Source: Bigelowiella natans CCMP2755
Taxonomy: Eukaryota; Protista; Cercozoa
DNA length: 64,000 bases
Reading direction: 5' to 3'
NCBI GenBank assembly: GCA_000320545.1
Contig: ADNK01000007.1
Coordinates: forward strand, 62,001-126,000
Shown here: positions 1 through 64,000 of the stretch, piece by piece
Position numbering within the stretch: position 1 is the stretch's first letter
Layout of the letters: each line of letters starts with the position of its first letter
The notes under the pieces: generated by a model
The model's input: the letters and a program-made list of their open reading frames with translations, nothing else
The model's database searches: none
What the model was told of the DNA's origin: nothing
Translations under genes and position numbers: made by a program

Positions 1-545
1 GTATTAGAGCCCCTGCCTGCAGATAAAGCATCGCTTTCTATTGTTTCTTCGAACCCGAGGCGGATGGAAACCTTACCCAACCCGCACAAGTTCACTTTGC
101 TGTCCGTGCTGTCCTTCTCCCAACTGTCATCGGCGATGTAATCGTGATTCATTTTGGGAGATTTCCCCCCTAGGCTTTGGATGCATAGATTGCGCCTTTG
201 TAATCGACGCCAATGAAAAACCGGGCCGCACCTCCACCCAACGCCGTCTGATTTTAGATGAAATCCCATCATCGCTGTTTGCCGCCTTGGCAACATCCTA
301 TTTTGCTGAGTGAATGCACTAGTCTTGCTGGGCTCGAGGCACATTATCCGTCTTCCTAATTTTCCTCCTGTGCTCCTCTTTCTCTCTATCCAAACTCCAT
401 CCAAGGATCTGAAAAGTAGCCAGAGTGTGGCCACTGCTATGAGAGCGAAAGCAGCATGTGAACGCCCACGACTCCTCACCCTGAAGATGGCGGGAGTTGG
501 GGCGGCCGTCCCGACTTTCAACTCTCGAATATACACCCCGTGCAT
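1..545 (-). CDS. 5' part of an unknown protein with a bipartite (signal + transit-like) leader; runs off the window edge
   Basis: The frame is open from ATG 545 to base 1 with no stop, so it is missing from the ORF track. It reads MHGVYIRELK...RSRGRSHAAFALIAVATLWLLFRS (hydrophobic core), an Arg-rich segment (...HWRRLQRRNLCIQS), then acidic sequence (DYIADDSWEKDSTD). Confidence 0.6.
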   Translation of the reverse strand, partial: MHGVYIRELKVGTAAPTPAIFRVRSRGRSHAAFALIAVATLWLLFRSLDGVWIERKRSTGGKLGRRIMCLEPSKTSAFTQQNRMLPRRQTAMMGFHLKSDGVGWRCGPVFHWRRLQRRNLCIQSLGGKSPKMNHDYIADDSWEKDSTDSKVNLCGLGKVSIRLGFEETIESDALSAGRGSN

Positions 546-1068
546 TCACGGGGTGCGTTGGATACATTCATGGGGTAATCGATCTGTGGATGGAGAGGAG
601 GAGGAGAGGTGTTGCCTGCCGCATGCACAGGTCCCTTTTTTGGAATATATGTTCGGTCGGAAAAAGGCTGCTGTTGTTTCCCTGCTCACTTGCGACATTG
701 AAATTATGTTGTCGCACATTCCTAAACCAATGCCTTCTCCGCAACGCAATCCCCAAAATAGCCGCACAGAATAGTTTGTCCAGAAATAGGTGGGGATTAC
801 GAGGAAAGACAATGTATTTCCTTGTCGCGATACAGGAATACCACCCTAGCCCTTGGTCCGTCACCAGAGCTGCTCACTGGGCCGTGAAGACAGACTCAAC
901 GTACGAGTAGAGCAGAGTATGGCGCACCAAAATAACAGCTTACCACGTCAGGGAGAAATGACGGATTGGGAGATAGAGCGAGGGTGATAGGGACATGTGT
1001 GCTTCTTCGAAATTCTTCTCGATGGCATGGGAGACTCTAAATTCTCTATTTTTCTATACATAGTTAGG

Positions 1069-1278
1069 ATGCTTAGTGCTGCTTACCGGTGGGTGAAGAA
1101 CACGCTGCCTAAAACTCAGACGGCGTGGCTAAAGGTCATGTGGACGGTTGGGCTCTTCGTAGGGGGAAGCCTTGCAATCTACAATTTTGAAGATGTGAGA
1201 GTTGCAATGATTGGCGAAGACACTGCTGCCGCCGAGGGCAAATCCGATAAACCTAAGACACTACCACCCCCAATGTAG
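1069..1278 (+). CDS. Small single-pass membrane protein (69 aa), function unknown
   Basis: ATG at 1069 within ORF 997-1278; MLSAAYRWVKNTLPKTQTAWLKVMWTVGLFVGGSLAIYNFED... has one TM helix; non-repetitive coding-like sequence. Confidence 0.6.
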   Translation: MLSAAYRWVKNTLPKTQTAWLKVMWTVGLFVGGSLAIYNFEDVRVAMIGEDTAAAEGKSDKPKTLPPPM

Positions 1279-2263
1279 ATCTGAGCTATGATGCTTCAAG
1301 ATTATTGAAGCCAGCTGTCAATTGTGAGAGAATGCTTGGTTCGCCGCTATGTACCTAGTTTATTAATCCCAGAGTGCATTCGTGCGTATCTTGCACAAAC
1401 CACTTCGTCCAGAATTCAGAGTTTACATTAGACAGTCCTTAAGCAAACGAATAGTGAATGCGTCATGCAAAATTATTGTCAGTGTTAGCAAAAGTACAAA
1501 TTTACCCTACTAAAATTTATCGCCGCGTCTGTACTTGCTTATTGTTGCTGTACACGACTTCATGCTTGCTTGTACTGTGCGTAGTAGTACTATCTACGTG
1601 ACACATCATCATACGACTGTTTACACTCACACAGACATTCATCCTAAATACGCACCATATATATATACAAACAAAATGCAAATAGATGCACACATCGTGC
1701 GGACTTGATGTACGTACGTGCAGGGGATGACATATAGACAACACGATATGCATGTACATTACAATAATTACAATTACGATACGCGATGCAAATTGTAGCC
1801 TTAAGTCTATATGCTACCTAGCTACACCCATATGACAAGAATATGCATTCAATATATCTAGACACACTTAGATTTGTACACACGTGACACGCACGGTCGA
1901 TTGCGACTATTAGAGCTAAGCTGCGCCGCAAGCACCTTCATTTATGTGCGCTACTATTAGTTCAGTGCGCATCGTGCATGCATCAAGCTGAAGGCGATTT
2001 TCGGAACACATTCAGATATAGATAAACTTCTATGGATAGTATAATATGGCATCCTTCATTGTTTTATGTGTTTATTTGTAGAAATATGGTTATGTATATA
2101 TGCTTCAAGCTCTGCAGTCTGACGTAATAACTACGAGCATCCAAGAAAATCATTGACGATATCGACGGAGTTATGAGTATCATGAACGCCGACCGTATTC
2201 GTTTGAAATGCAGCTTTTCGTTATCTAATTTTGGAGCTTGTGTGTAATGCAATCATCACTCGT

Positions 2264-2522
2264 TTACCAATAGGTCGGCGCCGGCGTCGGTGCCTGTGTT
2301 AGGCAACACAAAAATAAAGTTACTCTTGGAATCATCGCCATTACTTATGGAAAAACTAACAATTCACAAGTGTGCATCCGCTCAAACCTTTGGCGAAGCC
2401 TCTCCACGAGTTGCTCGAATCATTAACTTCGGCCTTATCTGTGCAGTAGGAGGAGGAGGCGGAAATGATGCTTGGTGGTCGGAAGTTTTGAGGGAAAATT
2501 AAAGTGTTGATGCCGCACATAT

Positions 2523-2553
<31 letters not shown>

Positions 2554-3309
2554 GCGCGCGCGCACACACTGATTCACTAGGACGCTTGTATGCACGAATA
2601 CACTGCATTACCCCTTGCTGTTTGAGTGTTTGCGCCATTGCATGGCCACGATGCCAGTCGTAAGATGCCTGGAAACCAGAGAGGAAAGTCATGACGATGA
2701 TCACGTAGACGCCCGCCCCCCCTCTCTAACCCTCCCCTTCCCTCTCTTTTATCCTTGTCCAATCTCTCACCGAGTAAGCGAACAGTGTGCCATCTGCGTT
2801 GAACGCGCAAGAGGAAACGGGCATGGAAGACCGTGCTGACATCTTCAATCTAATTCGTGAAAGATAACACAGCAAAGAAGCTATGACCAATGTGCATGTA
2901 CGATTGTGCCGATGACCGCGTGTATTTGGAGGGGATGAGCGAATCAGCAATGCAATTGTGGATCTCCCTCTCTTTTCGGTGGCGAGAAAGCAAGGACCTC
3001 GACTTGGAATCTTTGTCCCAGAAGCAAAAGCTACCATCAGATCCAACGGTTGCGAGGGTACCGGACTGCGGGTGGAGGGGAACATCAACACAGTCACATC
3101 ATCATCATCATTATTACCATCATAACTTGCATCATTGAATCAATGAATGTTTTTGGCGTTCGAGAAGCAGCGGAACAGAGGGAGATAGACGGAAGGTAAA
3201 TTCTTGTTATTCCAAAGATGAGGGGGTGACAGCAGCAGCAGCAGCAGCAAGCAGCAAGCAGATACTCTACCGGATGAAATGCGATATCGTTGACAGGATA
3301 CACCTCACT

Positions 3310-3344
<35 letters not shown>

Positions 3345-3551
3345 TATAATCAATTAAGCATTTTAATAAATATATATTATTATTGTCAATTTAGTAGCGA
3401 TGATGACGATAATAATAATTGCGAGCATGACTTCTTATTGGAATCCTCGCAAACAAAGAAATAGAGAAGCAATTGTGTGACGGAGAGAGCGGTTTGTGCA
3501 ACAACAGCACTCTCTTCGGCAGCATTTTTAACTTCTTTTGCATCATCATTG

Positions 3552-3582
<31 letters not shown>

Positions 3583-3779
3583 GACATTCAAAATTGTTAT
3601 ATAACCAGTTGTTGGGCATCGTGCCTTGGGTATTGACTCGGTGACATTTGAACGCAAAATTCTTCTTCGTGTCTTCAGTCATCGCAAACACACCATGAAT
3701 CATTTCACATGCACGTTGTGTGTGTTTGTTGGCGTGTATCGTGGCCGTGTTATTTGATTTGATTTGATTTGATGTGTGT

Positions 3780-3818
<39 letters not shown>

Positions 3819-4491
3819 GCGATTGTTGTTCAAATAAAGAACAAACGCTTACCTGCTTCGCTAATGTACTCGACGCTGACCCGGCCTTCATTTGCACCTT
3901 TGTGTTTCCATGTGATGAGTTATTCTGAAACGTCACTGCGTATCTTCGTTATATCATGTTTGGCCAAGTACCTATGCAGCAACCCTTACAATCGCGGAAA
4001 ATGCTGACGCTAAAATTAGGGGGGGAGAGGGATTACGGTACAAGGAGTGAGTTTCAATTCATGGTGATGATAGAGCCGGTATTTTGCCGAAGAATACTGA
4101 TAACTCTTTATCCTGATTCATCGGCGTATTTTCCATTGCCCATGATAGCATTTTGCTCATCGATGCTCTTACTTACCCAACGTTCCAAAACTCAAGCGAA
4201 AATGCCGTTATATTTGTCCTGTGAGGCGACCAATGCACTCTCGCAGGACAAAAACGAATCGATATTTTCAGTGCTGTATTGTTATTGTTCCTATGTGTTG
4301 CTTCTTTGACCTTCGCAGTTGGCTCTTTAGTTGTGAGACTTTCTCCTTTGAACATGGCATTGTTTGTCAGTGGCGTGATTTACACGTCGTTGCTATATTT
4401 GGAAATCGCCATCTTCATCATCAGCATTCCCGTATCGACCACCACCAGCATAAGAAGTAGCATCTACTACGACTAAAAACGTTATAGCTCA

Positions 4492-4525
<34 letters not shown>

Positions 4526-7071
4526 GCTGGTGGTGGTGGTGGTGGTGGTGGTGGGTGAGTCTTGCTGTACTATTATCAACCTTGAATGGCTGAGCTGGAT
4601 TGTTGAGGTCGTAAATGATGATCTTTCTGTCGCTTGTGCAGACAACCTTGCACGGATCGAACATAACAAATAGTTACGGCGATGCAGAGAGTAAGGACAG
4701 TAACAGCAGCAGCAGCAGGAGGAGGAGGAGGAGGAGGAGGAGGAGGATGAGAGAAGAGGGAAAAACAGCATCATTTTGTGCGATATAGTTTGGTCTTTTG
4801 GCCCTTCGTTTTTATAATCATTCTTTTTCTTTTTCTTCTTCTTCTTCTTCTTCTTCTTCTTCTTCTTCTTCGTTATCACCATAACAGCTCCACGCACATC
4901 CATCGCGTAGACCTTCGAGTTCCCTTTGAACAGCGGGCAAACAGCAAACAACCACACGTTTAGATCAACAACCAAGCCCACGTGCTTCAGCGCACATATT
5001 CGGGTCGTGCGAAGAAACCCCTCGCCTGATCTCACCTGGCAATCTGATGGTGTGGAGAAGCTGGGGCGCTGCAGGTGACGATGGTGATGGCGGCGGTGCA
5101 GAGACGTCCCAAAACTTAATTGTTCCATCGTAAGATCCCGTAATCACTAACGACATAGAGATCATTTGACGAAGCACACGATGATAAACCATCTCCAAAG
5201 ACAACGCAGATCTTGTGTATGTATACACCCCACACGATATTGATGCTCTCTCCATTCATGCGGTTAGGAGATGCTGATGGGTGTCTATGACTAACAACGT
5301 CATCATTATTGCGGTTATCTTCATCATCGTCGTTATCTTCATCATCGTAACGTTCTTCTTCACCCACCGCATGGCCTCGGCATATCGGACCAGAAAATCC
5401 TCTTGATCGGAGCATCGTGCTTTGCGATCTTAAATAATCATGAATGTGTGGTGGATGGAAGAGAAAGAGAGGCGGAGGAAGAGAGGATTATGGACGAGGA
5501 AAAGGGGTTTGAATGCAATAAGACGATAAATGTGACGTTAAACATGCTCGTTAGATTCCAAGGTTCGGTTATTGACACGTCATCATCCACCAGACAAAGT
5601 CAGTGAGGAGGCTATGAGGGTATGCCACTACCACTAGTACTACTACTACTACTACTACTATCATCTCTATGGTCATCAAGTACCGGTCTTATCTGGTTGT
5701 TATTCAACGTCCAGATGTATCTGAGAAAGGGGGAGGAGGAAAGATGGAAACCGCCAAAGATCATCATCGAAGCAGACGATTGAGGAGGAAAAGAAGGAGA
5801 ATTGTTATAATCTTTGTTCCACATTCCTACACATCTACCAATTCTGATATATAATGACATAAAGATCTCTTCTCAACAAAAGTTGTCAAGACTGTCGAAA
5901 TAATCTCGACCCTGTGTTGTCGCAGCCTCCGATGAGTATAGCAGTCCCGTCGCTTTTCCAATTACAACTGATGAACGAGTACAAGGAAAGGATAGAAGAT
6001 GATGCTGATGACGACACGGTAACAATACACTGAACTCCCTTCGAGGAGACATTGCAATTGAACATGAAAATAAATCTAGGTTCCAACAAGCCCAGATGAT
6101 AGGGAATAACTCTGTTTTCGCTATTACCAGAGTGGTGGAGCTTGGAGCTGCTGCATTGCTATCGGATTGCCTAATCCAGCAAATCCAATCATATAATATT
6201 TACACATTACATTTTTGATGTTGATAGAACACAATATTTAGCAATCACATCCACGTCCTTGGTTCCTGTATTGTTTGTAAAATGATTCATCTATCTCTTC
6301 CCCATCTCTGTGCTCTATTCCCCCTCCCAAGTTCGTTGTACGCACTATGCACTGTAGGCTGCCCTTGCTGGCGTGCCTGGCCAAAGGAAGTCTGGAAACT
6401 ACTGGGAGCGTTGTTAGCGTTCATGCTCACTTCCCAGCACCTGTATGTTATTATCAATATAATATTTACGCGTGCGATCGATGGGGTATGCCAGTGGAGC
6501 AAGGCAGCGAGAATAATGGCGATGAAACCCACCTGACAGTTTTGTCCCACGACGTTGCCACGAGATAGGTCTTCCCAACCAACCCAGCAGCGTTGGGGGG
6601 GGAGAACGCCAGACACGAGATGTCATCAACAGGGGGGTTGGACGCCTCATGGTCGTTCTCTGGGTTCGCTTTCTACAATATATAACCAGTTGTCCAGTTG
6701 GTAAGCAAGTTAGAGAGAGATGGTACACAATATCCTTCACCTATTTTCATACGTATCCAAGATATATGACAACATACCACCTGGTTTGCAGCATTAGGGA
6801 CATTACTGAAGGCTGTTGATTGTTGCTGCTGCTGTGATGTGCCCGCGGTGCTTCCCCCTCCCCATGATCCGGATAGCCATGATCCTCCCCGGAGTCGCAG
6901 TAGCCTAGCTTTCTTGCTCCATGTGCTTTCTCTACTCCGTACACCCACCTTGCGCTTTAGCAAGGGTCCTTTTAGTTCCCTCGTATCTACACGATAGAAG
7001 GTGCAGCTCCATAGACACAGGAGCAGGAGCGGAAGCCGGGGGAGGGGCGCGGAGAGCCAGGACGACCCCAT
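2264..7071 (-). CDS. RAE1: mRNA export factor Rae1/Gle2 (WD40) with N-terminal bipartite leader; about 20 exons
   Basis: Phase-consistent GT-AG exons: 7071-6781, 6672-6533, 6440-6346, 6170-6128, 5967-5911, 5720-5684, 5428-5368, 5146-5036, 4923-4880, 4646-4581, 4345-4311, 4009-3972, 3897-3853, 3672-3606, 3307-3271, 3065-2998, 2849-2771, 2668-2612, 2438-2388, 2293-2264. Rae1 motifs: PPVDDISCLAFSP, LVATSWDKTVRCWEV, KHDAPIK, ITGSYDGTIKFWD, EGRVSVEYI, NFAFKCHR, VYPVNDIAFHP, GTLATVGSDGSFCFWDKDSK, FAYSASYDWHRGH. Confidence 0.95.
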
Positions 7072-7312
7072 TGCCCTAGCCCGGTTCGTCGTTGTTGTTT
7101 ATGTTGTTTCCAAACTTTTGGATATTATCTGGTGATATTATTTCCTGGAAAATTCATATCTGAAATTCCGAATCCCGAAGTGGGTTCGGGGGAAGTTCCT
7201 CCTGGCCTTGTACGATGTCTTCAGGGATAAAAAGTTATCCAAAATCATGCACAGTTTCTGGGAAATATATAGGAAGTTTCCGGCGTTTCATTTATCCTAG
7301 ATGATTTCACAA
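7072..7312. promoter_or_regulatory. Putative bidirectional promoter between RAE1 and the YqeH-like gene
   Basis: 241 bp between divergent ATGs; no microsatellites; contains TTTCCTGGAAA (7141-7151) and several TTCCG/GGAAG words. Confidence 0.55.
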
Positions 7313-8507
7313 ATGGGGCCGCTGATAGGGCCGCTCCTCGCGGGTATGGTACTTGCCATCCCTCCGCGTGGAAGCTGGGCTCGGGCGGAGGGAAGCATTG
7401 GACCCACTCGCTCCAGCTTTCTGCACCATTTCGTGACACCTACGAGGCATTTCACGCCGAAAAATCCCGTAATATTCACCCACATTGATGATTTTAAAGA
7501 AGTAGAGGGAGGTGCCTTTCTGCCATCCGAGCAAGACTATCTGCTGCTGCTGCTGCTGCTGCTGTTTGCCATAACAATTCGCCCCCTTGCTTGTTAACAA
7601 AAAAAGGACCTTTGCTCTCTATACCCTCCCATTTCCGGTTATGGAATCCGGCGGCGGCAGCAAATGAGACTCCCCATACGCTGCATGGAAGAGGATAAAC
7701 CTACGAATAATAACCCCACAACTAACCAGAACAAAAAGTTCAAGGTCTCCCACGACTCATATTTCACGCAGATGCATACTGTAGATAATAACTGCTTATT
7801 TAGAATACTCTGTAATCTGTCACAATGTACGTTAGGGAATTGGAGCAGATGATATCATTCTCACAAACATGGATTCGAAGGGGTACCTTGAAGAGGTGCG
7901 CTACCACAACAGCTGGCTACTGCTGCATTCAATTAATTGAATGCATACATCTCTTGTCGATTATAGATCTACGCATAATGCAGTACAATTCTAAAATGCT
8001 ACCATCTGACCATGAGGCAAAAGTCTCAAGCTAGCTTTTATCCTGATAAAATAGGAGAGAAGGGCAATGAGGGAAAGGGAGCAACGAAGAGTCGAAGAAC
8101 GTGGCATCGACGACTGGGAGGAAGAAGGATGGGAAATGGGTAGGAGAGAAAGGGGGAGACGCAATTCAAAAACTACTTCTCGGCCTTCTTCATCTTCGTC
8201 TTCTTCGTCTTCGGCGCGGCTACAATCTCTTAGCATACAACCGGATCGAAGGGTGTTTCATTAATCGTTAAGAAGAACACGAATTTCATATAAAATATGG
8301 AGGATAATAACTTAGAGAGCAAAATCATGAGTGGCATTACGAAAAAACCATCGACGATGACCATGACAACATTTCCATACGGATTACTGAGCTATCTTAC
8401 ACCACCCACAACATCATGTTCAGAAATGTGGAGGATGCGGTGCCGCTCTGCAAACATCGAACAGTCGTCAACCGGGTTATCTTCCTCCCACGGTACTACT
8501 ACTGTTG

Positions 8508-8543
<36 letters not shown>

Positions 8544-8938
8544 TTACCACTGCACCGCTGCCACCATAATTCAGCAGCTAGCTCGTAGCAGCACGGCGAA
8601 GTAAAGCTTTGAACGCCCGGAGATTTCCGACATGCACTCGAACAAGCTTCCACCTAGAAGCACCGATTTCTGGGCTACATGCTGTTATTGTAGGTGTCAT
8701 ATGGAAAAAGTTATCCCCTGTCCCCCTCCTTTTTCCATTCTCAGGTTTTCATAAACTACGAGCGGGATCTGCTCTTTGGCGACACGGCAGAGGATGAATT
8801 GGAATATGAGGCAGAAGGAGAGAAGAGAGGGGCCAAGAATGAGAATGAGAATAAGCCGATCATATGTCAGAGGTGCAATCCTGCCCTTTTCCCCTCTTAT
8901 ATTTGCATCCTTCTAATGTTAATCATAGTGTTAGCCAG

Positions 8939-8969
<31 letters not shown>

Positions 8970-9846
8970 GAGGTCCTCCATTAGGGTATTCATGTGTGCA
9001 AAATCGGCGTCAATTTTCCCTCTTATTACTTCTTCTCCCCCCACGCCTCCCCCTCCCCACTCCACTCTGTCTCACCCCTCTCTCTTTCGTCGGCATTCAT
9101 TTCTTTCAAATCTGTGTGGAGGTGCCACAATCTGACTCGGAGATCGAGTGTGGAGAAGGAACTCACCACCCAATGGTATTATTAGATAAGAACTACTCGC
9201 AGGATATCATCCTATTATCTATCGACGATGCGTAGCATAGTATCTGCAGTGCTGCCTCCCAAAAGCGAAGATGAATTATATTATTCCTTTCTCTTGCTTT
9301 CCCCGCCCTCTTCCTAAGCAATACTACGATGTCAACATCCCCCCCTCCCCCCACCCTCCAACCAATGTATTAGGAGCTCTGAATCCAGTCTATCCCCTGA
9401 GCGGTGAGGAATGCTAGTTTAAGCAGTTGCAGATGATGTTGTCGCTAACATTTATTGAAACTGTATCTCTTCTATCTCGTTCTCCCCTCCCTCTCCCTCC
9501 CTCCCTCCCTTCTAATAATAGTGCTTATGCATGATGACTATCAGGTTCAAAGAGCTTATATCGGAGATTCGCAGCAAGGACTGCGTTGTGATATTCGTCG
9601 TTGATTTGTTTGATTTCCACGGCACGTTTCTGAATGATCTCGAGGAGATTGTCGGGGGAAATCCTGTAATTCTCGCCGCTAATAAGGTGAGAAGTTTATC
9701 GGCCTTCAGATCAATCGTGGCGATGACAATCGCATCTGTTTGTTGCCCGCATGTGTTTCGCTCGAAGTATACTGTTATCAAAATCTTCTCTGGAGGATTC
9801 ATAGGCTAGCTGCTAGCATCTTCCTCCTCCTTCTCCTCCTTCTCCT

Positions 9847-9883
<37 letters not shown>

Positions 9884-10287
9884 TACTCATCTCTAGGTTG
9901 ATTTGCTACCGCCTAAAGCTAATCAAGAGAGAACAATCAGATGGATTCGCAGGGAGCTGGTATGTTGTGTTGGTGGTGGATTGTGTACCCTATTCAAACG
10001 ACGTAACATCAACAGCAACAAACCATCATCATCATCATCATCATTATCATCATCATTATCATCATCATCATCATCATCATCCCTTGTTTGGCTATACTTT
10101 TCGCGGTCAGGTGAGGTACCAACAATACCAGCAAAAACGACGACAAAGACAGCGTCGGCAACGTCGGCAGGGCCATGAAGACGAAGATGACAAAGGTGGG
10201 GAAGATCAAGAGCCGCCCCCATTACGCGTCGATAAGATACACCTTATCAGGTATTTGCTCGATTATAAATGCAGCTCCTATCTGCAT

Positions 10288-10330
<43 letters not shown>

Positions 10331-10923
10331 TACACACACACACACACATACAACAAACATCTTTGTCTCACAGTGTTTGTGTCCCTTCTTCCTCTTTTCT
10401 CAATAATGATGGTCATTATTATCCCTACCAAGCTCTATGAAAGGAACCAATGTTAAGGCGGTGTTTGACAACGCGCAGCAGCTCGCGTAAGATTATAAAC
10501 ACAAAACAACTGCAATTACAGTAACACATTGATAAATGACTGATGACGATTAGTGAGGATAGTAAATCCACGCAACACACACAAACACACACACATACAT
10601 ATACGAGGGTAGTACTGAGGCTAGCGTTTCAAGCTCATATCTAAGCATTTATCAGTGGGAGCGACAAGGATATCTACGTGATAGGCGCTGCGAACGTTGG
10701 TAGGAACGATGACGACAACGATGAGCTATTTCTTCTTTCCCCATTCTCCTCCCTCCTCCCTCCTCCTCCTCCTTATGATATATTGAACTGCATCTATAAC
10801 AGCACTCATTCGGCGACATCAACGTTTAAAAGATAGTGTACGATAGTAACACAATAAAAATGTGATGGTTTTGATGGTTTTGCTCTGAAATAGATGGACT
10901 CAACTTTGGGAAAAAATCTAATA

Positions 10924-10960
<37 letters not shown>

Positions 10961-11327
10961 GTGTTTGCGTGGCCATTGCTCTAACGACACAGGGAAGTCC
11001 AGCTTCGTGAACAAGCTACTGAAGATCTCTCAGTGATAAATAAATATATAAATAAATAAATAATACGTGTCTACGATATAAATTGAATAGAGAAATAGCG
11101 ATAATTATAATTATGATGATTATGATTGTGATGATAATAAGGAGGAGGAGGAGGAGGAATTGGGGTTGAAGGACAGAAACAGCCTGTTCGTTCAATTTCT
11201 TCCTCGAGAAAAGAGAGGATGATAAATGGAGATTGTGTTTTATGTCACACCCTCAAACTGCATCATCATCAACACCCACTACTTCTGCTGCTACTACTAG
11301 TCAAACTAATAACAATAATAAGAATAA

Positions 11328-11362
<35 letters not shown>

Positions 11363-11782
11363 GAAATCAATTCTGACATCACGAACAACTACCCCAACTT
11401 TCTCAATACCTATCTAGGGAAATGCGTGAAAAGGAAGAGGCTGCTGCAGCAGCAATAGAGACAGATGCAAATGAGGACGGCAAAGAGATTCTGCAACGGA
11501 TGCTTGATGACGAAGACAACGTGTCCCTAGACCTCGATGACTATCTAGATCTTCCCGATCTGGAGAGGGAAGGGGGAGGAGCCATCGACGAGGATGATGA
11601 TATTATTGATGCCGAAGAGATACGTGCTTGGAGGAGACGGAAGAAGATGAATCGTAGGGCAAAGAAGGAGGGGGGGGGCAAGAAGGATGCGATCTCTATT
11701 AGGTAGTATTAATGCTGTCCTGTGTTGATTACTTATGGTTACGTTCGTGGAGGGTAATGGTGTCGCTCTGGTCTCGTCTATT

Positions 11783-11834
<52 letters not shown>

Positions 11835-12282
11835 CACACACACACACACACACACACAGACAAACGACACTCTATTCTGTGTTGTCGTCATCGTGGTCTA
11901 TCTTCCTTCCTGTGCTGTTGTTTACATTTCTATTGCACCTACCATCGTTATCTCTCATCAGCCGGCTTCCTGGGACAACGTTAGATATGATCCGCATCGC
12001 AATCCAAAGTCAGTACTCCACTCCCCCGGCCCACACACACCATATAGCGAGAATCCTTACACCCTTTGCCCTTCGTGCGTATCTGTTTTGAGCGCTGTTC
12101 TTTTTTTCCGTCTTCTTCTTCTTCTTCTTCTTCTTCTTTATATTCATATTCATATTCATATTCTTCTTTTAGGCGGAACGAACAGTATATACGATACACC
12201 CGGGCTGATAATGCCCTCGCAATTGACTCACAGGCTCCTCCCTCAAGAACTCGAGGTGTGTGTGTGTGTGTGTGTGTGTGTG

Positions 12283-12366
<84 letters not shown>

Positions 12367-13900
12367 TGTGTCTTCAATTATAGATACTACCGTTGAATAT
12401 ATCTTTTACAAATATGAGGGGTGCATAACTATATCTTGTTCTTGTTGCGCACGGAATACATCGAGATATAACTCTTCAAGAATTGTCCCAAAGCCATTGG
12501 CACAGAAACTCACTCAACACTCACGCACTCATATCAATCCTTCCGTCTTCCTGCCCAGGATGTAGTTCCGTCGAAGCGTATCTCTTACGAGTCCGTGGAG
12601 TTGAAGCAAGGGAAAGCATTACTTCTCGGAGGTAATAGTAGCAATCACAACCAACACAACATGGACGACGAGAGCAGCTGCAAAGCACCTGAGTCACATT
12701 TCTTTCATTCCTCATCTCTCACTGCCGTCCATGACTAGGCCTCGTCGAGATAGAGATGATATCCGGGAAACCTTTCTACTTTACGCTCTTTATTAGCAAG
12801 GCGATTACAGTAAGTTTGTCGTAATGATAATAATGATGATGATGGTGATGATGATGGTATTGATGATGAATGGTGGATAGTGGGGATCACGACACACAGG
12901 AACAATGGGATTCTATCTCTATCTCTCTCTCTCTCTCTCACTCACTCACTCTCTTGTACGTTGTTGTAGATTATGACTTCACTATGTGTTTTCCTAGGTA
13001 CATCCAACGCGCGCTGATAATGCTGAGAACTATGTCTCGAAGCACGGGGGTCAGTAAATATAAGAGGAGGAGGCGGGATGATGATCATTATACAAAAGAT
13101 TACTACTTTTCGTCGTACATATGTTTGATTCTCCATGTCGCCTTACAAGTCATATCGGAAGGATGAACTACACCACTAAGCGATCATCACAACAAAAATC
13201 CAACTTGATTGCAGGAAAGTTATTGACACCGCCGTTCTCTCAAGAGCGATTCATGGAGCTTAGGCCGTTTAAGGAACATCGATTTCGGTCAGTGTTGTGA
13301 TATGCGGTTTCAGAGAAACCCATGATAGAGCTGGAGCAGAGCAGTTTCAGTTGTGGGGCTTCATTTCCTTATTAGTTATCACCAATATTACTGCCTTCCT
13401 CCTGCTTATTCTTCATATCTCCTCAGGGTGCGGGGCATCGGCTTTACACAGGCCTCAACAGACATCGTACAACCATACAAATAAACGACCTCACCAACCT
13501 CATATACCGTAGACGGCATGATCGTTTCTTCATGTCATACTGTTCTCGATGTCGTATTTAGGTTCTATCTGGCCTTGGTTGGGTGTCGGTCACCGGCAGT
13601 GGGCCGTGCGAGATTAAGGTTGCAGCATACCGATCATACTGTTCATGGGCAATAATATTTGAGTAGACATGCACTCACGTATACGCACACGTAAACAGCA
13701 GAAGAAGAGGGGATGGGAGCAGGGGAGGGGAAAGTTAGAAAACACTGTACTCTCAGATCTTTGCTCACATAGAGATGTTATCTTTGTGCTAGGTGTCTGG
13801 CCCGGAAGGGATGGCCATATTCACCCGGGAACCTCTCATGCCGAACGAATTCAAGAGGGGAAAAGCGTCGAAGTTCACCGGGAAGCGCTTCACCAGATAG
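7313..13900 (+). CDS. YqeH/NOA1/BPG2-type circularly permuted GTPase, probably plastid-targeted; multi-exon
   Basis: Spliced product has Zn-finger CGGCG (exon 8424-8492) and CQRCH, then VVDLFDFHGT, G4 NK|VD, G5 SSMKG, G1 GAANVG|KS, G2 PGTT, G3 DTPG (the G4-G5-G1-G2-G3 order), and C-terminal DIVLSGLGWVSV; stop TAG at 13900. Leader MGPLIGPLLAGMVLAIP...RRRQQMRLPIRC requires an intron at 7502-7606. Confidence 0.92.
12256..12371. repeat. Compound intronic microsatellite (GT)n-(CT)n-(AT)n-(GT)n starting at the 5' splice site
   Basis: Read directly; the donor GT after GAG (12255) is the first unit of the (GT)n tract. Representative of dozens of intronic SSRs (CA, TC, CAT, TAG, GAG, AAT) in the window. 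Confidence 0.95.
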
Positions 13901-14568
13901 ATAAAATCGTCACGGATGATACGCCATGAAAGCACGATATTACGCTGTCATCGCGTGTATGGCATAAGAAACGCCGACTACTGCGACGAGAGTATCTAGA
14001 TGTACAGCGTTACGCGAGCATGTAAAACAGTTCTTTAAGCTTGACCGCAAACGTGTTTGCACCTGCATTCGATCGCTACTTGCACGCAACCATGTTTGCA
14101 CTACTTGCCGCGCATTGTTTGCAGAGTAGGCACGAATCTAGGTATATCTACATTCAATCACAGCCAGACTGCTGATAACATTGAGCCCGCTATGGAGCAG
14201 GGCTTCTAGAGCATAGTTAAATGCATAACAAGTTTCATTCAGCGCCGCAGCAATTTTTCGTGCAAGTTGCATAGCATCTGCTAGTGCACACAAAGATGGG
14301 CCAGTGCGAGAAATCGTCTAATGCTTCATACAGATCCATGTACAGCTACATAAGGATGACTATTGAACAAAGTTAATTGATTAATTACATCCGTCTTATG
14401 TACAGAAGTAGCCTTATCTAATGTCGAAATAAGTTACTGTACAGCTTCAAATAAGAGCTACTCTACTTTGGCATATGCATTCTATGTCTCTTACTTATGG
14501 TACTACTGCTATGGTCGAGACTTAAGCGGAAGAAGAAGCCAGTGTGCCCTTCATCGTGCCTTTGATGA

Positions 14569-16897
14569 CTAACCCTTGTACCCACCTTCTCCTCCTCTTT
14601 GGCGGTGGATTGTTTGAGATGATGATGAACTAGTCGTCGACTCTATGCGCTCCAGCCTTCGGTCCATATTTTTCAGCTTCACTTCGACAGAAGAGAATCG
14701 TCGATGAAGCTGCATAAACCTTTCCTCCATACGTTGATACACTATTTCGATACCATTTAGCAGCATGAAGATGTTTCCCTTTTTCCTTCCTGTAGTGTCG
14801 GAAGAGAAGATGCTTCTTGTTACACAGCTGCTGTTGCGGTGTTGCTGTTGTTGTTGTTGCTGCTGCTGCTGGCAATGACCACTGTAGGCTTTTCTCTCTC
14901 CTTCTCCTCCATCATCGTCATCAACGTCCTTATCGTCTTCTTGATCACCATCAAAGCCATTGGAGTCGTCTGCCAGGCGTTGGTGGTGATGGCTATCGTG
15001 CCACTCCGCCTTCTCCTTCTCGCCAATGCTTTCCCCATTGCCATTCAGAAAATTAGAACTCGAAGGGACAAGATGAGAAGGAAAAGGAGATGGGTCTTGA
15101 TAATCATCACTCTTCTCCTTCTTGACAGTTGCTGCGGGAAATGCAGTTGCAGAGTTCGTGGAAGAATAGGAGGAAGACTCAGTTGCACTAGTATCGACCT
15201 CGTCTTCGTCGTCGTCCTCCTCCTCCTCCTCCTCGTCTTTCTTCTTCTTTATCTCTTTCTTCTCCTCCTCCTCCTCCTTCTCTAGGGCCTAAGCATAGAG
15301 TAGGGAGATACAGTAGGGGTGGGGATTTCTTAGGATGTGCAAGATACAAATTAATTCTCTTCGCGAGCTTTCATAGAAATTCCTAAATGTGTTTTCGTTT
15401 GAAGATAAAACCTTAAATTGTTTTCTCACCTCCAGCGCCTCTAACATGGGGGGATTTGTAGGCGGGGCCTGTGTAGCAAGAATTATGCAACCCTGATGTG
15501 AGCAGTAGCGTGAAAACATCGCGCGCACATTCACCTCTCCTCTTTCTTGTGTGTTAATTAGACATAACAATGTTACCTGAGAAGGCCGGTGACTGTTGAA
15601 ACTACTAGATTGACTGTTCGTTTGTCGTTGATAATCTTGCTGCTGGTGGTGCGTATTTACTCGCGATGTGCCCGTCATGAACGCCTGGGCCCCCTTCTTC
15701 GTAATCGTCGTCGCCATTGAGGCCGAATGCTGATTTCCATCCGGAGCTTTCGATTCTGTTTCGTCTTTTTGGGTCTTCCGGTCTGTCGTAATCTCTCCCT
15801 TCTCATCTTGCTCGGTCAAGTGACTCGCGTTTGTCGATGAGATGAAAGCAATTTTCTGATCTCTAAATCCTCTTTCTCTCCCTCTTCGCTCCTTCCTTCC
15901 TCGACCCGCACCAGTTCCCTGTTGATGCAGATGCTGGGAGTAAAAACCAGATGTCCTCCTCATTTGCGGGGTTGAAATAGATCTTGACAACACTGGCCTG
16001 TGGAGTCTATTGGTTTGAGTATTTGTGTTAACGCTTGTATGACTGGAAGAAGAAGTAGAAGAAGAAAGGGGTGGCATGGAAGGAAGAGGTCTATTTGAAT
16101 TGCGTGGGCCAATGCGTGGGCTGGGTCTCAATCTCTTGCTGCTAGCATCTGATCTATATGGCGTGGTATGCGAGAGAGAATTCGGCTCTTTGGGCAACAT
16201 CATCATTTGTTTTTCCACGCTTCGCTGTGGATGTGGATGGGGAGCATAAGCGTTGAGATTCTGATCATTGTTGACACCCCTGCTTGTATCCTGATCACCA
16301 TTGGCATCTCTTCTGTCCCTATTCTGATGATTGAATTGGTGGTGGGAATGGTGAAGATTCTCATCCCATCGGTGCCGTCTTTTCGTTCGATTGGCTTGGA
16401 TATCGTTGTTGTTGTTGTTGTCTCGGCTGTGTCGTCTATGACGTTCTATCGACAAATTCGTTCTCCTTCTGTTATTTCTTCTATTTACTGAAGTTTCTGG
16501 TGTACTTTGCGAACGTTCTAATGCTGTGGGTTTAATATTCGCGCTGAATATGCCCATCTGAGTATCTGGACGGGTCGAAGGAGCTGGAAATACACAGTAG
16601 AGAACGATGCATGTGAGCTCAAACAGGAATATATTTAACGTTTCGATTCACTACCTTTCGGACTGTTCTTCTTTTTCCGCCGTTTTCTTTTCCTTTTGTT
16701 TGTTCTCCTTGGAAAGAATGATCCTCTGGTAGAAAGAGTAATTAGGGGAGCGGTATCTCTCTTCAAAATGATCATAATGTGTGAAATCCAGGTTACCTGT
16801 GATTATCAAACGCACATTGCCTTCGATCCCACTTTCTATTTGGGAAAGATGACCCTAGAGTGCTGTATCTATCGCCCTTGTCCGCAGATGAGGACAT
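14569..16897 (-). CDS. Low-complexity, probably nuclear protein with a C-terminal coiled coil
   Basis: Spliced MSSSADKGDRY...|GSFFPRRTNKRKRKRRKKKNSPK (NLS-like)|APSTRPDTQMGIF joins ORF 15289-16557 in frame. Later exons give an acidic E/D tract, polyQ and RMEERFMQLHRRFSSVEVKLKNMDRRLERIE (ORF 14569-14766). Confidence 0.7.
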
Positions 16898-17786
16898 AGG
16901 TCTAAAGCAGCGGAAATGGGGGACTGCGATGGGCCATCATCATTCGGGTTGTTGGTAAGACATATGAGTGCTCCATTCGAAGGTTAGAATCTCTGTCCCT
17001 TCTTCTCTCCGAAGACGGCTCAGGAAGATGAGTCATCAGGTTCAAGTAATAATTATTTAGGTGTTTTTTCGATGATTTACGTTAGAAAATTCGAATGATA
17101 ACAGAAAGACTCTCGACGCTCACCCAAATTTCAAAAATCCTGCGGACAGATGGTAAATAGATTGGCTGCAACTCACCACAAGTTTTTTTCCAGCTTTGCT
17201 TTTTTTCCTGGAAAGCTGGTGGTGCCCAGGAGAAGGCCTCGGGATTCTCTGGAAAACTCAGAGAAGAGAGCACCAGGCTGCGTAGTTGCCAAAATATTTC
17301 AGATTCAATGAACAGCTTTTCTAAAAGATAAACGCATTGTATCCTAAGTAAACTTACAATAAATATTAACCTAAATGCCTGTCGTAATTCATAAATCTCA
17401 TGTTCCCCGATGAATTATCGCAGAACATGTAGTTGAATCTTTCATACCGAGCACCTCCTTTTGAGGGCAGATGATCTACATTTTGCACTGAAGACATAAG
17501 GAGCTGCAAGCCGTCCCGAGCTAAATCCCGTATATGCGGGCAGAACATGAGGAAATATCTTACAAAAGTACTCCTAAAATGGCTTCGGAATCCCACAATT
17601 TGCCGAATTCCAGATGAGCCAACATGCTTTATTCTGGATAAAAAAATATCGGAATAACATCAATACCCATATCAACCTCTTCTTGCGCAAAACCTATCCT
17701 TTGGGCCACAACCTCAGAACTGCTCACCTTCCCTCACGCACACCCTCACCCCGAAACAGAGGCAATTGTAGGGGGGAAAGCGAAAG

Positions 17787-20700
17787 ATGAAGGTCTCTGC
17801 CTCCCAGCCTGCCCTAGACAGACTATCTATCCGATTCAACAAACGCGGACATAGAGATACCAAGGGGTAAAACTGACTATGGACGATTTGCATGAAGCTT
17901 TGTTTTTTATGCTTTGAGTTTTTCTTCGGGTGCGATAAGGAGATATATTCGAATGCCTGTTCCTGACCATTGCGCTGCTGCGTCTACGTGACAAATAAAC
18001 AGGAAGATGCGGGTCGTCCGGAGTGAGAACGATATTAAACAAATTCGCAACCCAATGAAGAATATTATGATGCGGGTGCCAATGTACGCCATCCACGGAA
18101 TGAACATGCGAGCGATATCAAGGATAGAATCCAGGGTAATAAATCCAAAATTGTGTACTTTTGCCCTCATCCTTCGGAGCTATCTGCAATTTGAGCAATG
18201 CATAATGTGTACTCTGTGGCGAAATCACAAATGACGTATCATAATGTAATTCCGCAACATCAATAACTAGGGAAGCATGGGTAGCGGAATAAGCCAACAG
18301 GACTTCAGTGAAACTGTGACGACGGAAGCGGATATGCTAATAGAGAAAACTATCAAACGGCAGCATTGCACACCTGTGTTGTCCGTCGTAGTCATTTCAG
18401 TGCTCATGGGGGCAATCAACTTTGGGTCATTCTCAGCACCGCAACATTTGCTTATGCCATCTGCAAACCTGTCAAACACTAATAGTTGCATAGCCAAATT
18501 TAATCCATAAGATGATAGAGGCTGACAAAAAAACTGACCACCTTGTGAGGAACTGTCAAAACGGGGCGTGTAGCCACGAGACATTTTACAAACTGTACTT
18601 TCCGGAAAGCGACTCTTTTATGCTGGCGGACTCAATCATAAATTTATTTCTTTTATCTCAGCCGTCTCTTCTTCTCCATTTGACATAAGAAAGTGGTCAT
18701 AATTATTTTCAGGTATAACACTTCTGTATTGAACACGCCTGAGTTCGTTATTCGGACTTCTTTGGACTCGGAGGGCGGTTATGTGGACGATTTCTCATGG
18801 GCTATCATCGTATCGATATTCTGCATGGGCGGTCAGTGGGAAGAACAAGGGAATGGAATAAATATTGGAGGGAGGGAAAGACCAATACATCTTCTTGTTA
18901 TTAGCAGTTTTGATTGAAAATGAGCATAGAATCGCATGCTTTTCACATGTTTGATATTGCGATGATATTCAAGTGGTGTGATTGGTATTGACGACACCAT
19001 TTTTCTTTCACTTTCACTCTCTTCATAGGTTTGATAGGCTCTACGCTTGCACCGCCCATCCTGGACACCGTGGGCCGCAAAACCTTCATGTATTATTACA
19101 GCCAGTATCCACCATTTCTGTTTATAATTATTATTATTGTTTTTTTCATCATCATTGAATATCATTATTTATCCGCTTTCGTACCATAATTTTTGCTTAC
19201 ATATTTATATTTGGGTGATCTGGTCTCGAATACATATCAGGTTTTTCAACGGTGTATTCCTCACAGTCTGTCTCATCTTCCAGGTCGTAGCAATAGATAC
19301 AAATTTGCTTATCACTCAAGAGTGACCATCTTCATCTTCCCTAAGAACGTTTACACAGCAGCATTTAGTTTTATCGTGTTTTCTCCTTCCTTCCTCTCTC
19401 CGATCCATAGGCTTGTTCAATGTCTGTGATGTGGCTGGTTATGGCGCGGCTCATGATAGGCGTCAGTTGTGGAGGTAGTACACCTCCTCGCGGAACATGA
19501 GACCACATTAGAAGCGAACGTATTGTTGATCTACGTGCGTATCGGCTCTTTGTCTTTATCTTCCCCTCTATTTAATTTCGTATAGATGTCAGCAAAATCC
19601 CTTAAATTTACTCCTTCCACCCTGCCCCCCCCCCCCCCTCTCTCTTTCCATATTCTCAAGGTAACACTGTAGCTGTGCCCCTGTACCTTGGGGAGATAGC
19701 CCCCGTCAATTTGAGGGGAATGCTTGGGACTCTCAACCAGTTTGCAATGGTCATGCAGATAGAGTATATTCATTCCTTTTCATTGTTTTTGCGCTCCTGC
19801 TACTCAAGGAAGCAGCTGCAAGAACATCGATGCATTATTTCTCAATGGCATGGCTTCAGGAACGAGGCCATGCCGGAACAAATCCGTCGGTGTTTTTTGG
19901 CAAGAATGCATGGTTTCCATTCCCCAATAACACACTTGTGAAAGTATATGTACAAACAATGAATACGTGTAATTGTGTGTGTGTGTGTGTATGAAGGAGT
20001 TGGAAATATATACACATCCCATCCCATCCCCCCCTTTGTCGGGGTAGTTTTATGGTTTCTTATCCTTCCCAAACTTTCTCCTGTAGGTGGTTGGAATTCT
20101 TCTGGCGCAAGTCCTTGGTAGTATTTTCTTCCCACTCGAATGGGAAATCGTTGCAGTTGTTAGGCCAGTATTCTTAAGTGGAACTACTATTACAAAATCA
20201 GGAAAGCCTCTCGGAAGTGATCCAGAATGGCGCTATCTTCTTGCTATAGGAGCGATCTTCAGCTCTGCACAAGTAGGGATGCATGATGGATGACTGCGAT
20301 GATAATGATGATGATGATGATAATGATAGCATTGTGAATGATATCATGACACTCCTCTCGCTAGTATACTGCATTGCTGGTGAAGAAAGTCCATCCGTCG
20401 TCTTCTTTGATTAGTTTTGTCGTCATTTAATTCGTCGTTGATTGCCGTCAGGTTTGCCTCAGTGTTTGCGTCCCGGAGTCACCTCGCTGGCTCGTTATGA
20501 ACAATCGCATTCCAGAGGTGTTATAACTGCTATCACTACTACTACTTCTTAGAATGGTGTGCTGATTCCTTATTCTTCATGCTGTTGATGATTGATTAGG
20601 CTGAGAAGACGTTAGAGCTTCTTCGTGGAACCGATGAAGACGCGAAGAAGTATATTGAGGTAAGCAATGATACCCTCCCCCTCTTTTACACACAAGAAAT

Positions 20701-20961
20701 AAAGGGCACACGGCACACACCCAACAGGGACGGAGGGAGAGAGAAAGAGGGCGAATTGAGCCTTTGTCACCATATCCCCATGCAGTCACAATCGTCATCA
20801 TCATCATTATCATTATTGCCCATCACCATAATCATCATCATCATCATCATCATCATGATATCTACACCAAATCATATGCCTCCTTCACCTCCAAATCACT
20901 GCCCCCACCGGTCAGATTGAGGTAGAGTCGATGCTAGAGCTCGCTGAGGAGGAAAAACAGG

Positions 20962-20993
<32 letters not shown>

Positions 20994-21558
20994 GCGATGG
21001 TCGTTATTCACCAGGGGTCATGATCGCTCTAGTAATGCTAACATCATCATAACAAGCGTATGTATGTTGCGATGAAATAGGAAATGTCGGTCACGAGTCT
21101 CGTTCGTAAGCCGGTTGGTCAGATAAGATAGAAAATAAATGAAGAACAAGGAGAAGAAGAAGAAGAAGATGATGATGATGAAGAAGATGATGATATTCAC
21201 CCCCCTTATAAATCAATATATCTATCTATGTATGTATGACCAGCGCACAAATGCTGCTGTACACCCAATGAGGACAACAGACAAATCCTTGCTGCATGTG
21301 CATGGAACTACTACTAATACTACTGCTACTACGACTATTACTACAATACTACTCAGACCCTGCGCTTTCCTTTCATGGTTGGCGTGGCTCTCCAGGTAGT
21401 AGTAGTTGTTGTTGTTTGGGTAAAAATAGGGTGTGAACCAGGATTATTTCACGTTCAGCGTATGAGTATATTATGAAAACATTATAAAAATAACATCTAT
21501 TCCAAAGATAATGGTTTGATGATGCCCCTTTTCTGGCTTTGTTTCTCTCCCCTCCCCG

Positions 21559-21604
<46 letters not shown>

Positions 21605-23095
21605 GCTCTTCCAGCAGTGGAGCGGCATAAATGCCGTATTCTACTATTCGACAGGTTGTGACCTGATGAGAGGAAGATAAGATATATACATTATGGTGAA
21701 GCACGATTGATAATCCGCACAACGCAAACGGCTGTGTTGATGCCAACGAGGCAGAAAGGCAGGTGATATAGTAGATACTCTGTGCACAGGTTTTTTCGCC
21801 AGCGCCAAATTTGCTGACCCGTATCTTGGAACGGTTCTCTGCGGATTCGGTACTAATAAGAGCGAAGTTATTTTTGCAATCGATGATCTATGTATGGAGG
21901 AGAATGCGCCATATATTGCAACGTCGCAATCACTCGCAGCTGGGGATTATTTCCTCTTTAATCGTTGGTTGTATCGGCAGTGAACGTGCTTGCGACTGGG
22001 TTTGCTGTGGAGTTGATGGACAGAGCGGGCAGAAAAGCGTTGCTGACATTATCCGCATTGGGGATGACCCTCTCTTCGATTCTGCTTACGTTCTCCCTCG
22101 TCGCCTCGAACGAATTTGCCGTGGAGCTGGGGTATTATTTGCACTACTACTAGTAGCACTAGTAGTAGAAGTAGTGGTACTACAGGTGAAAGTGAAAGTG
22201 GTGATATCAATCGCAGCTACTATGTGATGTATGTGTTGATCTATTTCTATTGGCCTCTCATCGCAATCGAACGAGGGTTTGTGTTCTAATTCTGAACCTC
22301 TTCCAACCCCCTCCTACTATGATTGCTTCAGATACATCGAGGTGATGGGAGTGTTGTCATACGTGGCTTTCTTTGAATTCGGCCTTGGTCCTATACCGTG
22401 GGCAATAACTGCCGAGCTCTTCGGTGCTGTGGAGCGAGCGACAGCGATGGGTGCATGTTCTGCCGTGAATTGGATTGCTAACTTCATCGTCGGTCTGACC
22501 TTCCCTGCAATGAACGGAGCGCTCGGAAGCTATACTTTCCTCCCTTTCGCGCTGGTGATGAGGGAGAAATATAAGGGGAGAGACAGAGAAAGAGGGGGGG
22601 GGAGGAGGTTGAGGGGCCGGAGAGTGGGAGGGTACAGGGTATTGAGGAATAAAAAGTGATAAAGAAATAGTATTATTTATCACTACAGCAGTACTGAATT
22701 GTGAATGTATTTGCCCTCTCTTTTTCGTCTTCTTTCTCCCCATTAATCAATCAACCAATCTACCTGATAATTTACAAATTCGTGGTTTTCTGCCTGCATG
22801 GGTGAACGTGGTTAGGTAACATTCTTCGCCATGCTGTTCTCCATATGGTATGTGCCTGAGACAAAGGGCAAGACGCTGGCGGAGATTCGGGTGCTGCTAA
22901 GCTAAAGCTGCTTAATCATTGTCTTGCATATGCCGCATGCGTATGAAAGCACCGACAGTTCTCATGCTTTTGAACTATATGTTGTGCTAGGAATCTATGC
23001 AAGCGAAGAAAGATGATACTGTCACCAAGGATAAAGAGCCGCTAATGAAAGAGATGTCCAGTGATTTGAAATCAATGGAGGATGGCGTGTACTAA
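17787..23095 (+). CDS. MFS sugar porter (GLUT/SLC2A-like hexose transporter); multi-exon
   Basis: Motifs GYNTSVLN, DTVGRK, VPLYLGEIAPVNLRGMLGTLNQF, PESPRWL, QQWSGINAVFYYS, MDRAGRK, FFEFGLGPIPWAITAELF, PETKGKT; stop TAA at 23095. Start 17787 is inferred from two phase-consistent upstream exons; alternative start 18277. Confidence 0.93.
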
Positions 23096-23370
23096 TTAAG
23101 TCGCTCGTGAGAAATAGCTACCACTACTGACTTCGCGCGTACATTAAACAGCAATTACTATCAATCCATCTGAAGAGTTACCTTCTATTGCGCTCTTCAG
23201 AATCTAAAAATGCGTCAATCTTGAGGTATTTCGCGCGGCGTAGCGCCAAAAAGATTTTCCTCGTAATGATTCTAGGATTTACAGTGCTAGACTGCATAAC
23301 GACACGCATGCAGTCACAATGTGATGTTGCCACACCATATTCTATCCTCTCTATGGCCTGGCTGCAGATA

Positions 23371-23545
23371 TAGATTTATCGAGCGCAAGACTTGGGCATT
23401 GCGCTGCTTAGCTGCGTTATGCATTGCTTGTATGTTGCAACATCACATCATGCAAATTCTGACTGCATGCGTGTTAGATTTATCGAGCGAAAGACTTCAT
23501 AACAGTGCGCTGCTTAGCTGCGTTATGCATTGTTTGTGTCCAACT
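23371..23545. repeat. Imperfect direct repeat of about 60-70 bp, two copies
   Basis: TAGATTTATCGAGCG.AAGACTT...TGCGCTGCTTAGCTGCGTTATGCATTG.TTGT at 23371 and 23475. Confidence 0.85.
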
Positions 23546-24231
23546 ATGGACACAGTACATGTAATATATACAATATATATGACATATACGCATGTCTATA
23601 TAATACATGTAATATGTATAATATATACGTATGTCTATTGTTCCAGCCTTCTACAGTGAATATCAAAACACGCCCCATGCTAGGTAGCTAGCTAGCATGT
23701 AAACATCCTTGCATGCATGCTGTCTAGCTGTGTGCGACCATGAACAGCACTTGCTAGCTTGCCCGATACCATTAAAGCATGTTCTGGAATTATTTCAGAT
23801 AGCGAAGCACACTCGCCCCTTGACTAGCGAGTACGTACGTTCACACCCACGCAACCTTCGGTGAATATGAATGAACAGCCATTTAATATGTTCACAACTT
23901 TTTATTTAGGCCTACGATAGCCTTCGTCTTACGTCATAAATCTACTACCTAAAGCTGCATAGTTACAGATTAGTTTATAAACGAGCAACAGACACAATGT
24001 ACGTAGGTCGTTGCCACTGTTATTTATCTTCTAGTTGGAGCAACTTCACGTTTTCCTCCGTGAGCCACTTGCCCCTCTTTTCGTCATCGCGGACATTCTG
24101 TATTCATTCACCAGCAAAACATACGAGAAGTGCGGGAAAGTAATTAGTATCATCACCTGCTTTTCACCGGAGGGATATAGATTGATTCGTGAACGAGCGA
24201 CAGATTGTATTCATTTAGGGACATATCATTA

Positions 24232-26258
24232 TCACTCAACACCAATCACCCTCCTCCCTCTCTCGGCTAGCCTCTCTCCCAACACCACACCACTTCTGAC
24301 AAGGATAACCTTGATATCTCCATTCGCCTCAAGCTCGAAATCCAATATCATAGGGTCATATTGGTAGCTCTTTCCGGAGGGAGGGTCCATACCGAGTATT
24401 CGGCTCTCATAGGGGGCGGAGTGGAAGAAGTACTCGAGCTCATACAACGCGTTCTTATTGTAGATCACCGCAGGATCCGTCTTGAAATTGTGGAATGCGA
24501 TTGGGTAGTTCGAGCAGCAATTCTGCTTCACCTAGTATGAAGTATAATATTAACAAAAAGAAGAAATGTTAGAATCTCATGAGGTTACGATAGTCGTTGC
24601 TGAAACTAAATTCCTCGTATCTAGTGCGTGCTGAAAACCATCAATGTAATACGCCTAGATTTTGTCGTAACTCAAGCGAGGGAGAAGACGTGATGAGCCA
24701 GTGCAGCAGCAACGAGGAAAGTACAGCAGCAATGGGGTAGAGAGGGAGGGGAGGGGAGGGTGTAGAACGACCTGTTTCTGGCCTATAGCACCCTTATAAT
24801 GCCAGAACCAGTCATGCGGGTCGCTTTTATACTCTATGTTGAATAGATGATCTCGCGGCCGGAAAGGCAAGAAGCGTTGGCGGCCGTTTCTATCGAGAGA
24901 GTCGGTGGGAACTATGTTTAGGTCACGCAAGCAGCCTCCCGTCTGAGGGTCCTCTCCTGCACCCGCCCGATCGGCGCATTGCGTACCACCGCACTTGTAG
25001 CACACCTTGGGAATGTTTTGGAGCCGGATCGATAGCCTCCTCACGGCCTCACGGGAGAGCACGTAGCATGTTCCCGAGTTATAAATGAGATTCTGACGCC
25101 AGCGGTGGAAGAGTGTGTGACCTACGTACCTGCGAGCGGTAGCAATAAAAGTAGTAGTAGTAGTAGTAGTAGTAGTAGCAGTAGCATGAATGGAAAAGTT
25201 AGAGGGAACCGACAAGTGGGGCAAATGGGAGGAGGAGGAGGAGGAGGAGAAGGCGATGGAGTTGTGGAGGAAGAGGAGAATAATAATACAAGCACACCAC
25301 GTTTGAAAGTAGCAGGATACATAAAAGAGTACAAAAGCATCTCGCACGTACAAACTAGATACAGTTGCAAATCAATTACCATGGCTGGTCTGGGTCAAGG
25401 TAGGAGCCGAAGACACGCATGTTCTCAGCGATGAAGAACGAGTCGAAATCCACCTTGGCAATGTAGTCAAATTTGTCTAAATACTCCTCTCCAGCCAATT
25501 TCCACGCACGCCACATCTTCTCCCAAATGTTCCTCGACTTAGGGTCGTCGTCGCGCGTCATAGGGACTCCCATTATTAACTCGCCAGTGCGCATGCGCTC
25601 TGGAAGCCACGGCAGATCGCTCGCTGGGTGCTCGGCTAGCGCGTTTGCAGACACGACGAAACGCAACACTTCTACGTGACTTCCCCACGTTTTCAGAATT
25701 GCGTGATACTGCTCCTCGACGCGGGGGTTATGCTTGGGAGGCCAACTAATTGGTACCATGGCCATTAGTCGTGGTTTCCATTTAGACGGGTGAAACTTGG
25801 TGGTGATGGTGGAGCTGCTGCTGCTGCTGACCCCCCCATCATCACTGCTGGGAAGATTATCGTGATGGTGCTTTGGCGGGGAGACTGAAATAATATTTTC
25901 TTCAACCGCTGCTGGTTTGTTTTGTCCCTTGTCGTACTGCTTTCCCTGCTGCTGATATTGGTCCTTGGAGAGTTCAGAATCAGAAATTGGGACTAATCCC
26001 GGAATCTGCAATTTATCAAACGAACGCAATCAGTTAAAAATCAGTGAAATAAAGGCCCATAAATTAGAAAATTCACATTTACAACACGAAATACAGCAAG
26101 GCTTCATTAGTAGGCAACGGGACCATATGCGATGATGCGTAGTAGTGGCCAGAATCGGCTCCCAGGCGCTCATGTGCCCAGAAATTGAAGCAGAGGTAAA
26201 CGACTGCTATTGCACAAAGAAGAGCACACGAAGTGTCTACATCCCGAGAGTTCATCAT
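24232..26258 (-). CDS. GT31 family C1GalT1-like beta-1,3-galactosyltransferase (type II membrane); 4 exons
   Basis: Exons 26258-26124 (TM anchor CALLCAIAVVYLCFNFW), 26005-25380, 25129-24772, 24531-24232. Motifs ILKTWG, FDYIAKVDFDSFFIAENMR (DxD), YNSGTCYVLSREA, GEDPQTGGCL, DRNGRQRFLPF, CCSNYPIAFH. Confidence 0.88.
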
Positions 26259-26517
26259 CGCCCAGCTAAAAGATAGTGAAGAAGAACAGAAGGAGGAGGC
26301 GCGCTGCCTCAGCTCCCCTCATAGCCCGTGGCGAACACCTGAATGATCTTCGTCGGTCGTCAACATGATTTTTACTGATCGCCTATATTTCCGGAGTGCG
26401 ACAAGGACTCCAGCTTTGTCGCAATAGCAGGACACATTTCAGAGAAAGAAGAATTCGAGTGTCTCCAACATTTGCCTTACGACATAGCGTTGCAGTTGTC
26501 GTTATGATAGAAGTCAA

Positions 26518-28361
26518 ATGCGTCTTGCTGATAAATTAACGAAAAAGAAACTGTCGGTCGGTCTTACACCAGTCAGCAGTAGCTGTTGCTCATCGAACTT
26601 CAAATTTAGCAACGGGTGGGGGCGGAAGAAGAGGCATTACAGAATACCGGACGGTTCTAATGGATTTTGCACATTCCCTCCGGGTAGAGACGAGTCTAAA
26701 CTCCATAAAAATTCAACCCTGCTTGTGTGTGCTACGAAATTCGGCGAGTTGATCGTGGGGGACTTCCTTCCATCGGAACAATTATAGACCCGAACCGTTG
26801 CAAGCACGAAGGGATGTCTCCCCTTTGGTTCGGAGAGGGGATCAGAGGCCAAAGATCTCAGCATCCTTTCTTTTTTTTGAAATCAAACAAATTTTGCCTT
26901 CGGAAAACATAAATTCAATGTCGACGCTGCATATAATTTATTGTCACGATGATGTCGGCGAAGTTGAGATGTGAATTTACACAGACTGATGTATCGCCGA
27001 AGAAACAGAAGTCACCAAAGAGCCCTAAAAGCCCTCAGAGTCCTAAGTTTGCGGAGCTTAAGATTTTCAAAGATGAAGCCAAGCGGCATGCACGAGCCAA
27101 AGATAAACGATTTATCGTTAGCTTGTATAGGGTATTCTGAGCTAGATGCCATTATCACTTCTTGATACTATCCATCACCACATTACAAAATCGATGGTTG
27201 CTTTTCAAAAGTGGACAAATTTCATTGCCACTAATAACTCTTTCAACACTTTTCTGGAACCTGCTGCGCTGACCAGGTGCCACACGGAGAGCAGATGAGG
27301 CCCAAGCGGCATTTGGCATTCAGCCATGAGATCGTAAGCCCAAAGAATGGCACGAGCAAGAAAATTGACTACAAGCTCCAAGGAAATCCTGAGTAATGCC
27401 ATGTGCCAAGATACAAAATTTCTCCTTCACCGGATATCGTGAAAATAAGAGATCCGAACATCCTCAACGAGGCATGTGCAGAATGATTATAATGTCACAT
27501 TTGATGTTGTTAGGTTTTATAGCAAAGAGTCTATGGAGAAGAGGAAGAACCTGTTTAAGAGTAAGCTGATTTTCGGCCAGGTGGAAGAAGGAACGACAAA
27601 TTACAAAAGCAACGATGTGAAAGTGTCGTTATGTTTTTTTGTAGCATTCGAAATTCTACCGAGTTTGGTTGAATTTTTTGTCTTCTCAATACTTGTTACT
27701 TTATGATTCTGTTCTCCGGTGGTAATTATAGTTTCTCTCCAAATCCTTACGCTAACTATGACACATAAAGATTCTGAGCTTCTGGAAAACGCATAAGATG
27801 AAGAGAAATAGCTTGCTTCCGAAGAAGAGTTACTTGCGTGGTCACATGCTAATGGCAAAGGTAAGGGAAATTGTATTTAGCTATAAATATACCAGTAAGA
27901 AAGATGTGTGACATAATTGAGACGACGCTTGGACAATAATTACAAAGGCGTTGGATTCCAACTTCTCCAATTCAAAAGCGCTCATCACTGCTATGCATGA
28001 CTGGAGGTCTTCCCCGAATATTGTGAAATAAATTTAATATCTTCTGTTGTAGTTCATACACCGACATATTCCTCTAGTCCTTTTGTCATTGCTTATCCTG
28101 TCCTCGCTCCCCTCGCTACAGACATGACTGTAGATGCAAAGAGATTGTTTCGAAACACCCTTTCGACAAAAGGAACCTAAAGAAGCTCGTCAAGTAAGAC
28201 CAGTGGCACACCTGCTACTTAAAGCTTTTATTCACATCGTTTGTTCGCTATTCTCCCGTCCCGTTTCTTGACAGAACTGACCCTCTCCTGGAAAAGCAAC
28301 TTAAGATTCAGATTCGAGAGGTTGGATTTCCACACGGATACTGTTGCTTGTCCTTACTAAT

Positions 28362-28405
<44 letters not shown>

Positions 28406-29698
28406 ACTCTCACTCTGTGCGCGGGCGTGCGCTTGTGTGTGTGTGTGTGTGTGTGTGGTTGTTGTTTGTTCCTTACTGCCATGGCGCACATCTTTAGAGG
28501 GATTCGGAAAAGGATATGAGCAAGTCGAATCTCAAGGACACCCAGCAGCTTTCGAAAGGCGGCGTCAGGAAATCATCCTTTACCGAACCAAGTAAGCTAC
28601 ATCAACACGTCCTTCCCCCCACCAATGTGTCTCCTCTTCCTCTATTTTTATTAAACGGTTCATTATAAGGGAAGGATATTGAGCCAGAGGGGCTTAACCT
28701 GTGGCAGTTTCGAAGATCAATGTTCGAGCTGGCCGATAAGTGGACGGGTTAGTACCCCCTATTTTTTTTTTCCCGCTCTGTTTGTATCGTTTTAAAGCCC
28801 AACCTTCCACGAGACGACATATTTTCTGATGACACCTCCTTCCAGCAAATTATGATTCTAAATGCTCTATCTTTCTTAAATATTTTCCCAAAATTTCTAC
28901 GGCAATGCCGTGGTGTTTTACCCGCCCAGATTCTCTTGATGTTAATATATATGTCCGTCTTCCTCAATATCGTCAGAATCGATCGATGAGCTGGTCTACG
29001 CGAGGTTCCTCTTCCGTCTCCATGCACGCATTACGGTTTAAGTCCACCACGACACCATTCATCATCAATGTTAATGCAATAGCCAATATAATTATCATCC
29101 TGCTTGCACGAAACAAATGTACCTGCAGCAGCAGCAGCAGTAGCAATGGTAAGGAAAATGTTAATATTGTTCCGTTGAGCTCATCGATGATTGCGTGTCG
29201 TTTTTGTTAGGTCACGCTAGCAGCTGGACCGCAGAAGAGGACTTGGATGTCTTTGACTGAGGTTCATTTCTCATGAGCGATGTGTAATATTATCTTGTCA
29301 AGTGATGTAACTCACTTCGTAGGTGTCTCCTCTATCAAGGAAAGAAATTATCGAGCCGCTGAAGAAAGTGATAAATAGATTGATGGATAGATAGATAGAT
29401 ATAGTAGTAGCAGCATCAGAAGAAGAGGAAGATGATGAAGATAATCTCTCATTCTCGATAATTAATACACCTGTACCTCAATCGTGCAGTGTGCGTGCGT
29501 GCGTGTATGTATGTATGTAATTTGCCCTTAATTATTATAATCACGTGCACAGGTGGAAGAGGATTTGATCTACAAACATGGAAAGAAAGCGGAAGCAACC
29601 TGCAGGAGCAGTAGCAGAAGTCGCAGTAGGCGACGTAGCAAGAAAAGACCGAATACTGCATACAGTGTGTTCTAACACTTGCACGCACGCGCACACTA

Positions 29699-29749
<51 letters not shown>

Positions 29750-29759
29750 TGCCTTTGCC

Positions 29760-29792
<33 letters not shown>

Positions 29793-31451
29793 ATGCATAC
29801 ATCGATAACAATACCTATTACTCTTATTCATACGAAGCTTGTGGACACATTGCAGAAAGGAAGAAAATCGTTGTGCGTTCAAGGTCGGTTCCAAACAAAG
29901 GGAACTGTAGCAGCATCTCCAAGCTGAAGAGCATCTTTCAAGAGCTAGAGAAATCGGACAACATGGTTCCACTTGCTTTTCTGCCGAAATCTGTAGTTCG
30001 TTGACCGGTGTCAAAACTCTGAATTATTAATGCTCCCGTGGTTTCTCTCCGGACTATCTTTACCCCTCCCTCCTTCTCATTAGAAACTGACAGAGGCAAA
30101 AAAGATGATGGTTCTGGACATTGTCAGAGATATCTCTGAGAACGACGATGTAGATGCTATTTTGGACCCGGTAGTATATATGTATACATGTATGTATGTA
30201 TGTATGTATAAGGTATGTGTGTGTGTGTGTGTGTATGTGTATTTGTGTTTGTGTTTGTGTAGGAGGGAGAGAAGGAGAGGGAACTAGATAGGGGAAAATA
30301 TAGATGATGAGGATGTATTCTTCTTCAGTTTACAAAGGAGCAAGCGCTTCACGTTGTCTCTAGGATGGGTTTTGTGGAGGTATTATGTTCTATCTGATGA
30401 GCTTGGGATGACTGATTCTTCTAAAGTAGCATTCCTTTCCGGAATGGCTTGTCGCTGTCTTGCGTTTATTCTCAGGCTGTGGAATTGTTGCTGAGGAAGA
30501 ATGCTAAGGTCGCATACGGCTTGCTCTTACTAAGCAAAAGATGTCCTTTGAGGGAGGACAATGCGAACTAGACAGCTCAAATAATAGAACTTACACAACA
30601 ATATGTATGTATGTATGTATGTATGTATATTTAATGTAGGATTGCTTTTCTAAATGACGAGATGAAACTTTATTACGATGGTGGTGTTGATGGGGGTGAT
30701 GATATATCAGCCTTTGGTGGAGGATGCCAAGGGCCGGACGCCCTTGTATCACGCAGAGGCAGCATTACAATCGGCAAAACGGGTGATAGTTTCGTGGACT
30801 GTGTTCCACCTACCATCAGATCGACCTTATGTTAACAGAATTGCATATTCAGAGTTATGTAGTTAGCAAACCATGCTGTTGTTGTTGTTGTTTTATGTCT
30901 GTGTGTGTATCTGTGTGTGTGTGTGTGTGTGTTTCAAATCTCGGGTCTCTGTGTTCATCAAAAAGGACGAAGATCACCAACTAGAAGCCCAGTACTACCA
31001 AGTAATTCGTCTTCTGGAGCACGCTGCGGAGAAGCGTGATGTACGACAACTAAAAAAGATCGAGAGGAGAGATAGCTCCCTGCGTTCCTAGTGCAGCCAT
31101 CTGCACGAACGCATCGCGTAGAAGAATATACAGCATGCTCTTGTTGACACTTACGGATATGATCACCATTGGGAGAAGGATGATGACGATAGTGATAATA
31201 AGTGTTTAATGAGCAGGTACCAACAAATTCGTCGTCTATGAATAGTCTGCAAAAGATCTTGGACGCTTCTTCAATTTCCGAGGCGCAAACATCAACTTCC
31301 ACATCCATGATAAATTCTCTCATCTCCCGCACTCTGTCCAGCAACACAGACATCGCCCTTAATCCCAGAAACCTGGGTGAGGGAATGATCGGAGTTACCA
31401 CCATCACCACAAGATTGTGTTTAATATTTTGTTGTAAGGAAAAAAAAGAGA

Positions 31452-31493
<42 letters not shown>

Positions 31494-32727
31494 AACAGTG
31501 TACTCTCCATAACACAATCTGAACACTCTAAAACATATACAACAGGGGGCCCCTTGACTTCATCCTTCGGCGGGGCTCAGACAATTCGCAATCGTCACTC
31601 TCGCCCACCGTTAGATCCCTCTTCCTTCGTATCATCATCATCATCATCATCGTCGTCATCATTAGCATCAACATCAGCAACAACAGCGGCAACTCATCGT
31701 ATGCACTTCAAACTGCCTACCTCGCTAAAGGGGAGACGGGTGATAAACACGGAGCGGCGGGCCAAATCTTCTGATCGAATTCTCTATCACACCAACAGCG
31801 ACATATCAGAAACCGGTGCATTGAAAGGGGCGGGAAGGATAACCCGGCCTCACGTATTCACAAGGAAGCATCGAGGTGTTGCATGCGTCGCATAGGGTGG
31901 AAGTCGGATGGTCTTCACTCTTCTTGTTTTGCGTGTGCGTAGAGCGCGTGTGTGTCCATCCGTTTTTCCTCTTCAGTTGTCTCCCTCTCTCTCTCTCTGA
32001 ATGCACACGGACACGTATGAATATGTTGTGTGTGTGTGTAAGTGTGCAGAAGAGAGGCATAGAGGGAAAGTGGGTGGAAGATGTGCGAGTGTTCGTGAAT
32101 TTTTGAGTTTCGCTAGTCCTTCTCTGTTCTTTATCCTCATTTGTGCAATCATTGTTGTCATCCTTCCTCTCCTCACGCTTTGTTTTGTGCAAATACTTGG
32201 ATACTAAACCTAGGTCAATCTGATGGAACGTACTTTGGTGGGATGATGGTTCAACGCCTAAAAAGCAATGATTCCTTGCTGCAACAACAGCCACGAAATG
32301 CTGCTTCTGTCGATCCGCCAAAGAGAAGGGGGAGGTCAAGAGGTGCGCCTCCTTTAAGATCAAAGCTGAGGCCGAGGTAAGATAGTGCTCGCTCAATGGT
32401 TACGATGACCGCATTAACCATTAATGGGTTTATGTGAAACTTCATCATTTTCTCTTGATTAATTCCTTGTCCGTTCGCACGCGTATATTTTTGTGCCATG
32501 TATGTGTGTGTTCACATTGGCTTCATGTCAGTTTCTCGGTGCCTCCTCGATGCAAAAGTAGAGCTCTACCCAAGAGCGATTCTTCCGTGCGCGCTTCCTA
32601 TATTAAAAGTATTACAAGCAAGCACGTTCCCTCTGCGCCACCAGCATTAGCCAAGAGCTCTTGGTCAACTCCATCGAGGAATCTCTCGTTGTCAATCAGC
32701 AACAAGAGTTGGACAAACACAGACTAG
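26518..32727 (+). CDS. Multi-exon protein with SPK repeats, an uncharacterised helical domain, ankyrin repeats and a Ser-rich tail
   Basis: Exons read YLRGHMLMAK|ALDSNFSNSKALITAMHDWR|HD and FRRSMFELADKWT|DSLD; ankyrin EQALHVVSRMGFVE|AVELLLRKNAK|PLVEDAKGRTPLYHA (about 30329-30783); ends at the ORF 32434-32727 stop. Start is 26518 or 26949; some internal exons are unresolved. Confidence 0.7.
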
Positions 32728-33632
32728 GAGTGTGCCAATAGAGAAATAAGCTGAACGACATTTCAAGTAGGCGAGAACAAGCGAGAGCTGGGAATGGTGG
32801 AGTAATGCCAAAATGCTTAGCTCTTAAAATGGTTTTAGTGCATTTCATCAAAGCTCTGCATTGCAGAGAATGATTTAATGAAGGACAATCTTAAGCGACT
32901 CGAGCAAGGCCTAAGCATCCTGCCCATTGTCTAGATTGCTGCGCTCGGTTTGCACCTAAAACAATACATCACGCGCGACTATTGCAAAGCCTTTTATTAT
33001 TATTCTCATTATAATTATTGCGCACACGCACATCATATATGGAAAATAGGATACCTGAAATGCAGCAGTTACACAGCTAGCTAGTTAGGGTGTGGCATAG
33101 CCTGTTTGTCATAGTCATAGCGGCTTGATAGCAGTAAGTTATAGCTGTTTTTCCTTCCACACGTCACCAATGTATTATAATGCCATCTCTAGATGTATAA
33201 GTCTAGATGTGCATCATTACGCTAGTATCGTACGACGGACATATCGACCACTAGTTGCTCCATTCACGAAGTTCGCAGCAATTCCAGTTGTCCCCCACAT
33301 GCAGCACAACGTACGTCACAATAATACTGCAAGAAAATACCCTCTCTAATCTTAGCGATCACATAAAATAGAACGGGATATTATACTTTTAGTCGCAGCC
33401 AGGCCTATATGTGCAAATATGGCATAAACGAACTAGTAGGCTAGCAGCAACGATGTCTATATCTCTTGTGCAGGCTGCATAATTCATTCAATCGCACCAT
33501 GATCTTGATAATTTATTTTAATATAGAGCGACATGGTGAAGCTTTGCAAATAAACACGTGCACCAAAGATTGGCTTTCACTATCGAAATGGCGAATAGGT
33601 CTATGCACCCTGTCCTTTTAATCTAAAGCTTC

Positions 33633-36015
33633 TTAGTCCTCTTTACCTTCTGTCTTCTTACCCTTCTTTTTCAGCATCAAGTTGGGAACATATAGAATTA
33701 CATGGGCTACAGCGATGCACGTGACATTTATGAACAGAAAGAGAATCATTGGAACGATCATGCACGCCAATAACACCATAAGTAACAACCCACAGACGCT
33801 GGGTGGAATACCCAGTATCGTCCTAACTTGCGCATGGTGTGTTCTATCGGTCTTATAAAGCTCGATAATCTCTTTCTCCATCTTGTCATGCAATCGCTTG
33901 CTGACTTCTTCTGGCGACTCTTCTTTTTTCTCATCAAGATTTAAGGGCATTGCCACAACTTCGACGAGTCCTGGTATCCCACCGATCTTTGCGCCCCACG
34001 GCCATACCTGGATCATATTACATGATTCATATGGTGATGACGCAACGCGAATCATTCCATTTTATGCTAACAACGAAGAACGAGAGTTTTCTAGACCACG
34101 CATCAGATAGGTGGAGACAGGCGTGCTCTAGATTGATAATTGGTGGGGGATGCCCTGTTGATTGGATTTACTTACATCCTCGCATCCGCGCGCGACGAGC
34201 GCCACGGCTTTCATCTTGTGCCTCATCGCCATCGCGATGCCTCCGTACCGAAATGGGGCGAGCGATGTCACACGTTCTCCCCTCCGCACCTGAGTATGTT
34301 CAGGATACTTATTGCAACCACTGATTAGGAAAAAGTCGTTGTCATCATCGTGGTCGTCATTTCGTTCGCAAGCAGTGTTTATGGTGAAAAGAGCAGTAGT
34401 GGAAGCTTTAATACTGACACCATGAGCGGTCGACTGCATAACGGCTACCTGGCGGTTTATAGTCCCTTCAGGGTAAATTAGAACTCCTCCCCCATTCTGA
34501 ATATATGTGTCTACATCCTTGCTGACTAATGCTTGCTTCTTCTTGTCGATGCGAAAATCGTCATGTGAGGTAGTGTTCCCCAACGGGTCGGAGATCGTGC
34601 CTGCTCTGTAAGACAGTATTTGTGTATCATGAGAAATCGAAGCAATATACCAAAACAACAATTGAAAATGGAAATATTCAAGCTCATTATGTTCGGCCCC
34701 CTTGGCAAGTTGGATTCAATGGTCGAACAATTAACTGACAGCTTCGAGGCGACGAGGCGACGAGATAACGACGAAAACGAATGCTATTGATAAGGCTTAG
34801 CTTGGATTTGATTTTAGCACCTGCTATTGCTTATGGCGAACACGGAAAAATGGCCCATTAGGCGGCACATTTCACCCCATATCGGTATTTTGAAGAGCGA
34901 CGCCGTCATGAGTGCTCGCATCTCTCCACAATCGGCCTGCGACAAGAGGGCCATCGCCACCAGGGAATCTATGAAGGAGGCGTGATTCATCATGACAACG
35001 GTTGCTGTGCCGGTCGACCCTCCCGCGGCGAGAATAGCCTCTTTGAGAGTCATCGCTTTCTTACTACCGACTGTAGGCTTATAAACAATCCTCATCCATG
35101 GGCACACGCCCAGGACTGTGCGGAACAATAGCCCAGCAATGCACCCGCTGAGCCTATAGGCATCAGCCTTTCTTATCAAAGGAATGGTGTGCACGAGACC
35201 GCATAGCAGCCGCAGAGTTAGCGTCAAAACAAGAACCCACGCTGCAAACCTGGACAAAATTGCGTGAGCAGATTTGCCGCGTGTTTGATGCATGAATGAG
35301 GGCAACAAGATTACCACATCTGGCAGCAAATATCTAGCATCGACGTAGGACGCTTCGTGCCTCTCTCCCTGACTGCCTTGTGAGTCTTCCCCTCGGGAGA
35401 TGGTTCTTGGGTTATATTCGTATTGGCAGTGGGCATTGAGGGGGTGTAGTGGGCAGGGGAAATCAGAGCACCTGAGTGAGGTACCAGGAGGGGATCCTCG
35501 AGAACCTACCGGTATCTGGAGCAACTACTACCATGGGAATACATTGATAACGCAGCTATTCATGGTTGTCGTACATGAGAAAAGCCATATATTTTCAGAA
35601 GTCTATCCTGCGACTGCATTTATCAAAAGCCGCAGGGCAAAAAGGGCATTAGTTCTTATGCATACAACACGATATCTTGTAATCCCGGATACTACCACCT
35701 TCTTCTTCCTTTGTTCCCCGCTACCAAGCCAAGAGGAGCACAGGCATGCATCGAAAAAAAAAACGAGCATCGCTATGCTGCTGCCTCCAAAAACCGTTCC
35801 ACGGTAATTCTGGCACTTGCGACAATGAAATGTTGCTGTCGTACGAAGCTGATTCGTTGCCGTTTTACAACTTGGTAGGTAGTCCTTCCTTGATCGTCAA
35901 ACTTCCCGTCCCTCTCAGCATACTGATCGCAGCGCCGTGGCAGAGGCAATAATTCATCAATAACGCATAGGATCAGCCCAACTAGCACAATGAGTAGTGG
36001 AGAGCTTATGTCCAA
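33633..36015 (-). CDS. PlsC/LPAAT-family acyltransferase; 5' end unresolved
   Basis: Catalytic NHASFID (NHxxxxD), LFKIPIWG, IYPEGT, APFRYG, VWPW, and a C-terminal TM hairpin plus Lys-rich tail. Upstream exons between about 35300 and 36050 are plausible but no ATG was fixed (36015 is a TTG). Confidence 0.82.
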
Positions 36016-36259
36016 GTCACAGGACTCAATGAGGAGGCTAAACGTAAGCCATGAGGGACCGGAGGGCGAGACCGAAGGAGGACGTGAAACACAACAACCT
36101 GATCAAGAACGAAGGATCCCCGGCCCGACACGTCGCCTTCAGACAGTGTCCGCTCGATCAAATACTCTAAAGGCTTTACATGCACATTTGAAGGGGCTAA
36201 AATCGCAAAATAAGGGGCAAAAGGCCCAATTTCTAAGGTTGACAACCTCTCCTATAGGA

Positions 36260-37911
36260 ATGAATGATATCTCATCACAGTAACACAGTGTCCTTGACAC
36301 CTTGTCTGTTTTTCCTGCTTATACTACAACATATTGAACTTGTAATGAAGGGCCGTTCCGATAGGACAGGCGGTGCGCACACTGCGCAACATTGACGACA
36401 ACATGTGGGTCGCCTCTCGGGACGGGAGCATCCACGTTAGAGACAACATCACTGGCGACCTCCATGCCACGATCGCAGCCAGCAAGCATGTAGATTCCAA
36501 GATCCAGCAGAAGTTCTTCGTCAATGCAATTTTGCGCCGGGGGGTGGAGGTTTGGACTGGCAGCTCCGAAGGCTTCCTTCACCACTGGAAAATGGTGAAT
36601 CAGCACGAGGACGGGCCAACTGAATACTCCTTTCAGGGAAAGTCAAGCATCCACGGGGGCGGGGTTCTTTGCGGAGAGATTACGGAGGAGCACTACTGGA
36701 CGGGGGGACAAGATAGCCAAATCGTACAAGATGGCGACTTGAACAAGAAGTTGCTTGGGCACACGGGCTGGGTTCGCTCCATGGTATATGATGCTGACCT
36801 TGAGGAACTTTGGTCATGTGCTGATGATGGAATTCGTATTTGGGAGGTACGAGCCGTATCCAAAGAAACGCATAAAATTGATGATTCTATGGACATGCTT
36901 TGTATTTTTCGTGTGTTAGCTGTAATTTGTGAATGCCTCGTACATGCATCTTAGGTGTAATTTTATTGTATATGATGGACCATCAGACAAACAGATTTCT
37001 CCAAATCCTCCTGTATTCAATATCATCACCGTTGTGATTGTTGTCTTCAGGTTCCTGTGCAAGAGAGCATCTCTGATGTAGTTGCCTTCATACCCAAAAA
37101 GAGCCTAGCTATTAAGCCAGGCGGGTTAGAAAGCAAAAGCGGTATCAGGCCTCCTTCTTCCCCGTCGCATCATCATGCATCGACGTCGGCAGAGGCCTTG
37201 TGCTTAATACGGGTAGGCGAGTACGCCATGTGGTGCGGCTGTAGTGATGGGACAATCGTCGTACTTGATCGACGCACAAAGGCGATTGTGAAGAAGGTCC
37301 ACGCTCACCCCTCAAAGCGACCTGTATCGTGCCTCTCAGTGGTTGGCAGCTCTGTATGGGCGGGAGGGGCACGTGACTGTGTGACAATCTGGGATCCGGC
37401 GGACTGCAAGTCAGCTGGTAAGATCGGTGTGCCGCAGGGCACTGTCACCTGCATTTCCTTCTCAGCCTCTCGCGTGTGGGTTGGCTCTAGGGCGGGCAAG
37501 TGCTATCTCTACCGTATCTTTCGGATAGATGGTTCTCCCCTCCACCTCAGGAGAGAGGCTGCGCGAGCTACAACACGGGCAGCCTCAAGCAGTCCCCACC
37601 CCACATCGCGTCGTTACGTCAAATCGCCACGTCGCCGCGGAAGTTTCAACTCCTCCTCATCTTCTTCTGTACGAAGAAAAAGCACGCGCAGCGCTGCCAA
37701 GTTGCTACCGAAGGGGGTGATGACTAGCAGACGCGGATCGCTGACGGACATGGTCCGCATGCAAGATCCAAACCGAGCAAAGGTGAAATATCGGCACAAG
37801 GAGACTCAAACAGACCCGTGGCAGTGCCCAAACTACACACGCATATTTGAGGATCTGAAGCTGCTGCAGGCCAAGCTCGATAAGAGTCTCGGCAGGGCAA
37901 AGAAGGGTTTG

Positions 37912-37947
<36 letters not shown>

Positions 37948-38524
37948 ATAGTAGTAGTTTATAATTCGTGTTTGCATGCTGCGCGACTCATTTAAGGAGT
38001 GAGAATCGGTGCGATGATGATGATGATGATGATATGATGTTGGAGGTCGTATATGCTGTATCTGATTTGTCTTCGGATTATTTACACATCCCTCTTCACC
38101 CACCCTTCCACCAACAATCTTCCAAGGTGACGAGGCTGTCAAGACCCTAGAGGCCGTCTGCGCCGAGAATTCTAAGCTGAAGCAAACCATCCAGGACAAT
38201 GAACGCCAGATGGACAAGAACGCAATGGAAATTCTAAATCTCGAGGATACGGCAGAGGCGAATGCACGAAAGTTGAAGAGCCTAGAATCCCAACTGCGCG
38301 ATAAGGCTGCAGCCACTAGCATTGAGCATAAGAAGGCTGATATCGAGAAGAAATCCATGAAGGAGAAGCATGCCAAGGCCTTGAAGGACATGGAGGAGCG
38401 TCTTAGGACGGAATGGGAAGAGAGGGAGAGGCAGTACCAGAGAGAGAAAGAAGAGAGTCGTTTGGCTACTGAGCAGGACAAGAAGCAGATTGCTCAAAGG
38501 AACAGGTCGGTAGAATGTCTTACT

Positions 38525-38573
<49 letters not shown>

Positions 38574-39291
38574 TTACGTATATTCTACGTACTACAAAAC
38601 ATGTAATTGCTCGTCACTGCCCCCTTTTCTCGTTGGCAATAAATGTGACTTATAAACAAGAATTATCACGTGCAATCATCATCGTCGTCATCATCATTAT
38701 CTACAGGGACGAGCAGCGTACTATCACAAAGACGATGGAGGAGAAGATGGCGGAGCAGGAAGCAAGGTTTCAGGCCGAGATTGCACGCCTGAGATCCCAG
38801 CTTGATGCACAACGGAAAGAAAAGGAGGAGGAAATAGCACGGATTAATGCGAAGGCCAAGGTCTCTCTCCCCCCGCTTCATATCAGATACATATTTCTGG
38901 TATGTTTTCCTGATTTCTAGAGGGTACAACAATAGGTCGACGCAGAGAAAGCACGTTTGAAGGCAGAAGAGAAGGTGAAGTTAATCAAGGAGCAACAACA
39001 AAAACCACGAGCTGCTGCTTTCCAGTGTACTCCTGAACAAGCAAGACGACTGAGGTGCAGAAGAAGCTCAAATCGTTATCGTTGTTGTTGCTGCTGCTGC
39101 TGCTGTTGTTGCTGCTACTGTTATTGCTGTTGTCTACACCTCGGTTTACATCGTTGTCATCGTCTTTATCATCATCATCATCTTCATCATCATCGCCATC
39201 ATCAGAGTGATCGGGGAGTATGCATCGATTGCGCTGAAAACGGTAGTTCGCGTCTCCTTTGTACATAGTTAGGAACGAGGAGGGGAGAGCT

Positions 39292-39328
<37 letters not shown>

Positions 39329-40856
39329 ATCCTCACCATTCTTCATTTCTATCTATGATTCAGCGCATTGCCTGGTCAGATCCCACTATCGTGTTAAGCT
39401 CGCTCGCACAGGCCAAACTTCTCGCAGCGCTAGTGGAGGATATTAACGGAGATTTCATCGATGGTATTTCATGTGTTGTGCGGCGGGTGTCAATTGTGCG
39501 TGTGCGATGGCTATCTGCATGCATCTGTTTATGTACAACCCATCGTCATTGTACCCCACTTTTCTGCCCACGTACATGATATCAGTGCGAGCTCTGAGCA
39601 AGGTGGTGGACGACGGTACACTACTGAAGGAATTTTGTTCTCCCCCCTCCTCGTCGTCATCCGAGACAAAGGCGGCTATTTATCAGAACGCCACACTCCT
39701 GGTATGCATTCGTTAGACCAACCGACGACGAGTCGAAAGAATGATTACGAAGGACGATGACGATGACAATGTTGATGATGATGATGATGATGATGATGAT
39801 AATGGTGTTGTAATGGTGGTCGTCGTCGTGTTTATAGGTGGAATCTCTGGGAGCTGCTGGCCTTGAAACCCCGGATTTGGATCTTGTAGTAGCAATATAA
39901 GAGCGATGAGAGAATAACAAGCCAGAGGGGTAGCGCAGGGGGCACACCACTGCCTTCCTCTGCTTTTGTGACATAAAGATGCAAATCTATCTAAGCAGTC
40001 TGAGGGGGGGGAATAGAATATGTGGAAATGATCCTGAGAAATGCTTACAGAACAGAAGAACGAGCGCTCTTTCCTCCCCCCTCCCAACCCACTCCATATC
40101 TCTTTTTCTCTTTCCCCCCCTCCCCACTAGGCCCTGATGAGCGAATGCATGGGGAACACGGCGTCGTCGTCCATCGATATGTGGATCGATCTCGGCTGGA
40201 CGGTTTGCTCGCATCATCTCCAAAGATTCCTTAGAAACGACACATCGTATCGTCGCCGGTTCTTCTGGAGCAAGCTTCCAGGAGGATCGGGTCATATGCA
40301 GGTAGTAATAGTACTACTAGTAGTAGCAGTAGCAGTGTTTGCTGCTGCCGCTAGTGGAACTGGGGGTCTTGTCCATCTCCCCCTTCCCCCCCCCCCTTCT
40401 CCCCTCTCCTCCCCTTCCGTTCCTTTATCTTTCCACGGTCGAGGTCAGTACGTGTTAAAATGCATAAAATCACGACGACAACAGACGAGTGAGGCGTTGG
40501 AGACGTGGGTGTGTTGGCGACTATCGCGGCAAGAGGCGCACCCCAGCGATGATGCCAACGGCCATCAAAGCGTAGTGAGGAGTAAGAAGAACAACAACAG
40601 TAACAAGAAGAAGGAGAAGGAAATGGCGCTGTTTGCTGCCACCAAGGATAATTGTGATCTATGGGGGCAAGGTCATTTGATTCTTGATCGAGGAACGTGA
40701 GAGAGTGAATATGATGGAGGGAGGGAGGAGAGGGGGGGGGGGGGATAAAGTAGATCGCAAGTAGTAGTCGTCGGAATGACGACATGATACGATATGAGTT
40801 CTCCTCGTCCACCTCTGCCTTTCAGTTTGTAATATACATTATTTATGGAATTCTCT

Positions 40857-40892
<36 letters not shown>

Positions 40893-41356
40893 TGTACACG
40901 TAACACATTTGCCTATGTATATGCGATCTAAATACGTGCGTGTATTGTAGGTGCCATACAGTGCAAGCTCGCTGCTGCAAACATGGATATGGTATATATT
41001 ATCGATGTGAGTCATGAAGAACACGGTTGGCATGCGTGGTACATCGCTATCACCGAAGGAAAACGACACTGCCTTTCATCTGTGCTTTCTTGGATGTTGT
41101 CATACTAGATGAATGCCCTTCTGTGTGTTTTCTCTGGGTTGTGATAGGACGGAATCGACGTTGTTGTTATTGTTGTTGTTGTTGTCTGGGGAGTGATTTA
41201 TGATTATTGTTATCCTTCTTGTTGTTCTTGTTGTTGTTCGTTTTCGATTGCGTTGGTAGGACGAAGATCAGCTTGGCCTCCTATTGAGCGAGGAGAAGGT
41301 GAGAAAGGAAAGAGCAGCAGCCTGTCACCGCGATTGAATGCACGTGTCGTCAAGAT

Positions 41357-41420
<64 letters not shown>

Positions 41421-41515
41421 AGGGAACCAGTTTCATAACAAGAAGATGACAACGACGACGATGATGAAGAAGAAGAAGGATCTAATATTAAGTTGGACTT
41501 TCATCTTTAACACTT

Positions 41516-41568
<53 letters not shown>

Positions 41569-42077
41569 ATACAATGCAGGGAGCGAAGCGATTAGCAGCT
41601 GTCGGAAACGCGGTCGCATGGATTTATTCTTTTACGATGTATCTTGTTTTTGCGCAACAGAAAGATTGTTTGTAGTTCTGTACCGCCTCAGTTCGCTCTT
41701 TCGAGGAACATCTCTCGTATTTAGAGAGCATTTAGAGAGCATTTAGTCACAATTTGTGCTGAAATCCTCCCCCCCTCCCTATCCTGCCTATTATTCCTCT
41801 GTTTTTCCACTTCTTTCTGCCTTCGATCCTTCACGTAGCTACGAGGAGGTGGAGGTGGTAAGTTATCAATGAATGTATCACACTTGAGAGAGAACAATAA
41901 ACAGCAGTGCCAAGAAGGATGTCGCAGACAACGACGCCTAAAGCGACAAATAAAAGATTGATTACTGTCGTTTCAAAAACCTAGCTAGTGTGCGTGTGCG
42001 TGTGCGTGTGCATGTACATGTGTGTGTAATGTGAGTGTTTTATGTGGTTTCGCCTTTCCTGCGCCCTCCTCCTCCTC

Positions 42078-42108
<31 letters not shown>

Positions 42109-42528
42109 AATCCCCCCATCATAATCGGTGATGATGCTAGCGATCGCTATTGCTGTTGCTTCTTACCAGGGCATCAAGTAGGAAAGCTTGCAGGCCTATT
42201 CCTCCACGCCTCTTCATCCACGTCATCGAGGTCGGCTCTCAACCCCCCTCTCCACCTGATGATATAGATGATAGTAGTGATGATAATGCCAGGCGCGAAA
42301 TGCGACAGAACCAATATATAAGCCTTATACTAGCAAGTGAGGGCAGCCTGATCATTGATAATTGCATGATATCATCAGCACAAGTGATCCTACTACTACT
42401 GCTGCTACTGATCTAAGAACTGGCATGGAATATAATAAGGCCTTTTCCACGGTGTGCTAGCTTGCTTGTTTGTTTATTTTTCTCCTCCTCTCCATCTTAT
42501 TGTCAATTGATTGGTCGAATATTTTTCC

Positions 42529-42563
<35 letters not shown>

Positions 42564-43374
42564 ATATTTATATGTATATATTTTCATATATGTATGTTGT
42601 GTATGTTGTGTGTGTGTGTGTTTTGTGTGATAGTGAAAACAACATGCATTTGTATAACACACCCTCCTCACGCAACAGTTGATGTACAACATGTGGAGAT
42701 CTGGGGGCGGGGCAGAATCACTCGAGAAGTAAGCATCATAGTAATTAAAATAGATTGGAAGTAGCATTCGAGAGGATTGATGGAATCAGTAGCAATAGTA
42801 GTAGTAGTAGTAGCATTGTAGTTGCCAGACACTTGTAATCATAATGGAGATTTCCCTCCCTCCCCGAACACGCCCAATTCAAATGTACCCTCAGAGAAAT
42901 CATGGACAAAGAAGATGGAGAGTCTCACCGAGGAGTCGGTCAGATGATTCTCCTCTTAGCTATTATTCGCCTTATTCATCTCTCCCTTGGTCATCGTCTC
43001 TATTTGGATACTCTTCTACTTTCCAACCACAATTATGATGATGCAAGGACTCGAGGAACATGATGCTTTTTAAGCGCCGCCTCCTTCTCCTCCTCCTCCT
43101 CTTCCTCCTCCTCCTCCTCCTCAATACAATGTCGCAAGGAATCGATAGCATGTACCTTGATTCATAAACAACATCCCAGATAACCAGGCATGTTCATCTA
43201 GCAACACCACAGCAGCAGCAGCAGCAGCAGCAGTGGCCGATTTGTCCTCTTCTGAGGAGCGAATGGAGTCACAGCTGCGCAATTGGGTGAATCGACTGTT
43301 GAACTTAAAGGTAGTAGTGGTAGGAATACCAGCAGTAGAAGGAGGGAGAAAAGGAGTCTTATGATATCATCATT

Positions 43375-43412
<38 letters not shown>

Positions 43413-43644
43413 CTCTCTGTCGCCTATTAGGGATCTTCCCGTGTAGGCCGACTATATTCCGCTGTTAATGACGGGCTGCTGCTCCTGAGAGTGTTGGACA
43501 CGTTGTCGAAAGGTATTATCATTCCGGAGGGGGGGGGGGGGGGGAGGTTGGACAGGATGAATCAATTCGCTACTGCTCCTATTGCTTCAGTCTGCTTTCT
43601 GTGCGTGCATCCATCATGTGTATTGATGATGATAGTAGTGGGGT

Positions 43645-43682
<38 letters not shown>

Positions 43683-44071
43683 GCTTAGATTGCACACAAA
43701 TGATTATCCACTTCCTCCGACCCCCCCCCCTTTTTGCTCTTTCTTCTTCTTGTTTTTTTCACCCAATCATCATCACCGCCACCACCACCACCACTATCAT
43801 TCTTTTTGATTTATCATACTGCTCCCCCAACCGTCAGGAATAGTAGACTGGAGGAAGGTGGAGATGAATCCCACAAATCAGTTCAAAGTAGTAATACTAT
43901 TAGTAGCAGTAGCAGTAGCAGCAGTGGTAGTAGTAGTACATGCGCATCACATAGACATAAGAGCAGTAAGAAGAAGAAGAAGAAAATGAGGAATGCGTTG
44001 TCTCCCATCATGACGACAAGCTGTGACTAGTTTTACTACAATAAACAGCACAATGACACTGCTTTCCACCC

Positions 44072-44107
<36 letters not shown>

Positions 44108-45315
44108 CGATGATGATGACGATAACAACAGTGTATATCAAACAATAACTACGCCGTTGAGTTGGCGACACAGGTCAGCAGTCTCTCACATCGTCACACA
44201 CAGAACATACCCTCGATCATTAAGGATTTTGCTCTCCTCGCTTTGGTGGCAGTGTAGCGCAAACAACATTCTTTTCGAGGATTGAGTGTAGCGATCCCGC
44301 ATTGCAGATTTCCATCGTGTACGGCTTGTTTTCCCATACGTGCCCTGAGAATGTTGTTATTACTAGAATACTCTGTTTTTTAATCTTCTCCTCCTCACTT
44401 TCTCATCTCGCTCTTGACCAACAATCCCCTTTCTGTACGCTCTGTACGTGTAGCTGCAAGCAACAACTCATAAGATAACTTCTCCTTCGTTGGTGACCTA
44501 TACTAATATTACTCAATAGGTTCCTTTTCTCTTCTCCCTGGTTGGCATTGCAGGAGTGGTAGTATCATTACGTAAACCGTCTACTGTATCTGAGCAATAT
44601 ATGGCAATAACAACTTATAAATGAATGAATCTGCATCATGCTCTAGCATACAATAATATGCCCCCGCTCCCAATCCTACCAGGATCTTGTGCGCGGCAAC
44701 GAAAAACTGACACTGGCGCTCGTATGGCAGCTGATGCGTTTCCAACTCTTCAAAAACCTAGATCTTCTTCTCTCAGGCAAGAAGAATAACCACCGCAGCA
44801 GCAGCATCGGAAAATCGACAGGAGCCGGGCCATCGTCATCGTTACCATCATCATCATCATCTATAAAGCCAACACTCACTCGCCCACGCACAGGAAGTGG
44901 CAGCAAGCGATTCAACGAGAAGACGTTGCTTGAGCACGCGAACAAGGCCGTCCACCGCGCCTTCAAAGAGTGTAAAGGTGCCGCGTGGAGAGAAATCGTC
45001 GACGAGTCTTCGGAGACGCGGCTGTCCTCGTTCTCGGATGCGCATCTGGCTAATTCACACTACATGTTGGTGCTTCTTGCGTGGGTAATACACCCTGTTA
45101 GCAGCAGCATTCCATGGAAGCTGGTCACAGCAGGAAGAAGTGCAGATGAAAAGAGCGACAACGCGAAACTACTGATCTCGTTAGCGAGGAAGCACGGCGC
45201 AACCGTCTACATTATGCCTAGGGATGTAGTGGAACTCAAGACTGATATGATCGTCACCCTTATTGCAGCTATCTTAGGGCTGTCCGTTGGAAAGAAAAGG
45301 AAAAGAAATTTGTAA
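36260..45315 (+). CDS. WD40 beta-propeller + coiled coil + fimbrin/plastin-like tandem calponin-homology domains (single gene model)
   Basis: WD blades MWVASRDGSIHV, VWTGSSEG, LLGHTGWVRSM, MWCGCSDGTIVVLD, VWVGSRAG; coiled coil at about 37830-39000. CH motifs DFID|VRAL, IYQNATLL, EERMESQLRNWVN, VNDGLLLLRVLD, IVDWRKV, NNNYAVELA, FSLVGIAGV|DLVRGNEKLTLALVWQLMR, NAKLLISLARKHGATVYIMPRDVVE. Confidence 0.8.
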
Positions 45316-45991
45316 GCAATAATCTAGTACGTAATGATGGTGGCTGTGGTGACTAAATGTCTAGATATGGACGCTTGAGTGCCAATACGATTGGTTTCTT
45401 ACGAAGCAACGACAACAAGAGGCAAATGAACCTTTTGTAGCGCGGCGACATGCAATAGTGCAGCATGCATAAAAGAATAACCGTAGCTCGCGCGCAGTCT
45501 AGGCTAGCTAGAGCGCGTGACAAGACGACCACCGAGGGTTGTAGTAATGGTGATGATGATGATGATGATGATTCCATGCTAGAATGGCTACGGTTCTATC
45601 GGTCATTGAAATGAGGAAGAAAGCGAAGATAGGCCAGAATGGCAGCTGCATGCATGCGCTAGTATGCTCGCCGTGCCGATAATATGACACGAAGGGAAAA
45701 TGTTAACACTGCTCGGAGTCGTTGCAGCACAGTGGAGCGGCACACTCAAATACTCTAATTATACTCATATCACTCTAGATATATTCACAACGTGTGTCCC
45801 TTCCTAGCTAGTTATCTTCGATTCTTCTAGTTATTATGTTATGCCGAATATAAATTGGGCTTCATGCAAATTGAGATTGCTTGCATAGATTAGGCCAGCA
45901 TTCTAGCTAGCTACTAGCTAGCATTCTAGCATTGCGTGTCCCTCACCAACCGTTCTATTATTTCCAGATTTGCTGCACCATCGCCATCATG

Positions 45992-46015
45992 CATGCTAGC
46001 TAGCTAGCTAGCATG
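45992..46015. repeat. Perfect 24-bp palindrome in a convergent spacer
   Basis: CATGCTAGCTAGCTAGCTAGCATG equals its own reverse complement. Confidence 0.95.
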
Positions 46016-46160
46016 GGCATCTAGACATCTGCTATTGTATCGCTGGTGAGTGCATTTGCATGTCTAGATATCTCTAGATATCGATATAACAAATACTATT
46101 AATAAGAGCACTAGAGCAATCTTAGAGGGGACGTAAGCTTTGTTGGACGCTATTTGCTAC

Positions 46161-46848
46161 CTACATTCCACCAGATTCCGCAATCTTGCGACGGGCTGCT
46201 GCTATGTATTGCTTCGCTAGCTCGGAAACCTGCTTTTCAACTTCCTTCTCCATCATCTACAAAATAACACATACAGAAGACAGCAAATCAATACAAAAAC
46301 AACAACAACAACAACAACAACAACCCACCCCTTTCAGATAGACAGAGCCACTACCGCCACTACCACCACCACCCTGTCTAGTTAATAATAATCGATATAA
46401 TCCTCACCTTTGAGTACTTGAGCATTTTTTTAGTGAACAGCTTTTGCTTCTTGTCCATCGCAACTTCCTGAGAGCAAAGAAGGGGTTAGGAGAAGGAGAC
46501 TGGATACATACGTAGTACCACAGGGAGAGCTGTAATACATAGGTAGGTAGCAACAACCTTGCTCGATTCTAAGTTGGACTGAAGTTCCTCGCCGATCTTT
46601 CTCAGCCTCAAAGCAATTTCTTGCTTCAATTTATCAACCTACAAAGAATGATCGACGACGGGACTTGCTCTTAGCCGAATATACATGCTTAGCAGCACAT
46701 CCTGGGCTTGTTGTATGCAGGTGTTCGTTGCGTGTAATGTTGTTGTGTTGATAGTGGATTATAATAACGTACACGATCGAGGAACTCCTGCTTTGTCTCG
46801 GTGTACAAAGTTATTGTTTCGTGGAGAAGCTGCCCTTTTCTGTTTTGT

Positions 46849-46893
<45 letters not shown>

Positions 46894-46999
46894 TGCTTGT
46901 GCGCGCGTGCGTGCGTGATAACACGGAAAATGATGATGATGATGATGATGATGATGATAATGATGATGATGATGACAACTGATAGGTGAAAGCAGACTA

Positions 47000-47034
<35 letters not shown>

Positions 47035-48970
47035 ACTACAAAAACACACGCACTTCACTTCGACTACTCTCCTCCCTCCTTATCATACAGATGATGCAAA
47101 CCTGAGATCTAGCTCTCGCTTAAAGTCGCTGAGATTGTCCCGCAGTGAGTCTCGTTGCTGCGCGTAAGTCGCTTCTCTTATCCGTGTGGTGAACAAAGCT
47201 TCCACCTAAGGATAAGGATAAGGATGGATGGGTGGGTGGATGAAGAGGATGTGTGCATGTATTAGATTTTACAAAAAAAAGTCTTAAAGAACATAGAGAG
47301 AACGACGATTCCAGGACTCATGTTGCCTCTCCTTCATCACAGGGACGTATTTATACGCGTTTGCCCGGAAATGACGGTAACACATATAGGCGAAGGCAAC
47401 TCGTCACTTGTCCTCCTCCTCCTCCTCCTCCTCTTTTGAGTCATCACACTGCTACCCTACCACTCCTACGAGCACTACTAAGCAACTCACACCATCGTCA
47501 TTGATATAATCGCACCGCACCTCTTCCCTCGTTTTGTCACATCGGTACTGCAATCTAGAGAGCGCGTTCTTCATGTCCATGTCGATCTTGCCGCCGATTT
47601 GTTGGCGACAGTCCTCACACGCAACCCACCACCCTATTATTTAGGTGTAGAGGATAACATAATATCGATCACGACGGGACGGACTCCTTTTGTAAATCAT
47701 CTACCCTGCGGTGGTTGGAATCGTCCTCATTGGAGAGGGATTAACGTCATGCAGGAAATGAATAAATGGATGCTTCGGTGATGATCTACTAGGATCACTA
47801 CTACTACTACTGCTACTACTACTTACTACTAACTACCATCAGATGTGAAGTCCAACGACGCAAAACGAGCCTTCTCGTCGTCCGGTTGGTTATTCATGTT
47901 GTTGTTGTTGTTGTTGTTGTTCGGAGAGGTCCCGGGCGTTTGGCTGCCGTGACTTCCAAGAGAGGGAGAGAGCATGTTTGATATCGAGTACCCGTCGGGC
48001 TCAGGGGAGGGGAGAATAGAAGCTATGGCGGAGCTTAGGGCCGCAATGGAATCATCTGCAGGCTGCAGCTCCTGAAGTCTCTCGCGTATGCGACCTAGAC
48101 GCGCCACTTCTTCCATGTACTCCTTTTCCATGCGCTGCAGGATCCTGGGCGACTTGCGCTGGACTTTTCGTAGCCTCTGTATGATGAGTAGCACAACAAA
48201 GCAGCAGCCACGGAGAGGATGGTTGACGAGTGTGAAACAACATCATGATGTTCACACTGTGGTGAAGATAGGTTTAAGCTACTACAGCTGCACATTTTTG
48301 CTCGCCGGGTACTTCTAGCATACGCACACGTACGTACCTGAAGTGCACGTGCGTGGAGGGCGCGGACTCTTGCCATAAGATACAGCGCGTTGGTCTCCGT
48401 CTCCTTCCTGACATCAGAGGTCATTTTGTTCCCCTTTTTCCCAGTCCGATCGTCGAGCTTGAGTCGTCGTATTAGCTCTTGAATATCCTTTTCTACAGCA
48501 TCCGTACTCTCCTGAGAATAGTTAACAACATCGGCTGTTCAATTTCCATCTAGTAGCGATATGGTTTTCTAGGCACAGGTGCACGTGTTATAGTATTTTT
48601 TTCTCTCGCGCGCCTTCTTTCTTTGCATCTATGCAGAATTGAGCGTGCATGCATACCCCGTAACTTGCCCTAATCCCTATGTTGGAGGGATTATTGCGAC
48701 TTCTGCATCTGGTGAATAGCCCCCAGAAGAGGTCGTTGCAAGTCTTCGTCTGCAGTAAAGGAGGACGGTTCAGGGGCATGCATGTTGGGTTAGAGGTGAA
48801 TTGAAGATTATTCCAAGTTTCTTGTCTATTCATCCAACCTTGAGAGCTGACGATAACTTATGTATAGAGCGTGGATTTCCGTTGAGTGTGAAAAACAAGG
48901 CGAGGATGCACAACATGGAGAGGGCGAGACTCTTTTGCATTGCCCTTCTAGTCCAGCGAACCATCGCCAT
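46161..48970 (-). CDS. Unknown coiled-coil protein with a bipartite (plastid-type) leader; multi-exon
   Basis: Leader MAMVRWTRRAMQKSLALSMLCILALFFTLNG...KLSSALK|TKTCNDLFWGLFTRCRSRNNPSNIGIRA, followed by helical charged exons ending MMEKEVEKQVSELAKQYIAAARRKIAESGGM* (TAG at 46161). Confidence 0.72.
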
Positions 48971-49553
48971 AGGATGAATGCCGTTGCAGGCGACGAACCG
49001 CTTCGAACGATGGGTAATTTGTGACGAAGGTGTGCGATTGAGGTAGGGCAAGAAGGGATGGAGGAGCTCCTCGGGGTCTCTCCTTCTTCTTCTTCTTCCA
49101 GGGTTCCCGCCCTCCTTGCAAGCTTGGGCGCGTTGGATTTTCGACTTCCGTCGTTACGAGTGTTTCAACGGAATTCCTTTAGATTTATATCCTGCGACAT
49201 CAAAACATCCTTGTCGCTCTAAATTCGTGTAAAATCCAACATAGTTTTTCCCTCCATTCGGGCCCTTGTGCGGTGCTTGCCGAAAAGGCGTTTTCCAACG
49301 GGTTTCTCTTCTGGAATAAGTTTTATCGTGAAAATACCTGAAGATATGGATATTTAAAAGGAGCAGGTGAAATATTGAGCTTCCATTCATATTGCTGTGT
49401 TGCTTCACATATCATCCAAATTATGGAAATATGTAGGGAATATTTTTATCAGAATTTATCTCTGCTTGCCGAAAAAGCGTTGTGCTTGCTCCGGCCCGTG
49501 CAGCCGAGGAAGTGGCTTCGCGCTTGCACTGAGCTTTCCCGACAGCTGGGAGA

Positions 49554-52378
49554 ATGGTGGATTGTCCATCGTCCACTACCTCACGAGGGTTTGGGGCAAA
49601 GGCGCTACTGATGCTTCCCGTGCTAAGTAGTCCCTCCAGTGACGACGACGAGTTCTTTGTGCATACATGCTGATTTCTCTACTGTTTCAGGTTCCTTCCT
49701 CCTCTTCTACACAGTACTCTCACCGCCTCAGCGTATATCAGATGTTGAATCGAAAATCATCACGAGAGGGGAGCAAAGCAGGCACTTTTTTTCCCGATTC
49801 GGAAACCTCCACAGAGGTTCCAGGTAAAAACGAATGATAACGTGCTCGATAAGATCCGAAAGAGAATGAGAGCTCCTCCCTGATTGGAAGATTTCTCCTC
49901 CTTTTCCTGTCTCCTCGGGTTGGTATTTTGTTGATATTTGATTTCGTATTTTTGGTGGCTCTGTGCTATTCTCAAGGAAACCTCCTCAGGGTAGCAGCAG
50001 CATCCACAAGAGGGCTGATTCTTCTGGCAGCCATTTGACAAGCACTCCAACAGACGTGATGACCTCATGTCCTGACTCATACTACATTCCACCAGAGAAT
50101 GTGGAGGAGATCAGTAGCAGAAAAGGTGGCAAGTGAGAATGAACGGTGCAGTGAGTAAAACTGAGCACCACCCTCATTCTCTTAGGTACCGTCCCCATTA
50201 GAGGAGTCATTGGATGCGGTGGAATAATGCTTCTCTCCGAAGGTTCTATGATAACTCTTCCTACTTTATAAAAACTTTAAAAAAGCATTTGGTAAAGAGT
50301 TAACATCTGCTTGATGAATTTCCGCATAAAATCCATCGCTTACAGCACCTCCCCCTCCTCGTCCTCCAACCTCCTTTTAGTTGCAAAAACTGGTGCAGGC
50401 GGGGGTGGGGACGCGTGGGCCTACGTACATCGTGTCTGGTACAGTTTGGTTTATATTGAAATGGCGCTCCTACTATCATACCTGCCTATTTGTCTGTCCC
50501 TCGAAGAATATTGCAATGCAAGCCGCAGCACACAAATGCCACGCACCGCGAACAATTGATGAATGTGATATAAATTTAACTAACCTTTCGGGCAGCAGCA
50601 GCTGCGAAATAACAAGTTGTTAATTAAGGGAAAATGCCAATGACGAGTTCCCCGCTTACACGAAGATGTTGATGAACAAGACGGACTTCACCGAAGAATA
50701 CGCCGTCTCGGACTCACCCGGTTTGTGAAGTTAATAAATATTATCAAGTACTACACATCTAGTAAATGGGCGACGGCATTGGGTTTCACTATCACGTTGT
50801 AATAGTCATGAAATACATATACATTGTGAGGAAGGATGTGCTTGCTTATTCCTGTTCGTCAATGCATCGCTACAGCAATGGATTCCGTCCTTTGGAGACG
50901 GGCTTTTTACCCCATGCTGCGCTCGTTTGGTAATAATAGCAACAGCAAACAATGATAACGATTAAATCTCACATTCCCTTCTATTTAACTTCTACTGCAT
51001 CTTTACATACACTTATAAATGAGTTGTTTCCTCCTCCGTCCTCCTCTATCATCATTATCATCATCATCATTATGTGACGTAACCCCCATCATCATAGGCT
51101 CAGGTGTGAGTAGTCATCAGGATCTCGCGGCCTCAGTACAGCTTGGAAATGAAACGAACGTATTGGCATGTAGTTTTCGTTGAAATTGCTAATAATCTAC
51201 ATAATGCCATATCTCAACAACAACAACCACAGAGCGAACAAATGGCGTTTGCGACTTATTATTTACTTACAATCAGTCGATCCCTCACTTTCTGGCATTA
51301 TACGTGGATAAGAAAGGCCTTGTTGACGACCTTTTGGTGATATACTATCAAAATATGAATATCTTCACGCCATTAAATCTTGCTGCTGCTGCTGCTGCTG
51401 CTGCTTCTGATGATGATGATGATGATTATGTGGATTTAGCATCTTTTGTCAACGTACTTCATCCTCCTCCTCCTCCTGCTCCCCCTCCCTCCTCCCTCCT
51501 CCCTCCTTATTTTTTGTGTATTTTTATTTCCTCTCGATGCCGTGGCCTCTCTGCTTTGTTGGCTTCGAAGAAGCTTTTCCAAGTAATCACATATGATTCA
51601 CTGCTGCTATTGACTACTACTACTACTACCACTACTACTACCACCACCGCTCTTTCCTCTCAGTCTCCTGATATGTATGAGTAGCAATCGAAGAATGGTG
51701 GAAACCATCGTCAAGATTGAAGAAATAACGATATTCGTCCTGATACTTGATGATATCGTTCCGTGCGTACGCGTGTGTGTAATATGTGATGTGTGATGTA
51801 CTGCATGATATATTCCTACAATTCAGGATCTTGAAACCGAGCTGGCAAGCATAGATGACAATAATCCAGCGAAACCCTTCGGAACCCACATCGCGCTAAC
51901 CTTCAAGTAAGGGGAAGGGGGGGAGAGAGGGCTGGGGAGCTAGTATGAGAGAATAAAATGATGACATTTATAGCTTTTACTACGGTACCAAATTGAAAAA
52001 ACGATACAAGTAAGAGGGGAACTAATTGTTGGCGGAGAACCTGATTCTTTTCTGCGTCCTGTCGGCTTGAGAGAAGAGTGCATATCATGCGTGTGAAGAT
52101 CATTGTGCACTATCGCATCCTGGTTCGTTACGTTGCGATCTCTTTGTCTCTTTCTTCTTCTTCTTCTTCTTCCAAAGGGGCCAAAATGTGACAGCGAAAG
52201 TCAATGGAAAATCCTGCGCTTCGGTCCTCCCCTACGCAGCTGCATGTTTGATGAATATACTGTGGTAGATTAGACATGTATATATTGATATGTTGCTGCT
52301 GCTGTCTACTACTGTTCTTCCGCTACTAGCCTACATTAAAACTCGAGGTATCATCTATTGGGTCAATTCTCTCTTCTT

Positions 52379-52420
<42 letters not shown>

Positions 52421-53292
52421 ACAGACACACACACACATTTATGTATGTATTGGATAACATAACGTTCACACATGGTGCGCGAAATCGCTGCCGTTGTTCC
52501 TGCTGCTGCTGTTCTACTAGGTGACAAGCTCTGGAATAGGACGGCAGTTAATGTTTTCCTTCATCGGCAAGAACGCACCGTCTGTGTAAGTCGCTGCATG
52601 CATCTTTAGAACAATGAAATTGATATCGAAGAACGGCCATTCGTCACCTTCTCCTTCCTCATCCTCCCCCTCCGCCTCCTCCTCCTTATCGTATGAAGGC
52701 CATTCAAAGAAGAAGCGACGCTGTCTTTTCTCCAATGGCTGGAGGTTGTGTGATTGATAGAGAGCTGATAAATGGTGAAATATGCTGCTCTTCTGACTTC
52801 TTCGACGGAATCAAAACTATTCACATAATCGTCATTATTCTCCTCCTCCTCTCCTCCTACCACTACTACTACTACTATTGCTACTACTATGCTTGTCTGT
52901 TTGCAATGAGCAGGCAGCGAAAGAGCATGAAGTAGTCTCGACGGGTAGTTAGTAGGAGAAAAACAATGCAATTCTCGCAAACAAACAGCATCAGCAGCCT
53001 ACTACCACGCTTGGAAGCAACATCATCATTAGTCATATATAGCGAGCATGTATTAATAGAGGAGATGGTCTCAACAACCCGACGAAAACCCTCCGTTGTT
53101 CTCCGCTTAATTAGTCATCACAACCTCATCACCATCGACCAATAAAAAATGCAGATGAAAATGGCGTTCAAATCTATGGAATTGGCCAGTTCACAGGTGG
53201 CCTTTTACGTGGAACGATTAAAATGATGATGATGATGATGATGATGCTGATGCTGATGCCAATATTATGGGTGCAGATTGTTTGTAATTGTA

Positions 53293-53342
<50 letters not shown>

Positions 53343-53370
53343 ATATTAATGTGTGTGTATGTGTGTATGT

Positions 53371-53413
<43 letters not shown>

Positions 53414-55348
53414 AGAAAGAGAGGGGGGGGGGGTTACGAGAGAGAAAGTGATAAAGGCGATAATAAAAAGTCCTATTATCTATTTTGATAAGAAATTGTT
53501 AGGGAAAGGTGTTCCTTTTAACTCGATATACCTCCAAGCCGTCGTCATCATCTTCATCTTCATCACCATTATCATTGTCATCATTATCATCGTGCAGGGG
53601 ATGGGACAGGCCCCGACAACAACAACAACAACATGCCATCAGAGGAAGAATGGGAAACGTACCTATTAGCTTGTAGTAGTACTACTAGTAGTACTTGTAG
53701 CAGTATAGTAGTAATAGAAGAAGAAAGAGAAGGGAAAAAACGAAGCGCAAAAAATTCCTGTCAGAAACAACGGCAGCGATTCTCGCACAAAACGCCGATT
53801 CATATTTTATATTTTTGCGATTTTAAGACGAGTCAATCACCAACTCGATTCGCAGCTGTGGCTGCTGCCTCTGCTGCCTCTGCTGCTGCTACGACTACTG
53901 TTCTAGGCGCAAAACTAGCAGCAAGAGACTTGTCAACAATTATGCTCAATTTCAGATTTTCGGACGAGGAGAAAGCACGCCATATCGAGGTCGTTTCGAG
54001 GATTATGTTGTTTCATTTTATCCAAACCAGCAATCAGCATGATGTTGTTTCATTTATCTTGGGAAGAGGAAGAAAGGGGCTCTTTACTTTCCTTTCCTTT
54101 ATGCACCCTGTGTGTACGCGCACAGGGTGCAAAAGTGAGAAACCGCTCCGGTGATACAGAGTTGTCCCCGGTTGGGGATACTACCTCTGTGTTAAACTGA
54201 CATCATTGCATGTAAAAGCCCCCCCCCCCCCCCCCCGTCGTGCACTGTTGCTTTCTCCCTTTATTCAGCACTCTGCTTCCAAATTATTAGGGTTATTATT
54301 GACTCCGAGCATCATTATTTCATCATCTGATTCGGGCATGACGAATCCTTAATCTCCCTCACCATCAGGAGGCAAAGAACGAATATGAAAAGGCAGCGGG
54401 AAAGGGCTACTTTGGCGAGGATGTACGTGCAGTAGCAAGTCGTTGTAGCAGCAGTAGTAGTTGTAGTAGTAGCTGTGTTCCCGACCCCGATGTAAAAGAC
54501 TGAGCGATATCATGTAGCTAATGTCGTTTCGTTTGCCGTTGTTCTTTGTGAAGAGTGTTTCTCTCACTTTTGTCGGAGAACCGAGCAAATGAGAGCCTCT
54601 CATATCTCCTTTAGCATTGATAATAACCGATATACTAATGGCCTCCTCCTTCTGACCACGCAGCTTCCATACTACTACCCGCAAGCACCCGTTATGTCGA
54701 ATGTAAGTTGTTGTGACCCCCCTGCATTTCCTGCATGATAAGGACAAAGGAGGAAGGGTATTAGAGAGGGGAGGAGGAGGGAGAGAGGAAGTCATGAGAT
54801 GGTGATGATGATGATGATAAGTATGAGGATGAGGGTGATCAACTATGACGACGATAGAGTCGTGGTGGTGGTGCTGGTGGTGGTGATGGTGATGATGAAA
54901 GGGCAGAAAAATAGCATAGATTGCTTGCTACATCATCTGCAAATGGTGCGAGGGGCGAGTTGTATGCGCATCTTTTTTTCGTGCTGTTTGTTTCTGAATC
55001 AAAGATCTCCCTCTCACCCCCTCCTTTTGCTTTTGATTCTTCTTCACCGCATTTGTCGTGAACGTCGTCGTCGTCGTCGTCGCCGCATATTTCAGATGTA
55101 TTGGGTTCCTCTCCCTAGATCTCGCCAGAAGAAGCTTCGACGCCAATTTTCACGGTTATTTACCGGTGTTATAGACCATAGCAGTGGTGTAGCCTGCCGT
55201 AGCAGCCCTTTGAAAGTAGTGTGTTATCTATCGTTCGTCTCCGTATGTTTGCTGCTGTTTCTGCTACGGCTGTGACTTTGGGTTCTTCGTGGCTACCAGA
55301 CACATACACGCGCGCGCGCGCGCACACACACAAACACACAATATTCTT

Positions 55349-55393
<45 letters not shown>

Positions 55394-55625
55394 GTCTCTT
55401 TTTCTCTCCGTGCTTGAGAATGTGCATGTGTGTTTCAAAAATAGGAACAAGCATAGTCGTAACCATTACCATCGACGAAAAAGAGTAAGTAATGAGAACT
55501 TCTCCCTCACTTTTACGATGCCTCTGAGCTATCATACTCCGGCCTCAGAAGGACTGATGTGTTGTCCGTTTGCTGTGAGATGTGAGTCTCATCTTGCAGC
55601 GGACGAGTACAACATTCATGCATGA
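49554..55625 (+). CDS. Unknown protein with a bipartite leader; many small exons
   Basis: MVDCPSSTTSRGFGAKALLMLPVL|SSFLLFYTVLS (signal core across the intron after 49626), then RHFFSRFGNLHRGSRK...IHKRA. Mostly phase-consistent exons follow: GTVPIRGVIGCGG, AWAYVHRVWENANDEFPAY, VLWRRAFYPMLRSFG, SFIGKNAP, LPYYYPQAPVMSN|MYWVPLPR. The last exon is uncertain. Confidence 0.62.
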
Positions 55626-56739
55626 TTATAGGGTACATATTTGCTGCCTCAAAATTAACTTGTGATTTTTCTTCATGCATGCATCATCCTGTGAATTCTT
55701 TTTGTTCGATCCCGCCTCGCAATTTTGTCCTCACCAGTGATAAAAATTTGCATGTTGTGCATCAGATCCGGCAGCTTCATCAGTAGTGGACTTCTATTGA
55801 ATGGACGCGTGTGTTCATCGTCTTAGTCTAGTAATGTGTTATCTCGAGACGACCCGCTGCACGATGACAAAATGGTGGCTGCTTACCAGGCTAGCAGGGG
55901 TGTGCCCAACCAGTGCAAGATGATTTCCGTCTTGTCTGAGTGCGATGTCCAAATTGTGTACATGCACATGTACATTTATTTACAAAAACATGATGAAAGA
56001 AGGCTGGTCGCTGCCGCTTCATCTTGTGTGATTACATGCAGAAGAAGCCGAGCATGTGAGCCATGCTTGTAAGCATGCTTGCATGCCTTCGTTGGAATTC
56101 TTTCATGGCAAGCTAGAAAGCTGACATGCATGCGCATGCTAGTAGTGACAATCGCTACAGTTCGCAAATCGGATGCTAACAGATGCCACGCCTCGACAGC
56201 GAGGCAATGCGCGCACCTTCACATCCGCAAACGGGCAATGTGTAAATCCACAATATTAGACCGAAGCACAGCGTGCGTGCAAGACGATTATGAACACGCC
56301 TGCAAAATTAGCTTTACATAAAGATGGATAGATAATGGACACGCCATTTATCTATTTGCGTGCCTATTATCATTGTGCAGATCTTCCATGATTGTAGATC
56401 GGATAATTTACACGTATTGAACTCTTCCCTTTACATTTGCCACTCTATCTCCAAGCATAAAATACGAAGAAGAGATTTGCAATTACGTAGCTGAAAGAAG
56501 AGATTTCAGTGGCTATATTGGTGCTAGCCGTTACATTATCTTCTAACGATCTTCGGTTTTGATAAAGATGAAACCTGGAAAAAAATAAATCCTTAACCGG
56601 TTGCGAGAAAAAGGCTTGTCTCTGATGAAGATCAGAGCAGAAAAGAATTTGGGCGCGGAGAGTACCAGCTCATATACCCCAGAGCAACAACGCCAAATGA
56701 GTGTGCACAATGTCCAGTCAGCAGGCGTCGTTCGATCGC

Positions 56740-58592
56740 TTATAGAGGGGCGGGAAGTAATAGAATATTTACTACAATGCACATTCTGCAGAAGAAGTAG
56801 CCAGTGATGAACGTACTACTAGAAAAAACGATCGTAACGAGAGCGGGAACGGAGTATTTGATGTGAAGGTGAGGAGACTCCTCGCATGTTGTACTACCTG
56901 CCACGGCATCATCGAGCTTTTCTTCCAATACCTGACCTTCGCTCTCTTCTTGTGGAGAGGTATTGCTTGATTTGCGGAGTTGTTGGCTGGAAAGTCCAAG
57001 GTCGTCTGGCCCCGATAATTGCATCTGCCAAATAGATTATACTCAAAGCAGTCACACAGCCTCCTCCAAGGAGGATTTCTGCATAAAGCAGCTATAAAAT
57101 ATACACCCAACGGATTGGGTGTCCTACCTTGACACCGTAGCAGCACAACCAAAAAAATAGTATTTACTAGAAGAAATCTATTCCAAATGATGCCCCAAAA
57201 GCAGTGTTTTTGTAACAATTCAGTCTTCAGACCTCCCCCTTCTTCTTCTTCTCCCTGGGACCGAATAAATTCATCACACCAAGGGTTGTCAAACTGGAGC
57301 GGCGTACTTGATAGTTGGGCAATATCTACACACGATTCGTTATTGTCATCCCAAACGAAACACAAGAAGCATAGATGCAGTACATTTGTCGGTCCTCAGT
57401 TCCCCTACCAACACCATTGTGACACGTCTCCTCCATCATCACCATCACCATCATCATCATCATCATCATCATCAATGGTATTGTTGAGTGCACTAGAAAC
57501 AACATGGGAGTAAGCAACAATATACTGCAAAGGATAAGCACAACTATCTATCTATCTATGAGGCTGCGCACGTTAATCATCCTGCCGCGTATTATCCATC
57601 CAGCACGAAGGGCCAGAACACCACTGAAGAGGACGGAGGCCCTATATTATCATGAATCATGTCGGCAATTGCTTTATGGTTAATGATTCCAAAGACGAGA
57701 AGTATCACCATTCCGCAGCGTAGAACATATAGATCATGTAGAGCTGTTAATAATACAGTTGAGTTAGAGCCGCCATCATCTTAATAACTCAACTCTTACA
57801 TTGTTAGAAGTAAACTTACATCGCTTACCTTTCCGAGCACTATTAATGGGATAGCGAACGCAATCATTAGTACCATACTAGTGATCATTGATAACCTTAA
57901 CATCTAAGAAGAGGAAGTGTGATTGTCCGTGTGATCTACTGCGCACATGCGAACATTCTGCATTTCTAATATACCTTCTCTCCATATCTCCTTTTCTTCA
58001 GAGCTGCTCCGGCACCCTGTAGGACTAGTGCTAGGAGATAATGTAAAGCTACCACCAATAGAATCTGAGTGAAAACGAACACGCATATGTAATATCCACT
58101 CAGCGTATTTTGCTTACTTATGCCTGCAAGCGGTACTACGCACCTGTGTTAGCACAGTGGTGGAATACAGAACTCTCCAATGGATTTTATTGTAGATCAC
58201 AATAGTGATATTCCTGACTAACCCTATCAGTAAGCAGAGAGAACTGGATCTAGTATAGTAGCAAAAAATTTGGTTCAAAAACTTACCAACATAGTTGATC
58301 TAGCGAAAACAGGAGAGCGGAGGAGGCTAATGAATCGTCATGTGACTGCACTACGACGAGCATACTTATGGTTGTTAAAGCCATCATGAAAGATTAGTGG
58401 TACATTGCTATGGCTCGCGGCTTATAGTCTTCTTCATTTCTCCTCAGGTGCCGCCAAACCTAAAGGATCCACCATTATCGACGATTCGACCGACGACTGT
58501 GGCACTTCCAATCCGACCTGATACACTGATACTAGCATCGCCATTCCTGAAAAGCTGGCGGCGAAATAGGAGACTATTCTTTCTGTTTGCAT
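56740..58592 (-). CDS. Divergent multi-pass membrane protein resembling TMEM184/OST-alpha; possibly decaying
   Basis: AMLVSVYQ|VWRHLRRN...RAIAI|LLRSPVFA and RFLLVNTIFLVVLLRCQ|DAIIG resemble TMEM184 TM1/TM2 and TM6; several hydrophobic exons, but I could not join the middle without stops. Confidence 0.4.
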
Positions 58593-58956
58593 GCTGGGGT
58601 TATATTCGGGGGGGGCGCATGCACCCCCAAAACCCAAAACGGATCAGCTTCCTATGAATGCTGGTAATAACACCTAAAAAAAGGCAAAAAAAAAAGAGAA
58701 TATGTGAAAACACGTTGATTTTTTGCCATGCGACATGGATGTTGACCGGGACGTAGACAGAAAATCGTCGTAGGCTCCTGCCGGTGTTGCTATTTCGCAC
58801 ATTTCGGAAATGCAACTTCGTTGATCATACCGGCTCCCCGCCCCCTCTCTGTGCTTTCCCCGAGCGCGTGGGCAACTCTGCACATGTTTGCCCTCTCCTA
58901 CCTTCTTTATATCGCTCCTTTTCGTTGATGGGTGAAGGGTTGACCCCCCCGGAACA

Positions 58957-60144
58957 ATGGTGAAAGTCTCAGTTGCGCCATTATTTCACACGTCGTCGTT
59001 CTCATCTCTCCCGCTGCGGCAGTGGCTGTTGTGGTCGTGCGTGCTCGTCCTCATTGGGGCTGGGCGCGCAGTCGGAGCGAGTCCAGCTAGAACTAGAAGA
59101 AATTCAAATGCCATAAAGGGAGCCGCTAAGCTGCCTACACCCCGCCTCCCCCCTTCGCCGTTTGCAGTACCTCCGAAAAAGGTATGTATCTTGAATGATA
59201 TCTCGAGTACTAAAATTGGCGGCAAAGGTTGACGGCAAATAGAACTTACATGGAGAGTGTATTATCTGAAAGGTAAGATCTCATACCTATGAAGGTCGCA
59301 GGTTCCAGTGCAAAAGAAACATCCGTAAGACATCGTAAAATGTTAACGATGCAAGCAAACCACACACATGCACAACCAGCGGTACCTGTGACGAGCGTAC
59401 AAACGAGTGTATGCCGTGCGCCCGCGTATACCTCCATTACCATATACATGTTGCTCACCATGATGCACCTCTGTCTGATCATCAATTGCCCCTGTATTGG
59501 CAGATGAGAATATTGAGAAAAGTCGGGAGATTTTGGACGTGGAACTATTACGACGGGCTCTTAAATCGCTCTGCCATCGCATGGCATCGAGAAGGTTAAT
59601 CACTTTCTCCTATTTTGTGTGTTGCTATCTGTAATGATGATGATGGTGGCGCAAAGACTAACATGAAACACACACGAATGAGCTCTTGAACACAAGATAT
59701 GCTTGATTACCTTCAGAATAACAAGGGCAAAGCATTACCGCTCCTCCATTGCATCTTCAGAGATTGTGTACACATAAAAGTTTCAAAATTTTAAGTGAGA
59801 TACACAGAGAGAGAAAGAGGGGGAGTAAGAAGGGAAGGGTGATAGGAGAAGAAGTGAACCCATAGACGAGCAGCATTCCTCTTATCATGTATTCACCTCC
59901 ATTTCTCTTAATTCTTCGCGGCAGATACCTCTTGCTAGTCATCAAGAAACTACGTGCTTTTAAAACGTATGATGATGATAAAATGCGACCATAACAAACG
60001 CGTCACCCAGATGTTATGCAATGTATAGTAGGATGAAGAGATAATACATTACAGGAAAAAGTCCTCAGTATCAAAACTCGAATCCGAGCACAAATGAGTG
60101 CGTACGTGTATTTATGCACGCACACAGGCACACACGCACACATA

Positions 60145-60196
<52 letters not shown>

Positions 60197-60656
60197 TTTT
60201 TTGGTACTTATCTGTATGTATGTTTGGTGCAAAATTTGTGCTGTTTACTGTTGTATCGTGAAGGTTGCAGAGGCCATTCATGATCCCCGTTCCTTTCTCG
60301 ATCCAGCCTTTTGACCTGGTTGTTGCTCATTGTAGAGTTCGTATCAGTATCATTACTTGTGATCTGGGAAGAAGATGAAGGATGAAGAAGATGATAATGA
60401 TTTCCAATAAAAAATATTATGCCAACACCAGTTATGAGGGTGGCATCGGCTACATACAGAGCTTTGCTATAATCCATATGTTTTCTTTCTTAATCACACG
60501 GCTATCTACAGCTTATCCTCTCTAAACCACACAGATGCACAAACACACCACAAACACACAACACTCACATCAGAGTGCCTGCCTGATTGTGAGGGAGCCG
60601 CGCGGATCTGGAAACGAAAAAGTGATATATTGCCGTCGTGTAGTGTGATATCTGTG

Positions 60657-60689
<33 letters not shown>

Positions 60690-61573
60690 TTGTCTTTCTC
60701 ACTCATTATCTCTCCTGCCCTCCCCCCTCCCTCTCTTCGAAAGGGATTTCGGTTCCGCAAAAAAGTCGCAGAGTCGAAGAACATCACTGTTATCACTTTG
60801 AAGTAGTAAATAGTCATAGCTGATTGTAGTAGTAGTGGTAGTAGTGGTAGTAAGTAGTAGTAGTGGAAGTTGCAGTAGTAGTAGTGCTCCAGCGTCTCCA
60901 TTTTATAATGTTTGCTCCTCCTCCTCCTCTTTCCTTCCCAATTGACTATGTGTATCATATTGGGCATGATGATTATTCTATTCTGGAAAGATCGCTTCGC
61001 AAGACGCACTCAGCCGAGCGCTTCGACTCCATTCTCAAGAGGTAAACACGCCCTAAATAGTTGTGCTCACCTTACCATGCTGAAAACGGCGATGATCATT
61101 CCCTTCATGGTATTGGACGGGTATGAGGAGACAAATGCATCCATGATTTATTCAATGCTCGCGCGCCGCTCGATTGTTGCATGACGAGGTAGCGATAGGC
61201 TAGCTTTCCGAGAGTGGGAAACAGCCTTGTAGGATGCAATAGAAGTGTTCTCACAACATCACATTATAACAAGAAAATAATCGAAGTCATCCATCATTTA
61301 AAGGCACAAAGTGATCTTTGCGGACAAAAGGGTTTACCGACGGCTACCGAAGCTTTTTGGCGATAAGTACTACAGACGGTAGGTGAATATGGTGATTGAT
61401 GACGATGTGACGTTGATGAATGATAATCATAATGATAACGATGAATGACCATGATGTTGCCGATGATGCTGGTGACTGATGTGAAGAAAAGTGTTGCATC
61501 AACACAATTTTGCCAACGAGGAAATACAGACTCCGAATTGTGACTCTGGATTTGCAATATATTACATAATATC

Positions 61574-61615
<42 letters not shown>

Positions 61616-62576
61616 ATTCTACATTAGTGTATTTATAGATATAATACCTACACTGAAAGAAACACTGATGGTCTTGTTCTATGACGCTACATGCCCATGG
61701 CCATGTCGCAGAGCAAGGATGCTTGAAGAATACTGTGAAAAAAATGATTATGGATATAGAAAGCTGACAGCAGACTTTGTGTGCTCTTCCAAAGGTTTTC
61801 TCCCATCCCCGTAGAGCTGCGGGGCCTCGACTGGCATACAGAGGTAATGATGTAAGCAAGATGGCGATGGGGGATAAAAAGGGGATGCTGGCTTATGTAA
61901 TCATGTCCGAGCAGATATACACAAAAATATATATATATATATATACGCTTTTGTGAGAACAATAATTACCGTGATTTCATATGGACATCATCTTCACTTC
62001 AGCGGTCGATGGGGCTATCATTGTGTTTGTAATTAGTGCCAAATCGCGAGTCAATTCACAACTCTGTCCCTGTCGCGAGCAACTACCTTTCCGATTCGAA
62101 TAGGGAGGAGAGGCATGCCAGGTAGCTCACTGGTCCGTGCTCCTCCCTTCCTCCCTCCCTCCCTCTCTTTCCTCTCAATTTGTCAATGAATGATGATGTA
62201 ATTTAGTGGAAGCACTGCTCCAGAATGCGCTAAGTGCTGCTGGAGGAGCCGTGCGCCATCTATTCCCTTCACGCCTCTGGAGTACGATGTTTTTCCAGTC
62301 TAACCCCTATATAAAACACAAATATTGGATCGTCCTGAAGTATTCATTTCAATCGTCTAGTTTGTTGCCCCCCCCTCTCATCGATAATGCTTTCAATATT
62401 CACGTTACCACTCGTGGTCGTGATCTCTGCGATATTTCGTGATGGTACTTACTCACCCCTTCTTGCGCCAAATATTAGGGTCGGTACAGGCGATCTATGT
62501 CCGAACGGAGGACTCTATTGGACTGCCCATATTAAATAAAAAGGAGCATGGTCACATTGTTTTTCGTCAAGAATGA
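58957..62576 (+). CDS. Ribosomal-L1-domain protein (RSL1D1/Utp30/Cic1-like) with a signal peptide + basic leader
   Basis: Phase-consistent exons give ILDVELLRRALKSL, VYLLLVIKKL, RPFMIPVPFSI, ACLIVREP, ITVITLKSLRK, HKVIFADKRVYRRLPKLFGDKYYRR, FPIRIGRRGMPVEALLQN, WRSVQAIYVRTEDSIGLPI. N-terminus: LRQWLLWSCVLVLIGAGRAVGA then SPARTRRNS. Confidence 0.85.
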
Positions 62577-63604
62577 ATGATGACATAGGGGAATGGATTG
62601 AGGAGTAGAGAAGGGGATGGGCATTGCCATATGAGATGAAACACACAAATTGAGGAACACATAGCGTGTCGTGTCTTCGCATGAATTTGTCGTTTCCAGT
62701 GTTTACTTTCTCCTCCTCTCTGTATCTTGTGACACCACAGAGGACATGACCATCCTGTCAGAGAAATACGGATCACATGCAGTAGTAGGAAAAGCAGAAT
62801 CAAGTAGTGATGTGCAGCAGGATCAAGCCCAAAGCCTGTCAGGCTAGCTAGCTAGCAGGCTAGCAGGGAGCACGATGTCGATGATTGTGACGACTGTTTG
62901 TAGCACATGCATGTGACAAAGCCAATCTTCTAGCTAGCTCTCGTCTGTTATTAGTGAACAGTCGATATCACTCGAGTTGCAGTGCTAGAGTGTGCATGAA
63001 GTGTGGCTGCCCTGCACCTGTCTTGCTGCTGTGTATACGTCTAGCTGCATGTGCTGTCGCACTAGCACCTAGACCTGCTCGCCTGCAGCTAGCTGCCTAG
63101 CTGCGTGCGCACATTGTGGGGGCATGCTAGCATGCACATGTGCATGTGTCACTGCACAAATCTAGACATTGCATGTACATCGTAGCTGCTCCGATATTCA
63201 TCGATGCCGGCTCATCTAGCGTGGCTAGCTAGCTAGGTCTAGAAGTGGTTGCGATGCGTTGCATAGCACATCCGACATGCTAGCGCATGCTAGCATGGCG
63301 TGGGTCGCTAGGTCGTGCAGTCGTGCAGCGCATGCATGCATGTCGACCTGGATGTCTAGATGTGTGGTAATTGCCAGCTTGTTGCGAATGCTTCTAGATA
63401 TGTTGCACATGCTTCCCACCATTGTGGCACTTTAACCTTTCTATCAGCTTGATGAATGTTTCAACGCAAACAGCAAGCCATTGCTACTGCAAGCGGTTGA
63501 CTGCATCTCGCAATAACTTTTTCCTTATCTACTGATGCCATGCTACCGCTCCAGGTGCTAACTTTTCGGGTTGCGGATGTAGGCACATCGTAATTTTTAG
63601 CTTT

Positions 63605-64000
63605 TCATGCGGGTGCTTTTTCAGCAGATTTCGTCGTCTTTACAACTATGACTGGGCACTTTAGGTTGTGTACCAGGTAGTCGGAGACCGACCCCAGGAA
63701 CGCACGTCCGAATGCACCCGTGCCTAATAAATATACACAAGGTTGAGTGGATATATATGCACAAACATATAAATGTATATACACATATATCATGTATGCA
63801 CATATACATGTATATAATATTTGTGTATGTGTGATGTGTTTGTGTGTGTATCCCATACATACTTTTCGAATATACTGTTTCTATAGTTTAGGTAACATTA
63901 CCTCGGCTGGCTACTATGCACATAGCAGGATTGACTTTGTTGCAATGCTCCTGGATGGTACCCTTGGCCCCCCCATCGTGTAAATCCAAAATTTCGACGG
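63605..64000 (-). CDS. Universal stress protein (USP domain), 3' part only
   Basis: Exons 64000-63902 and 63723-63605 read GGAKGTIQEHCNKVNPAMCIVASR|GTGAFGRAFLGSVSDYLVHNLKCPVIVVK, the USP signature. Confidence 0.92.

What the first reader, a model, noticed from the sequence alone, without database searches (positions are those of the whole stretch)
6883..6900. Targeting leader of Rae1 ends exactly in the ubiquitin tail LRLRGG: candidate deubiquitinase-processed presequence
Seen: exon 1 encodes a signal peptide (LPLLLLCLWSC), a Lys/Arg-rich transit-like segment, then LRLRGG (residues 58-63, CTG CGA CTC CGG GGA GGA). It is followed directly by SWLSGSWGGGSTAGT..., which resembles the Gly/Ser-rich natural N-terminus of Rae1. 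No ubiquitin fold precedes the motif. Established: LRLRGG is the ubiquitin C-terminus that DUBs cleave after, and the maturase for periplastid-imported proteins in nucleomorph algae is, to my knowledge, not well defined. Inference: the leader is removed in the endosymbiont cytosol by a repurposed DUB acting as a transit peptidase, or the GG is activated ubiquitin-style during import. I cannot check whether this motif has already been described.
Basis: partly seen in the sequence, partly recalled or inferred. Interest (0 to 1): 0.88.

Follow-up and report, generated by a model that had tools for sequence, protein, structure and literature searches.

The report
Conserved ubiquitin-tail motif ends targeting leader
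A transport protein (Rae1) that this alga sends to the relic nucleus of its swallowed green alga carries an address label ending in the exact last six residues of ubiquitin. The same six residues sit at the same spot in the unrelated cryptophyte algae, which points to an undescribed site where the label is probably cut off.

Summary
On the minus strand, window 6883-6900 encodes LRLRGG, residues 58-63 of exon 1 of a Rae1/Gle2 gene. It follows a signal peptide and a basic leader with net charge about +8.

Within this genome alone the hexapeptide is not beyond chance. There are 84 six-frame sites, 27 in ubiquitin-type genes, and the rest sit at background level.

It is, however, under selection. 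Nine related leader-bearing Rae1 sequences carry LRLRGG+Ser at the same junction. One is Guillardia theta, read from genomic DNA because its public gene model has the wrong first exon. Their leaders are otherwise unalignable (12% identity against 100% for the motif), and the motif codons differ synonymously.

The motif belongs to leaders, not to Rae1. In this genome, leader-bearing copies of NTF2, CSE1 and two more importin-beta proteins carry [R/H]LRGG ahead of the conserved protein (at its start in NTF2 and CSE1). Leaderless copies lack it.

No ubiquitin fold precedes the motif. I found no paper describing it.

The best reading is a ubiquitin-tail-mimicking processing site, cut in the periplastid compartment by a ubiquitin-tail-specific protease. 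Neither the cleavage nor the enzyme has been shown. No leader-bearing UCH was found, and the USP genes could not be inspected.

The parts
7003..7071 (-). Start codon and signal-peptide-like segment (residues 1-23, MGSSWLSAPLPRLPLLLLCLWSC). The end of this segment is approximate.
   Evidence: ORF and translation. The hydrophobic run LPLLLLCLW passes the M+hydrophobic filter. No signal-peptide predictor was available.
6901..7002 (-). Basic transit-peptide-like segment (residues 24-57), with 11 Lys/Arg and 3 Asp/Glu.
   Evidence: Read directly from the translation. No Pfam domain is present.
6883..6900 (-). LRLRGG (residues 58-63), identical to ubiquitin residues 71-76. This is the conserved junction motif and the proposed cleavage site, with the cut falling after 6883.
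   Evidence: Invariant in 10 of 10 orthologous leaders, with synonymous codon differences.
6781..6882 (-). Remainder of exon 1 (residues 64-97): the Ser-Trp / Gly-Ser-rich presumed N-terminus of mature Rae1, with a Gln run. A GT donor follows at 6780-6779.
   Evidence: The S.W..SWG pattern is shared with the cryptophyte-side sequences.
6673..6780 (-). Intron 1 (GT...AG, 108 nt). It is inferred and has no RNA evidence.
   Evidence: Sequence, and reading-frame continuity with exon 2.
6533..6672 (-). Exon 2: KANPENDHEASNPPVDDISCLAFSPPNAAGLVGKTYLVATSWDKTVR, the N-terminal Rae1 block and first WD repeat.
   Evidence: 53-60% identical to P0005, P0014 and P0020. The best library hits are Rae1 fragments.
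2753..6532 (-). Remaining Rae1 exons, about 13 short exons separated by microsatellite-rich introns. HSPs lie at 6442-6404, 5978-5910, 5431-5369, 5147-5061, 4921-4874, 4658-4581, 4345-4313, 3898-3854, 3673-3610, 3306-3268, 3083-2997 and 2851-2753.
   Evidence: Colinear tblastn matches to G. theta Rae1 (P0021) and to P0022, P0014 and P0005. Exact splice sites were not determined.

Best explanation
The gene is the endosymbiont-type, leader-bearing Rae1 of a chlorarachniophyte. The organism is very probably Bigelowiella natans; that is my inference. The protein enters the ER through its signal peptide, and the basic transit-like segment then carries it into the periplastid compartment (PPC), the remnant cytosol around the nucleomorph. 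LRLRGG marks the end of that leader. It is a selected, ubiquitin-tail-mimicking junction motif. Most likely it is a processing site: a ubiquitin-tail-specific cysteine protease (a deubiquitinase or a related enzyme) working in the PPC cuts after Gly-Gly and releases mature Rae1 starting at Ser64. Removing the leader in the PPC would also stop the protein from travelling on into the plastid stroma. Shown here: the position of the motif, its conservation, its recurrence in other leaders, and the absence of a ubiquitin fold. Inferred: the cleavage, the enzyme class, the compartment and the sorting consequence.
For: (1) LRLRGG followed by Ser is invariant in 10 leader-bearing Rae1 sequences: this window, G. 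theta genomic DNA (L080:5913-6212) and eight metagenomic relatives. Their leaders are at chance identity (0.12) and vary from 57 to 131 residues before the motif. (2) The codons differ synonymously (CTG/TTG/CTC, CGA/CGG/AGG, GGA/GGT/GGC/GGG), so selection acts on the peptide. (3) Conservation starts abruptly at the first Leu and runs on into the mature protein, which places the motif at the leader/mature border. (4) The motif goes with leaders, not with Rae1. In this genome NTF2 has ...STVSHLRGG|SSSMSGQSNEMVAKQF. The second CSE1 has ...HMVTRLRGG|SEQALAEAFEKSL. In a prospective look at the IBN_N family, two further genes have MAAGSAVAVAMAVLTLL...FLRRLRGG| and ...SIGHLRGG|. The leaderless paralogues have none. 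Three of eight genes by chance has P<=4e-6. (5) Ubiquitin machinery exists in such compartments. A B. natans nuclear gene encodes a ubiquitin monomer with SP+/TP+ (PMC3542566), and a PPC deubiquitinase, ptDUP, is part of the import machinery of red-lineage complex plastids (PMC3101018). (6) This genome's own polyubiquitin is cut at LRLRGG|S, the same P1' residue. (7) From general knowledge: residues 71-76 are the part of ubiquitin held in the active-site cleft of DUBs, and LRGG/RLRGG peptides are usable DUB substrates.
Against: No cleavage has been observed, and no RNA or proteomic data could be laid on the locus. Cellular DUBs generally need the globular body of ubiquitin, and tail peptides are poor substrates (general knowledge). 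No ubiquitin fold precedes the motif. No leader-bearing DUB was found: the two UCH-type genes lack leaders, and the 63 USP matches could not be inspected. Outside Rae1 only [R/H]LRGG is kept, and P1' is not always Ser (Leu and Ala in the two extra importin-beta genes). In those two genes 69 and about 85 residues separate GG from the IBN_N match, so a position at the leader/mature border is shown only for Rae1, NTF2 and CSE1. A recognition or retention role without cleavage would give the same conservation pattern.
Confidence: 0.55

Rival explanations
1. The motif is a recognition, retention or docking signal and not a cut site. It is bound by a PPC factor, for example a ubiquitin-tail-binding pocket of the import or sorting machinery, and stays on the mature protein.
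For: Conservation and recurrence in leaders fit this as well as they fit cleavage. The conserved block continues without a break into the mature N-terminus.
Against: In NTF2 the motif lies four residues ahead of the ancestral start Met, and in CSE1 it lies directly ahead of the start of homology. That is where a leader would be removed. Identity to the exact scissile tail of ubiquitin is most simply read as a protease site.
Confidence: 0.18
2. It is a processing site, but it is cut by a protease that is not a DUB, such as a serine protease or metalloprotease with Arg-Gly-Gly specificity. On this reading the likeness to ubiquitin is convergent.
For: No leader-bearing DUB was found. Outside Rae1 only four or five residues are kept.
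Against: In Rae1 all six ubiquitin-tail residues are invariant in two lineages. CSE1 has HMVTRLRGG against ubiquitin's HLVLRLRGG. A non-DUB enzyme gives no reason for Leu71 and Arg72 to be kept.
Confidence: 0.15
3. It is a relic of an ancestral ubiquitin-X fusion, like the ubiquitin-actin and ubiquitin-P1 fusions of this genome. The ubiquitin body was lost and the tail has no present function.
For: Ubiquitin fusions are unusually common here (L029, L033, L051, L052). Faint upstream likeness to ubiquitin exists: REST...LRLRGG and HMVTRLRGG.
Against: A functionless relic would have decayed like the rest of the leader (12% identity), yet the motif is 100% kept with synonymous changes. As an account of origin this is compatible with the best explanation.
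Confidence: 0.05
4. It is a chance match in an Arg/Leu/Gly-rich leader.
For: There is no genome-wide excess of LRLRGG-coding sites (173 against 188 for the control). About one chance occurrence per proteome is expected.
Against: The motif is invariant at the same junction in 10 sequences from two lineages, and [R/H]LRGG recurs in four other leader-bearing genes.
Confidence: 0.02
5. It is a Rae1-specific N-terminal functional motif of the mature protein, unrelated to targeting.
For: The motif and the following S.W..SWG block are conserved together.
Against: Ordinary leaderless Rae1 proteins lack it (P0022 and the Rae1 fragments P0006-P0012). The motif recurs in unrelated leader-bearing proteins.
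Confidence: 0.05

Closest known systems
Ubiquitin fusion precursors (polyubiquitin, Ub-L40, Ub-S27a; in this genome also Ub-actin and Ub-P1/P2) cut by deubiquitinases after LRLRGG
   Same: The scissile hexapeptide is identical. A protein with its natural N-terminus follows directly. P1' is Ser, as at this genome's polyubiquitin junctions.
   Different: No beta-grasp ubiquitin domain precedes the tail. Instead there is a signal peptide plus a transit-like leader of variable length and sequence.
SELMA import machinery with its PPC deubiquitinase ptDUP in red-lineage complex plastids (PMC3101018)
   Same: A ubiquitin system and a DUB act on freshly imported preproteins in the periplastid compartment. 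Cryptophytes belong to this lineage.
   Different: There the DUB is thought to remove conjugated ubiquitin from Lys side chains, not to cut the preprotein backbone. From memory, no SELMA has been recognised in chlorarachniophytes.
Transit-peptide removal by stromal processing peptidase
   Same: A targeting presequence is removed after membrane passage.
   Different: It is an M16 metalloprotease that acts in the stroma on a loose motif. The maturation of PPC-resident proteins is not described in the papers I could read.
Viral papain-like proteases with DUB activity (coronavirus PLpro, LXGG cut sites). This is from general knowledge.
   Same: A bare linear LXGG/RLRGG motif without a ubiquitin fold is enough for cleavage by a ubiquitin-tail-specific cysteine protease.
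   Different: It works in a viral polyprotein context and has no role in organelle targeting.
Bacterial double-glycine leader peptides cut by C39 peptidase domains of ABC exporters. This is from general knowledge.
   Same: An N-terminal leader ending in Gly-Gly is removed by a papain-like protease in step with membrane transport.
   Different: It is bacterial, has a different upstream consensus, and has no ubiquitin-tail identity.

Membership tests
Rae1/Gle2 WD40 mRNA-export factor | Colinear similarity over the whole seven-bladed WD40 body to known Rae1 proteins | tested here: met
   Twelve or more colinear exon-sized HSPs, 44-54% identical, to G. theta Rae1 (P0021), P0022 and fungal Gle2. 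The best library hits of exon 2 are Rae1 fragments.
Endosymbiont-type (nucleomorph-related) Rae1 of chlorarachniophytes (Irwin and Keeling 2019, PMC6411479) | A second Rae1 copy that carries an N-terminal signal peptide and branches with algae | tested here: inconclusive
   A signal-peptide-like N-terminus is present. The host-type copy was not recovered.
Bipartite periplastid/plastid targeting leader | An N-terminal hydrophobic signal peptide followed by a basic, acid-poor transit-like stretch | tested here: met
   MGSSWLSAPLPRLPLLLLCLWSC, then 34 residues with 11 K/R and 3 D/E. The same architecture appears in G. theta and in metagenomic relatives.
Bipartite periplastid/plastid targeting leader | Demonstrated localisation in the periplastid compartment or nucleomorph | not testable with these tools
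   This needs GFP fusions or fractionation.
Ubiquitin / ubiquitin-like proteins | A beta-grasp ubiquitin domain (PF00240) ahead of the C-terminal tail | tested here: not met
   No Pfam hit at E<=10 in the leaders of this gene, G. theta, P0014, P0017, P0019, NTF2 or CSE1. Leader length varies from 57 to 131 residues.
Ubiquitin / ubiquitin-like proteins | A C-terminal LRLRGG tail | tested here: met
   Exact hexapeptide.
Deubiquitinase substrates | Hydrolysis of the peptide bond after Gly-Gly by a DUB | not testable with these tools
   There are no proteomic or biochemical data.
Deubiquitinase substrates | A DUB present in the same compartment (a leader-bearing DUB gene) | tested here: inconclusive
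   UCH-type genes L105 and L106 have no leader. There are 63 USP-domain matches, but their DNA could not be fetched.

The most novel reading that the evidence does not exclude
A ubiquitin-tail mimic ([R/H]LRGG, complete LRLRGG in Rae1) is the general maturation site of proteins sent to the periplastid compartment and nucleomorph in both nucleomorph-bearing lineages, chlorarachniophytes and cryptophytes. A resident deubiquitinase acts as the long-sought presequence peptidase of that compartment. Cutting the leader off there is also the sorting step that keeps these proteins from continuing into the plastid stroma. The site may have arisen from leader-ubiquitin-X fusions that lost the ubiquitin body.
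Probability: 0.35. Interest if true: 0.9.

Novelty: new variant of a known kind. Interest (0 to 1): 0.8.

Why it matters
How proteins that stay in the periplastid compartment are matured, and how they are told apart from plastid-stroma proteins, is not settled. None of the papers I could read names the peptidase. A short, exact and conserved motif at the leader/mature border turns this into a testable question: predicted neo-N-termini, point mutants and activity-based probes. It would be the first case of a targeting presequence removed at a bare ubiquitin tail. It would link the ubiquitin machinery known from periplastid import to presequence removal. It would give a simple sequence mark for predicting periplastid and nucleomorph proteomes. 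It also shows that the public G. theta Rae1 model has a wrong first exon. That explains why earlier work saw no signal peptide on cryptophyte Rae1 (PMC6411479).

Tried and rejected
- Exon 1 alone found nothing in the 90%-clustered protein library, whose length window excludes full-length proteins.
- The junction-region search with P0014 returned only three sequences.
- No chlorarachniophyte orthologue from another genus was recovered, and this window's own annotated protein was not in the representative library.
Exons were used one by one, so B. natans is missing from the tree.
- The search for the host-type Rae1 copy gave only generic WD40 genes.
- Searches for Elf1, RanBD, importin-alpha, PCNA and H2A found only leaderless copies, so they say nothing either way.
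- Six other exact-LRLRGG sites lie 25-130 residues after a Met plus a hydrophobic run (7 of 57 sites including this one, against 2.4% background, P about 5e-4). The four followed up (L026, L048, L078, L079, refetched as L091-L094) have no recognisable coding sequence downstream. L013 looks microsatellite-derived, and L031 is followed by low-complexity sequence. I leave all six unresolved.
- A ubiquitin fold hidden in the leader: rejected.
- A chance match: rejected.
- A leader-bearing UCH: none found.
- Papers: no paper holds LRLRGG or RLRGG together with transit peptide, periplastid or nucleomorph. The three papers that hold RLRGG and plastid are unrelated by title and abstract and were not opened.
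Full report
**What is there.**
The finding lies on the minus strand. The reverse complement of window 6883-6900 is CTG CGA CTC CGG GGA GGA, which reads LRLRGG.

It is in frame in an ORF that opens at ATG 7071, just after an in-frame stop. The ORF reads MGSSWLSAPLPRLPLLLLCLWSC (signal-peptide-like), then FYRVDTRELKGPLLKRKVGVRSRESTWSKKARL (11 K/R, 3 D/E), then LRLRGG (residues 58-63), then SWLSGSWGGGSTAGTSQQQQQSTAFSNVPNAANQ.

Exon 1 ends at 6781 with a GT donor. Exon 2 (6672-6533) follows an AG and runs into the first WD repeat. About a dozen further short exons down to about 2753 align colinearly with Rae1/Gle2 proteins.

Splicing is inferred from consensus sites and homology only.

**Which organism.**
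The assembly has 91.4 Mb in 3736 contigs at about 45% G+C. It encodes:
- polyubiquitin with an extra Ser at each unit junction
- ubiquitin-actin fusions
- ubiquitin-P1/P2 fusions

From memory, these are hallmarks of chlorarachniophytes. The ubiquitin-fusion ribosomal proteins of B. natans are mentioned in PMC3542566. I take the genome to be Bigelowiella natans or a very close relative. This is an inference.

An endosymbiont-derived, signal-peptide-bearing Rae1 in chlorarachniophytes is already published (PMC6411479). The gene is therefore not new. The motif is.

**Is the hexapeptide more than chance? Within this genome: no.**
- The degenerate coding pattern occurs 173 times against 188 for the reversed control.
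- The CTN-type excess (66 against 43) is accounted for by ubiquitin genes.
- I fetched all sites. They gave 84 true LRLRGG sites in six frames. Twenty-seven follow a ubiquitin or UBL domain, and 57 are elsewhere, mostly in short non-coding frames.
- About one chance occurrence is expected per proteome.

**Across species: yes, decisively.**
A search of protein-cluster representatives with exon 2 gave P0005. Its relatives in the 90%-clustered library are P0013-P0020, from metagenomes, and the nearest named protein is Guillardia theta Rae1.

Every one of these that includes the N-terminal region has a different signal-peptide-like start, then an unalignable leader of 64-131 residues, then LRLRGG, Ser, a Trp/Gly/Ser-rich stretch, ...NPE(N/Q)DPE and the WD40 body.

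The annotated G. theta protein lacks all this. The genomic DNA (L080, JH992976.1), however, encodes one continuous frame that ends at a GT donor: MAACRGRGGGACATLFLSCCLLLSRIG...EVGGLRLRGGSSWSSWGSSLTSDKKGYNPENDPE. The public model took its first exon from another frame. This probably explains why cryptophyte Rae1 was reported without signal peptides.

I anchored the ten sequences on the motif and measured mean pairwise identity:

| Region | Mean pairwise identity |
|---|---|
| Leader positions -40 to -4 | 0.12 |
| The six motif positions | 1.00 |
| The following Ser | 1.00 |

The codons differ synonymously between loci, including CGN/AGG for Arg and CTN/TTG for Leu, so selection acts on the peptide.

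The nine cryptophyte-side sequences form one fully supported clade with G. theta. The WD40 body of the window's protein is no closer to that clade than to other Rae1 proteins (54% against 44-51%). The two lineages therefore look separate. A proper tree with red and green algae could not be made here.

**The motif belongs to leaders, not to Rae1.**
Earlier notes of this scan list other leader-bearing proteins of this genome that end in LRGG or RLRGG. I treated these as leads and checked two from the DNA.
- The NTF2 copy on C3434 reads ...LLGPGLLILAACYLTI...STVSHLRGG|SSSMSGQSNEMVAKQFVDFYY, while the other NTF2 gene has no leader.
- The second CSE1 gene on C2909 reads ...HMVTRLRGG|SEQALAEAFEKSL, while the other CSE1 has no leader.

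I then ran a prospective test on a family I chose myself, the importin-beta N-terminal domain. Among eight distinct genes:
- the CSE1 copy carries the motif
- a 1371-residue ORF carries it (MAAGSAVAVAMAVLTLLTPSSFILF...FLRRLRGG|LCATS)
- a third gene carries it (...SSILSSIGHLRGG|ANEEDM)
- the three genes with an evident leaderless start carry none

In the second and third of these genes, GG lies about 85 and 69 residues ahead of the domain match, so the border position is less sure than in Rae1, NTF2 and CSE1. Three of eight by chance has P at most 4e-6, even with generous residue frequencies.

Seven of the 57 non-ubiquitin LRLRGG sites lie 25-130 residues after a Met plus a hydrophobic run, against 2.4% of background positions (P about 5e-4). 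Apart from Rae1, I could not show that these are genes.

**What it is not.**
No ubiquitin domain is detectable in any of the leaders, and their lengths vary widely. This is a bare tail, not a degenerate ubiquitin. Ordinary Rae1 proteins lack the motif.

**Mechanism.**
The most economical reading has three steps:
1. The signal peptide takes the chain into the ER.
2. The basic segment takes it across the next membrane into the periplastid compartment.
3. There a protease specific for the ubiquitin tail cuts after Gly-Gly and frees Rae1 with Ser64 at its N-terminus.

Support is indirect:
- The motif is identical to the six residues that DUBs hold in their active-site cleft (general knowledge).
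- It sits exactly at the leader/mature border.
- A B. natans ubiquitin gene carries a bipartite leader (PMC3542566).
- A periplastid deubiquitinase belongs to the import machinery of red-lineage plastids (PMC3101018).
- This genome's own polyubiquitin is cut at LRLRGG|S.

Evidence against:
- Nothing shows cleavage.
- Tail peptides without the ubiquitin body are poor DUB substrates (general knowledge).
- The two UCH-type genes have no leader.

A binding or retention role without cleavage, or a non-DUB peptidase, remain live rivals. I give the cleavage-by-a-ubiquitin-tail-protease reading about 0.55. I give about 0.9 to the weaker statement that this is a selected, functional junction motif of periplastid leaders.

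A possible origin is leader-ubiquitin-X fusions that lost the ubiquitin body. Two observations hint at this, but it is untested: the many ubiquitin fusions in this genome, and HMVTRLRGG in CSE1 against HLVLRLRGG in ubiquitin.

**Novelty.**
Full-text searches found no paper that connects LRLRGG or RLRGG with transit peptides, periplastid targeting or nucleomorphs. The papers on complex-plastid targeting that I read do not name a peptidase for periplastid residents. Other agents of this scan have reached a similar reading for NTF2 and CSE1.

Three things make the Rae1 case the clearest:
- It has the complete hexapeptide.
- It is verified in G. theta genomic DNA.
- It has nine independent-looking leaders on the cryptophyte side.

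I rate it a new variant of known kinds (cleavable targeting leaders; DUB-cut ubiquitin fusions), of high interest, with the mechanism still to be shown.

Noticed in passing
L080:5913-6212 (G. theta JH992976.1, about 725350-725649): The public G. theta Rae1 model (P0021) starts with an exon taken from the wrong frame. The continuous frame encodes a signal peptide, a leader and LRLRGG, and ends at a GT donor.
   Followed up: yes
L012, L015, L050 (77-residue units); L044, L049 (79-residue units): The polyubiquitin genes have one extra Ser (LRLRGG|SMQIF) or three extra residues (SGE) at each unit junction. The single-residue insertion is, from memory, a cercozoan signature.
   Followed up: partly
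L029, L033, L051, L052, L067: There are ubiquitin-actin fusions, ubiquitin-P1/P2 ribosomal fusions, and an Sde2-like UBL ending LRLRGG|KGG. This genome is rich in ubiquitin fusions.
   Followed up: partly
L041 (G000:C2868, about 24637-24653, minus strand): An SBDS-like reading frame (…QIVTLKQGKKSFEVAV…) is preceded by …SLLIRSLRLRGG|KGKGGGGKG. The upstream exon was not found, so it is unclear whether this is a UBL fusion or a leader.
   Followed up: partly
L090/L115 (G000:C2909, CSE1 copy): The leader end HMVTRLRGG matches ubiquitin residues 68-76 (HLVLRLRGG) at 7 of 9 positions. The window's Rae1 has REST...LRLRGG against ubiquitin's KESTLHLVLRLRGG. This may be a relic of a ubiquitin fusion.
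   Followed up: no
P0018 and P0019 (L083:1921, L084:1365): These leaders hold a second RLRGGG about 25 residues upstream of the junction motif.
   Followed up: no
L121 (G000:C1218, about 221747-221872, minus strand) and L119 (G000:C2405, about 8796-8933, minus strand): Two further importin-beta-family genes carry RLRGG or HLRGG upstream of the IBN_N domain. One is a 1371-residue intronless ORF with a clear signal peptide. They are candidate nucleomorph transport receptors.
   Followed up: partly
window 3300-4900, minus strand: The Rae1 introns are packed with microsatellites: AAG, CCT, CAC/CAG, GTA and AC runs.
   Followed up: no
L026, L048, L078, L079 (G000:C1825, C3182, C3312, C3578): These are other exact LRLRGG sites 39-68 residues after a Met plus a hydrophobic run. 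No recognisable domain lies downstream, so they are unresolved.
   Followed up: partly
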